This document shows positions 1 through 52,382 of a DNA stretch of 52,382 nucleotides, in pieces (positions within the stretch are counted from its first letter, which is position 1; each line of letters starts with the position of its first letter). Made by a program: the position numbers and the translations under genes. Origin of the DNA: Armatimonadota bacterium (lineage in GTDB: Bacteria; Armatimonadota; UBA10988); assembly GCA_016235455.1 (NCBI GenBank), contig JACRKZ010000181.1, positions 1 to 52,382 of the forward strand, read 5' to 3'. The notes below the pieces were generated by a model, which was not told the origin of the DNA, searched no databases, and saw nothing but the letters and a program-made list of their open reading frames with translations.

Positions 1-72
1 TGCCAGCCAGCCTCGAATGGGCGTATCCTAGCACGTCCGTGGCCATGCCAGAAGGGACAAGGGCACGCCCCC

Positions 73-1881
73 GTGTGGCAACCCTCGAGCATCGTCGGCG
101 CCATGGTTCTCTCCACTGCCGTCTCGGCGGGGCTGGCTGTCGCCATCTGGCGACAGCAGCAGACCGTCGCGGCGCGGTGGTTCGCGGCCGCCCTGATGGC
201 CACCGCGGTGGCCGCGCTGGGCAGCGCGCTGGAGGCCGCGTTCGTCCCGCTGAGCGCCAAGATCCTGGCCTCCAAGCTGGGCTACGTGGGCAATGTGGCC
301 ATCGGTCCGTGCTTCTTCATGTTCAGTATGGAGCATAGCCCGCCGCGGCCGGCGATGACCACGCGCCGCCATCTCGCGCTCTGGTTCCTGCCGCTAGTGA
401 CGCTGCTGCTGGTCTTCACCAACGAATGGCATCACCTGACCTGGCCGACCGTCACGCCGACCGCCGGCCCGCAAGGCGCCGCGGCCATCTATGGGCATGG
501 CCTGGGGGTGTGGGGCGTGGCCGGCTACAGCTACCTGCTCATGGCGGTCAGCACCGCGATGTTGCTGCGTACGGTGCGCCATGGACCGGCGCTCTACCGG
601 CAGCAGGCGCGGCCGGTGACCCTGGCCATTGGCGTTGGCATCCTGGCCAATGCCGCCTACCTGGCGGGGCTCAGCCCATGGCCCGGCGTCGACCTCCTGC
701 CGGTGGTCCTGTCGGGCTGCGGCGTACTGCTGGGCTGGAGCGTGTTCGGCCTGCGGCTGCTCGACCTGGTCCCCGTCGCTCGTGGCTTCGCCGTCGAGCA
801 TTTGACCGACGCCGTGCTGACCTTCGACCAGCGCCTGCGCCTGGTGGACGCCAACCCGGCCGCCCGCGGACTGCTCGACCGGCCGCTGGCGCCCGGCACC
901 TCCGCCGCGGAGGCGCTCGCCGGCTACCCGGTGGTGCTGGCCGCGCTGACTCAGGGCGTCGACGGCCGCGTCGACCAGCCGCTGTCCGTGGCCGGGCAGG
1001 CGGTGCGCTGGATCGACGCCTCGCTGACCACGTTGCGCTGGTTGGAGCGCCCGGTCGGCCGCGTGGTGGTCATGCGCGATGTGAGCGACGCGCGCCAGGC
1101 CGAGGCCAACCGCCACGAACTCCAGCGGCGGCTGGCCGACGCCCATCACGACGAATCGCTGGGCCGGCTGGCCGGCGGCGTGGCACACCATTTCAACAAC
1201 CAACTGGGCATCGTGCTGGGCCACCTGGAACTGGCGGAGCGGCAGCTGGCGGCGCTGCCCGGCAGCGACAAGGCCACCACCCATCTGGCGCGCACCCGCG
1301 CCGCCGCCGAGCGCATGGCCGCGTTGAGCCGCGAAATGCTGGCCTACTGCGGCGGGCTCTCGGTGCAACGCACGAGCATCCAGCTGGCCGATCTGGTGGC
1401 GGCGACATCGGAGCTGCTGCGCACCAATCTGCCCCGCGACGTGACGCTCACGCTCGACCTCGCGGCGGACCTGCCGCCGGCCGCGGTCGACGCCAACGAG
1501 CTGCGCAAGGTTCTGGGCCAGCTCATCACCAACGCCAGCGAAGCCTGTCAGGGCGGCGGCCAGATCACCATCCACGCCCGCGCCGTGCAGCACGATGGGC
1601 AGCCGCTGGGCGCAGGCTGGGAGAACGCCGAGGCCGTCTCCGCCGGGCTGTACGTCGAGCTGGCGGTCAGCGACACCGGCGCCGGCATGGGCTCGGATGT
1701 CGTCGAACACGCCTTCGAGCCCTTCTACACCACCAAGTTCACCGGCCGCGGCCTGGGCCTGGCCCAGGTGCTCGGCCTGGTTCGCGGCCATGAGGGCGCC
1801 GCGCGCATCGTCAGCGCGCCCGGCCGCGGCACCACCGTCGCGCTCTGGCTGCCCAGCGGACCCGGTCCGCTCACCCCCTAA
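73..1881 (+). CDS. Sensor histidine kinase with N-terminal 7TM (HisKA_7TM-like) region, PAS domain, HisKA and HATPase_c; no receiver domain
   Basis: About 7 hydrophobic segments; 'LVDANPAA' PAS motif; H-box 'LAGGVAHHFNN'; N-box 'QLITNASEA'; G-boxes 'SDTGAGM' and 'FEPFYTTKFTGRGLGL'. Start may be GTG73 or ATG103. Confidence 0.9.
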   Translation: MWQPSSIVGAMVLSTAVSAGLAVAIWRQQQTVAARWFAAALMATAVAALGSALEAAFVPLSAKILASKLGYVGNVAIGPCFFMFSMEHSPPRPAMTTRRHLALWFLPLVTLLLVFTNEWHHLTWPTVTPTAGPQGAAAIYGHGLGVWGVAGYSYLLMAVSTAMLLRTVRHGPALYRQQARPVTLAIGVGILANAAYLAGLSPWPGVDLLPVVLSGCGVLLGWSVFGLRLLDLVPVARGFAVEHLTDAVLTFDQRLRLVDANPAARGLLDRPLAPGTSAAEALAGYPVVLAALTQGVDGRVDQPLSVAGQAVRWIDASLTTLRWLERPVGRVVVMRDVSDARQAEANRHELQRRLADAHHDESLGRLAGGVAHHFNNQLGIVLGHLELAERQLAALPGSDKATTHLARTRAAAERMAALSREMLAYCGGLSVQRTSIQLADLVAATSELLRTNLPRDVTLTLDLAADLPPAAVDANELRKVLGQLITNASEACQGGGQITIHARAVQHDGQPLGAGWENAEAVSAGLYVELAVSDTGAGMGSDVVEHAFEPFYTTKFTGRGLGLAQVLGLVRGHEGAARIVSAPGRGTTVALWLPSGPGPLTP

Positions 1882-1891
1882 GGAAACCACC

Positions 1892-4567
1892 ATGACCAGC
1901 CTGCTGCTGTCGTTGCTCCTGCTCGCCGGCCCGACGCTGCCGTCGCTCGACCTGACCCGGCCCGGCGCCGCCCGCGAGTGGCAGGCCACCCACGACATCA
2001 GCGCGCTCACCGCCACCGCCGACGGCATGGTCATCGCCATCAGCGGCGGCGACCCCTACACGGTCGGACCGGCCCTGGAACTGCCCGCCGACCTGCCCCT
2101 GTGGCTGACTCTGCGGCTGCGGAGCGATGCTGGCGGCAACGGACAGGTGTTCTGGGCCCAACCCGGCTTCGCCGAGGAGCATTCGGCGCACTTCCTGGCC
2201 AAGGCCGGGCAGTGGGTCGAGGTCAAGGTCCCTATCCCCGCGATTGGCCCCAGCACGCGCCTGCGCTTCGACCCGCCGGGCACCTCGGGCACCTGCACCG
2301 TGGCGCGCATCGGCTTCCTGCCGCGCGTGCTCAAGAGCGCGCCCACCTGGCCGCAGCCGACCGTACCCGTCCTGCCCGCCGACGCACCGTCGCTCACCGC
2401 TGGCCAGCTCACGCTGCGGCATCATGCCAGCCAGCTGGGCGCCTTCGCCCTGCGCTATGGCCAGGAACTGCTCGCCTGTGGCCAGAACCAGCCGCGCATC
2501 GGCTACACGCTGGGCGACCGCGGCCGCTGGTTCGAGCCGTCGGCCGGCCGCACCACGGCGCGCGCCGAGCGCGGACGGCTGGTGGTCACCACCCAGGCCA
2601 CCGACCCCGACGACGCGCAGTGGACCCTGACCACCACCTTCTCCGCCGGCCCGCGGCCCGACAGCCTGGCAGTCGAGGCCCGCGTGGTCGTCGACCGCGA
2701 CCGGCAGGTGGACTACCTGCCGTTGTTCACGCTCTTCCCCGGGCTGGGCAACTGGGGCACGGCGCGCAACCAGGCGCTGCTGGCCGGCGTGGAGTACCTG
2801 GACATGCCCGACCTGTCCAGCAGCGAGGCCGACCTGACCGGCACGCAGGCTCAGCGCCAGGTGACCGACACGGCCCGGCTGACCATGCCGCTCATGGCCT
2901 GCCAGGCGCTCGGACACTGGGTCTCGTTGAGCTGGCAGCCCATGCCCAACCTGTGCGCCGTGTTCGACTCCCCCGACCGCCTGTTCTCCTCGGGCGCCGG
3001 CGTCATGGGTCTGCTCTACCCAGGCTCCGACGGGCTCAACCGGCCCGAAGGCAGCCTGCTGCCGTACGACTCGCTGCTGCTACCCGCCAACCGGCCCGTC
3101 ACGCTGCGCGCGTGGATCACCGCTGGCCGCGGCGCCTCGGTAGTGCCCGCCGTGCAGGCTTACGTGGCGCAGAACCCGCTGCCGCCCGTGCCCCGGGTCG
3201 ACGCCGCGCGCTATGTCAAGGAAGCCGCCCACGGCTGGCTCGACACGCCCATCCGCACCGACGACCAGTACCGCCACGCCTGGTGGCCCGGCGTCAGCGG
3301 GTTCGGCCCGCAGCCGGCGGCCGACGCGGCGGTCTACGAGGCCTGGCTGGCCCAGCGCTGCGGCGACCCGGCCCTGGCCCAGCGCCTGACCGACGCCGCG
3401 CAAGCCGCGCTGGCCAAGGTGCCGCCAGCGCAGCGCGCTCAGGCCGGCGTCAGCCATGTGCGCTACCCGCTGGCCCCGCTGGTGTTCGGCGGCATAGACG
3501 AGATGGTGACCACGGCACGCGACCAGGGCCGCGCCCTGCTCGGCCGCTTCCAGCCCGACGGCAGCATCCCCTACGTGGCCTCGCCCGACCGACCCGACTA
3601 CGGCCGCACGCATTATGCCAAGGACGCCAACGGGCTCACCGCGCAGGTGGTCACCCTCGTGCTCGAATCGGCCATGATCAGCGGCGACGCTCAACTGCGC
3701 ACCGACGCGCTGCGCGTGCTGCGCGCGCTGGACAAGTTCGACAACACCGTGCCCCGCGGCGCGCAGACCTGGGAGTGCGCACTGCACACGCCCGACATCC
3801 TGGCCTCGGCCCACCTGGTCAAGGCCTATACCATGGGCTACGAGCTGACCGGCGACGCCACGCTGCTCGACCGCGCGCGCTACTGGGCCTGGACCGGCGT
3901 ACCGTTCACCTACCTCGCCCCGCCCACCGACCAGCCCGTCGGCCTGTACGCCACCACGCCGGTGCTCGGCGCCACCCAGTGGGTTTCGCCCAACTGGATC
4001 GGCCTGCCGGTGCAGTGGTGCGGCCTGGTTTACTCCGACGCGCTGTATCGCCTGGCCCGGATCGATCGCGACAGCCCCTGGCGCCAACTGGCCGACGGCA
4101 TCACCGCCTCCGGCATCCAGCAGAGCTGGCCCGCCGGCGACGACAGCCTGGTCGGATTGTTGCCGGACAGTTTCAACCTGAAGGGCCAATCCCGCAACCC
4201 CGTGGCCATCAATCCGGGTACGGTGCAGGCCAACGCGGTGCAGTTGTTCGACCGCGCGCCGCTCTACTCGAGTTGGGTCGACCGCACCAACGGGCTCATC
4301 GTCCACGCCCCGGGCGGCCTGACGCTGGCGCGCGCCTTCCCGGGCATGCTGGAACTCGACCTGCGCGCCTGGAAAAGGCCTGGCGGGCAGGTTCTGGTGA
4401 CCGGCAAGACGACCGACTGGCTGGCCCGCGTGGACGGCAAGACGGTCCCGCCCAGTACCGGCCGCGCCTGGCTCGTGCTGCCCGCCGGGCGACGCATCCA
4501 GCTCTACCATAGCTCGCTGGCCGCACAGGGATTGTTGCCGCTGGATAACGCCGGATCGATCCGCTAG
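1892..4567 (+). CDS. Large secreted hypothetical protein (possible CBM-like N-terminus plus alpha/alpha-toroid carbohydrate-active domain)
   Basis: AGGA RBS before ATG1892; signal-like 'MTSLLLSLLLLAG'; strong GC3 codon bias; 'LRFDP' CBM-like motif; Trp/Tyr-rich helical C-terminal half with 'PRGAQTWE'. Function is inferred only. Confidence 0.75.
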   Translation: MTSLLLSLLLLAGPTLPSLDLTRPGAAREWQATHDISALTATADGMVIAISGGDPYTVGPALELPADLPLWLTLRLRSDAGGNGQVFWAQPGFAEEHSAHFLAKAGQWVEVKVPIPAIGPSTRLRFDPPGTSGTCTVARIGFLPRVLKSAPTWPQPTVPVLPADAPSLTAGQLTLRHHASQLGAFALRYGQELLACGQNQPRIGYTLGDRGRWFEPSAGRTTARAERGRLVVTTQATDPDDAQWTLTTTFSAGPRPDSLAVEARVVVDRDRQVDYLPLFTLFPGLGNWGTARNQALLAGVEYLDMPDLSSSEADLTGTQAQRQVTDTARLTMPLMACQALGHWVSLSWQPMPNLCAVFDSPDRLFSSGAGVMGLLYPGSDGLNRPEGSLLPYDSLLLPANRPVTLRAWITAGRGASVVPAVQAYVAQNPLPPVPRVDAARYVKEAAHGWLDTPIRTDDQYRHAWWPGVSGFGPQPAADAAVYEAWLAQRCGDPALAQRLTDAAQAALAKVPPAQRAQAGVSHVRYPLAPLVFGGIDEMVTTARDQGRALLGRFQPDGSIPYVASPDRPDYGRTHYAKDANGLTAQVVTLVLESAMISGDAQLRTDALRVLRALDKFDNTVPRGAQTWECALHTPDILASAHLVKAYTMGYELTGDATLLDRARYWAWTGVPFTYLAPPTDQPVGLYATTPVLGATQWVSPNWIGLPVQWCGLVYSDALYRLARIDRDSPWRQLADGITASGIQQSWPAGDDSLVGLLPDSFNLKGQSRNPVAINPGTVQANAVQLFDRAPLYSSWVDRTNGLIVHAPGGLTLARAFPGMLELDLRAWKRPGGQVLVTGKTTDWLARVDGKTVPPSTGRAWLVLPAGRRIQLYHSSLAAQGLLPLDNAGSIR

Positions 4568-4601
4568 AAGCCGTCGGCGTAATCAAAAGTTCATAATAAG
4601 G

Positions 4602-4710
4602 CCCTTCGCTTGAAACGGCGGCGCGCGACCATGCGCCTGACGGCGAGGCCGGTGGCCCTGGGTAACGCTAGGACGACCATGGCTCCCGCCCGCCGCGAGC
4701 GAAGGGAGAT
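4602..4710 (+). promoter_or_regulatory. Structured 5' leader sequestering the RBS; candidate riboswitch (Moco/Wco-like)
   Basis: CCCTTCGCTTG(4602-12) pairs with CGAGCGAAGGG(4696-4706), which covers the SD; CGGCGG/CCGCCG and CCATG/CATGG extend the stem; inner hairpins CGCC-TGAC-GGCG and CCTGG-GTAACG-CTAGG; CATAAT -10-like box at 4592-97. Confidence 0.4.
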
Positions 4711-4716
4711 ACCGAC

Positions 4717-5391
4717 ATGAAGCGAGCGTTCTGGGGGCTGGCGACAGCCGCGCTGACGCTGTGGGGCACGGCCGCGGTGGCCACGCCATCCACCAACATC
4801 TGGAACCCGAGCACCGACATCCAGGCCAAGGGCGTGTACCACGTCGGCGTGGACACCTACTTCTCGGTAGCCAAGAACGTGTCCAAACCGGTCAACTTCC
4901 CGATCGACCTGGGTCTGACCTACGGTTTGCCGTACGGCTTCGAGATTGGCATCGACCTGGTCGAGCCGGCGGCCAACCCGGTGCTGTTCAACGCCAAATG
5001 GGGCCTGCCCGAGCATGACCAGTGGCCGGCGGTGGCCGTGGGCATCATGGGCGTGGGCATCCACCGGGCCAGCGGCACCAACCAGGTCTATGGTCTGCTG
5101 AGCAAGACCTTCGGCAACTACGGTCGCCTGACCGCGGGCGGCTACTTTGCCAACCCCAATCTGGTGGGCAATGACAATGTCGGCGGCATCGTGGCCTGGG
5201 ACAAGTCGTTCGGCCCCAAGTGGTGGGCCAGCATCGACTACGCCACCGGACGCAACGCCTGCGGCGGTCTGGGCATCGGCGCCGCCTACAAGCTGGCGCC
5301 GAACGTCGGCGTCATTGCCGGGTATACCTTCTTCCCCGACAACGCCGTGGCCAATGACACGGTCACCCTCCAATTCGACCTCGACTTCTAG
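4717..5391 (+). CDS. Outer-membrane beta-barrel protein (putative porin)
   Basis: Signal peptide ending AVA; alternating amphipathic strands with aromatic girdle residues; C-terminal Phe ('LQFDLDF', BAM-type signal). Confidence 0.8.
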   Translation: MKRAFWGLATAALTLWGTAAVATPSTNIWNPSTDIQAKGVYHVGVDTYFSVAKNVSKPVNFPIDLGLTYGLPYGFEIGIDLVEPAANPVLFNAKWGLPEHDQWPAVAVGIMGVGIHRASGTNQVYGLLSKTFGNYGRLTAGGYFANPNLVGNDNVGGIVAWDKSFGPKWWASIDYATGRNACGGLGIGAAYKLAPNVGVIAGYTFFPDNAVANDTVTLQFDLDF

Positions 5392-5428
5392 GCACCCAGC
5401 GCAGGGGGTCCCGCAACGCAGACAGAGA

Positions 5429-5459
5429 CGCAGACCCCGCCTGCCCGGCGGGGTTTGCG
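5429..5459 (+). terminator. Putative intrinsic terminator hairpin after the porin gene
   Basis: 13-bp stem CGCAGACCCCGCC / GGCGGGGTTTGCG (one G-U) with a 5-nt loop; U-tract is weak. Confidence 0.5.
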
Positions 5460-5471
5460 GTTGGGGTTGCG

Positions 5472-5500
5472 TTGACGTGCCGGCCGTCAAACACTACAAT
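5472..5500 (+). promoter_or_regulatory. Sigma70-type promoter of the liv operon with overlapping palindrome
   Basis: TTGACG-N17-TACAAT; the -35 hexamer is the left arm of TTGACG-N7-CGTCAA. Confidence 0.7.
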
Positions 5501-5535
5501 CGCTCCACCCTAGAGAGAAAGTCGAGGGCATCGCC

Positions 5536-6795
5536 ATGAGAGCCGTCTGCCGCGTCCTGTCGTTGACGATCGCCGCGTTTGCGCTGGTCATGCTGACGGG
5601 CTGTCCGCCCACCCAACCTGCGGGCGAAACGAGCCCCAAGCCGGGCGAGACGCCCAAGACCGATCCTGGCAACAAGCCCACCGCGGGCGGCGCCGGCACC
5701 AAGACGTCGTGGGGCGAGGATGGCGGCGTCGTCATCGGCTCGTACATGTCCCTGACGGGCGGCACGGCCACCTTCGGCCAGAGCTCCAACATGGCCATGG
5801 GCATGGCGGTGGAGCAGGCCAACGCCAAGGGCGGCGTACTGGGCAAGAAGATCAAGCTGGTGGTGGAAGACGCGGCCAGCAAGGCCGAGGATGCAGCCAA
5901 CGCGGCCCAGCGCCTGCTCGACGTGCACAAGGTCTGCCTCGGCATCGGCGAAGTGGCCTCGAGCCTGTCGCTGGCGGCGGCGCCGAGCTTCCAGAAGGCC
6001 GGCATCCCCATGCTCACGCCCGCCTCGACCAACCCCGAGGTGACCAAGAAGGGCGACTGCATCTTCCGCTCCTGCTTCACTGATGACCAGCAGGGCGCCT
6101 ACGTGGCCAGCTTCGCGATCAAGAAGGGCCTCAAGAAGGGCGTCATTCTCAAGGACATCACCAGCGACTACTCCAAGGGCTTGACGGAAGTCATCGGCAA
6201 GGTCTTCCCCGGCTCGGGCCGCACCATCGACCGGGTCGAAGCCTACAAGCAGGGCGACCGTGACTTCGCGGCCATCCTGACCAAGATCAAGGAACTCAAG
6301 CCGGACGTGATCTTCATTCCCGGCTACTACGAAGAGGTCGGCCTGATCATCAAGCAGGCGCGGGAGCAGGGCATCACCGCCACGCTGCTGGGCGCCGACG
6401 GCTGGGACAGCCCCAAGCTGGCCGAGATTGCCGGCGCAAGCCTCGATGACAAGTGCTTCTTCGTCAACCACTACGCCCAGAGCGACCCGCGCCCGGTGGT
6501 GCAGGCCTTCGTCACCGAATTCCGGAAGCGCTACAACGAGGATCCCGACGCGCTGGCAGCCTGCGCCTACGACGCGATGAACATCGCGCTCCGGGCCATC
6601 GAGCGCGCTCAGGGCACCGACAAGGACGCGCTGAAGAAGGCCCTGGCAGCCACCAAGGACTACGACGGCGTGACCGGCACCATCACCCTGGACGCCGACC
6701 GCAACGCCAGCAAGTCGTGCGTGGTGCTGGGCTTCGAGGGCGGCAAGCAGAAGGCTGCCGGGACCATCACGCCGGCTGACCTCAAGGCCAAATAG
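5536..6795 (+). CDS. livK: Branched-chain amino acid ABC transporter substrate-binding lipoprotein
   Basis: Lipobox 'LTGC'; Pro/Thr/Gly linker; 'SLTGGTATFG', 'NAKGGVLGKKIKLVVED', 'YDGVTGTITLDADRNA' typical of LivK/LivJ. Confidence 0.9.
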   Translation: MRAVCRVLSLTIAAFALVMLTGCPPTQPAGETSPKPGETPKTDPGNKPTAGGAGTKTSWGEDGGVVIGSYMSLTGGTATFGQSSNMAMGMAVEQANAKGGVLGKKIKLVVEDAASKAEDAANAAQRLLDVHKVCLGIGEVASSLSLAAAPSFQKAGIPMLTPASTNPEVTKKGDCIFRSCFTDDQQGAYVASFAIKKGLKKGVILKDITSDYSKGLTEVIGKVFPGSGRTIDRVEAYKQGDRDFAAILTKIKELKPDVIFIPGYYEEVGLIIKQAREQGITATLLGADGWDSPKLAEIAGASLDDKCFFVNHYAQSDPRPVVQAFVTEFRKRYNEDPDALAACAYDAMNIALRAIERAQGTDKDALKKALAATKDYDGVTGTITLDADRNASKSCVVLGFEGGKQKAAGTITPADLKAK

Positions 6796-6824
6796 CCCTC
6801 ACCGGGGCAGTCTGGAGCGCGCGT

Positions 6825-8087
6825 TTGGCCGGAGCAAGCCAGCTTCTACAGTGGGTCGGCCTGGCCGGGGCGGTGGTGCTGTTCGTACCCAAGGCATCGC
6901 CCCGGCTCAAGGCGGCCGGCCTGCTGGTTCTAGCGGGCTGCGCCGCCGCACTGATCCATAGCGGCCAGACCAGCGGGCTGCAGCAGATGCTCAACGGCCT
7001 GTTCGTGGGCAGCATCTATGCGCTCATCGCGCTGGGCTACACCATGGTCTATGGTGTGCTCAAGCTGATCAACTTCGCCCATGGCGAGGTGTTCATGGTC
7101 GGCGCGTTCCTGGGCTGGTTCACGCTGTCAGCGCTCCGTGCCTGGCCGACGTTGGCGTTGCTGGCGGCCATGGCGGTGGCCATGGTCGGCTGCGCGGCGC
7201 TCGGCGTGGTGTTGGAGCGCGCAGCCTACCGCCCGTTGCGCGGGGCGCCGCGGCTGGCCGCGCTGATCACCGCCATTGGCGCTTCGCTGTTGCTCCAGAA
7301 CCTGGGCCTGTTGGTCATGGGTGCCTCGCCCAAGGCCGTGCCCGGCGTCATGGAGACCGCCACGCTGCAGCCGGTGCTGCGCGCCACCGGCCTGGTGGTC
7401 AATCGCCCGGCGCTGGTCACCGTGGTCGCCGCGCTGCTGCTCATGGTCGGGTTGCAGTTCCTGGTACATCGCACCCGTCTGGGTCGAGCCATGCGCGCGG
7501 TCAGCGAAGACCGCGAGGCGGCGCAGTTGATGGGCGTCGATGTCGACCACATCATCGCCTGGACGTTCATCATCGGCTCCGCCCTGGCCGGCGCCGGTGG
7601 CGTGCTCTACGCCCTGCGCTACTCGACCATCAGCCCCGGCATGGGCCTGCTGCCTGGCCTCAAGGCCTTTGTGGCGGCGGTGCTCGGCGGCATCGGCAGC
7701 ATTCGCGGCGCCATGGTCGGCGCCATGCTCATCGGCGTCACCGAGACGCTGGTGGCGGCCACGACGTTCACGCAGACGCAGATTGTCGCCGGCCTGCTGT
7801 GGCTGGTCATGCTGCTGGCCTTCTGGCGGCTGGGCCAGGCGCAGCTACACCGCCTGGGCCGCCATGGCCGCGGGCTGCTCCTGCGTTGGCTGGCCATGGT
7901 CGGCGTGACCGCGGCCAGCGCCGTCGTGGCCGGCATCGCAGCCATTCCCATCGCCGCCTGGATCCCGGGCGACAGCCCGATCAACGGTTCGACCTACCAG
8001 GACGCGGCGGTCTTTGCCGTGCTCGTGCTCATTCTGATCATCAAGCCCACCGGCCTGATGGGCAGTTACGCGCCGGAGAAGGTGTGA
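6825..8087 (+). CDS. livH: Branched-chain amino acid ABC permease LivH (with extra TM segments)
   Basis: 'NGLFVGSIYALIALGYTMVYGVLKLINFAHGE', 'GRAMRAVSED', 'KAFVAAVLGGIGSIRGA'. Start (TTG6825) uncertain. Confidence 0.9.
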   Translation: MAGASQLLQWVGLAGAVVLFVPKASPRLKAAGLLVLAGCAAALIHSGQTSGLQQMLNGLFVGSIYALIALGYTMVYGVLKLINFAHGEVFMVGAFLGWFTLSALRAWPTLALLAAMAVAMVGCAALGVVLERAAYRPLRGAPRLAALITAIGASLLLQNLGLLVMGASPKAVPGVMETATLQPVLRATGLVVNRPALVTVVAALLLMVGLQFLVHRTRLGRAMRAVSEDREAAQLMGVDVDHIIAWTFIIGSALAGAGGVLYALRYSTISPGMGLLPGLKAFVAAVLGGIGSIRGAMVGAMLIGVTETLVAATTFTQTQIVAGLLWLVMLLAFWRLGQAQLHRLGRHGRGLLLRWLAMVGVTAASAVVAGIAAIPIAAWIPGDSPINGSTYQDAAVFAVLVLILIIKPTGLMGSYAPEKV

Positions 8088-9789
8088 TGGCCGCAGCAGA
8101 CGCCCGGCCCCAAGCCGTCCATTCGGGCAGCATCTGGCGCTGGCTGCTGGCGGTCACGCTGGCCCTGGCGCTGGCCGAGCCCCTGGTCACGGGGCACACC
8201 AGCGGCTATGCCCAGCGCATCATCATCCTGGCCGGCATCAACATCGTGCTGGCGGTCAGCCTGAACCTGGTCAACGGCATCACCGGCCAGTTCAGCATCG
8301 GCCACGCCGGCTTCATGGCCATCGGCGCCTACGTGTCGGCGGCCATCACGGTGTTCGGCGGCCTGGCACTGGAGCAGTGGGCCGCCTCGGGCCATCTCGA
8401 CCCAGCGCGGCCGGTGCTCAACCTGTTCCTCGTCGGCCAGCCGGGGCTGGGCGTGCAGCTGCGCGCCCAGGTCTGGTTCGCCTTCGCGCTGCTGTCGGGC
8501 GGCGCCGCGGCGGCGCTGGCCGGCGTGCTGGTCGGCCTGCCGACGCTGCGTCTGCGCGGCGACTACCTGGCCATCGCCACGCTCGGCTTCGGCGAGATCG
8601 TGCGCGTCATCCTGCTCAACCTCGACGTGGTCGGCGGCGCCAGCGGATTCACCGGCACCCAGCCGTTCAACAAGCTGCCCAGCTACACCAACTTCTTCAA
8701 CACCTACCTGTGCGCGGCGGTGACGGTCTTCGCCATCACGGCGCTCGGCCGCAGCACGCGCGGCCGCGCGCTCGTCGCCATCCGCGACGACGAGGTGGCG
8801 GCCGAGGCCGTGGGCATCGACACCATCCGCTTCAAGGTCGGCGCGTTTGCGCTGAGCGCCTTCTTCGCCGGCGTGGCGGGCGGCCTGCTGGCGCACTACC
8901 TGTCGGTCATCATCCCCACGCCGACCATGTTCGGGTTCATGCGCAGCATCGAGATCATCGCCATGGTGGTGCTCGGCGGCACCGGCAGCACCACCGGCGC
9001 CGTGCTGGCCGCCATCGTGCTGACAGTGCTGCCCGAGCGCCTGCGCGACCTGGACCAGTGGCGCATGGTGCTCTATGCCGAGGTGCTCATCGTCATGATG
9101 CTCGTGCGCCGCCAGGGCCTGCTGGGCCGCGCCGAGCTGACCGACGCCTCGTGGCGACGACTGGGCGAGTGGCTGCGCGGCGGCCGTCGCGGCGGCGGGC
9201 TCAAGCGGACGCTCGGCACCTGGCGTGACGCCCTGCGCCAACGCTTCTTTGTCGTCGGCATGGCGCCGCTGACCGGCTGGGTGGCGCTGGGGTTGTGGTG
9301 CCTGCCCATCCTCGACCTGCTCATCTTCCTACCGGCGCTGGGTGAGATGCTGACCCGCGCGCTCAACGCCAAGCCGGCGGCGTGGCTGGCCTATGCCGGT
9401 CTGCCGCCGCGCATGTTCGCCGCCGATGTGGTCTCGGCGCTGACCTCGCTGGTGCCGGCGGGCCTGAAGGCCGTGCCCATCTTCGCCGCGCTGGCGCCGC
9501 AGATCAAGCTGCCGCTGGAGGCCAACCCCGGCCTGTCGCTGGCCGTGTTGCCGCTGGCCCTGCCCTGGGCGGCGCTGTGCACGCGGCTGGCGCGCGGTGA
9601 CAAGCGCGCCCTGCTGTGGCTCGGCGGCCTGCTACTGCTGGCGACCTGGCATGCGCTGGGCAACCTGGCCGGCGGTATGCACGGCGGCCGAGTGCTCGTG
9701 GAGACCGTGGTGGCGCTGCTGGCGCTGGCCGGCCTGGCCACGCAACTGGGCGCCCGGCGGCGCCTCCCGGCTGGCGAGGAGGCGCGCTG

Positions 9790-9790
<1 letters not shown>
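8087..9790 (+). CDS. livM: Branched-chain amino acid ABC permease LivM with long C-terminal hydrophobic extension
   Basis: ATG overlaps the livH stop (TGATG); 'GQFSIGHAGF', 'LRLRGDYLAIATLGFGEI', 'VVLGGTGS'. Confidence 0.88.
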
Positions 9791-10548
<758 letters not shown>

Positions 10549-10554
10549 CCGACG

Positions 10555-12378
10555 ATGGAGCCATCGATGCCCCGATCGACACACCGCCGCCACGGTGCCA
10601 TTGGCGCCCTCCTGCTGGTGATGGCGATGGTCGGCCTGGCTCGGACTGGCCTTTCCGCCGCCGAGCGGACCGCGTGGCGCGGTGAGGCGGCCGGTATACC
10701 CGACTACCGGCTCGCCGAGCAGACCTTCTTCGCGCCAGCCGAAGCCGGCCGCAACGCGCGGCAGGTCTTTGCCTGGTACATGCCCTGCACGGCGGTCTTC
10801 CCCTCGTGGGACGCGGCTTCGGTCGAGCAGCGCGAGGCCAACTTCCTCGCCGAGATCCAGATGGCGCAGTCGATGGGGATCGACGGCTTCGGGCTGGACA
10901 TCATGGACACGAACGAGAACTACCACCGCTCGGTCGAAGCCATGTTCCGCGCCGCCAAGCAGCTTGGCACCGGGTTCAAGCTGCTCTTCGTGTTCGACTA
11001 CGGCCGCCCGTCGCTCGATGAGCGCGCCGCGGACATCGCCCTGTTGCTCCGGCAGTATGCCGGGCATGAGGCCTACGCGACGGTCGATGGCCGGCCGCTG
11101 GTCTCTGCGTATGCGCCCGACGGCTGGGTGACCGAGGATGGCAAACCAGCCCCGGCGGCCAGCGCGCGTTGGTGGCGCGAGCACGTCACCTTGCCGTCTC
11201 GGGCCGCGGGCCGCGAGCTGTGCTGTGTACCGGCCACATTCCGTCAGATCTGGAGTGGCGGCGGCCAAGCCGCGGTGGACGATGAGATCGCCGCCTGGGG
11301 TGACGCCATCGACGGTCTGTCCATGTGGCAGATACAGCTTTCTCCGGTCGGCGGCGGCCTGACGGTGCTGGAGCGGCAGGCCAAGACGCTGCATGCGGCA
11401 GGGAAGGCATGGATGGCCACCGTTGCGCTGCAGTACTGGTGTGGCGCCAGCCAGAGCGTGCCGAGCTGGTATTGGCGACCCGGCCAAGCGTCGACGCCGA
11501 CCTGCGTCAATGGCACGTACTTCGAGCACCAGGGCGGCCAGGGCCTGGACGCCCAATGGCGCTCCGTGCTGGACGTGCAGCGGCCTGAGTGGGTCATGCT
11601 GCTGACCTGGAACGACTACAACGAGTCCTACATCGTGCCTGTCGACGACTTGCGCCGGTACCGCAACGGCACGGCGCAGGCGCCGCTGGGCTGGTACAAG
11701 TCGATGGCCGGCCTCGACGAACTCAACCGCTACTACATTCAGTGGTACAAGACGGGCGTCCAGCCGACCATCACGACCGACACACTGTTCTATGCTTACC
11801 GGACCCACGGTCACGCACTGGCCCCGACAGCCGACCCACGCTCTCCGGTGAAGATCGGCAACGGGCCGTTTGCCGACAGCCTCTACCTGACGACGGCGCT
11901 CACCGCACCAGCGCGGGTGGTGGTCAACTCGGGATCCGTCCAGGTCCTACACCAGGCACCAGCGGGGATCCACCACTATGCGGTGCCGTTCCACGCAGGG
12001 CGGCAGTCGTTCAGCCTGCGGCGCGACGATGTCGAGATCGCCCAAGGCGAAGGCGAGCCGATAGCGGAGCGGATCGACCGTGCCGGTCGATACCTTCACC
12101 AGTGTCGCCGCCTGGTCGCTGAACAACGATGGCGGGGCCGGCGCCTCGTGCAGCGCCGACGGGAATGGCGCCATGCGCGTCGTCTACGACGCTGCGGGCG
12201 CGAACAAGTGGGGCAACCTGACTCGCGCCGTCACCGCGCCGGCCGACTGGCTGGCGGTCACCTTCCGCCTGCGCGTGCTCCGCGCGCAGCCCGGCGCGGC
12301 CATGCATTTGTGGCTCATGGAGGCCGATGGCGACGCACACATGACCGAGATCCTGCCCGGCGGCAAGCGCGTGGCTGA
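10555..12378 (+). CDS. Secreted GH71-like (alpha-1,3-glucanase family) glycoside hydrolase, probably truncated at ~12080 with an out-of-frame tail
   Basis: Signal peptide; 'VFAWYM', 'EIQMAQSMGIDGFGLD', 'FKLLFVFDY', 'LLTWNDYNESY', 'YYIQWYKTG' match the GH71 pattern. After 'ERIDR' the translation becomes Arg-rich shadow-frame sequence. Confidence 0.65.
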   Translation: MEPSMPRSTHRRHGAIGALLLVMAMVGLARTGLSAAERTAWRGEAAGIPDYRLAEQTFFAPAEAGRNARQVFAWYMPCTAVFPSWDAASVEQREANFLAEIQMAQSMGIDGFGLDIMDTNENYHRSVEAMFRAAKQLGTGFKLLFVFDYGRPSLDERAADIALLLRQYAGHEAYATVDGRPLVSAYAPDGWVTEDGKPAPAASARWWREHVTLPSRAAGRELCCVPATFRQIWSGGGQAAVDDEIAAWGDAIDGLSMWQIQLSPVGGGLTVLERQAKTLHAAGKAWMATVALQYWCGASQSVPSWYWRPGQASTPTCVNGTYFEHQGGQGLDAQWRSVLDVQRPEWVMLLTWNDYNESYIVPVDDLRRYRNGTAQAPLGWYKSMAGLDELNRYYIQWYKTGVQPTITTDTLFYAYRTHGHALAPTADPRSPVKIGNGPFADSLYLTTALTAPARVVVNSGSVQVLHQAPAGIHHYAVPFHAGRQSFSLRRDDVEIAQGEGEPIAERIDRAGRYLHQCRRLVAEQRWRGRRLVQRRREWRHARRLRRCGREQVGQPDSRRHRAGRLAGGHLPPARAPRAARRGHAFVAHGGRWRRTHDRDPARRQARG

Positions 12379-13924
12379 CGCTCCGGCCGGCACTTGGCTC
12401 ACCGTGCGCATCCCCATCGCCTCGTTGGCCTATCAGCCGCGCGGCGACAAGAAGCCCGACATCGGCAGCGTCAACCGCATGTTGCTCGGCTGCAACTACG
12501 AAGCTCTGCAGGTACTCGTGGACGACCTGGCCTTCGAGACCGGACCGCCGCCCAAGCTCGCGCCCCTGCCCCGCAGCGCCGTCTGGCAACCCGTCGATGG
12601 CCCGCGCGGCCGCTTGGCACTGCTCGACGAGCCGGGCCTGGCGCGCACCGCCGGCGGCTTCGACCCCGCCAAACTGGCGCCGCGTCTGACCGCCGCCGGC
12701 TTTGGCGTGACGCTGGTGCGCGCGGGCGACCTGGCCGACGCGCAGCGGCTCAACCGCGCCACGTTCGACCTGCTGCTGCTCAACGCGCCCGACTGGCCCA
12801 TCGCCTGCCGCGAGCCGCTGCTGGCCTACCTCCGGTCGGGCGGCGCGTTCCTGTCGCTGGGCGGCTACGCCTTCGACCGGCCGATGGCCTACACCGACAA
12901 CGGCTGGGAAGCGATGCCCGCCGATGCACCGGCCAACCGGGTGAACGCGCGCTTTGGCAAGCCGGGCGACACTATGGGCCTGGAGCCCACGCAGATCGGC
13001 CTGTTCGACCCCACGGCGACGCTGACCCGCGTGGCCAGCGCCGAACTGGGCGGCCGCCGGCTGACCGGCGCCTTCGAGGGCCATGCCGGCGTGTCCATGG
13101 CCGGGCTCAACTCGCCGGTCTTCCCCGACCAGCACGGCGAGACTCAGGACCTGGGCCAGACCTACGACAGCCTGGGCCGGCCGCGTGGCGCGTTGGGCGT
13201 CATCGCGCAGTTCTTCGACGGGCCGTTCAAGGGCGGCGCCTGGGGCGGGTTCGGCGTCAGCAACCGCGACCTGTTCGCCGACGATGCTTTTGGGCTGGAG
13301 CCGCTGCTGTTTGCCTGCGACCGGCTGGTGAGCGGGCTCTACCTGCGTCTGCCCGAGGCCGATCCGCCGTGTGCGCGGCCCGGCGAGAAGGTCAAGCTGA
13401 CGGTCACCGTGGCTAACCGCGGCCGTGCGCAGCAGATCGCCGAGGTGGCGCTGCGCATCGATGATCAGGTGGTGGCGGCTCCGAAGCTGGCCATCGCCGC
13501 CGGCGCGGTGGGGACCGTGTCGCTCGATCAGCCCGCGACCGGCAGCTATCACCCGGTTGTGGCGGAGCTGGCCTTGGCCGGCAAGCCACAGGTCACCAGC
13601 GAGTCCGCCTACACCGTCTGGGACGAGGCGCAGGTCAAGGCGGGCCGCGACATCGCCTGGCGCGACAACGCCTTCTGGACCGCGGGCCGACCGGCCTTCC
13701 TGACCGGCACCAACCAGACCGGCGTCATGTGGCACAGCCCGCGCGAGAACCCGCTGACCTGGGATCGTGACTTCGCCGCCATGGCTGACCACGGGCTGAG
13801 CGTGTGGCGGGTGCTGCACTTCTCGCCATTCGGCACACTGGTCAATGGCCAGCGCACCGACAACCCGCGGTGGAGGTCGACGCCAACTCGCCGGTGCATC
13901 GCCAGCTCTATGAGCGTTATCTGA
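12080..13924 (+). pseudogene. N-terminal part of a multidomain glycoside hydrolase (CBM-like, glutamine amidotransferase-like and Ig-like domains, start of a clan GH-A barrel); lacks signal peptide, frameshifted at ~13868
   Basis: Strong GC3 bias in this frame from ~12080 to ~13868; 'WLTVRIPIASL' CBM-like; 'YLRSGGAFLSLGG' trimerisation-like; 'FLTGTNQ...WDRDFAAMADHGLSVWRVLHF' resembles GH5/GH42 strands 1-2. Confidence 0.6.
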
Positions 13925-15579
13925 CCGAGCGGCACGGCGACCTGGTCAAGGCCCGCGCCTGGCTCGGCCTGGCCGCCGATGCGCCGTTGGTGCCCGCGGC
14001 GGGAGACGGTAGCTGGGGCGACCTGAAGGCCGTGGCGTTCGAAGAGTTCCGCACCTGGCTGCTGCAGCGCTGGGTCCGCGAGAACGTGGCCGGGCTCAAG
14101 GAGGGCAACCCCAAGGTGCCCGTGACCGTGGGCTACCTGCAGTCACGGCATCCGGCGGACAAGATCGACGGCCAGAAGGGCCTCGATTTTGCCAACATGC
14201 ACAGCTACGACGCCTCGCGCGCGTTCTACACGTCGTTCCGCTTCATCGACCGCCGCCCCTATGGCCAGGGCCTGACGCTGGGCGAGTTCGGCGCGCGCAC
14301 ACTGCATGAGCTGCGCGTGCGCGGTGGCGATGGCGAGGCCGGCGATGCCGACCGTCGACTGTTCAACACCACCGTCGGCCTGGCCTTCGGCGCCGGCGGC
14401 TCGATGGCGCTGAACTGGTGCTTCCGCGGGCTGCCCGATGTGGTCTTCCCCTGGGAGCTGTTCCGTTCCGACCGTGTCGGCCGGCCGCCGTTGGCTGACT
14501 TCGCCGCGCTGACGCTGGCCACCCGCGGCGTGAAGCCGACCTACCAGCCGCCGGCGGCCTACCTGCTCGTCCCCGATAGCAATCGCCTCGGGCCACGCTA
14601 TGGCGACATCGACAACGCCCTGGCCCGTAGCATCGAGACGCTGCACAGCCTGCATGTGCCGTTTGCGCTGCTCCACGAGCGTGATCTGCGCCTCCCAGCC
14701 GAAGCCAAGGCGCTGTTCTGGCCGGTGCCCTACTGCCCGAGCGACGCGGCCTTCGCCAAGGTCGAGGCCTGGGTCAAGGCCGGCGGCCGGCTGTACTTGT
14801 CAGGCGATGTGAGCTTCGACGAGCAGCGACACGGCACGCGCGGCGACCGCCTGACCAGGCTCGGCCTGGCGGCAACAACCGGACGCGACCCGTTCGGCGC
14901 GAACGATGCGAACGCGGCCTCGGTCACGGTCAAGGCGGGTGCCGGCGCGGTGACCTTCGTGCCCAGCCCGGTGGAGATGAGCGCGCCGGGCCGGCTGCCG
15001 GAACTGTACGCCGCCTTCGCCAAGGAGGCGGGCATCGCGCGTTGGGCGGTGACGCCAGACGTGGCCGAGGTGCAGGTGGGCAGCGTCCTGTCGCTGGACG
15101 GCTCGACCGCCTGGGTAGCCGCCAGCTGGGGTCAGGAGCGCGATGTGACCGTTGGCGGCGTGAGGCTGAAGGTGGCGCGCGACGACCTGGGGCTGGTGCA
15201 TGTCGGCGCCGACGGCGCGGTGCGCACGGTCTATGCGCAGGGCGACGTGGCCGGCATTGCGTCGGCGGACGGCCCGTTCATGGCGCTGTCCGGCAGCACC
15301 GTGGATCTGCGCGCCTCGGCCAGCCTGGTCGTGGCGCCGCTGGGCGCGAAGTCGCTGGCGCTGACCACCAGGCGCGCCTGGCAGGCGCCGACGGCCAGTG
15401 TGGGTGAGGTGCGCGGCGGCCGCTGGCATGAACTGGCCAAGCTGCCGGTGCGCGCCGACGGCGGCCAGGTGAAGCTGACGCTGGGCGAGGACTACCTGAA
15501 CACCTACGTGGTCGTCGCCGAGCCCGCGGCGCTGGCCGCGGCCGAGCAGGCACTCGTCGGCGCGGTTCTGATGCGCTGA
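13804..15579 (+). pseudogene. C-terminal part of the same GH42/GH5-like hydrolase (nucleophile region plus trimerisation domain)
   Basis: Coding bias starts ~13868 ('AVEVDANSP'); 'ERYLTERHGDL', 'DFANMHSY', nucleophile-like 'LGEFG', 'AWVKAGGRLYLSG'. Confidence 0.6.
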
Positions 15580-15582
15580 ACA

Positions 15583-15640
15583 AACCACAGCGGCGCAGAG
15601 ATCCCGGTCTGTCGATCGGAATCTCTGCGCCGCTGCGGTT
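15583..15640. repeat. REP-like inverted repeat (CRCAG-based) between convergent genes; may also act as a bidirectional terminator
   Basis: AACCACAGCGGCGCAGAGAT / ATCTCTGCGCCGCTGCGGTT, 20-bp arms with one mismatch. Confidence 0.7.
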
Positions 15641-15652
15641 GAGTTGAGCAGC

Positions 15653-16645
15653 CTAGCGGTCGAACTGACCGTCGAAGGCGATGTTGCTCGGCGCGAAGTC
15701 GAGGTCGCGGACGAACTCGCAGGCCTCGCGGGCGCCGTGGTCGCGGTCCATGCCGCTGTCTTCCCACTCGACGCTGAGCGGGCCCTGGTAGTTGATGCGG
15801 TTGAGCCCGCGGATGATCGCCTCGAAGTCGATGTCACCACGGCCCGGCGAGCGGAAGTCCCAACCGCGGCGGTAGTCGCCGAAGTTGATGTGGCTGGCCA
15901 GGATGCTGCTCACGCCGTCGAGCGTGACGATGGCGTCCTTGATGTGGACGTGGAAGATCCGGTCGCCGAATCGCTCGATGAACTTGGCGGGATCGATCAG
16001 CTGCCAGCGCAGGTGGCTCGGGTCGAAGTTGAAGCCGAAGCACTCGTGGTAGTCGACGGCCTTGAGCGCGCGTTCGGTCGAGTAGATGTCATAGGCGATC
16101 TCGGTCGGGTGGACCTCGAGCGCGAACTTGACACCCAGGCGCTTGCACTCATCGAGGATGGGCATAAAGCGCTCGGCGAACTCGGCGTAGCCGGCATCCA
16201 CATCGGCATCGGAGGTGGGCGGGAAGAAGTAGAGCTTGTGCCAGATGGGCGAGCCGGTGAAGCCGTTGACGACGCTCAGGCCCATGTTGGCCGCGGCGCG
16301 CACGGTGGCGATCATCTCGGCGGTGGCGCGCTGGCGGACACCCTCGGCCTCGCCGTCGCCCCAGATGCGCTCGGGCAGAATGCTCTTGTGGCGCTCATCG
16401 ATGGGGTCGCACACGGCCTGGCCCACCAGGTGCGCGCTCAGCGCCCAGCAGTTGAGGCCATACTGCTTCAGCTTGCCCCAGCGGTCATCGCAATAGGCCT
16501 TGTCCTGGGCCTGCTCAACGTCGAAGAACTCACCCCAGCAGGGCAGTTCCACGCCGTCGTAGCCGAAGTCCTTGGCCTTGCGGAAGGCGTCGTCGGTCGA
16601 CAGGTCGGCCCACTGGCCGAGGAACAGAGTGACGGGTCGCGCCAT
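15653..16645 (-). CDS. Sugar phosphate isomerase/epimerase (xylose isomerase-like TIM barrel, AP_endonuc_2)
   Basis: 'GYDGVEL', 'FALEVHP', 'NFDPSH', 'HVHIKD', 'GPLSVEWED' metal-binding motifs; RBS AGAGG. Confidence 0.9.
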   Translation of the reverse strand: MARPVTLFLGQWADLSTDDAFRKAKDFGYDGVELPCWGEFFDVEQAQDKAYCDDRWGKLKQYGLNCWALSAHLVGQAVCDPIDERHKSILPERIWGDGEAEGVRQRATAEMIATVRAAANMGLSVVNGFTGSPIWHKLYFFPPTSDADVDAGYAEFAERFMPILDECKRLGVKFALEVHPTEIAYDIYSTERALKAVDYHECFGFNFDPSHLRWQLIDPAKFIERFGDRIFHVHIKDAIVTLDGVSSILASHINFGDYRRGWDFRSPGRGDIDFEAIIRGLNRINYQGPLSVEWEDSGMDRDHGAREACEFVRDLDFAPSNIAFDGQFDR

Positions 16646-16779
16646 GGTTGGTACACCTCTCTTGATGGTCGGATCTTGGTTGTAAGTATGCTATTGGACC
16701 GCCGTGGGGCGAGTCCTTCCAGTTAGTCTCTAGCCCAGCGTGATCGGGGTCCCGGCGTTCACGGTGACCAGCCCATGCC

Positions 16780-16894
16780 CGATCTGGGAGCGCCAAGCTC
16801 CAGCTTGGCATCCACCAGGGCCAACGGTCCCTGATGGCCGGTCGCGAGAGCGGTCGCGGCACGTGCCAAGCTGGCGCTTGGCGCTCCCAGATCG
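16780..16894. repeat. REPIN-like doublet (two inverted GGAG-type REPs)
   Basis: 31-bp arms CGATCTGGGAGCGCCAAGC[T/G]CCAGCTTGGCA (16780-16810 and 16864-16894, one mismatch). Each arm has GGAG followed by the internal palindrome GCCAAGC-N4-GCTTGGC. Confidence 0.8.
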
Positions 16895-16945
16895 AGCACG
16901 AGCAGAGCCGATCGGCAGCGTCGTTCCTCAACCACGCACGCCGCC

Positions 16946-18979
16946 TCAGCGCACCTCCAGCCCGCTCCGCACCGGCCGCAGGGTGGTCAGGATGACGACG
17001 TCCTCATCCTCGGTCGCCGCCAGCAACATGCCCTCCGACACCTCGCCGCGCAGCTTGCGCGGCTCCAGGTTGGCCACGATGATGATCGTCTGGCCGACCA
17101 GGTCCTCGGGCTGGTAGTGCTGCGCGATGCCAGCGAGGATCTGTCGCGGCTTGCCACCCACGTCGAGCTGCAGCTTGAGCAGCTTGTCCGCCTTGGGGAT
17201 GCGCTCGGCCGCCACCACCGTCGCGGTCATCAGTTGGGTCTCGCGGAACCCGTCGTACGTTACGTACTTGGGTTCCGGCTCGGGTTCGGGCTGCGGCTCC
17301 GGCGATGCCGGAGACGTTAGGCGCGCGGCCTCGGCTTCCACCTGCTCGTCGGTGATCTTGGCGAACAGCGCCTCGGGCTCACGAACCAGCGGATGCCCCG
17401 CGGTCAGCAGGCTCGCCCCGGCCTGGTCCCAGGTGATGCCGTGCAGGTTGAGCAGCGCCCACAGCTTGGTCTGGGCGTTGGGCAGGAACGGCCCGAGCAC
17501 CACGCTGACCGCCGCGCAGACCTGGGCGCAGACGTGCAGCACCGTGGCGCAGCGCGCGGGATCGTCGCGGCGCAGCTTCCACGGTGCCTGGTGCTGGAAG
17601 TAGCCGTTGGCCTCGCTGGTGGCGGCCAGAACGGTGCGCAGGGCGCGTTTGAACTCGTACGCTTCGATCAGCGCGCCGACCTCGCCCGGCAGCCTGGCCA
17701 GCGTGTCCAGCAGCGCCTGATCCTCGGGCGTGAACTCGCCCGCGACGGGCACCTGGGCGTCGCAGTACTGGCCGATGAACTTGATCGTGCGCTGGACGAA
17801 GTTGCCCAGGTTGTCGTTCAGCTCACCATTGACCCGCTCGCGCAGGTCGGCCCACTTCCAGTCGCCGTCGCTGTTCTCGGGCAGGATGGTGGTCAGGTAG
17901 TAGCGCAGGTCATCGGGCGACCAACGTTCCAGCGCCTCGTGCAGCCAGACCGCGTGGTTGCGGCTGGTCGAGAACTTCTGCCCTTCGAGGTTGAGGAACT
18001 CGTTGGCCGGCACGTCCTCGGCCACGACATAGTCGCCGTGCGCCTCGCACATGGCCGGGAACAGCAGCGCGTGGAAGAAGATGTTGTCCTTGCCGATGAA
18101 ATGGACCAGCTTGGTGCCTTCTTTGTCGCACCACCAGTCGCGCCACGCGTCCGGCGTGCCCCGCTGCGCGGCCCACTCCTTGGTCGACGAGATGTAGCCG
18201 ATCGGCGCGTCGAACCACACGTACAGGACCTTGCCCTCATGGTCGGGCAGCGGCACGGGAATGCCCCAGTCCAGGTCGCGGGTCACCGCCCGGCTGCGCA
18301 GTTCCTCGGTGAACCAGCTCTCGCAGAAGCCGAGCACGTGCGGCCGCCAGCCTTGCCGCGAACCGATGTAGTCCTTCAGCCAGGGCTGCCAATCGCCCAG
18401 CGGGAAGTACCAGTGCTTGGTCTCGCGCGGCTCAGGCGTGGCGCCCGAAAGTGCGCTGCGCGGATTGACCAGCTTCAGCGGCTCGATGTCCTTACCGCAT
18501 TTCTCACACTGGTCGCCCGCGGCGTTCTCGTCGCCGCAGTGGTAGCAAGTGCCGCGCACCTGGCGGTCGGCCAGGAACTTGCCGAGTTCGGGGTCGTAGA
18601 GCTGCTGCGTGCTCTGCTCATGCAGCAGGCCCTTGTCGTGCAGGCAAGTGAAGAACTCCTGCGCCGTCTCGGTATGCACCGCGCGCGAGGTGCGCGAGAA
18701 GTTGTCGAACGAGATGCCCAGCGCGGCGAACCCGTCGCGGATCACCGCGTGGTACTGGTCGGCCACCTCCAGGGCGGTCTTGCCCAGCTTGCGCGCGGTC
18801 TCGGTGATGGCCGTGCCATACTCGTCGGAGCCGCAGATGTAGAGCACCTCGCGGCCACTGGCCCGCAGGTACCGCACGTAGATGTCGGCCGGCAGGTAGG
18901 CGCCGGCCACGTGGCCGATATGGATCGGGCCGTTGGCATACGGCAGGGCGCTCGTCACAAGATATCGTTGCGGATTCAC
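16946..18979 (-). CDS. metG: Methionine--tRNA ligase with C-terminal tRNA-binding domain
   Basis: 'TSALPYANGPIHIGH', 'GSDEYGT', Zn knuckle CxxC...CxxC, 'YVWFDAPIGY', 'HFIGKDN', 'KFSTSR', C-terminal 'NLEPRKLRGEVSEGMLLAA'; GAGGAG RBS before GTG18979. Confidence 0.97.
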   Translation of the reverse strand: MNPQRYLVTSALPYANGPIHIGHVAGAYLPADIYVRYLRASGREVLYICGSDEYGTAITETARKLGKTALEVADQYHAVIRDGFAALGISFDNFSRTSRAVHTETAQEFFTCLHDKGLLHEQSTQQLYDPELGKFLADRQVRGTCYHCGDENAAGDQCEKCGKDIEPLKLVNPRSALSGATPEPRETKHWYFPLGDWQPWLKDYIGSRQGWRPHVLGFCESWFTEELRSRAVTRDLDWGIPVPLPDHEGKVLYVWFDAPIGYISSTKEWAAQRGTPDAWRDWWCDKEGTKLVHFIGKDNIFFHALLFPAMCEAHGDYVVAEDVPANEFLNLEGQKFSTSRNHAVWLHEALERWSPDDLRYYLTTILPENSDGDWKWADLRERVNGELNDNLGNFVQRTIKFIGQYCDAQVPVAGEFTPEDQALLDTLARLPGEVGALIEAYEFKRALRTVLAATSEANGYFQHQAPWKLRRDDPARCATVLHVCAQVCAAVSVVLGPFLPNAQTKLWALLNLHGITWDQAGASLLTAGHPLVREPEALFAKITDEQVEAEAARLTSPASPEPQPEPEPEPKYVTYDGFRETQLMTATVVAAERIPKADKLLKLQLDVGGKPRQILAGIAQHYQPEDLVGQTIIIVANLEPRKLRGEVSEGMLLAATEDEDVVILTTLRPVRSGLEVR

Positions 18980-19013
18980 ATCCGTCTCCTCTGGAATCAC
19001 AGGCTCGATGGTC

Positions 19014-19066
19014 AACACAAAGGCCCGTTTCCGGGCGTCAGCGAATGCCGCGCGGGAAACGGGCCT
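19014..19066 (-). terminator. Intrinsic terminator-like hairpin ~40 nt upstream of metG
   Basis: Perfect 12-bp stem AGGCCCGTTTCC/GGAAACGGGCCT followed on the minus strand by TTGTGTT. Confidence 0.6.
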
Positions 19067-19220
19067 CGGTACGAACCTGGGGATCGATGGGCCGCCCGCG
19101 CTGCTAGCGAGGGCCTGCCATCAACCACGACGCGCGGCCAACCAAGCTCAGCGCGGAGCTGAGCGCCACCGGTATTCGGCTCGGGTAGGCACGCGTCACA
19201 ATCTCTCCTCGTCGTCGCCG
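19039..19220 (-). ncRNA. ssrS: Candidate 6S RNA (long rod with central bubble)
   Basis: 182-nt minus-strand sequence hand-folds into nested helices (CGGCGA/TCGCTG, CGCGT/GCGCG, GCCT/AGGC, CGAGCC/GGTTCG, bubble, GGTGG/CCATC, CCGCGCTG/CAGCGCGG, GGCC/GGCC, CGTCG/TGATG). G-U pairs favour the minus strand; GAGCCGA..TA, GTGGCGCTC, GGTTC and GCGGCAT recall E. coli 6S. No covariance model was run. Confidence 0.5.
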
Positions 19221-19226
19221 CAGGAG

Positions 19227-19466
19227 CTACTCCTTGGCAGCCATCTCATCGGCCTTGGCGGCGTCGGCCACGTCCTTGGCTCGCGTGGCGGCGTCTTCCT
19301 TGGCCTCCAGCACACCCATAAACACAAACAGGCAGCCGGCCAGCAGCAGGACCAGGGCGATCAGTCCGCCCAGCAACTGCATGACGTTGTGCTTCTGCCA
19401 CATGCAGAGCAACAGGCCAACCACCAGCAGACCCGCGCCACTCCACAGCGTCTTCTTGCTATCCAT
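19227..19466 (-). CDS. Small two-TM membrane protein (79 aa)
   Basis: GAGGAG RBS; two hydrophobic helices followed by a charged Ala/Lys/Asp/Glu helical tail. Confidence 0.7.
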   Translation of the reverse strand: MDSKKTLWSGAGLLVVGLLLCMWQKHNVMQLLGGLIALVLLLAGCLFVFMGVLEAKEDAATRAKDVADAAKADEMAAKE

Positions 19467-19482
19467 TGTTCCCGCCACTCCT

Positions 19483-19683
19483 CTACTTGCTGGCTTCGGC
19501 CTTCTTGGCCCGTAGGTCCGACGCACCGAACCACAGCAGAACCACGCCCGCCGCCACCACGAGGACCGGGATGCCGCCGCAAATCAGCAGCCCCAGCCCA
19601 TGCGCCATATGCCATCGGGTCAGGCCCACCAAGAACAAGAGCAGGAACGCGAACCCGGTCAGTATCGTTCCACCACCGCTCAT
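19483..19683 (-). CDS. Small two-TM membrane protein (66 aa)
   Basis: GGAGGAG RBS before ATG19683; 'MSGGGTILTGFAFLLLFLVGL...VLLWFGASDLRAKKAEASK'; lies directly downstream of a consensus promoter. Confidence 0.65.
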   Translation of the reverse strand: MSGGGTILTGFAFLLLFLVGLTRWHMAHGLGLLICGGIPVLVVAAGVVLLWFGASDLRAKKAEASK

Positions 19684-19726
19684 GCTGTCTCCTCCCGCAG
19701 GCCCGTGCACACTGGGCGACATGGGC

Positions 19727-19755
19727 ATTATACGGAGCGCTCTGGGGCAAGTCAA
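19727..19755 (-). promoter_or_regulatory. Near-consensus sigma70 promoter
   Basis: TTGACT-N17-TATAAT on the minus strand. Confidence 0.8.
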
Positions 19756-19822
19756 ACGCGCGGTTGCCAGAGGGTGTGAGTCGCGACCCGTGGGCATGCC
19801 GATTAGCACAGCAGCCATCGCC

Positions 19823-19839
19823 GGTGCTACATTAGCACC
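19823..19839 (+). promoter_or_regulatory. Palindromic operator candidate overlapping an extended -10 of the peptidase gene
   Basis: GGTGCTA-CAT-TAGCACC perfect 7-bp inverted repeat containing TGnTACATT; extra ATTAGCAC half-site at 19802-19809. Confidence 0.45.
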
Positions 19840-19855
19840 ACAAGGGATACCAACC

Positions 19856-21805
19856 GTGGTCAAGGGACGATGCGCAGCGTGGATGGGACGGCTCGTGGCC
19901 GTGACGATGCTCAGCCTGCTCGGCGCCTGTGGCAGCGGGGGCGGTGGCGGCACGCCGCAGCAGGAGACGGGCTCAGTTACCGTCCGCATCACCTGGCCGG
20001 CGGCGGCCGGGCGGCTCGTCCCCTACGCCGCAGCCTCGGTGGTGGTCACGCTGCGTGACGGGTCGGGCACCGCGCTCGGCTCGGCGACGCTCAACAAGCC
20101 ACAGACCAGCCGCACGCTGACCGGCATCGCCGCGGGCACCGGCACACTCGACTGCGCCGCGTACCCGCAGGCCAATGGCGCCGGTACGGCACTGTCCAGC
20201 GGCTCCACTCCCTTCTCCTTGGCCGGCGGCGGCACCGTGGATGTGCCGGTGGCCATGGGTTCGAGCATCGCCAGCTTCGCGGTCACACCCAACCCGGCGC
20301 CGTGCACCGTGGGCGGCACCGTGACGCTCACCGCTACCGCGCGCAACAGCGCCGGCCAGGTGGTGCTGCTGCCCGACGACGCGGCCAACCATTGGTCGGT
20401 CGTGTCGGGCAGCGGCTTCGTCTCGCTGGTCGCCGCACGCTCGGCGAGCACCTGGACACGCACGGTCAGCGGCACCGCCGCGGGCACCGCGGTGGTCTGC
20501 GCCACGCTCACCGAGGCGCCCGGCGCCACCGCGCGCACCGCCAATGCCACGGTCAACGTGACCAGCAGTGGGGGCGGTGGTGGTGGTGGCGGCGGGTCGC
20601 GCGCCTCGTGGACGCTCATGTTCTACTTCGATGGCGACAACGACCTCGAACCGAACGCGTTCCTGAACCTGGACCAGCTGGAGCAGCTGCCCGACAACGC
20701 CGAGGTCAACCTGGTCTGCCAGATGAAGGCGCTCCGCGGGTTCCCGCAAGGCGCCCGGCAGCCCAGCGCCCGGCGCTTCGTGATCCATCACTCGGGCCTG
20801 CGCAACCAGTACGTTTCAGCCAACCTGGCCACCGAGAGCCCGGCCGGCAGCGCCACCAACCTGGGCAATCTGGACATGGGCCAGGTGGCCTCGGTGAGGA
20901 ACTTCGTCACGTGGGCGCAGACCAACTACCCGGCCGACAACTACGCCATCGACCTGTGGAATCACGGTTCCGGCTGGCAGAACATCGGCCGCGGCCCGTC
21001 GCGGGCGGCCCGCGGCATCCTCTACTCGGACACCTTCCCGGCCTATCTGCACAACGAGGACATGGCCACGGCGCTCACCGCGACCGAGCGCATCGACCTG
21101 CTGATGATGGACGCCTGCAACATGCAGATGGCCGAGGTAGCCTATCAAGTGCGCGGCGTCTGTGACTACGTGGTGGCCAGCCAGGACGTCATGCCGAGCA
21201 CCGGCTACCCCTATCAGCAGATCCTCGCGCCGCTGCTGGCCAACCCCAGCCGCACGCCGAGCCAGGTGGCCAGCGACATCGTCGCCGCCTACACCACCGC
21301 GGCCTACGCCAACAGCAGCCAATGGGGCCTGACGCACTCGGTGGTACGCTGCGACAAGATGGCGCCACTGGCCACGGCGCTGGCCTCCTACTGCGCGGCG
21401 CTGCGCGCCAAGGACGGCACCTACCACACCGCGATCGCCAACGCGCGCGAAGCGACGCAGACGTTCGACGGCGGCGAACCGGCCGACTACGGCAGCGTGC
21501 GCGACCTGGTCGACTTCGTCCAGCGCGTGTCGACGGGCACGGGCGATTCGCAACTGACCACCACCGGCAATGCCGTCATCGCAGCGGTCAGCCAGGCGGT
21601 GGTCGCCGAGGCCCATGTGAACAGCAATGCCTCCGGCGCACCGTCGGAGTCCGGCGCCCACGGGCTGAGCATCTACCTGCCCAACAACGCCGCCGGCTCG
21701 TCCTACGACGCCTGGTCGCTGCTGCGTACGGACTATCTCAAGCAGGCCTTCGCCTCACCGTCGGGCTGGGCGGCGTGGCTGGATGCGTTCTACGGGACGA
21801 ACTGA
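19856..21805 (+). CDS. Clostripain-family (peptidase C11) lipoprotein with N-terminal Ig-like domains
   Basis: Lipobox 'LGAC'; Thr/Gly-rich beta domains ('VTPNPA...VGGTVTLTATA'); Gly linker; 'YFDGDNDLE', catalytic His 'WNHGSGW' and Cys 'DACNM', 'HGLSIYLP'. Start GTG19856 or ATG19883. Confidence 0.88.
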   Translation: MVKGRCAAWMGRLVAVTMLSLLGACGSGGGGGTPQQETGSVTVRITWPAAAGRLVPYAAASVVVTLRDGSGTALGSATLNKPQTSRTLTGIAAGTGTLDCAAYPQANGAGTALSSGSTPFSLAGGGTVDVPVAMGSSIASFAVTPNPAPCTVGGTVTLTATARNSAGQVVLLPDDAANHWSVVSGSGFVSLVAARSASTWTRTVSGTAAGTAVVCATLTEAPGATARTANATVNVTSSGGGGGGGGGSRASWTLMFYFDGDNDLEPNAFLNLDQLEQLPDNAEVNLVCQMKALRGFPQGARQPSARRFVIHHSGLRNQYVSANLATESPAGSATNLGNLDMGQVASVRNFVTWAQTNYPADNYAIDLWNHGSGWQNIGRGPSRAARGILYSDTFPAYLHNEDMATALTATERIDLLMMDACNMQMAEVAYQVRGVCDYVVASQDVMPSTGYPYQQILAPLLANPSRTPSQVASDIVAAYTTAAYANSSQWGLTHSVVRCDKMAPLATALASYCAALRAKDGTYHTAIANAREATQTFDGGEPADYGSVRDLVDFVQRVSTGTGDSQLTTTGNAVIAAVSQAVVAEAHVNSNASGAPSESGAHGLSIYLPNNAAGSSYDAWSLLRTDYLKQAFASPSGWAAWLDAFYGTN

Positions 21806-21808
21806 CGG

Positions 21809-23161
21809 CTAGAAGCCCAGGCCGGGCCCATCCATCAGCCCCGTGGCGATGAGCCCGGCGCTCGGCTTGAACACGCTCGGGTAGCGTGCGGCCCACTCGA
21901 CATTGGACTCGGGGCAGTACTGGCGGCCGTTGCCTTCGATGGCCGTGACCGCGGGAATGTGCGCGGCCAGGGCGGCCGAGTGCAGGAACGCCGCACCTGG
22001 GCAGGTCAGGTCCTGCACACACAGGAACAGCCCGTCGCGCTGCGCGGCGGCCGCCATCAGCAGCGCCTGGCTGTGGCCCTTGCACGCCTTGAGCGCCACG
22101 CCGCTGTAGCCCTGCTCCTTGGCCAGGTAGTAGGTGTCCAGGTCGGTCAGCGACTCGTCGATGACCACCGGCTTGATGGCCGCCGCGCGGTGCATGACGT
22201 TCTCGGGATGCGCCCGCAGATCACGCGCGGTGGGCTGCTCGATATAGGCCACGCGCGAGAAGGCACGCGGCGCGAGATCTTCGCAGAGCGCCAGGAATTC
22301 GAGGATGTACTCGACACTCGCGCAGCGCTCGTTGAAGTCCAGCGAGTAGACCCACGCATCGCGGCCCAGCCGGGCCATGGCTTCGCCCGCGGCCGCCTCC
22401 ACGGCGGCCACGCGGCGCGCGTCCCAGGCCACGTCCTCGCCGTTGAGCTTGATCTTGAGGTGCGTCAGGTCGTCGGCGATGATCCAGTCGACAAGCGTCT
22501 CGGGCAGTCCGTCGCCAATCGGCTGCGCCACATCGCCCGCCGTCAGCGGATCGAGTGCGCCAACCAGGTGGTACAGCGGCAGCGCCGTCTTGGGCCGCGG
22601 GCTGACGAACTGGTCCAGCGTCAGGCCGGCGAACGACTCGTCCAGGAACCGGCTCAAGTCGCCCGACAGGTGCTCAGGGCCATAGAGCTCCCAGCTATGC
22701 CGACCCAGAGCGCGGCCATAGGCGTCGTGCAGCGCGGCGTCGATAGGGCTGGTCTCGACCAGCGCATAGAGCTTGGGCATGGGCTCGCCCAGGCCGTGCT
22801 CGCGGCTCACCTGGGCGGCCAGGTCCAGCCAGACCGGCTCGGCCTGGTGAGCGATCTCGATGGGGTGAGCGTAGCCATCGAACGCCGCCGTGGCCGCGGT
22901 CGCGCGCCGGAACAGCGCCAGCCCCGCGGCCGACGCCTGCTCGGGCGTGACGACCTTGCTGGGGAAGCCCCACACGCTGCCCTGGGGCATCCAGCCATGA
23001 CCCACGCCACGCCGGCCGTCACGCGTCTCCACGGTGGCGACCACATGCAGGTTGTAGGAGAAGGTCACCACCTGGCCACCGAACTTGAGCGGCGTGCGGA
23101 AACGCGACTCGGTGGTGTCGGCGGCCAGTTCGAGGATACGGATGTCGGTGGGGTAAGGCAT
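21809..23161 (-). CDS. Mandelate racemase/muconate lactonizing enzyme family (enolase superfamily) protein
   Basis: KxK motif 'HLKIKL'; metal ligands 'DFNE', 'EQP', 'DES'; 'ALKACKG'; 'SPIDAALHDA'. Confidence 0.88.
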   Translation of the reverse strand: MPYPTDIRILELAADTTESRFRTPLKFGGQVVTFSYNLHVVATVETRDGRRGVGHGWMPQGSVWGFPSKVVTPEQASAAGLALFRRATAATAAFDGYAHPIEIAHQAEPVWLDLAAQVSREHGLGEPMPKLYALVETSPIDAALHDAYGRALGRHSWELYGPEHLSGDLSRFLDESFAGLTLDQFVSPRPKTALPLYHLVGALDPLTAGDVAQPIGDGLPETLVDWIIADDLTHLKIKLNGEDVAWDARRVAAVEAAAGEAMARLGRDAWVYSLDFNERCASVEYILEFLALCEDLAPRAFSRVAYIEQPTARDLRAHPENVMHRAAAIKPVVIDESLTDLDTYYLAKEQGYSGVALKACKGHSQALLMAAAAQRDGLFLCVQDLTCPGAAFLHSAALAAHIPAVTAIEGNGRQYCPESNVEWAARYPSVFKPSAGLIATGLMDGPGLGF

Positions 23162-23207
23162 CAGTGCTGCTCCCGGCAGGGCCGTTGAACTCGAGCTCTC
23201 TGAGAGC

Positions 23208-23274
23208 CCGCGATTACGCAGGCTACTCAGATGAGCGAACCCGCCATCTGTGCAATCTGCGTAATCTGTGGATC
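23208..23274. repeat. Empty (gene-less) copy of the CACAGATTA inverted-repeat element
   Basis: Right arm CATCTGTG CAATCTGCG TAATCTGTG GATC (23245-74) is nearly identical to 25233-63; degenerate left arm CCGCGATTACGCAGGCTACTCAGATG (23208-33). Confidence 0.8.
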
Positions 23275-23303
23275 GTTGTCCGTTCAAGGTGATGGTGCTG
23301 CGG

Positions 23304-24782
23304 TCAGTCAACCGCCGCGGCCACCTCGCCCCGCAGCCGCTCACGCGCGGCGTCCACCTCGGCGGCGCGATGCGCCACATCCTGCTCGGCGGCGTCCACG
23401 CCGGCGCCCAGCGCGGCGATCATGCGCGTCACCTCCGCCGGCGACGGGCCGCCCTGGCTGGTCTGGCGACGCACGCCGGCCAGCGGGTCCAGCACGTCGG
23501 CCACCGTGGCGGCATCGGTGGCGATGCCCGCCTCGCCCAGCGCCGCCAGAACGGTCGAGGTGTCGGCGAATGTCCGCTCGGCGCGGCTCAGCGTGCCCAC
23601 CAGCGAGCCGACAATCTCGTGCGCGTGACGGAACGGCACACCGTGCGCCGCCACCAGCCAGTTGGCCAACTGCGTGGCCACCGCGAAGTTGCCGTCCACC
23701 AGCGCGCGCATGCGCTCAGCCTTGACCCGCAGCGTGCCCACCGCGCCGGTCAGCGTGGCCAGCGCGCCCAGCGTCTGGTCGAAGGCGGCCCATACCGGCG
23801 GTTTGTCTTCCTGCAGGTCGCGGCTGTAGCCGAAGCTGACCGACTTGGTCACCGTCAGCAACGCCATCAGGTCGCCGATGACCCGGCCGGCCTTGCCGCG
23901 CGTCAGCTCCGCGCAATCGGGGTTCTTTTTCTGCGGCATGATGGAGCTGCCCGAGGTGTAGGCGTCGTCCAGCTCGACCATGCGGAACTCGTGGCTGCTC
24001 CACCACACCAGCTCCTCGCTCAGCCGGCTCAGCCCGACCATGACCATGGTCAGCGCGGACAGCGACTCGACCAAAAAGTCGCGCGAACTGGTCACGTCGA
24101 GCGCATGGTCCTGAACGCTGCCAAAGCCCATCAGTTCGGCAGTCAGCGCGCGGTCGATGGGCAGGTCGGTGCCGGCCACGGCACACGCGCCGAGCGGGCA
24201 GAGATTGACGATCTCGTAGGCGGCGCGTAGCCGCCGCAGGTCGCGCAGCCAGGCCGAGACGTGCGCCGTGGCCCAGAACCCGACGGTGATCGGCTGGGCA
24301 TGCTGGCTGTGGGTGTAGCCGGGCATGACCGTCTCGATGTGCTCCGCGGCGCGGCCCAGCATGGTACGCGCCAGCCCGACCAGGGCCTGTTCCGTCTCCA
24401 TCAGGCGCGCGCGCACATACAGGCGGCAGTCGGTGAGCACCTGGTCGTTGCGACTGCGCGCGGTGTGCAGCCGCCCGCCAAACACCGCGCCGGCGCCTTC
24501 GGTGACGTACCGCTCGACGTTCATGTGCACATCTTCGAGCTCGGGCTTGAGCTGGAACGCCCCCGACTCGTGGTCGGCGCGCGCGCGCTCGAGCCAGGTG
24601 AGGATGTGCCGCAGGTCCTCGGCCGAGATGATGCCTTGGCGGCAGAGCATGATCGCGTGCGCCTGGCTGCCCCAGATGTCCTCGGCGACCATACGCGAGT
24701 CCACCGACAGACTCTCGGTATAGGCAGCCATAGCCGCCGCCATCGAAGCCTCAAACCGACCACCCCAGGGACTCGCGCTCAC
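23304..24782 (-). CDS. argH: Argininosuccinate lyase
   Basis: 'WGGRF', 'EDVHMNVE', 'LHTARSRNDQV', 'MPGYTH', signature 'GSSIMPQKKNPD', 'DLQEDK'. Confidence 0.97.
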   Translation of the reverse strand: MSASPWGGRFEASMAAAMAAYTESLSVDSRMVAEDIWGSQAHAIMLCRQGIISAEDLRHILTWLERARADHESGAFQLKPELEDVHMNVERYVTEGAGAVFGGRLHTARSRNDQVLTDCRLYVRARLMETEQALVGLARTMLGRAAEHIETVMPGYTHSQHAQPITVGFWATAHVSAWLRDLRRLRAAYEIVNLCPLGACAVAGTDLPIDRALTAELMGFGSVQDHALDVTSSRDFLVESLSALTMVMVGLSRLSEELVWWSSHEFRMVELDDAYTSGSSIMPQKKNPDCAELTRGKAGRVIGDLMALLTVTKSVSFGYSRDLQEDKPPVWAAFDQTLGALATLTGAVGTLRVKAERMRALVDGNFAVATQLANWLVAAHGVPFRHAHEIVGSLVGTLSRAERTFADTSTVLAALGEAGIATDAATVADVLDPLAGVRRQTSQGGPSPAEVTRMIAALGAGVDAAEQDVAHRAAEVDAARERLRGEVAAAVD

Positions 24783-24800
24783 GGCCGTCTCCTTGCAGAA

Positions 24801-25263
24801 GATCCACAGATTACACAGATTACACAGATTACGGTCCGCTCACGAGACAAACCGCTTGGTCTCCAGGCTCTTCGCGCCGAAGTTCAGCAGGAGCGCACGA
24901 CGGTAGCCGGTCGCTCGAAGATAGTTGAGCACCTGCGACTCCTCAATGCCGCCGACTTTGGACAGAGCCTTGGTCTCGACGATCACCTCATCGTAGCAGA
25001 CGAAGTCAGCCCGGTAGGACGACGGCAGTTGGACCTCTTTGTAGACCACCGGCAACTGGACCTCGCGGTCGTAGGGTATACCGCGAATGCCGTACTCGAT
25101 CTGCAGCGCATCCTGGTAGACCGCCTCCAGGAATCCAGAACCCAACACCCTGTGCACCTCAAAGGCAGCGCCGATGATGGCGTACGTCTCAGGATCCCTC
25201 GGCTCTCCAGACATGCCAACCTGCCCAACGCCTAATCTGTGTAATCTGCGTAATCTGTGGATC
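24801..25263. mobile_element. Putative mobile cassette: GxxExxY nuclease gene flanked by 31-bp terminal inverted repeats
   Basis: GATC(CACAGATTA)x3 at 24801-31; its inverse TAATCTGTG TAATCTGCG TAATCTGTG GATC at 25233-63 (30/31 identity); inserted between co-oriented pyrB and argH; arms are AT-rich relative to the genome. Confidence 0.7.
24840..25214 (-). CDS. GxxExxY protein (PD-(D/E)XK nuclease superfamily)
   Basis: 'IIGAAFEVHRVLGSGFLEAVY' (GxxExxY); 'YRADFVCYDEVIVETKA' intact D...ExK; 'QVLNYLRATG...LLLNFG'. Confidence 0.93.
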   Translation of the reverse strand: MSGEPRDPETYAIIGAAFEVHRVLGSGFLEAVYQDALQIEYGIRGIPYDREVQLPVVYKEVQLPSSYRADFVCYDEVIVETKALSKVGGIEESQVLNYLRATGYRRALLLNFGAKSLETKRFVS

Positions 25264-25270
25264 AGACTCG

Positions 25271-26350
25271 CTACACCGCCAGCTCCAGGTCGCAGTAGTC
25301 GCACCGCCGCCGCCCGTCGCCGAGCACCACCATCTGCGGCAGGCTGTACTCCTCGACGCGGTTGGCGCAGTCGGGATTGGGGCAGCGCGGCTCGCCGACG
25401 ATGCGCTGCGTCGAGGGCGCCGGCGCCTCGATGCCGTCCGATGACACCGCGCCCAGCAGCGAGGCCAGCAGCGCCATGCGCACCGGCACCCCGTAAGCCG
25501 CCTGGCCAAAGTACGCCGCGCGGCGGTCAAGGTCGACGTTGTAGGCGATTTCGTCGACACGCGGCAACGGGTGCATGACCAGCATCTCGGGCTTGGAGCG
25601 TTCCAGCAGTTCCGCGTCGATGATGTAGGTGCCCTTGACCGCCTCGTACTCGCTGGCGTCGGGGAAGCGCTCGCGCTGGATGCGCGTCACGTACAGCACG
25701 TCGAGGTCGCCCAGCACGTCTTCCACGCGTTGACACAGGCTCACCTGACGGCGCGCGGGCCGGTAGCGCTCGGGCAGTTGCAGCACGTCAGGTGCAATGC
25801 AGGTGATGCGCACGTCGTAATGCTCCAGCGCGTGCAGCAGGCTGTGCACGGTCCGGCCGAAGCGCAGATCGCCGCACAGACCGATGTGCAGACCGTCGAT
25901 GCCGCCGCGCTCGCGCTGGATGGTGAACAGGTCGGTCAGCGTCTGCGTGGGATGCTGATGCCCGCCGTCGCCGGCGTTGATCACCGGCCGGCGGCAGTAG
26001 TCGGCGGCGATCTTGGCCGAGCCCTCGACCGGGTGGCGCAACACGATCACGTCGGCGTAGCTCTCGATGATGCGGGCCGTGTCGGCCAGCGTCTCGCCCT
26101 TGACCGCCGATGACGTGCGCGCGTCCTGGAAGCCGATGACCGAGCCGCCCAGCCGTTGCATGGCGCTCTCGAAGCTCAGCCGGGTGCGCGTGCTGGGCTC
26201 GAAGAAGGCCGTGGCCAGGATGCGGCCGGCGCACAGGTCGAGGCGTTGACCGATGTGGTCCTGCATGTCGCCGGCCACCGCCAGAATGTGGCGAATCTCA
26301 GCGGCCGAGAAGTCATCGACCCGGATCAGACTGCGTCCCACCAGCGACAT
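25271..26350 (-). CDS. pyrB: Aspartate carbamoyltransferase catalytic chain fused to a PyrI-type Zn-binding domain
   Basis: 'FFEPSTRTRLSFE', 'KGETLADT', 'NAGDGGHQHPTQ', 'RIQRERF', 'MHPLPR'; C-terminal 'RCPNPDC...RCDYCD'; GGAGAG RBS. Confidence 0.95.
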   Translation of the reverse strand: MSLVGRSLIRVDDFSAAEIRHILAVAGDMQDHIGQRLDLCAGRILATAFFEPSTRTRLSFESAMQRLGGSVIGFQDARTSSAVKGETLADTARIIESYADVIVLRHPVEGSAKIAADYCRRPVINAGDGGHQHPTQTLTDLFTIQRERGGIDGLHIGLCGDLRFGRTVHSLLHALEHYDVRITCIAPDVLQLPERYRPARRQVSLCQRVEDVLGDLDVLYVTRIQRERFPDASEYEAVKGTYIIDAELLERSKPEMLVMHPLPRVDEIAYNVDLDRRAAYFGQAAYGVPVRMALLASLLGAVSSDGIEAPAPSTQRIVGEPRCPNPDCANRVEEYSLPQMVVLGDGRRRCDYCDLELAV

Positions 26351-26385
26351 CGTGCTCTCCCTTGTTTTGTTTGCTCCATCCGGTC

Positions 26386-27234
26386 CTACAACGTCTCGGC
26401 CTTCTCGCGACAGGCGCGCACGTAGGCGAAATCCTCGCGCGTCTGGTCGACCACCTCGTCGACGGTCAGGTCGCGCCAGCTGTGGCCGCCCTGGTACTCG
26501 CCATGCAGCGACACGACCCCGTCGAACCCGCTGGCCAGCAGGCAGCGCCACACGGCCACCCAGTCCACCATGCCGCGCGTCAGCGGCACCATCTTGTTCA
26601 CGTAGCGGCCCGTGCGGCCGTCGTCGGGCCGGTGCAGCCAGGCCATCGACTTGACCGCCATCAGCACGGTGCGCTCGGCCAGCATCTCCAAGCCCTGGCG
26701 CCAGACGTCGACCCCGCCTTCGATGACCATGTGGCCAGGGTCGATGTAGGCGCCCACCGTTGCGGGGTCGTGGTCGGCCAGAAGTTGCGCGACCACCGCC
26801 GGGTTGGCGGTGACGAAGTTGCCCGAGTGGATGTGCAGGTTCAGGCGCACGCCGCAGCGCTGCGCGGTGGCCGCGGCATCGGCCAGATCGGCGCGCGCCT
26901 GGTCGATGAGCGCCATGAACTCGCCGTAGCCACGATAGGTGTGGTAGCCGTACTTGATCTCGCGGATGCCGCAGGCCGCCGCCGCTTCGATGGTGGCCTG
27001 GCCGTGGTCCGCGTCGGCGCGCACCAGGTTGGTGGTGATCATGGGCACGCTCAAGCCCGCCCCAGCGCAGGTGGCCACCGCCTTGGGCAGGTCCTTGGCC
27101 ACGTTCTCGGGCAGCACGTAGCCGCCGGCGCGAACGGTCAGGTCCAGCCCTCCGAATCCCATGCCGGCGACCACGGCGGCGGCTCGGGCCAGGGGCCACT
27201 CCTGCAAGTGCTTGGCGAACATGACGTACTGCAT
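26386..27234 (-). CDS. Sugar phosphate isomerase/epimerase family TIM barrel
   Basis: 'FAKHLQ...GFGGLDLTVRAGG', 'DPGH', 'AVK', 'GFDGVVSLHGEY'; GGAGG RBS. Confidence 0.85.
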   Translation of the reverse strand: MQYVMFAKHLQEWPLARAAAVVAGMGFGGLDLTVRAGGYVLPENVAKDLPKAVATCAGAGLSVPMITTNLVRADADHGQATIEAAAACGIREIKYGYHTYRGYGEFMALIDQARADLADAAATAQRCGVRLNLHIHSGNFVTANPAVVAQLLADHDPATVGAYIDPGHMVIEGGVDVWRQGLEMLAERTVLMAVKSMAWLHRPDDGRTGRYVNKMVPLTRGMVDWVAVWRCLLASGFDGVVSLHGEYQGGHSWRDLTVDEVVDQTREDFAYVRACREKAETL

Positions 27235-27375
27235 GGGGCACCTCCACTGGGTTCGCCTTGTTCGCTTCGCGAGCCGACGATCCCTCCTGGCCACCAGCAC
27301 GCCGACCAGCCGACGCGGTTGCGGGCCTGCGCTATAATGAGACACTGGGTGAGCCAGACTCGAGGAGAGAAAACG

Positions 27376-27891
27376 ATGCGTAAGGCGTTGACTGCGATGA
27401 TCGCGATGGCTGCCTGCCTGTTGTGGGCCGGTAGCGTGTTGGCCGACCCGCCCGCCGCGGGCGCCGACGCCCCTGATTTCAAGGTGACCGACCTCGACGG
27501 CAAGGAAGTGGCGCTCAAGGATCTCAAGGGCAAGGTCGTGTTTGTCGACTTCTGGGCCACCTGGTGCCCGCCCTGCAAGCGCGCCCTGCCGCACACGCAG
27601 GAGATCTCCGAGCGCGAGGAAGTCAAGAAGGGCGATCTCGTGGTCGTGGCCGTGTCCAACGAGACCGAGGACCTGGTCAAGAAGTTCCTGGCCGACAACA
27701 AGTACACCTTCCGCACAGCCTGTGATAAGGGCCTCGGCGGCAAGTACGGGGTGCGCGGCATCCCCACGTTCATCATCATCGGCAAGGACGGCAAGGTCGT
27801 TGACTCGTTGGTCGGATTCGCTGGCGACTCCACGGCCAAGCAGATCGACGAGGCCATCGCCAAGGGCCTCAAGGCCGACGCGCCGAAGTAG
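27376..27891 (+). CDS. Exported TlpA/ResA-like thiol-disulfide oxidoreductase
   Basis: Signal peptide; 'DFWATWCPPC'; cis-Pro motif 'GVRGIPT'; GAGGAG RBS; TATAAT at 27333-38. Confidence 0.92.
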   Translation: MRKALTAMIAMAACLLWAGSVLADPPAAGADAPDFKVTDLDGKEVALKDLKGKVVFVDFWATWCPPCKRALPHTQEISEREEVKKGDLVVVAVSNETEDLVKKFLADNKYTFRTACDKGLGGKYGVRGIPTFIIIGKDGKVVDSLVGFAGDSTAKQIDEAIAKGLKADAPK

Positions 27892-27904
27892 GTGTTGCGA
27901 GCCA

Positions 27905-27996
27905 GGGCGTCGGGCCTCGCCAGCGCGACAGAGCCGCGCAGCGCTCGCCCGACGCCCCACACACCGCGGGTCACGGCCCCAGGTCGTGACCCACGG
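27905..27996. repeat. Two tandem GC-rich hairpins (degenerate REP-like or terminator) downstream of the redoxin
   Basis: GGGCGTCGGGC/GCCCGACGCCC (27905-57) and GGGTCACGGCC/GGTCGTGACCC (27968-92). Confidence 0.5.
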
Positions 27997-28050
27997 CGGG
28001 CAGTCGGCCCGTCGTTTGTGCCCGCGCGCGCGATGGGCTAGACTCAGAGC

Positions 28051-29031
28051 ATGAAGACCCTCGCCGAGGCGATCACGCTGTACCAGGAGGAGCGCTACCT
28101 CGACGCCTCGCGCCGCCTGGCGCTGGTGACGCAGTTCGAGCCTGAGAACGTCGAGGGCTGGATGTACTACGGCGCCGCGCTGGCCAAGCTGGGCCGCTGG
28201 GCCCAGGCCGTCGAGGCGCTGCGCCGGGTGGTCAAGCTGCGGCCCGACCAGGTCTCGGGCTACTGTGAGCTCGCCGCCGCGCTCATCGAGGCCGGCGACA
28301 AACCCTCGGCCCACGCCGTGCTGGACCAGGCCGCCTCGCTCGACCCAGCCCACCCCAGTCTGCGTTCACTGCGCGCGCGCCTGACCGGCCAGGCCCCGCC
28401 GCCGGCCAAACCCGCGGCCGACGAGAAGCCCGCCCGACCCGCGCGCGCGCGCCGTCGGCTTCGCCTGCGCGGGCTGGTCAACGAGCATAACCGCCTGCCG
28501 CTCATGCTCGGCGTGTTGGTCGCGCTGGTCATCATCACGCTGGCCCGCGTCACCATCGGCCGCTCGACCAGTGGGACGCAGTTGGCGCAGGCCACCGAGT
28601 TGCTGGCCCGCGCCGATGTCCAGGCCAAGGCGCTGGCCAAGCAGCCGGGCGAAGACTTCGACGTCGACCAGCAGGTCAACCAGTTGCTGCGCGAGGCCGA
28701 GTCGCTGGCGCTCGCCGCGCAACGCGCCGAGCCCGGCGAGCCGCGCGTCTATGCGCTGCTGGCGCGCATCGCCCAGCGCCAGCACGACCCGCGCCGCGCC
28801 TGGGAACACGCCTCGCACGGCCTCGATCTGTCGGCCAAGGCCAAGACGCCAGACACCAAGCTGCGCGCGCAGCTTCTGCTGGCCCGCGCCGTGGCCACCG
28901 CCGACCTGGCCTACGGCCCCAGCGCCGCGGCCACGCTGGCCCAGGCCCGCACCGACGCGACCGAGGCTGCCAAGCTCGATCCCGGCGCCGTGGACGCGGC
29001 GCTGGACAAGCGGCTGGCGGCGGGACGTTAG
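28051..29031 (+). CDS. Tetratricopeptide-repeat membrane protein
   Basis: N-terminal TPRs ('EPENVEGWMYYGAALAKLGRWAQAVEAL...LRP'), central TM helix, further TPR-like helices. Confidence 0.8.
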   Translation: MKTLAEAITLYQEERYLDASRRLALVTQFEPENVEGWMYYGAALAKLGRWAQAVEALRRVVKLRPDQVSGYCELAAALIEAGDKPSAHAVLDQAASLDPAHPSLRSLRARLTGQAPPPAKPAADEKPARPARARRRLRLRGLVNEHNRLPLMLGVLVALVIITLARVTIGRSTSGTQLAQATELLARADVQAKALAKQPGEDFDVDQQVNQLLREAESLALAAQRAEPGEPRVYALLARIAQRQHDPRRAWEHASHGLDLSAKAKTPDTKLRAQLLLARAVATADLAYGPSAAATLAQARTDATEAAKLDPGAVDAALDKRLAAGR

Positions 29032-29084
29032 GGCATCCGTCGCGCCACGCAACCCTGCCGTCACCCCCCACAACAAGCGCGCGA

Positions 29085-29112
29085 TTGTGCGCCGCGCGGC
29101 GAGCGCTATAAT
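29085..29112 (+). promoter_or_regulatory. Sigma70-type promoter of leuCD
   Basis: TTGTGC-N16-TATAAT, followed by a GGAGG RBS. Confidence 0.55.
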
Positions 29113-29138
29113 CGAGCCAGTCAAAGCGGAGGACAGCC

Positions 29139-30452
29139 ATGGGCATGACCCTGACCGAACAGATCCTGGCGCGGCACGCCGGCCGGGACCGCGTGAGCGC
29201 GGGTGAGAACATCTGGGTCGACGTCGACATCCTGCTGACCCACGACGTCTGTGGGCCGGGCACGATCGGCATCTTCAAGGACAAGTTCGGCGCCGATGCC
29301 AAGGTGTGGGACAAAGAGCGCGTGGTCATCATCCCCGACCACTACATCTTCACCGCGGATGCCATGGCCAGGCGCAACATCGACATCCTGCGCGAGTTCG
29401 TCGCCGAGCAGGGCCTGCCCTACTACTACGACCCCGGCACCAGCCGCTACAAGGGCGTCTGCCATGTGGCGCTGCCCGAGGAGGGCCACACCCGCCCGGG
29501 TGAGCTGCTGCTGGGCACCGACAGCCACACCTGCACGCACGGCGCGTTTGGTATGTTCGCCACCGGCGTGGGCAACACCGACGCCGCCCTGGCCATGGGC
29601 ACCGGCAAGACCTGGCTCAAGGTCCCCGAGACCATGCGCTTCGAGTTCCACGGCGCGCTGCCGCCGTACCTGATGGCCAAGGACCTGATCTTGCAGGTCA
29701 TCGGCGATATCGGCTTCGATGGCGCCACCTACCGCGCCATGGAGTTCGTCGGGCCGGCGGTCTTCGACCTGAACATCGAGGAGCGCATGACGCTGTGCAA
29801 CATGGCCATCGAGGCCGGTGGCAAGAACGGCGTCGTCGAGCCCGACCAGGTCACCATCGACTATGTCAACGAGCGCATCGCGCGCGCCGGCACCCACGCC
29901 GACTACACGCCGGTCTACGACACGGCCGACGGCGCCTATGTGTTCACCAAGCAGTACGACGTCAGCACGCTCGACCCGGTCGTGGCCAAGCCGCACCGGC
30001 CGGACAACCGTGCCAGCGTACGCGAAGTGGCCGGCACCAAGGTCGACCGCGTCTACATCGGCAGCTGCACGGGCGGTAAGATCACCGACTTCGAGGCGGC
30101 CGCGCGCCTGCTGGCCGGGCGCGAGGTGAGGGTGGACACCTTCATCGTGCCGGCCACCACCGAGGTGGCGCGCGAGCTGGGCCGCCGCAAGATCGGCGAG
30201 CACACGCTGACCGAGATCTTCCGCAACGCCGGCTGCCGCTTGGGCGAAAGCTCCTGCGCGGCCTGCCTGGGCGGACCCGTGGACACCTTCGGCCGGCTCA
30301 ACGAGCCGCTGACCTGCGTGAGCACGACCAACCGCAACTTCCCCGGCCGCATGGGTCACAAGGACGGGCAGGTCTACCTGGCATCGCCCATGACCGCTGC
30401 CGCCACGGCGCTGACCGGTGTCATCACCGACCCGCGCGACCAGATGAGCTGA
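29139..30452 (+). CDS. leuC: 3-isopropylmalate dehydratase large subunit (plant/archaeal-like type)
   Basis: 'LTHD', 'PDH', 'GTDSHTCT', 'IGSCTGG', 'CAACLG', 'STTNRNFPGRMG', 'YLASP'. Confidence 0.93.
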   Translation: MGMTLTEQILARHAGRDRVSAGENIWVDVDILLTHDVCGPGTIGIFKDKFGADAKVWDKERVVIIPDHYIFTADAMARRNIDILREFVAEQGLPYYYDPGTSRYKGVCHVALPEEGHTRPGELLLGTDSHTCTHGAFGMFATGVGNTDAALAMGTGKTWLKVPETMRFEFHGALPPYLMAKDLILQVIGDIGFDGATYRAMEFVGPAVFDLNIEERMTLCNMAIEAGGKNGVVEPDQVTIDYVNERIARAGTHADYTPVYDTADGAYVFTKQYDVSTLDPVVAKPHRPDNRASVREVAGTKVDRVYIGSCTGGKITDFEAAARLLAGREVRVDTFIVPATTEVARELGRRKIGEHTLTEIFRNAGCRLGESSCAACLGGPVDTFGRLNEPLTCVSTTNRNFPGRMGHKDGQVYLASPMTAAATALTGVITDPRDQMS

Positions 30453-30467
30453 GGCAAGGAGGCAACC

Positions 30468-31031
30468 ATGGACACCAAGATTCGCGGTAAGGCCTACGTG
30501 GTCGGCGAGAGTATCGATACCGACCAGATCATCCCGGCCCAGTATCTGGTCTACAGCACCTCGGACCCCGAGGAGCGCCGCTTCTATGGCCACTATGCGC
30601 TGGCCGGCCTGCCGGTCGCCAGCCAGGGCCTGCCCGACGGCGGCACGCCGTTCGTGCGGGGCGAGGAGTTCACCAGCGACTACCAGATCATCGTCGCCGG
30701 CCCGAACTTCGGTTGCGGCTCCAGCCGCGAGCACGCGCCGCTGGCCCTGGCCGAGGCCGGCGCCACGCTGGTCATCGCCGAGAGCTACGCGCGCATCTTC
30801 TTCCGCAACTGCGTCAACGGCGGCTATGTCATCCCCGCCGAGACGCGTGAGCGGCTCTACGACCGCGTGCGCACCGGCGACGATCTGGAAGTGGACCTGA
30901 CGGCCAACACCGTCATCAATCACACCACCGGCGACCACTACGAACTGCCGCCGATCGGCGACATCCTGCCCATCCTCGAAGCCGGCGACGTCTTTGAGTA
31001 CGCCAAAAAGGCCGGCATGATGGCCTCGTGA
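30468..31031 (+). CDS. leuD: 3-isopropylmalate dehydratase small subunit
   Basis: 'IDTDQIIPA', 'NFGCGSSREHAP', 'SYARIFFRN'. Confidence 0.93.
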   Translation: MDTKIRGKAYVVGESIDTDQIIPAQYLVYSTSDPEERRFYGHYALAGLPVASQGLPDGGTPFVRGEEFTSDYQIIVAGPNFGCGSSREHAPLALAEAGATLVIAESYARIFFRNCVNGGYVIPAETRERLYDRVRTGDDLEVDLTANTVINHTTGDHYELPPIGDILPILEAGDVFEYAKKAGMMAS

Positions 31032-31034
31032 GCA

Positions 31035-31113
31035 ACATCCGCAGATGATGCAGATGGACGCAGATTACGGACATGCAGAATCATCTACGTCCATCTGCGC
31101 TATCTGCGGATGT
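31035..31113. repeat. Empty copy of the CRCAGAT periodic inverted-repeat element between convergent genes
   Basis: ACATCCGCAGATGATGCAGATGGACGCAGAT ... ATCTACGTCCATCTGCGCTATCTGCGGATGT; three GCAGAT units per arm, starting ATCC as at 24801. Confidence 0.8.
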
Positions 31114-31131
31114 CGCCGATTGCCGACGCCT

Positions 31132-32094
31132 CTACGCTTCGGCGTCTTCGGACCACGGGGCGAGGAGGTGCCAGACGGTGGCTGGCGTGATCTGCTTGGT
31201 CGGGCCCCAGTAGGCCGACATCAGCACCAGCGCGCGGCACAGCGCCGCCTGGCGCAACCGCTCGCGCTCGCGCTCGTCGATATCGTCCCAGCCGTAGCCC
31301 TGGAGGAACGCGCTGCGCAGGCGCGGCGAGTTGCCCCACAGGTTCAGCTCCATGTCGCGGAAGTCCGCCGACGCCGGGCCGAGATAGGCCTGGCCCAGGT
31401 CGAGCAAACCCGTGGGCACCAGCGTCTCGGGATCGATGAGGATGTTCCAGAGCTGGTAGTCGCCGTGGCACAGCACGGGGTCGAAGGGCAGTTGCCGGAT
31501 CTCGCGGCCGACCGACCAGACCTGTCGAGCGCGGTCGAGCAGTCGTGCATCGAGCCAGCCCTGCTGCCCAAGCCGCTCCATGGCCAAGTCGAACTCCGCG
31601 TCCTGGTTGGACGCCCAGGCAGCAGCAGCCGCTACGCCGGCCCGCTTGAGGCCGCTGCCGCTCAGCGAGACGCGGTGCAGGCGGCTGAGCATCTCGCCAC
31701 AACGCCGCAGCAGCCGCGCCGACTCCGCCATGTCGAGTCGCTCCAACAGCGTATCCGCGTCGATGCCGGGCAGCCGTTGGTGCAAGGCGTAGGGCCAACC
31801 GAGCTTGCCGCCGTTGAGGTTCAGCATGCTCCACGCGGGCACCGGCAGCGCGCTGTGCCGGCGTAGATGGCCCAGCACTTCGTCCTCCGCCACCAGCACG
31901 CGCGGCTCCTGGTTGCGCAGGTAGGCCTTGAGCACAGCGCCCTGGCCGTCGGCCAGTTCCATCCCGAAGACGGCGCTGACCTCGCCCTTGGCCAGCCGAC
32001 TGACACTCAGCGGCTCGGCCAGCCCATGCTCTCGGCACAGCGCCACCGCCATCTCGAGTGTCACCTCGAAGGTGCGGAACTGGCCTGGAGTCAT
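31132..32094 (-). CDS. Aminoglycoside phosphotransferase/choline kinase-like (APH family) protein
   Basis: 'KGEVSAVF', 'VLK', Brenner motif 'LCHGDYQLWNIL', 'GLLDLG'; ATGA overlap with rnz. Confidence 0.85.
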   Translation of the reverse strand: MTPGQFRTFEVTLEMAVALCREHGLAEPLSVSRLAKGEVSAVFGMELADGQGAVLKAYLRNQEPRVLVAEDEVLGHLRRHSALPVPAWSMLNLNGGKLGWPYALHQRLPGIDADTLLERLDMAESARLLRRCGEMLSRLHRVSLSGSGLKRAGVAAAAAWASNQDAEFDLAMERLGQQGWLDARLLDRARQVWSVGREIRQLPFDPVLCHGDYQLWNILIDPETLVPTGLLDLGQAYLGPASADFRDMELNLWGNSPRLRSAFLQGYGWDDIDERERERLRQAALCRALVLMSAYWGPTKQITPATVWHLLAPWSEDAEA

Positions 32095-33008
32095 GGCACG
32101 GGCTCCAGTTCGAACTCCTTGAGGTCGGTGGCCACGTCGACGCACGGGAAATGCTCGGCCGCCTCGCGGCGCAGCATCTCCAGGTCCACATAGCGCGGCG
32201 AGAAATGCGTCAGCACCAGCCGCTTGGCTCCGGCCAGGCGCGCCACTTCAGCCGCTTCGACCGTGGTGCTGTGCTTCTTGAGCTTGGCTTCCTCGGCCAG
32301 GTCCAGCCCGAAGGTGGACTCGTGGACCAGCAGGTCGGCGTTCTGCGCCAGCCGCACGGCCATTGGGCAGGGCCGTGTGTCGGTGATGTAGGCCACCCGG
32401 CGGCCGGGCCGATGCTCGCCCAGCACCTGCTCGGGCCGGACCACCGTGCCATCGGCCAGCGTCACGCTCTCGCCGTTCTGCAGCACGCCAAACAGCGGGC
32501 CAGACGGCACGCCGAGTTCCTTGGCCGCCTCGACGTCGAACCGACCAGGCTTGTCCTTCTCGATCAGCGCAAAGCCATACGTCGGCAGGCGATGGTCGAG
32601 CCGACCAGCCTCGATCAGGTACTCCGGCCCGTCGTAGACCGACTCGAAGTCGCGCGACAGCTCGATGAAGTCGGTGTCGTAGGCAAACTCGGTGCGCAGG
32701 AAGCGTCGGTTGGCCTGCACGTACTCGCGCAGGCCCACCGGCCCGACGATGGTCAGGGGCTCGACGCGCTCGGCCATCTGCAGCGACATGAGCAGGCCCA
32801 TGAGACCGGTGATGTGGTCGCCGTGCATGTGCGAGATGAGGATCCAGCGCAGCCGGCTGAACTTCAGGTTGGCCCGCCGGAAGCGGATCTGCGCGCCTTC
32901 GCCGCAGTCGAACAGGAACATGTCGCCCAGGCGGATGAGGGCCAGCGACGGCAAGAAGCGGCGAGGCGTGGGCGTCGCCGAACTCGTCCCTAGAAACACT
33001 AAGCGCAT
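32091..33008 (-). CDS. rnz: Ribonuclease Z
   Basis: 'FLGTSSATP', 'FDCGEG', 'SHMHGDH', flexible arm 'PGRFD...GVPSGP', 'DTRP', 'HESTF', 'HST', 'THFSPRY'. Confidence 0.95.
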   Translation of the reverse strand: MRLVFLGTSSATPTPRRFLPSLALIRLGDMFLFDCGEGAQIRFRRANLKFSRLRWILISHMHGDHITGLMGLLMSLQMAERVEPLTIVGPVGLREYVQANRRFLRTEFAYDTDFIELSRDFESVYDGPEYLIEAGRLDHRLPTYGFALIEKDKPGRFDVEAAKELGVPSGPLFGVLQNGESVTLADGTVVRPEQVLGEHRPGRRVAYITDTRPCPMAVRLAQNADLLVHESTFGLDLAEEAKLKKHSTTVEAAEVARLAGAKRLVLTHFSPRYVDLEMLRREAAEHFPCVDVATDLKEFELEPVP

Positions 33009-33051
33009 CGCGGCTCCCTGGCCGCCTGATCGGTCATCACGCTCAGGGGGC

Positions 33052-34194
33052 TCATCCGCGCTGCTTGATGGCGTCAAGTGCCTTCTGGGCCAGCGGCTTG
33101 ACGATGCTCTTCTCGGCCGAAGGGGCTTCCGCCACGATCTTGGCCAGGATCTCGTTGAACGACTTGTCGCCAATGCGCGCGAGGATCTCGCAGGTCACCG
33201 CCACGGGGTTGATCTGCATCTCCGAGCCCTTGGGCGCGGTCGAATGCACGTTCTTGGCCACTTGCGCCGTCAGGAACCCACGCAGAGTCTCCAGCCGCTC
33301 GGGGTGGTCGAAGTTGCCGATGCGCTCCAGCGCATAGTACTGCGCCGTGGGCAGGTCGGCTTCGAGCAGCTTCTTGAGGTACGGCCAGACTTCGCGGCCA
33401 CGGAACTCGGCGATGGCCTGCGCGAACTTCATCTCGGGCTTGCCGGCCTGCACACTGGTGGCAAAATGCGCGGCCAGCGGCTCCAGCGCCCGGGCATCAC
33501 CGATGCGCGACAACGCCGAAGCGGCCCCGGACACGTTGCCGCGGTCAGCATCGTCGAGCGCGGCGATGAGCGGCGGCACGGCCGCGCCGCCATAGGCGGC
33601 CAAGCGCGAGCAGGCGGGCTGGCTGTAGCACAGCTTGACGAGCCCGGCAATCTTCTGGTCGGTGGTCTCGGCGGCCTCGGCGGCCAGCACGTCGCGCAAG
33701 TGGCCGCTGACTTGGATGGCGACCGCGCGCACCGCCTCTTCGCGGTCGCTGGCCAACTCGTTGAGCGCGGGCAAGGCCGCGGCACTGCCCGTGTTACCCA
33801 GCGCCAGAGCGGCATGGAAGCGCACCGCGCCGTTGGTGTCGCGGGCGACGGAAACCAGTGGCTCGACCGTCTTCGGCCCGCCAACTTCGCCCAGGCCGTA
33901 GGCGGCATTGGCCCGCAAGTGCGCCCGGCGCGAGCCCAGCAAGCGCGTCAGTCCGGGGATGGCCGGCTCGCCCGCGAGCGCCAACTCCTCGAGCGCGTGA
34001 CGCGCATCGGTCAGGTTGCCGCGGAACAGCGCGCCACGCGATACCGGCACCTTGTCATCGGCCGTCATCGCCTCGGCGCGAGCCTCGATGCGGCTCACCA
34101 ACTGGTTCAGGCGGCCCGCATCCTGGGCTACCGCCCGACCGAGCGGCATCGCCAAGGCCACCGCCCCAATCAACCACAGGCTCAACCGCTTCAT
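33052..34194 (-). CDS. Secreted HEAT/PBS-lyase repeat protein
   Basis: Signal peptide ending AVA; repeated 'AAYGLGEVG', 'AALALGNTG', 'AASALSRIGD', 'LARIGD'. Confidence 0.82.
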   Translation of the reverse strand: MKRLSLWLIGAVALAMPLGRAVAQDAGRLNQLVSRIEARAEAMTADDKVPVSRGALFRGNLTDARHALEELALAGEPAIPGLTRLLGSRRAHLRANAAYGLGEVGGPKTVEPLVSVARDTNGAVRFHAALALGNTGSAAALPALNELASDREEAVRAVAIQVSGHLRDVLAAEAAETTDQKIAGLVKLCYSQPACSRLAAYGGAAVPPLIAALDDADRGNVSGAASALSRIGDARALEPLAAHFATSVQAGKPEMKFAQAIAEFRGREVWPYLKKLLEADLPTAQYYALERIGNFDHPERLETLRGFLTAQVAKNVHSTAPKGSEMQINPVAVTCEILARIGDKSFNEILAKIVAEAPSAEKSIVKPLAQKALDAIKQRG

Positions 34195-34264
34195 CCCAGT
34201 CTCCTGTTCCCAACGCCCGGACACCGCGCATCGTAGTGATCAGCGGGGTCTCTGTCAACCTCAG

Positions 34265-34326
34265 GGCTAGAAACGGTGTCAGGGACCGTTTTCTGAGGAA
34301 AACGGTCCCTGACACCGTTTCTAGCC
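34265..34326. repeat. Perfect 29-bp-arm palindrome (REP/MITE-like) with CTAG near both ends
   Basis: GGCTAGAAACGGTGTCAGGGACCGTTTTC-TGAG-GAAAACGGTCCCTGACACCGTTTCTAGCC; includes the stop codon of the upstream Fe-S gene. Confidence 0.85.
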
Positions 34327-35688
34327 GCCGCCATAGGCACGATCAAGGTACTCGGCCATGTGCCACGCTTCCATCTTCAGGGAATGACGCTTGATCCCGT
34401 AGCGGAGTTGCAGCAAACAGCCGGGATTGCTGGTCACGACCACATCCGCGCCCGTGGCGGCGATGTTGGCCATCTTGCGGTCCAGCAGCTGCACCGACTC
34501 GGCAAAGTGTGTCACATTGTAGACGCCCGCGCTACCGCAGCACCAGTTGGCCTCGTTGAGCTCGACATAGTGCACGCCGGGCACCTTGGCCAGCACGCGC
34601 CGTGGCTCGAAGATGACGCCCTGGGCGTGGTGCAGGTGGCAGGCATCGTGGTAGGTCACCACCTTGCCCAGCGGCTTCATGCCGGCCGTATCGAGGCCGT
34701 GGCGGTCGAACCACTCGGTCAGGTCAAGGACCTTGGCCGAGAAGGCCCGGGCGCGCTCGCCCCACTTGGGGTCGTCGTGCAGCCAGTGGGCATAGTCCTT
34801 CATGGCCGCGCCGCAGCCGGCGGAGTTCATGACGATGGCATCCACCTCGGCCCGCTCGAACGCGGCGATGACCAGCTTGGCCATCTGCCGGGCCTTGGCC
34901 AACTCGCCCGCATGAGCGTGGAGCGCGCCGCAGCAGCCCGCATCGCGCGGGGTGACCACCTGGCAGCCGTTGCGCTGCAGCACGCGCACGGTGGCTTCGT
35001 TCTCGGGACTGCACATGACATCCATGGCGCAGCCCAGCAGCAGGCCCACGCGGTGTTTCACGGCGCCAACGGGCTCGGCCACCTCGGGTAGCGTCTCACT
35101 GCTCAGCCGCGCCGGTACCGCCGGCAGCAACTGCTCCATCTGGCCGAGCTGGCCTGGCGGCAGACCCAGCCGGTGAAGCAGCCGGCGCAGGCCCGTGCGC
35201 TCATAGAGATACAGGGCTCGGCCCGCGAGGCGGAACAGCGGCAATCGCTCGAACATGGCGAAGGGCAATCGCCGCACACAGCCGCGCACCAGCCGCCCGA
35301 ACCGACGGTAGGCCGGCTCGTTCCGCCGGAAGCGCGAAGTTTCGATCTGCGTGCGCGCGGCCTCCAACATGCTGCCGTACTGGACGCCGGCGGGACAGGC
35401 GGTCATGCAGGCCAGGCAGCCCAGGCAGAAGTAGATCTCCTGGGAGAAGACCTCACTGATCTCCAGCGCGCCGTCAGCCACGCCGCGCATGAGCTGGATG
35501 CGCCCGCGAGGTGATGAGCGTTCGCGCCCGGTCAGGGCGAAGGTCGGGCACTGCGGCAGGCACAGCCCGCAGTGCATGCAGTTGAGCAGATCGCCGTATT
35601 GCGGCGCGTCGAGCAGGTCGAACCCGACCATCGGGCTGGCGTCGGCGCTCTCGTTGGTTGGCTGGGCGACACACATGATGGTCGTCAT
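34321..35688 (-). CDS. glcF: Fe-S oxidoreductase, glycolate oxidase iron-sulfur subunit GlcF-like
   Basis: Two CxxCxxCxxxCP ferredoxin motifs, 'SPRGRI', two CCG domains ('CCGALHAHAG', 'YHDACHL', 'CCGSAGVYN', 'NPGC'). True start may be ATG35631. Confidence 0.85.
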   Translation of the reverse strand: MTTIMCVAQPTNESADASPMVGFDLLDAPQYGDLLNCMHCGLCLPQCPTFALTGRERSSPRGRIQLMRGVADGALEISEVFSQEIYFCLGCLACMTACPAGVQYGSMLEAARTQIETSRFRRNEPAYRRFGRLVRGCVRRLPFAMFERLPLFRLAGRALYLYERTGLRRLLHRLGLPPGQLGQMEQLLPAVPARLSSETLPEVAEPVGAVKHRVGLLLGCAMDVMCSPENEATVRVLQRNGCQVVTPRDAGCCGALHAHAGELAKARQMAKLVIAAFERAEVDAIVMNSAGCGAAMKDYAHWLHDDPKWGERARAFSAKVLDLTEWFDRHGLDTAGMKPLGKVVTYHDACHLHHAQGVIFEPRRVLAKVPGVHYVELNEANWCCGSAGVYNVTHFAESVQLLDRKMANIAATGADVVVTSNPGCLLQLRYGIKRHSLKMEAWHMAEYLDRAYGGG

Positions 35689-35760
35689 TGTAACCTATTC
35701 GGCGCCGGCCGGGAGGATTCGCGCGAGCGTATCGCAACCCTCCGGGCAGGAGCATCCATC

Positions 35761-38697
35761 TTGGTCGCACTCCTGCTGATGATGGCGCTGACGGCACCCG
35801 ACAGCGGTCTGGCGCTCGGCGCCGACGGCCCGGTCTACGAGGTCACCGACCCCGCGCTGGCCCTGACCGATGAGGTCACCCTGGAGGCCTGGGTACAAGG
35901 CGGCGGCGGCCGTATCCTCGACAAGATCACCCCGGGCGGACAGGATGGCTTCCTGCTCGACGCCTGGCCGGCGGGCACGCCGCGCCTGATCACCGCCGCC
36001 GGCCAATTGCGCTGCGATGCGCCGCTGGCCACCGACCGCTGGTCCCATGTGGTCGGTGTCTACAGCGCCAGCCGCCAGATTGCCCGGCTCTTTCTGGACG
36101 GGCGCGAGGTGGCTAACCGCACCGAGGGCCCGTGGCCGGCGCTGGCGCCCAACGACCTGCCGCTTCGCATCGGCGTCGACCAGACCGGTGGCAGTCGCTT
36201 CGCGGGGCGCATCCGCCAGGCGGCGGTCTACCGGCGCGCGCTGAGCGCCGAGGAGGTCGCGCGTCGCACGGCCGACCCCGCCGCGCAACTGGACGGCGTG
36301 CTCGGCGACTGGTCGTTCGTCGAGCCGGCCCCCGCCAAGCTGCGGCCGGCCGCGGGCGCCCTGGTGCTCACCGGGCCGACGGTCTTCGCGGGTACGGCGC
36401 CCGCGCCCGCGGAGCCGCTCAGCCTGTGGTACCGCCAGCCGGGCCGGCGCTGGACCGAGGCGCTGTTGCTGGGCAACGGCCGGCTCGGCGCTATGGTGGC
36501 CGGCGGCGTGCCGCGCGAGACCGTCTGGCTCAACGACGACACGCTGTGGTCGGGCGGCCCAGGTCATTGGCAGAACCCCGAGGCATTGGCCGCTCTGCCC
36601 GAGATCCGCCGGCTGGTCTTCGCGGGCAAGATGGCCGAGGCCCACGCACTCACCCGGCAGAAGATGCACGGCACGTACAACCAGTGCTACGAGCCCGCGG
36701 GCGAGCTGTGGCTCGAACTCCCCGAAGGCGGCGAGGTCACCGACTACCGCCGCGACCTCGACCTGCGGCGCGGCGTGGCCACCGTCAGCTACCAGCGCGA
36801 CGGCGCGCGCTACACCCGCGAGGCCTTCTCCTCCGCGGCCGACCAGTGCCTGGTGCTGCGCCTGACCTGTGACAAGGCCCGGTCGCTGAGCCTGCGCGCC
36901 GGCCTGCACACGCCGTTGCGGGGCACGCTCGCCGTCGAGGATGGCGACCTGGTCCTGCACGGCCGCGCGCCAGCCCATGCCGATCCCAGCTACGCCGGCT
37001 CGCGCGTGACCTATGCCGACGACCGCGGCATGCGCTACACCGTGCGCCTGCGGCCGCTCACCCGCGGCACGGTGCAGGCGACCGCCGATGGCCTGACCAT
37101 CGACGGCGCCGACGAGGTGCTGCTGCTGCTCAGTGTCCGCACCAGCTTCAACGGACCCGACCAGGACCCGCTCCGAGCCGGGCGCGACGACGCGGCACTG
37201 GCCAAGGCCGATCTCGCCGCCGCGGCTACCAGGCCGTTCGCCGAGCTGTTGGCCCGCCACACCGCCGACCACGGCGCGCTGATGGACCGCGTCCGGCTGG
37301 ACCTCGGCACGGCGCCCGCCATGCCCACCGACGAGCGGCTCAAGGCCTATCGACCCGGCGCCGACCCGGCGTTGGCCGCGCTGTACTACCAGTTCGGCCG
37401 CTACCTGCTCGTCTCGGGCTCGCGGCCCGGCTCGCAGCCGCTCAACCTGCAGGGCATCTGGAACGTCGACCTCAACCCCGCCTGGAGCGCCAACTGGACG
37501 CTCAACTGCAACGCGCAGATCAACTACTGGGGTTGCGAACAGGCCAACCTGGGCGACCTGTCCGAGCCCATCCGCCGCATGACCGCCGAGTTGATGCCCG
37601 ATGGCGCCAAGACGGCCCGCGAGATGTTCGGCGCCGACGGCTGGGTGGCCTTCCACAACACCGACTTGTGGCGTGGCGCCGCGCCGGTCGACGGCGACCC
37701 GCTGTGGTTCATCTTCCAGGTGGGTGGCGCCTGGCTCTGCCAGCATGTCTGGGAGCACTACGCCTTCACACGCGACGACGCCTATCTGCGGCAGGCCTGG
37801 CCGGTGCTCAGCGGCGCCGCGCGCTACTACCTGGACACGCTGGTGCCCGAGCCCAAGCACGGCTGGCTGGTGGATGTGCCGGCCACCAACTTCGAGAACA
37901 CCTACCGCACGCCGGACGGGCAGACAGCCTCGGTGTGCGCCGCTCCGACCGCCGATGTGGAGATGATCGGCGAGCTGTTCGACAACGTGGTCGCCGCCAG
38001 CCGCATCCTCGGCGTTGAGCCGGAGCTGGCCCAGAGGGTGGGCGCCGCGCGGGCCAAGCTGCCGCCGCTGCAGGTCAGCCCACGCACCGGCCAGCTCCAG
38101 GAGTGGATGGACGACTGGGACCACGCCGACGCACGCAACGGGCAGATGCTCAGCCTGTGGGGCCTGATCTGTGGCACGAGCATCGACCGCCGACGCACGC
38201 CGGAGTTGGCGGCGGCGACTCGCCGGGCCATGATCGACCGGCGCATCTGGGAACCCTACGGCGGCACGGCCAGCAGTTGGACCGGCAGCTTCGCCTCCAA
38301 CGGCTTCGCGCGGCTGGGCGACCGCGACAACGCCGCCATGGTGCTCGACAACCACCTGGCCCGCTCGGTCAATCCGAACCTGACGGCGCACTTTGCCGGC
38401 GCCGGCTCAGCCTTCCAGATCGACGGCAACATGGGCCAGATGGCCGCCATCGGCCTCATGCTGCTGCAGTCGTCCGCCGACGAGATCGAGCTGCTGCCGG
38501 CACCGCCCAAGGCCTGGGCCAACGGCTCGGTCACGGGCCTGCGCGCGCGCGGCGGGTTCTCAGTCGACCTGACCTGGCGCGACGGCGCCCTGACCGCCGC
38601 CGCCGTGCGCTCGGCCACGGGCGGCAAGACGCGCCTACGCTACGGCGACCAGGTGCGCGAGATCGCGTTGACGCCAGGCCAGGCCTGGCACTGGTAG
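35761..38697 (+). CDS. GH95-family glycoside hydrolase (alpha-L-fucosidase-like) with N-terminal LamG domain
   Basis: AGGAG RBS before TTG35761; LamG 'TLEAWV...WSHVVGVY...LFLDG'; 'EALLLGNGRLGAM', 'YQFGRYLL..SRPG', 'NLQGIWN', 'FQIDGN', 'GLRARGG'. Confidence 0.9.
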   Translation: MVALLLMMALTAPDSGLALGADGPVYEVTDPALALTDEVTLEAWVQGGGGRILDKITPGGQDGFLLDAWPAGTPRLITAAGQLRCDAPLATDRWSHVVGVYSASRQIARLFLDGREVANRTEGPWPALAPNDLPLRIGVDQTGGSRFAGRIRQAAVYRRALSAEEVARRTADPAAQLDGVLGDWSFVEPAPAKLRPAAGALVLTGPTVFAGTAPAPAEPLSLWYRQPGRRWTEALLLGNGRLGAMVAGGVPRETVWLNDDTLWSGGPGHWQNPEALAALPEIRRLVFAGKMAEAHALTRQKMHGTYNQCYEPAGELWLELPEGGEVTDYRRDLDLRRGVATVSYQRDGARYTREAFSSAADQCLVLRLTCDKARSLSLRAGLHTPLRGTLAVEDGDLVLHGRAPAHADPSYAGSRVTYADDRGMRYTVRLRPLTRGTVQATADGLTIDGADEVLLLLSVRTSFNGPDQDPLRAGRDDAALAKADLAAAATRPFAELLARHTADHGALMDRVRLDLGTAPAMPTDERLKAYRPGADPALAALYYQFGRYLLVSGSRPGSQPLNLQGIWNVDLNPAWSANWTLNCNAQINYWGCEQANLGDLSEPIRRMTAELMPDGAKTAREMFGADGWVAFHNTDLWRGAAPVDGDPLWFIFQVGGAWLCQHVWEHYAFTRDDAYLRQAWPVLSGAARYYLDTLVPEPKHGWLVDVPATNFENTYRTPDGQTASVCAAPTADVEMIGELFDNVVAASRILGVEPELAQRVGAARAKLPPLQVSPRTGQLQEWMDDWDHADARNGQMLSLWGLICGTSIDRRRTPELAAATRRAMIDRRIWEPYGGTASSWTGSFASNGFARLGDRDNAAMVLDNHLARSVNPNLTAHFAGAGSAFQIDGNMGQMAAIGLMLLQSSADEIELLPAPPKAWANGSVTGLRARGGFSVDLTWRDGALTAAAVRSATGGKTRLRYGDQVREIALTPGQAWHW

Positions 38698-38707
38698 GAG
38701 GTGTGCG

Positions 38708-39772
38708 ATGAAGCTGGCTCTGACCTCGCCGCACCATGGCGACCTGCTCTCGGCGGCGGACGGACGTATGGTGGGCGACCGGCTCTACCTCACGGCGCGC
38801 GGCACGGCGCCACACCAGGGCCTGGTCACGGTGAACGGGCTGCCCGTCAACGCCGACGGCGGCGCGTTCGCCGTGGAAGTGCCCATCGACGAGCCGACCA
38901 CCCGCGTCGTGGCCACGTGTGGCGACGAACGCGCCTCGATCACGGTGCATCGGCCGCTGACCGGAGACCCGGTCTATCGCTTCTCCACCGACGACAACAT
39001 CGACTGGCTGCGCGACCTGGCCGCCGATGCCGGCGCCTATGGCAGCCTGTTCGACCATCCGTACCTGGGCTTCTGGCACGACCTGCACACGCGCTACGGC
39101 CTGCGCGTCCAGCACAACATCTACTGGCACGACCAGGCCGGCTTCGACCTGAGCCACATGCCCGAACGCTGGCGTGGCGAGTTCGCCGACCACGCCGACT
39201 GGCTGCGGTTGACCTTCCACGCCGATGCCGACGAGCCAGCCTGCCCCTATGCCACCGCGGGCTACGATGAGGTCGGCGCCGACTTCGACCGCGTCACCAA
39301 CGAGATCATGCGCTTCGCCGGCGAGCACAGCCTGAGCACCTTCACCACACTGCACTGGGGCACGGCCACGGCCGAAGGCTGCCGCGCCCTGGCCGACCGC
39401 GGCATGAAGGGCCTGGCCGGCTACTTCCACCTGCATGGCGACCAACCGGCGGTGGCCTATCACCTGGACGCGGCGACCACCGCCAATCTGGCCGCGCGCG
39501 ACGCGTGGCACGATGCGGAACTGGGTCTGTGGTTCGTCAAGCACGACCTGGTGGCCAACTGCTGGCTTCCGGCCCAGGTGCGCGGGCAGCTCGACGCGGT
39601 CTGGGCCAACCCGCACCGCCGACAGCTCATGGAGGTGATGATCCACGAGCAGTACTTCCGGCCGGAGAAGCGCTACTACCAGCCGGACGTGAAGCAGCGC
39701 GTGATCGAGACAGTGGCCTGGCTCGATGAGCACGGGTACCGGTCGGTGCTGTGGGAGGAGGTGTTGGTGTAG
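38708..39772 (+). CDS. Hypothetical protein, Ig-like N-terminus plus deacetylase-like (NodB/CE4 fold) domain
   Basis: AGGAGG RBS; good codon bias; 'FSTDDN', 'TFHA', 'HW', 'IHEQY' resemble metal-dependent hydrolase motifs (inference). Confidence 0.65.
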   Translation: MKLALTSPHHGDLLSAADGRMVGDRLYLTARGTAPHQGLVTVNGLPVNADGGAFAVEVPIDEPTTRVVATCGDERASITVHRPLTGDPVYRFSTDDNIDWLRDLAADAGAYGSLFDHPYLGFWHDLHTRYGLRVQHNIYWHDQAGFDLSHMPERWRGEFADHADWLRLTFHADADEPACPYATAGYDEVGADFDRVTNEIMRFAGEHSLSTFTTLHWGTATAEGCRALADRGMKGLAGYFHLHGDQPAVAYHLDAATTANLAARDAWHDAELGLWFVKHDLVANCWLPAQVRGQLDAVWANPHRRQLMEVMIHEQYFRPEKRYYQPDVKQRVIETVAWLDEHGYRSVLWEEVLV

Positions 39773-39773
39773 G

Positions 39774-40772
39774 CTACCCGGCCCGCGCCAGCCTCACCTC
39801 GACCCCGTCCGGCCGCGCCTCATACCGCGCCGCGCCGTCCTTGACCTCCACCTCGCGCGTGGTCCCGCCTTGAGTCACGGTCACCCTGGTCCAGCCCGCG
39901 GGCACCTGGGTCACCAGCGTCACCGGCAGGTCGTAGAGCGCCGCGTCCGCGGTGTGTGTCAGGGCCAGGCGGATGGTCTGCTCGGTGGCCTCCAGCACCT
40001 TGACCGTGGCCTTGTCGCGCTCGGTCTCGTACTGGTGGGCGGAGATGTGGTCGGTGACCCACAGGTCGCCACGGTCGGCGCGCTCTTTGATGCCATCGAG
40101 CAGGGGCAGGAAGACCGCCTGCTTCAGCGCCCAGAAGTCCTGGTACTTCCAGTCAGGGACGATGCGCTCCACGCCGTGGATGACCAGGTACTCCAGGCCG
40201 CGGGTGGCGATGGCCTTGTCGGCCAGGGCGAGCATCTGCTCGGTGGTCTGCCAGTGATAGACCGCGCCATGGCCGTCAAAAGTCGGGCGGCTGATCAGAT
40301 GGTGCTCGGCCAGCAGCGTGTCGAGCTGGGCGGCGGTGATGTTCCAGTCATTGGGTCCCACGCCGGGCTGGCCATAGGAGAGCAGTCGGCCCGGCTTGCC
40401 CGGCACCGTGTCGCGGATCCACTTGGCGCAGTCGCCGATCTCGCGCTCTGCCGACTCCATGTCCCGGACGCCCCGGTGGGTCATGGTGTGGTCGCCGTAG
40501 ACCATGCCCTGCTTCCACAGATCCTCGGCCCAGGTCCTTTTGAACTTGTCGAATTCGCCCTTGGCCGGGTTGATGTAGAACGTGGCGATCAGCCCCCGCT
40601 TGACCAGCTCGGGCACGGCCACCTGCCAATGGCTGGGCCAGCCGTCGTCGAACATCAGCATGAAAGCAGCGGTCTTGTCGCCCTGCCAGCGGGCGATGCG
40701 GGTCTCGCCCGGCGCGGCGACAGCGGCGCTGAGCGTCATGGCAAGCAGGAGCAGATGCGGCAGGTGTGTCAT
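39774..40772 (-). CDS. Secreted polysaccharide deacetylase family protein
   Basis: Signal peptide; 'WQGDKTAAFMLMFDDG', 'ATFYI', 'DHTMTH', 'IHGV', 'DLWV'. Confidence 0.85.
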   Translation of the reverse strand: MTHLPHLLLLAMTLSAAVAAPGETRIARWQGDKTAAFMLMFDDGWPSHWQVAVPELVKRGLIATFYINPAKGEFDKFKRTWAEDLWKQGMVYGDHTMTHRGVRDMESAEREIGDCAKWIRDTVPGKPGRLLSYGQPGVGPNDWNITAAQLDTLLAEHHLISRPTFDGHGAVYHWQTTEQMLALADKAIATRGLEYLVIHGVERIVPDWKYQDFWALKQAVFLPLLDGIKERADRGDLWVTDHISAHQYETERDKATVKVLEATEQTIRLALTHTADAALYDLPVTLVTQVPAGWTRVTVTQGGTTREVEVKDGAARYEARPDGVEVRLARAG

Positions 40773-40841
40773 GGCGCGGTCTTCGCCGGCGGTCGGCAGG
40801 GACCTGCCAGCCGCCGGCGTAATGGCGGTCAGAGTATCGCC

Positions 40842-43800
40842 ATGCGCTATTGCCTGCATACGCTGTTCGTGATCGCCGCCGCACTGCCGAGCCTGGCCGC
40901 CACCTACCCGCTCGACTTCGAGTCGGCGGCCGACGCGGTGGTGTGGCGCGCGTCGGGCGGCACACTGGCCCTCAGCGACGCGCGCGCGCGCCACGGTCGG
41001 CAGAGCCTGCATTTCGCCTGGACTCAGCCCGGCGCCAGCCTGACCTTCGCCGACGCCGAGGCCTTGGCCGCGCTGGCCGTGCTGGGCGAGAAGGACTTCG
41101 CCGGCACTTCGTTCGCCCTCTGGCTGCGTTGGCCGCGGGTCACGCGCGAGGTGCTGCGGGCGGAGTTGCTGGCCGGCGGGCAGGTGGTTGGCCGCGGCTG
41201 GTGGGGCCTGGGCTATGCGGGCTGGCGGCCGCTCGGCGCGCCGTTGGCCGCCTTCGGCTTGACGCGTGGCACGAAGGTCGACGCCGTGCGCCTGACGCCG
41301 CCGGGCGCGGCCGGCGAGCTGTGGATCGACTGGGTGCAGCCGAACCTGCGCGCGCTGCCCGGCCGCAACCCGCAGCATCCGTGGATGGTCAATGGCAACC
41401 TCAAGCTCGATGCGCCGCTGGCCCGACCGGACGACTGGGACACGGTGCGCCTGAGCCGCGATGACCTGGCCGACGGTCGGCCCTGGTTGCCGCGACGTAC
41501 AGCCGCGCCGGCCGACGACCTGGCCCGGCTCACGCAACGGCTGGCCACGGGGCCTGTCGTGCCCGCGCGCGGCCGCGGGCTGGCGCCCGGTGTGCTCGAC
41601 GGGCTCACCGAGGCCGTGCGCAAGACCTGGGGCATCGCCGCCGATGGCAGCCTGCGCGGCGCCGGCACCAGCGCCAGCGACTTCCACAACCCGCCAGGCG
41701 GGCTGTCCACTGCCGACTACTGCCCGCTGCTGGGCCGCTTCCGCGACGCCGCGGCCAAGGCCTCGGCCACCGAGTGGCCGCTGGTCCAGGCGCTGCTGAC
41801 CGATCTGGTGGCCTACACCGTGGACCAGGGCATGGCCTTCGGCAGCGCCTTCGCCGAACCGTTCGGGCCGTATGGCCTGCGCAACCACCTGGCCAGCTTC
41901 CGCGAACTGCGCGCCTGCCTCGACGACCCGGCGCTGCGCCGTGAGTTCGTGCTGCAGGGCGTGCAACTGCTGATGCCGGGCGCGGACGACCCCAGCCGTG
42001 GTCTGCTCGGTCCGGTGCCCTATGGCGATACCGATTGGCTGCACGGCTACCACAACTACCTGCCGCAGATGATCGCCTGCCTGGACGACCCCGCCGACCG
42101 TTGGCAGTTCTGGGGCGCGTACCTGTGGTGCATGGACTACATCACGCTGTCGCCCGACCTGACCGAGCCCGACGGCGGCATGTACCACCATGGCATGGTG
42201 CACTATGGCTACAGCGGCTACTCGTTCCCCGGCCTGGTCAACGCACTGTCGCCGTTCCGCGACACCAGTCTGCGGCCCCGGCCGGCCACGCTGCTGCGGC
42301 TCAAGGAGACGGCGCGCTGGATGGCCTGGACCAGCCAGATGGGCACCGTGCCCAACACCTTCTACGCCCGGCCCGGCAGCAATGTCGGCGCCGCGGGTGC
42401 CGACGTCTACTGGACGCTGGCCCAGTTTGGCTCGGCCGATGGCAAGGAGGCCGTGGACCGTGAGCTCGCCGAGCTGTTCCTGGCCAAGACCGACGCCGCC
42501 AACCCGGTGGCCAAGCAGCTCCTGGCCCAAGGCTACCGGCCGGCCGCGCTGGACGGCCACCGCCCGCAGAACAGCCAGGGCGATACCGTGCATCGGCGCG
42601 GAACCTGGCTGGTCGGCCTCGGCGGCATGCACAACCAGCGCGCCCACGCCGAGTGCTACGGCTGGCTCGAGGATGGCACCAACTACGCCTGGTACACAGC
42701 GCTCGGCGGCCTGATGGTGCTGACGCGCGATGCCACGGGCCGCGTCGACACCGGCTTCGATGAGCGCGGTTGGGACTGGTGCCACTGGCCCGGCACCACC
42801 TCGGCGCGCCACGCCGAGCGCGAGATGTTCAGCCAATACACCTGGTACAGCAGCAACTCGCCGCTGGCCGGCGCGGTGGCGATCGATGGCGACGGCGTGT
42901 GGGCCATAGACGTCCGCTCCCAGGACGCCTCATGCCGCAAGTCGGCCTTCTGCTTCGGCGACCGGATCACCGTGGTCACCTCCGGCATCGCCGGCGGCGG
43001 CGACCGCGCGAAGATGACCACGCTCTACCAGCAGCGCCTGGGCGATGTCGGCGCGCCCGACCTGGCCGCAACGGTCATCGACGGCCGACGTGTCGCGGCG
43101 CTGGGCGAGGAGACACTCGACACGGACAAGCCGCACTGGCTGCTGGACGGTCGCGGCCACGGCTACGTTGTGGCGCCCGGCGGCGGCAAGCTGGTCGTGC
43201 GGCGCGGCGAGCAGTCGTGGTTGTACCCCTATGGCCGCTATCTGAAGGACGCCAAGCAGAATCCCAAGGTGACCAACAGCACGGCCGTCAAGTGGGCCGT
43301 GCCTGGCAGCACGCCCGAGCAGGTCCTGGCCACGCCGCGCGGCGAACGCTACCCGCGAGAGATCGAGGCCTACTACCGGCCGTCGACCGGCGTCTTTGCC
43401 AGCGCCTGGCTCGATCACGGCGCCAAGGCCGAGAGCGCCGACAACGCCTTCACGCTCGTCCCCCAAGCCACTCCCGAGCGGCTGGCCGAACTGGCGCGGG
43501 CCCTGCCCTATCGCCTGGTGCAGCGCACCAACGCCGCGCACGTCCTGCTCGACTTGGCCACGGGCACGTTTGGCTACGCGCTGTTTGAAGCCGGCGCCCT
43601 GGCGGGCGCCGGCCCGCTGCTGAGCGCCTCCCGGCCCTGCTTCGCGCTGAGCCGTCCAGCGGGCGGCGCCTTGCGGCTGGCCGTGGCCTCGTCCGACGGC
43701 CAGGCCAACGGCACCGACGGGGTGACCATGAACCCCGGCACCGGCGGCGGCTATCCGCTGCCCGGCACGCCGCTGGCGCTGACCATCGCCGGGGCATGGC

Positions 43801-43919
43801 AGGTCGATACCGTGAGCCGAGCCGGATGCGCGGTGACGGCCAAGGCCGTGGGCGGGAACACGGAGTTGACGCTCAAGCTGCCCTGGCGGCTGGGGCTGGA
43901 GGTGCGGCTAAAGCGCTGA
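40842..43919 (+). CDS. Chondroitinase ABC-like polysaccharide lyase (PL8)
   Basis: Signal peptide; Lyase_N-like 'HGRQSLHFAW...YAGWR'; catalytic-like 'DGGMYHH...GYS'; 'GWDWCHWPGTT'; 'RKSAFCFGDRITVV.SGI'; 'AWLDHG'. Confidence 0.85.
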   Translation: MRYCLHTLFVIAAALPSLAATYPLDFESAADAVVWRASGGTLALSDARARHGRQSLHFAWTQPGASLTFADAEALAALAVLGEKDFAGTSFALWLRWPRVTREVLRAELLAGGQVVGRGWWGLGYAGWRPLGAPLAAFGLTRGTKVDAVRLTPPGAAGELWIDWVQPNLRALPGRNPQHPWMVNGNLKLDAPLARPDDWDTVRLSRDDLADGRPWLPRRTAAPADDLARLTQRLATGPVVPARGRGLAPGVLDGLTEAVRKTWGIAADGSLRGAGTSASDFHNPPGGLSTADYCPLLGRFRDAAAKASATEWPLVQALLTDLVAYTVDQGMAFGSAFAEPFGPYGLRNHLASFRELRACLDDPALRREFVLQGVQLLMPGADDPSRGLLGPVPYGDTDWLHGYHNYLPQMIACLDDPADRWQFWGAYLWCMDYITLSPDLTEPDGGMYHHGMVHYGYSGYSFPGLVNALSPFRDTSLRPRPATLLRLKETARWMAWTSQMGTVPNTFYARPGSNVGAAGADVYWTLAQFGSADGKEAVDRELAELFLAKTDAANPVAKQLLAQGYRPAALDGHRPQNSQGDTVHRRGTWLVGLGGMHNQRAHAECYGWLEDGTNYAWYTALGGLMVLTRDATGRVDTGFDERGWDWCHWPGTTSARHAEREMFSQYTWYSSNSPLAGAVAIDGDGVWAIDVRSQDASCRKSAFCFGDRITVVTSGIAGGGDRAKMTTLYQQRLGDVGAPDLAATVIDGRRVAALGEETLDTDKPHWLLDGRGHGYVVAPGGGKLVVRRGEQSWLYPYGRYLKDAKQNPKVTNSTAVKWAVPGSTPEQVLATPRGERYPREIEAYYRPSTGVFASAWLDHGAKAESADNAFTLVPQATPERLAELARALPYRLVQRTNAAHVLLDLATGTFGYALFEAGALAGAGPLLSASRPCFALSRPAGGALRLAVASSDGQANGTDGVTMNPGTGGGYPLPGTPLALTIAGAWQVDTVSRAGCAVTAKAVGGNTELTLKLPWRLGLEVRLKR

Positions 43920-43952
43920 CGAGTGCCGCGGCCCGAGTGGTGTTTGTTGTAC

Positions 43953-43974
43953 CGGCTTCAGCCGGCTGAAGCCG
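43953..43974. repeat. Collapsed REP-like palindrome between convergent genes
   Basis: Perfect 22-bp palindrome CGGCTTCAGCCGGCTGAAGCCG, equivalent to two inverted CCGGCTTCAGCCGG units sharing the central CCGG. Confidence 0.6.
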
Positions 43975-43997
43975 ACACACCGAACGCGGCCTGACGC

Positions 43998-45875
43998 TCA
44001 GCGCACCAGCAGCCGCAACTCATGCCGCGCCAGCTTCACCGGCTGACCGAGATCAACGGCCGCCACTTCGCCGGTCCGCGGATCCCACGACTCGACCGGC
44101 CCCGCGAGGCCCTGCAGCCTGAACGCCACCGCGCCCGTCTCACCCTCGCCAAACAGCATCACGAACCGCCGGCCGCCCTTGGTCACCTGCCGCAGCCGCA
44201 CGCTCGGGCACGGCGGGTCGAGCGTCAGCCCGCGCGGGGCGAGCCGGTCCAGAGCCGCCATGTCGCCCGGCTCGACCAGCCGGCCGGCGGCGCGCAGCGC
44301 CTGCAGCGGCGCGTCGGCCTCGGGACCCAGCGGTGTGCCGTCCCAGATCACCGCGCGGTAGAGCTGTCCGGCCAGATGCAGACCGTCGGCCTCGAGTGTG
44401 GCGTCCTGCCACAGGTGCCGCGCCTCCAGGTAGTGGAAGTCGCGCTGCTGCTCATAGAGTGGCCTGGCCGGCTTGTCCGGCGCGTGGTGCGCGGTGGCCA
44501 GGATGGCGATGTCGCACACCGGCTGGGAGTCGGTGTTGACCCAGCAGAGCCGGCGGCAGGCGTCGGCATAGGGACGATAATGGTCCCACCAGGCGGCGTG
44601 GGGACCGACATCGGGCGGGCGCTCGTCGCGCCGCGGACCGCGCACCGAGTAGTAGAAGGCGTGGGGGAACAGCCAGCTCTGCCCGCGCACCAGGCACCAG
44701 TTGGCCAGCCAGACCAGCTCGTCTTCGGTCAACTCGTGCCCATAGGCGCCGTACAGCTCGTTGGAGTTGCGCCGCCGACCGAGGTGGACCATGGCGCTGG
44801 CGGCGACCTTGGCCATGGTCGAATGGCCACCCTCCAGCGCTGTCGGACCAGGCACCACATAGCGCCAGACCAGGTCCTGGCCGGGCACCTGGAAGTAGCG
44901 CAGTGGCCCGGAATCTTCCGACGACTCGGGATGGCCCATGAGCCACACGCCGTGCTGCTGGCACCAGTCGCTCAGCCGACGGTAGTATGTCTCCTCGAAC
45001 ACCTGGCCCAGCGCGCGATGGTAGGCTTCCTTGAACGGCACGTCGCGGTCGGCCGACCACAGCTCGGGCAGCCGGGGCCGGATGTCCTCGCCCAGGATCT
45101 CGCTGATGCGCGCGGTGACCGCGGCGCTGCCGGGCACCAGGCCACGCTTGGGGCCGCGTCCCATGATCGACGGCTCATCGGTGAAGATGCCCACGATGGT
45201 CCGGCCAAACCAGGGCCGGAAGCGGTCGTAGAAGCCCTGGTAGACCAGTTCGACGAAGCAGTCCACCGCCGCAGGGTTGAGCAGGTCGGCGGCCGGCGGC
45301 GCATCCTCGCGTTCGCCCTTCTGGCCCTCGTTGGTCCAGTGCAGCCCGCGAATGGTGCCGCCCGACGGCTGCTCGATGATGGCCACATCGCCCACGCGCG
45401 CCACCAGCCGGCAGCCGGGCGCCAATTGCGGCTCGGCGCCCGCGGCCAGGTCCACTCGCGCCAGCCCGCGCGCGGCGAACTCGGGGTTGCGCGCCACCAC
45501 CTGGCCGCACGACGAGCCGGACGGGTACATGCCCTCGTCGTACAGGATGACCGTCATGTGGCGGCGCTCCGCCTCCTCGATGGCCACCTGCATGGCATCG
45601 TAGAGCTTGGGCGAGCGCCAGCCGGTATCGCGCGGCAGGCCCAGGCGCGGATGGATGACGAAGCCGAACACGCCATGCGCGTCGAAATCGGCGATCTGCG
45701 CGCGGATCTGGTCAGCATCGAGCGCGTCGTTCCAGAACCAGAACGGCATCAGCGCGAACTCGCGCGGCGGATCGCGGAACTCCGCCAGCAGATCGGCCGG
45801 CGCCGGAGCGGCACAGGCCACCGAAAGCAGCGTGAGCAGACTCGACACGATGAGCGCACCTCGTGCCCTACCCAT
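43998..45875 (-). CDS. GH106-like (alpha-L-rhamnosidase family) secreted glycoside hydrolase
   Basis: 'FRDPP...MPFWFWND', 'HPRLGL', 'YDEGMYPSG', 'IFTDEP', 'LMGH', 'PGQD', 'HAFYYS'. Confidence 0.8.
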   Translation of the reverse strand: MGRARGALIVSSLLTLLSVACAAPAPADLLAEFRDPPREFALMPFWFWNDALDADQIRAQIADFDAHGVFGFVIHPRLGLPRDTGWRSPKLYDAMQVAIEEAERRHMTVILYDEGMYPSGSSCGQVVARNPEFAARGLARVDLAAGAEPQLAPGCRLVARVGDVAIIEQPSGGTIRGLHWTNEGQKGEREDAPPAADLLNPAAVDCFVELVYQGFYDRFRPWFGRTIVGIFTDEPSIMGRGPKRGLVPGSAAVTARISEILGEDIRPRLPELWSADRDVPFKEAYHRALGQVFEETYYRRLSDWCQQHGVWLMGHPESSEDSGPLRYFQVPGQDLVWRYVVPGPTALEGGHSTMAKVAASAMVHLGRRRNSNELYGAYGHELTEDELVWLANWCLVRGQSWLFPHAFYYSVRGPRRDERPPDVGPHAAWWDHYRPYADACRRLCWVNTDSQPVCDIAILATAHHAPDKPARPLYEQQRDFHYLEARHLWQDATLEADGLHLAGQLYRAVIWDGTPLGPEADAPLQALRAAGRLVEPGDMAALDRLAPRGLTLDPPCPSVRLRQVTKGGRRFVMLFGEGETGAVAFRLQGLAGPVESWDPRTGEVAAVDLGQPVKLARHELRLLVR

Positions 45876-45987
45876 TCGCCGGGCAGCACGGCAATCCTAT
45901 GGCCACCCGCAGATCGGCGCGCTACCCTCCTGAGTAACGCCGCACCGTGCCAGCCGTAACATTCAGCGGCGCTACAGGAGTTCTGAG

Positions 45988-46413
45988 ATGAAGGAGCTGA
46001 TGGTGGAGCGGGTGGCAGTGTGGGTGGCGGGCATCAAGGACGAGCCGGGCGGGTTGGCACAGGTGATCGGCGCGTTGGCCGAGGCGGGCGCGGACCTGGA
46101 CTTCCTGATTGCGCGGCGGGCGCCTGACAAACCGGGCGAGGGCGTGGTGTTCCTGACGCCGTTGCGCTCCGACGCGGAGGTGCAGGCAGCCAGCCCCTGG
46201 GGATTCGTGGCCACGCGGAGCGTGCATTCGGTGCGGATCGAGGGCGTCAACGAGGCCGGCGCGGCGGCCAAGGTCGCAGCGGCGCTGGCGGCGGCGGGGT
46301 TGAACCTGCACGGCCTGTCGGCGGCGGTCATCGACACGCGGTTCGTGGCCTACATCGGTCTGGACAGCGCCGAGGACGCCGACCGCGCGGTGGCCGTGCT
46401 GCAGAGTCTGTAG
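45988..46413 (+). CDS. ACT domain-containing protein
   Basis: Two ACT-like units: 'DEPGGLAQVIGALAEAGADL' and 'NEAGAAAKVAAALAAAGLNL'. Confidence 0.85.
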   Translation: MKELMVERVAVWVAGIKDEPGGLAQVIGALAEAGADLDFLIARRAPDKPGEGVVFLTPLRSDAEVQAASPWGFVATRSVHSVRIEGVNEAGAAAKVAAALAAAGLNLHGLSAAVIDTRFVAYIGLDSAEDADRAVAVLQSL

Positions 46414-46656
46414 GCAACGGGCCCATCGCGGAACTCGGCGCCAGGCCGTGGCGATTTGCCATGTCAGGACCTGTGGGGCAGGTCCGAGCAGGGGAGTGCG
46501 ACGGCCTGGTGTGGGACGTCGCTGGTTCGGCTGGCCCGTTCTCAGAGCGGGCCTCCGAGCACGCGAGTATGTAGCCGTTCTGCGCGCCGCGCGCTACGAT
46601 TCTCAGTAGGGACCAGGCCGCCTCGAGGCAGCCCGATCGCCTTCTGGGGACAGGTC

Positions 46657-46797
46657 ATGAGAGCCGATGTGGTCGGCGGCCACCGCCGCCCACCAGCCCT
46701 GGACTGGCTGGTCATGGTGGTGTTCTGCGTCGTAGCGTGGTATGTCGTGTCCTGGGCCTTCGTGGCCTGGCTGAGCGCGGCGATGGGCGTGGACTGA
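46657..46797 (+). CDS. Putative small single-pass membrane protein (46 aa)
   Basis: GGGGACAGG upstream of the ATG; one long Trp-rich hydrophobic helix; TACGAT -10-like box at 46595-46600. Confidence 0.4.
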   Translation: MRADVVGGHRRPPALDWLVMVVFCVVAWYVVSWAFVAWLSAAMGVD

Positions 46798-46822
46798 TAG
46801 CCTTCCAGTGTGCCGAGCGAGG

Positions 46823-49800
46823 CTAGTCCGCGGTCAGCAAGCGGACTGGGCCGAGGAGGCCTGACGTCGTCGCGCCGCGGTACTGCGTCGGGACGGTGAG
46901 GTAGTGATTGGCGAGCGTATTGCAGACCAACACCTCGATGCGGTTCGGGCCCGGCTTGACCAGCCTGGTGATGTCGAAGGTCCACGGCGGAGCAACGCGC
47001 ACGCCGGCGGGTTGGCCGTTGATGCGCACCTCGGCGCTGGCCACGACTTTGCCCAGGTCCAGCACCACGGTCCCCGCCGCGGGCACCTGCACCGTCTTGC
47101 GGTACCACGCGCCGCCCGAGTAGCAGGCCAGGCCGGCCAGCTTGCCCCAGTCGCCCAGCGCCAGTTGGCCGGGTCCGCAGTCGAACCGGATCGGCTCGGG
47201 AATGGCGGCGCCGCCATAGCAGCCGCGTTCCTGCTCGATGCTCATCAGGACCACCACCGGCGTAGGTGACGGCTTGGGCAGCGCGTAGCGGTCGCCGGTG
47301 GCGTTGAGCGGCCGGGTGCCGGCCCAGACCCGGGCCTTGCCGCGCGTACTGATGCTCATCGCGCGCACGCCCGGCGGCGTGGTGAACTGGTACCAGCCTA
47401 CCGGATTGGGGTCGTCGGCACGAACGTCGAAAGGCAGAACGGCGGGGTTGTTCCACCAGCTCATGGCCAGCGGGCTGGTGCGGAACGCCGGCTGTACCAC
47501 GCTGTCCGTCGCGCCGGGCACCAGCCGCGGCGGGCCTTGGGGGTGGTTGTACCAGAGGCTGTCGGCAAACTCGGACAGCACCTGAGCCGCCACCGCCGGG
47601 CCCGTCTGGGTCTTGGCCACCTGCCAGGTCGAATCCGTGCCCAGACGCATCGCATCGGCGGTCAGCTCGGCCACCAGCCCGGCCGACGCGCCCGTGTTGA
47701 CCGCGCGCACGAGCAGTTCGTTGCGGCCGGGGCGCAGAGCCTGGCGCACGTCGTAGTCCTGCACCAGCTCCCAGCGCTCGCCCGAGCCGATACGCGTGCC
47801 GTTCAGCCAGACCTCGTACCCGTTGTCGCAGGTGATGTGCAGCTGTGCCTTGGCGGGCACTTTGGCCAGCTCGAAGCCCCGGCGGAACCAGCGCTCGCCG
47901 TCGGCCGACTCATTGGGATACCAGATCCACTTGGCAGCCCCGGTGAAGGCGACGGCCTCGGCGGGCGCCGGCGAGGCGCGCCTGGTCGAGACCACGAACC
48001 AGGTCCGGCCCGGCTTGTCGTAGCACAGCGCCAGAGCGTTGGCGCCGGCCCGGAGCGCCAGAGCGTCGCTGGTCACCAGCTCCCCGTTGAGCCGAACCGA
48101 CAGCGGCTTGACCGCGCCGGTCAGCGCATAGCCCGTCATGGCCCGGGGAGCGATGACGTGGGTCGTCAGCCAGGTGCAGCCGCCGTCGGGCTCGTAGTTG
48201 ATGACGGTGGGCAGGTAGCCGCCGCCCACCACGCGCTTGCCGAGTACGATGAACTCGTCGTGCACCTCTTCCTTGAGCCCGTGGTAGCCCTGATGCCCGG
48301 CATCGCCCTCGACGCCCCAGCGCCAGGAGAAGGCGTACGGCACGCCGCCCTGGGTCGGCACGTCCGACGAAGCCGGTACGGGGCCGTACTTGACGAACTT
48401 GGGGCCGAACGAGCAGGTCTCCCGGCGCCACAGGCCTTGCTTCGGATCGCCCTCGGTGTAGTCGAACCAGCGTGCCTCGGCGCCAATCATGGCGTTAGTC
48501 GGCGGCCAATGGAAGTCACCGTAGCGGTTGTCGCTGGTCGGTTGCAGGGCAAACTCCCAGTCGCCCGCGATCTCCGTGGCGTGCATGTCGGGCGCCGTGG
48601 CCGCCGTCTCGGTCGCCGGCTGACCTGGGGCGAAGACTATCAACTGCATCTCGGTGTTGGTCAGCGGCAGGCGCAGCCGCGTGGTGTCGGCCGTCTGCGA
48701 AGTGACGGCCAGGGGACGGACGGCGCCGGTCCAGGGATCCCACAGCTCCACCCGGCCGGTGGCGCGGAAGCCGCACTCGGTGCCTTGAGGCGCGTTGTAG
48801 ACGGCGTACAGGTCGCGCTGCCCAACGCGGCGGTGCTGCACATAGCCGGGCCCGTCGTAGTCGCGGCCGGGCAGCGCTGCCATGACATCCGCCGTCACGC
48901 CATCGGGGAACAGCTCCTTGACCATCGCGGCGACCTGCGGGTCGTCGCGACCGAGGCGGTCGGTGACCTCGGGCAGGGCGCCCACCGCCAGCACCGTGCC
49001 GCCGGCGCGACGGAAGGCCAGCGCCTTGGCCAAGGTCGAGTGGCGAATGGCCCGCATCGCCGGCAACACGAGCACGCGGTAGACTTCGCCCGAGACGTGC
49101 AGCTCGCGGCCCACGATCTGGGCGCGGTCCAGCGATTCGAAGTCCATGAAGTCGAAGTCGACCGACTTGCCGTAGAGCCCTCCGGCGGTGCCGAAAGCGG
49201 CGCGCACCGCCTCGGGTCCGCCCAGTCCGGCTTCCATGGGTGCCACGGGGTAGAGGATGGCCACATCGCAGCGGTGGTCGCCCTGGGTGAGCAGGTAGCT
49301 GAGCCGGCGCACGCACTCAGAGAACCCGCGCATGTGCTGCCAGTAGGGCATGCGGAAGGTGTTGTCCGGCGGCGCCCATTCCCACCAGCCGCCATGCGTG
49401 GCGTAGTACATGCCGTGCAACGACAGCAGGTTGTAGCCCAGCGCGAAGTTGGCGAAGGTGGCATCGACCACATTGGCCGACGAGGTGCCCCAGCCGCTGC
49501 CGTAGTAGCCTTCGAGCCAGACGCGCGGCCGCTGGTAGAGATGCGCGATGGAGGCGGCCACCTTGGCCTTGATCAGGTCACGACCGAGGCCCGGCTGGTC
49601 GGAGCCCGGCCCCTGATTCCAGCGTTGGGCACGGAAGTAGTCGCCAAACTCGACCACATCGCGACCTCGGCCGCCATGGTCGCAGCCGACGGTCATGCCG
49701 CGCTGCTGATGCCAGTCGAACACCGGCTTGAAGTAGCCCTCCTCGGACAGCGCCACCATCACATCGCTGTAGTCGAGCCGCACCTTGGGCGTGCGCGGAC

Positions 49801-50635
49801 CGGTATCGGCGAACAGCGCCGGCAGTTCGGGCACGATGTCGTAGCCCTTGCGGCGCCGGAACTCGTCGGCGAACCGCGCGTTCCACAGGCGCCCGCGCAC
49901 GCCGAACGTCAGTTCATCGGAGAAGAAGAAGTTGAGCCCCTTGCCCTCCTGGCCGCCGAACCGCTCGGCGAACCGACCGAAGAACTTCTCGGCGTAGGCC
50001 GGGCCCGATAGCGGGTTCATGGGGTCCAGCGACCACGGCACGGTGACCGCGACGATCTTCTGGCCGTCGGGCATGGCGCCCAGCACGACGGCGTCCGCCG
50101 GCGGCTCGCCCTTGACCAGACGCAGCTCCGAGCCGCGGGTCTCGGGGTGTTCGCGCAGCAACTCGTCGACACACCAGCCCTGGCCGAAGCCCAGCGTGTA
50201 GTCGCTCAGGCTGATGCTGGCACCTTGCTTCTGGGCTTCGCGCAGGAACCAACCGGTCAGATCCCACCATTGGGGCGAGAACAGCGCGGGATCGCTGGGC
50301 ATGGTCAGTCCGTAGCTGTGGCCGCCCTTGTCCGAGTGGGCGTAGTTGATCTGGTAGCCCGAGATGCCAAAGCCGGCCATCTTCCCCAGCTCCCAGGCCA
50401 GCCGATCCTTGGTCAGCGGGTCGCCCAGCCACCAGTAGAACGGCACCATGCCAAAGCCCGGCGGCGGCGCCTGGAAGCCCGGCAGCGCATCCAGATCGGG
50501 GGTGCGGATCGCCTGGCCTACCGCGCCGGGCGGCGCGGGCCGCACCCGCGCGGGGTCGCTGAAGGCAAGGTCGCCGCCGTCCGCGGCAAGGGCCGCGAGC
50601 AGGTACAGCAGGCCGGCACGGCAGGCATAGGCCAC
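46823..50635 (-). CDS. Large GH106-like glycoside hydrolase with C-terminal sugar-binding beta-sandwich domains
   Basis: GAGGGGAG RBS before GTG50635; 'FQAPP...VPFYWWLGD', 'FFSDE', 'CDVAILYP', 'VELWDP', rhamnosidase-N-like 'AKWIW...ITCDNGY', 'YSGGAWY', 'LDLG', 'SGLLGPVRL'. Confidence 0.85.
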   Translation of the reverse strand: MAYACRAGLLYLLAALAADGGDLAFSDPARVRPAPPGAVGQAIRTPDLDALPGFQAPPPGFGMVPFYWWLGDPLTKDRLAWELGKMAGFGISGYQINYAHSDKGGHSYGLTMPSDPALFSPQWWDLTGWFLREAQKQGASISLSDYTLGFGQGWCVDELLREHPETRGSELRLVKGEPPADAVVLGAMPDGQKIVAVTVPWSLDPMNPLSGPAYAEKFFGRFAERFGGQEGKGLNFFFSDELTFGVRGRLWNARFADEFRRRKGYDIVPELPALFADTGPRTPKVRLDYSDVMVALSEEGYFKPVFDWHQQRGMTVGCDHGGRGRDVVEFGDYFRAQRWNQGPGSDQPGLGRDLIKAKVAASIAHLYQRPRVWLEGYYGSGWGTSSANVVDATFANFALGYNLLSLHGMYYATHGGWWEWAPPDNTFRMPYWQHMRGFSECVRRLSYLLTQGDHRCDVAILYPVAPMEAGLGGPEAVRAAFGTAGGLYGKSVDFDFMDFESLDRAQIVGRELHVSGEVYRVLVLPAMRAIRHSTLAKALAFRRAGGTVLAVGALPEVTDRLGRDDPQVAAMVKELFPDGVTADVMAALPGRDYDGPGYVQHRRVGQRDLYAVYNAPQGTECGFRATGRVELWDPWTGAVRPLAVTSQTADTTRLRLPLTNTEMQLIVFAPGQPATETAATAPDMHATEIAGDWEFALQPTSDNRYGDFHWPPTNAMIGAEARWFDYTEGDPKQGLWRRETCSFGPKFVKYGPVPASSDVPTQGGVPYAFSWRWGVEGDAGHQGYHGLKEEVHDEFIVLGKRVVGGGYLPTVINYEPDGGCTWLTTHVIAPRAMTGYALTGAVKPLSVRLNGELVTSDALALRAGANALALCYDKPGRTWFVVSTRRASPAPAEAVAFTGAAKWIWYPNESADGERWFRRGFELAKVPAKAQLHITCDNGYEVWLNGTRIGSGERWELVQDYDVRQALRPGRNELLVRAVNTGASAGLVAELTADAMRLGTDSTWQVAKTQTGPAVAAQVLSEFADSLWYNHPQGPPRLVPGATDSVVQPAFRTSPLAMSWWNNPAVLPFDVRADDPNPVGWYQFTTPPGVRAMSISTRGKARVWAGTRPLNATGDRYALPKPSPTPVVVLMSIEQERGCYGGAAIPEPIRFDCGPGQLALGDWGKLAGLACYSGGAWYRKTVQVPAAGTVVLDLGKVVASAEVRINGQPAGVRVAPPWTFDITRLVKPGPNRIEVLVCNTLANHYLTVPTQYRGATTSGLLGPVRLLTAD

Positions 50636-50777
50636 GGGACTCTCCCCTCGGCAGACGCGGCACCGGTCGCCCAGTCTCCACCGGATCTGGGCGGCGCCAT
50701 GGGCCAGTATCGCACAACGCTGCTCGCGCTGACAGGCAGTCGCTTGCGTGCACCGCGCCGCCATCTGGGCCGCGACG

Positions 50778-52079
50778 CTACAGACCGCTGTCGAGCACCA
50801 ACTCCACGACGCTCGGGTAACCTGCGGCGGCCCGTTCGCCATCGCGCGTAAGCAGTACGCCACGTCCCTGCGGCTGGCAGATCACCGCGCCGCCCGACAG
50901 GATGGCCGCCGACACCACCGCCCGGTCGAGCGCCGGCAGCACCACCTGGCGCTCGGTGCCCCAGTCCAGCACCAGCACGTACAGGCGGTCGCCGCGATGC
51001 GTGACGCAGTAGCGGCCCTCCACCGGCTGCAGCGGGCCTGGGCGGGTGCCATGGATGGCTTGGCCGTTGACCGCCAGCCAGTCGCCGACCTGCCGTAGCA
51101 CATCGACATGTGCCGGCGGGATCACGCCATCGGCATCGGGCCCGACATTGAGCAGCACGTTGCCGCCGCGACCGACGACATTGACCAGCATGCGCACGAC
51201 CTCCTGGGCCGTCATCAGGTCGTCGCGCTGGTTGTAGCCCCAGCTCGGGCGATTGAGGTTGAGGCACTTCTCCCAGGGCTCGTCGAGGATGGGACCGGTC
51301 ACCTCGTGGCCACCCTCGTCGCACTGGAAGTCGCCTTCCCAGCCGGAGCGCGGGTTGATAACGCAGTGCGGCTGGTGCGCCCGGACCATGGCGTTGAGCT
51401 TCAGCGGTTCCCAGAACCACGCGGCGTCGGCGTCGGTGCCCTGGTGCGCCAGCCAGCCGCCGTCGTACCACAGCACGTCGATGGGGCCGTAGCGGCTGAC
51501 CAGCTCCTCCACCTGCCCGTAGCCCTGCTGCTTGAGCAGCGCGGCGTCTTCCGGCAGCTCACGTGGCTGGAAGTAGCCGGGGAAGCGCCAGTCCATGGGC
51601 GAGTAGTAGAGCCCGACGGCCAGGCCGGCCGCGCGGCAGGCGGCCACATACTCCGCCACGAAGTCGCGCCGCGCCGCGGTTCGAGCGCTGCAGAAGCCAC
51701 CAAAGCTGGCCGGGCTGTCCCACAAGGCGAATCCATCGTGGTGGCGCGCGGTGAGCACCATGTACTTCATGCCGGCCGCCTTGGCCGCGTCGGCCCAGGC
51801 CGCCGCATCGAAGTGCCGGGGCGCGAACTCATCGGCCAGTTTCGCGTACTCGTCAGCGGGGATCTGCTCGTTGTGCATCAGCCATTCGCCGCGCGCGGGA
51901 ATGGCATAGAGCCCCCAGTGCAGGAACATGCCGAACTTGGCGTCGCGCCACCAGACCATGTCCTCGGGCGGCAGCTTGAGGCTGGCGTCGCGCACGGAGT
52001 GCTCGCCCTTGAAGACCACGGAACTCTTGAGTTGCGAGGCCAGTTCGTCGCCCTGGAGGCTATCGTCGGTGTGGCTCAT
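50778..52079 (-). CDS. Alpha-L-fucosidase (GH29)
   Basis: 'WWRDAKFGMFLHWGLYA', 'AGMKYMVLTARHHDGFALW', 'GLYYSPMDW', nucleophile 'WYDG', 'LLNVGP'. Confidence 0.93.
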   Translation of the reverse strand: MSHTDDSLQGDELASQLKSSVVFKGEHSVRDASLKLPPEDMVWWRDAKFGMFLHWGLYAIPARGEWLMHNEQIPADEYAKLADEFAPRHFDAAAWADAAKAAGMKYMVLTARHHDGFALWDSPASFGGFCSARTAARRDFVAEYVAACRAAGLAVGLYYSPMDWRFPGYFQPRELPEDAALLKQQGYGQVEELVSRYGPIDVLWYDGGWLAHQGTDADAAWFWEPLKLNAMVRAHQPHCVINPRSGWEGDFQCDEGGHEVTGPILDEPWEKCLNLNRPSWGYNQRDDLMTAQEVVRMLVNVVGRGGNVLLNVGPDADGVIPPAHVDVLRQVGDWLAVNGQAIHGTRPGPLQPVEGRYCVTHRGDRLYVLVLDWGTERQVVLPALDRAVVSAAILSGGAVICQPQGRGVLLTRDGERAAAGYPSVVELVLDSGL

Positions 52080-52094
52080 CGTTCTTCCCTTCGC

Positions 52095-52382
52095 TCAGCG
52101 CTCATAGACCTGGAACTCGTTGATGTTGATGGGCCGCACGGCGGTCAGCACGCGCAGGCGGATCTCACGCGCGCGCACCGGCGTGAACTCGACGGTCTTG
52201 TCGGGCCCGATAGTCGTGCCGCGGGCCACCTCGCGCCAGGTGTCGCCCTGTTTGACCTCGATGACGAACTCGCGCGTCTCTTGCCATTCGATCTCGGCCA
52301 TCCAGACCCGGCCGACCAGTTTCTCCGCGCCGAGATCGACGGCCAGCCAACCGTCGCGCGCGTCCATGGCCGAGGCCCAGCG
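52095..52382 (-). CDS. C-terminal F5/8 type C (discoidin/CBM32-like) domain of a gene truncated by the window edge
   Basis: 'WLAVDLG', 'WREVARGTTIG', 'FTPVRAREIRL', 'INEFQVY'; the frame is open to the window end. Confidence 0.8.
   Translation of the reverse strand, partial: RWASAMDARDGWLAVDLGAEKLVGRVWMAEIEWQETREFVIEVKQGDTWREVARGTTIGPDKTVEFTPVRAREIRLRVLTAVRPININEFQVYER

Follow-up and report, generated by a model that had tools for sequence, protein, structure and literature searches.

Background

REPIN/RAYT systems pair REP doublets with REP-associated tyrosine transposases (10.1101/2021.07.10.451892; PMC8266576; PMC8049555), and in the portion of that literature cited here RAYTs are described as vertically inherited (10.1101/2021.07.10.451892). 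A different arrangement is the 23S rRNA IVS of Coxiella, which contains an S23p ORF and which the cited part of its description presents as a selfish element (PMC4990558).

Here we describe a small gene cassette in a contig of an Armatimonadota bacterium (GTDB lineage Bacteria; Armatimonadota; UBA10988; assembly GCA_016235455.1, contig JACRKZ010000181.1). The whole stretch of 52,382 nucleotides was analysed and is referred to as the window. The cassette lies between pyrB and argH, and two gene-less hairpins of the same repeat family are found elsewhere in the window:

24801..25263, minus strand: whole GxxExxY cassette (arm, gene, arm), 463 bp
24801..24831, no strand: left arm, downstream of the GxxExxY gene; GATC followed by three CACAGATTA units with a period of 9
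24840..25214, minus strand: GxxExxY gene; 124 aa, PD-(D/E)XK fold, D70, E80 and K82 intact
25233..25263, no strand: right arm, upstream of the GxxExxY gene; differs from the inverted left arm once, in its middle unit, CGCAGATTA
23304..24782, minus strand: argH (context; Lyase_1 and ASL_C2 domains), its RBS and start codon just outside the left arm
25271..26317, minus strand: pyrB (context; OTCace_N and OTCace domains), its stop codon 7 nt outside the right arm
23207..23274, no strand: half-decayed hairpin of this repeat family with no gene, in the spacer that separates the argH stop codon from the next gene; intact arm at 23244-23274
31040..31108, no strand: hairpin without a gene, CGCAGATGA variant, in the spacer of a convergent gene pair

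The locus resembles REPIN/RAYT systems, as the portions cited above portray them, in combining many short extragenic hairpin repeats with an enzyme gene of low copy number that has repeats of its own type on its flanks, in the association of different enzyme lineages with different repeats, and in having repeat populations that are diverse and old. It differs from that same portrayal in that the enzyme is a 124-aa PD-(D/E)XK protein (PF13366) where a RAYT is an HUH Y1 transposase, the arms are phased 7-nt words where a REP is a palindrome of roughly 14 bp, the gene sits inside the loop of the element, and there is no single-copy, vertically inherited gene in a fixed extragenic space (the gene is absent from a genome of the same genus, G001, and other genomes hold up to nine paralogues). 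Given that HUH transposase, REP palindrome and fixed vertical gene are all missing, we class the cassette as working like REPIN/RAYT and not as a member of it. Like TIR transposons and MITEs, the family has inverted ends made of repeated words, here putatively protein-binding, and gene-less miniatures that outnumber the autonomous copy; unlike them, it shows no DDE or other strand-transfer enzyme and no target-site duplication, and its autonomous unit is shorter than 500 bp. The ends of Tn7 and Mu carry several subterminal binding sites, and TnsA is a PD-(D/E)XK nuclease. With the Coxiella IVS, to the extent of the cited part of its description (PMC4990558), the cassette shares a small ORF (about 400 nt) closed by a long terminal-inverted-repeat stem and inserted in a transcribed region, but it lies between pyrB and argH rather than in rRNA, its ORF belongs to PF13366 rather than PF05635, its arms consist of phased conserved words, and it is accompanied by dozens of gene-less copies.

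Results and discussion

Anatomy of the cassette

A preliminary description of this DNA proposed that a 463-bp unit holding just one 124-aa GxxExxY gene between inverted arms is the autonomous member of a repeat/nuclease system. ORF and profile searches confirmed the content of the unit: its sole ORF is the PF13366 gene, and no other ORF or transposase domain was found inside the 463 bp. The arms, described as GATC plus three units and the inverse of this, were recovered by a repeat search as 31-nt sequences that are 97% complementary (30/31) at a separation of 401 nt. After the GATC each arm follows the pattern CRCAGATTA three times, with CRCAGAT as the core word, and an 18-nt two-unit pattern allowing up to three mismatches matched the window five times against 0.00 expected (100 shuffles). 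Chance or an assembly artefact as the origin of the arms is ruled out by this excess, by the 30/31 complementarity and by the contigs of the DNA runs described below.

The right arm ends 18 nt from the ATG of the GxxExxY gene and 7 nt from the pyrB stop codon (25271-25273), and the left arm starts 6 nt past the AAGGAG that precedes the GTG start of argH at 24782; both host genes are intact, as had been stated. The GC content of the cassette is 57.7%, compared with 69.5% for the window. No direct repeat is present at the two outer edges (TGCAGAA / AGACTCG), and the flanks of the empty sites in relatives are too diverged to place a duplication, which agrees with the earlier remark that neither a transposase nor a clear target-site duplication can be seen. 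Searches for sigma-70-like promoters (23000-25600) and for Rfam families (22800-25700, E up to 1) gave no matches. The cassette appears to leave no room for a promoter, and its gene would be expressed by read-through from the upstream gene, here pyrB.

The product of pyrB continues for about 60 residues beyond its OTCace domains (25271-25460), with four cysteines in a CxxxxC...CxxC pattern. This C-terminal tail is reminiscent of the zinc domain in PyrI, the regulatory chain, and the protein may be a fused catalytic-regulatory form.

The GxxExxY protein

Membership of the protein in the GxxExxY family follows from two profiles whose curated cut-offs are both exceeded, PF13366 (PDDEXK_3; 126.5 bits, E 8.5e-37, cut-off 22) and TIGR04256 (GxxExxY protein; 135.2 bits, cut-off 35). 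The residues of the name motif are G27, E30 and Y33; among 20 aligned homologues E30 and Y33 are invariant and G27 is nearly so (at least 90%). D70, E80 and K82 are likewise present and invariant in the 20 homologues, and the D...ExK nuclease motif is intact, as first reported. The AlphaFold2 (AF2) model has a pLDDT of 93.5 and contains a restriction-endonuclease-like alpha/beta core. Its best Foldseek match is 4ic1 (SSO0001; E 3.7e-4), which we take to be a Cas4, followed by 3ijm, lambda exonuclease, RecE and Hjc, all of them weak matches with TM values of about 0.4-0.55. By its predicted fold, the GxxExxY protein is a minimal PD-(D/E)XK nuclease.

A sequence-profile search of the PDB returned no match for the protein, PHROGs contained no family that it matched, and PADLOC assigned nothing to it while giving a weak Cas4 match (E 0.0039) for a paralogue on another contig of the same genome (C50). 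Longer PF13366 proteins were found only twice (269 and 226 aa), with PF13366 as the sole domain in both; the scarcity of longer forms and the lack of a fused partner hint, weakly, that the GxxExxY protein stands alone. Its sequence is 66-70% identical to proteins of Chloroflexota. Several database gene calls in this family (P0086, P0078, P0053 and P0008) extend into the arms and carry artificial N- or C-terminal tails, for example PQITQITQI and SAKSAKSVD, which are translated repeat words. In the cited portion of a 2012 survey of the PD-(D/E)XK superfamily, the function of PF13366 is given as 'Unknown' (PMC3424549), and the literature searched yielded no link between PF13366/GxxExxY and repeats.

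The repeat family within the genome

The assembly to which the window belongs as contig C84 comprises 6.5 Mb in 185 contigs, with 69% GC and 93% completeness. A census of phased YRCAGA words over this genome returned 175 arrays, namely 56 inward-facing pairs and 63 unpaired arrays. Short gene-less hairpins account for 54 of the pairs, with loops of 10-42 nt (median 19.5), two to four units per arm, and the word type CAGAT in 47 and CAGAG in seven. The cassette is another pair, and the remaining long pair, on contig C101, consists of two separate elements joined. Among the 55 elements (54 short hairpins and the cassette) the window copy alone has a gene in its loop, which fits the earlier view of it as the autonomous member of a repeat/nuclease system.

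The two gene-less copies in the window fold stably, the half-decayed one with -39.1 kcal/mol for the minus-strand RNA (z -4.5) and the one at 31040..31108 with -49.4 and -57.7 kcal/mol for the two strands (z -7.8 and -8.3). When the orientation of neighbouring genes was read from a purpose-written codon-usage gene caller, the 54 hairpins fell into 32 convergent, 22 co-directional and no divergent spacers, all of them extragenic and downstream of genes. Against a background of 26% divergent and 13% convergent among spacers of at least 40 nt in the same genome, the probability is about 1e-7 for zero divergent hairpins and 1e-15 for the convergent excess. A T-rich tail follows just four of the 54. 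The copies are diverse, the best pair being 90% identical and the median pair 66%, which suggests that they are old and gives no sign of recent activity.

Association of GxxExxY genes with repeats in many phyla

If the cassette is one instance of a general pairing, other GxxExxY genes should lie between inverted 8-10-nt periodic repeats, and three samples were scored for this. The first held the best 80 of 587 relatives of the window protein in species-representative genomes; the second, the best 80 of 571 relatives of the C50 paralogue in metagenome contigs, with 74 scorable; and the third, 34 near-full-length PF13366 matches, taken from 43 that an HMM search of 41 genomes in the phylum sample had given, with 32 scorable. 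The score was the best inverted repeat between the 220-nt flanks, and the threshold was the 99th percentile of 289 shifted control placements at the same loci. Flank scores in the first sample had a median of 19.5, compared with a control median of 8.5 and a control maximum of 15. The threshold was exceeded at 68 of 80, 56 of 74 and 31 of 32 loci, respectively, and the expected association was thus observed in GxxExxY genes of many phyla. Proteins in the first sample are 55-68% identical, come from at least 15 phyla as judged by record titles and have near-identical word arrays alongside.

The commonest layout is that of the window, one inward-facing array per side, found at 48 of the 119 loci with at least 320 nt on both flanks; the other loci have extra arrays or whole hairpins. 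Across these 119 loci the last upstream word precedes the start codon by a median of 7 nt. By a longest-ORF heuristic, the upstream neighbour is co-oriented with the GxxExxY gene at 48 of 52 scored loci of the first sample, a count from which 12 loci with GC above 62%, 10 with no repeat and six with no neighbouring ORF were dropped.

The association also holds at the level of whole genomes. When a genome was counted as having arrays if it gave at least two matches to either three-unit pattern, arrays were present in 14 of the 16 genomes that have PF13366 and in four of the other 25 (Fisher p 1e-5, related genomes not being independent), and up to nine PF13366 paralogues occur in one genome (G009). 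The genomes with arrays in which no PF13366 gene was found are G011 (65 arrays), G007 (17), G012 (11, mostly one tandem run) and G022 (3). Two of these, G011 and G007, are 95-96% complete and have CRCRRAG arrays; either their arrays are orphan repeat populations or the PF13366 gene is unassembled. In G012, head-to-tail runs of CGCAGAGGA (C70:11962-12013 and C92:8-77) comprise at least six to eight units, with no inversion and no gene. A PF13366 gene with none or one array was seen in G038 and in G040, the latter having a gene fragment with an internal stop codon.

In the contigs of DNA runs X1, X2, X4 and X5 no form joining the flanks across the cassette occurs among the joints listed, and it should be noted that contigs drop rare variants. 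These contigs end at the arms. The many joints inside the arms represent other short hairpins, of which some have loops that match hairpins of the present genome, and others have AT-rich loops at far higher depth and probably derive from other organisms. In runs X1 and X2 the summed depth of the arm bins is 10 to 100 times that of the flanks, and AT-rich loops and flanks occur in many of the joined forms, from which it seems that other organisms of these communities, with low GC, have nearly identical arms.

Action on DNA or on RNA

The arms might act in RNA, in the way of the 23S rRNA IVS. The stem would then form in the read-through transcript, be cut by RNase III or bound by protein, and free or stabilise the cistron; the hairpins without a gene would stabilise 3' UTRs or serve as terminators, and the protein would be an RNA-binding or RNA-processing factor. 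The position of every short hairpin downstream of genes and of none in a divergent spacer suits such a role, as do the co-orientation of the GxxExxY gene with its upstream neighbour, the few nucleotides between the last word and the start codon, and the predicted fold of the sense RNA, in which the arms pair over about 30 bp (z -4.4). The pattern of substitutions, however, does not follow from it. Of the 22 co-directional hairpins, 10 fold better on the transcribed strand and 12 on the other (G-U pairs 36 versus 42). Across loci, the counts of transition mismatches that yield G-U in the sense orientation are 42 versus 58 and 43 versus 44. Transversions, which break pairing on both strands, make up 156 of 256 arm mismatches in the first sample. 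Arms of the same element resemble each other slightly more closely than those of different elements do, at 0.788 versus 0.770 for one word variant (a difference reached by 135 of 2000 permutations) and 0.807 versus 0.757 for the other (reached by seven of 2000). It is the core word that is conserved and not the pairing, T-rich tails are rare, and the spread of copies would be left unexplained. For these reasons we regard an RNA-level cassette as unlikely.

Sample sizes in the tests of G-U bias, mismatch type and arm likeness are modest, and within them the absence of a G-U strand bias means that nothing points to an RNA-only role. Since the conserved feature is the word array rather than base-pairing, a protein that recognises DNA, as duplex or hairpin, fits better than a purely structural RNA. 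The original suggestion that the arms fold the mRNA or ssDNA into a stem thus receives no specific support: the sense RNA is predicted to close the arms, but a G-U bias is lacking and many of the mismatches are transversions.

Repeat words track the protein

A tblastn search of the genome found two GxxExxY genes only. The second, on contig C50, encodes a protein 47% identical to that of the window and has complete hairpins of CACAGAGRR units on both sides, CACAGAG being the word of the smaller hairpin family in this genome. The same correspondence between protein and word is seen in the larger samples. In the first, 65 loci have CRCNGAT, one has CRCRRAG, two have other words and 12 have no repeat; in the second, none has CRCNGAT, 53 have CRCRRAG, three have other words and 24 have no repeat or were unscorable. 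This division of words between protein clades (65:1 against 0:53) is highly significant (Fisher p 2e-33). Residue positions specific to one or the other clade are candidates for reading the word. The more distant proteins of the third sample go with further words, for example CACGGATTT, CGCCGAT, CGCCAAG, CGCAAAT, CGGGAAG, CACGGGG and CGCGAAG, and the eight paralogues examined for their words in G009 have eight different ones. Over the 144 loci of all samples, protein identity correlates with shared recurrent arm 6-mers (Mantel Spearman rho 0.43, reached by none of 500 permutations), and locus pairs share at least one such 6-mer in 14% of cases below 35% protein identity and in 100% above 80%. 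The repeat sequence thus co-varies with the protein phylogeny, as the preliminary description had anticipated. Part of this co-variation is co-descent, through linkage of gene and arm. Linkage does not account for the presence of the same new word in all six units of an element and in its gene-less copies, which implies a common reader or conversion between units.

This co-variation also bears on a scenario in which the gene is a passenger. The hairpins would be moved by another enzyme or selected by the host, and GxxExxY genes would lodge in their loops, for example by homing with the arms as homology. The numbers might be read that way: gene-less copies exceed gene copies by about 50 to 1 in this genome, some genomes hold arrays with no detectable gene, and three Y1 transposase (PF01797) genes are present as candidate movers. 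A passenger would not, however, impose its own word on each protein clade or paralogue. The three Y1 genes are located away from the cassette, at least two of them have different, unrelated hairpins nearby, and phased core words occur at none of the three loci. Moreover, no other type of gene is found in any hairpin loop of the genome, and a search of this 93% complete assembly for PF05635, the IVS protein family, gave no matches. A passenger role for the gene therefore appears improbable.

Two of the Y1 genes, at C159:62884-63192 (L229) and C129:4295-4603 (L230), lie beside long hairpins of their own that are unrelated to the CRCAGAT words. They apparently represent a separate REP/RAYT-like system coexisting in the same genome.

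Presence and absence in related genomes

An empty pyrB-argH junction in related genomes, predicted at the outset for a mobile unit, was found twice. In the genome of the same genus (G001) the pyrB and argH matches are 32 nt apart, compared with 512 nt in the window, the pyrB stop seems to overlap the argH start and the cassette is absent; no PF13366 gene was found in this genome, which is 80% complete. In a genome of the same order (G006) only a short spacer separates the two genes, and the cassette is missing. Three others (G002, G004 and G005) have other neighbours beside pyrB. In G005 the spacer after pyrB (L006, about 2330-2560) holds three tandem GC-rich hairpin-like repeats of the GGTAGGGCCCGTTCGCCGAACGGGCC type, which is another intergenic repeat family, unrelated to the CRCAGAT words.

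One genome of the same family but another genus (G003) has a cassette at the same place between pyrB and argH, with one part at the end of a contig and the other at the start of another. Its 31-nt arms both read GATCAACAGATGACGCAGATGAGCGCAGATG toward the gene, are hence perfectly complementary, and differ from the window arms at several positions, including a one-base insertion. The encoded protein is 64% identical to the window protein, compared with 77% for pyrB, and the window protein ranks only 39th of 122 among its matches, all of which have identities of 64-68%. The two cassettes may share descent or may have arrived independently.

The gene-less hairpins show the same restricted distribution. 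A hairpin between pyrG and a helicase gene is missing from five of five genomes of the same family, and one before gnd is missing from all three usable relatives (G005 has another insert there, and in G003 the two sides of this place lie on different contigs). The present genome contains 58 three-unit CRCAGAT arrays, whereas all five same-family genomes contain none, and a reversed control pattern gave zero everywhere. Taken together, the absence from a genome of the same genus, the 66-70% identity across phyla and the low GC content make the cassette look horizontally mobile, unlike RAYTs as described above.

It is very unlikely that the arrays are static regulatory sites, that is, operators for their own and neighbouring genes acting through the protein or a host factor, with no mobility and a family produced by duplication and selection: words phased at roughly one per helical turn are typical of sites that proteins bind cooperatively, and the arms extend over the stretch immediately before the start codon, but the fifty-odd copies stand at unrelated loci and are all lineage-specific, orthologous sites in relatives are empty, near-identical word arrays accompany 55-68% identical proteins in at least 15 phyla, and the catalytic triad is conserved.

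Conclusions

The reading that we favour, with some reservation, is that the cassette is the gene-carrying member of a hairpin-repeat family and that the GxxExxY nuclease is the cognate factor that reads the word and mobilises the repeats. The proposal of an autonomous member of a repeat/nuclease system is supported, every proposed comparative test that was run having come out in its favour. Each arm carries a 7-nt core word two to four times, spaced every 9-10 bp, and under this model the GxxExxY protein would be the cognate reader of these words, as the co-variation of word and protein suggests. Several protomers may bind the phased words in both arms, and the protein might then cut at or near the ends of the element or in the extruded hairpin, after which host repair or replication would complete copying into new sites downstream of genes. 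The 54 gene-less hairpins would be the non-autonomous copies. We know of no strand-transfer chemistry for a PD-(D/E)XK nuclease alone. A repeat-enzyme partnership of the REPIN/RAYT kind, with a different enzyme and a different repeat grammar, is the best-supported account of these data. Direct observation covers the anatomy, the family of repeats, presence and absence at orthologous sites, the co-occurrence of gene and repeats, and the co-variation of word and protein; binding, cleavage and mobilisation are the parts that we infer.

A bolder version can be offered only tentatively, and we think it somewhat doubtful: GxxExxY cassettes might be cross-phylum minimal selfish elements of less than 500 bp, moved by a 125-aa PD-(D/E)XK nuclease alone that recognises a 7-nt word of its own, repeated at each helical turn of the two ends. 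If this were true, each paralogue with its own word (up to eight per genome) would make a natural, re-codable protein-DNA recognition system, and there would be a route of transposition that uses no HUH, DDE or recombinase chemistry.

No description of an element combining such repeats with a GxxExxY nuclease was found in the literature searched. If the pairing of repeat and protein is functional, it would provide a role for the very widespread orphan family PF13366 and would account for a class of intergenic hairpins that break metagenome assemblies. It would also add a second, mechanistically different case beside repeat-enzyme partnerships of the REPIN/RAYT type, and the many word-protein pairs would offer data already at hand on a small module for sequence-specific recognition of DNA.
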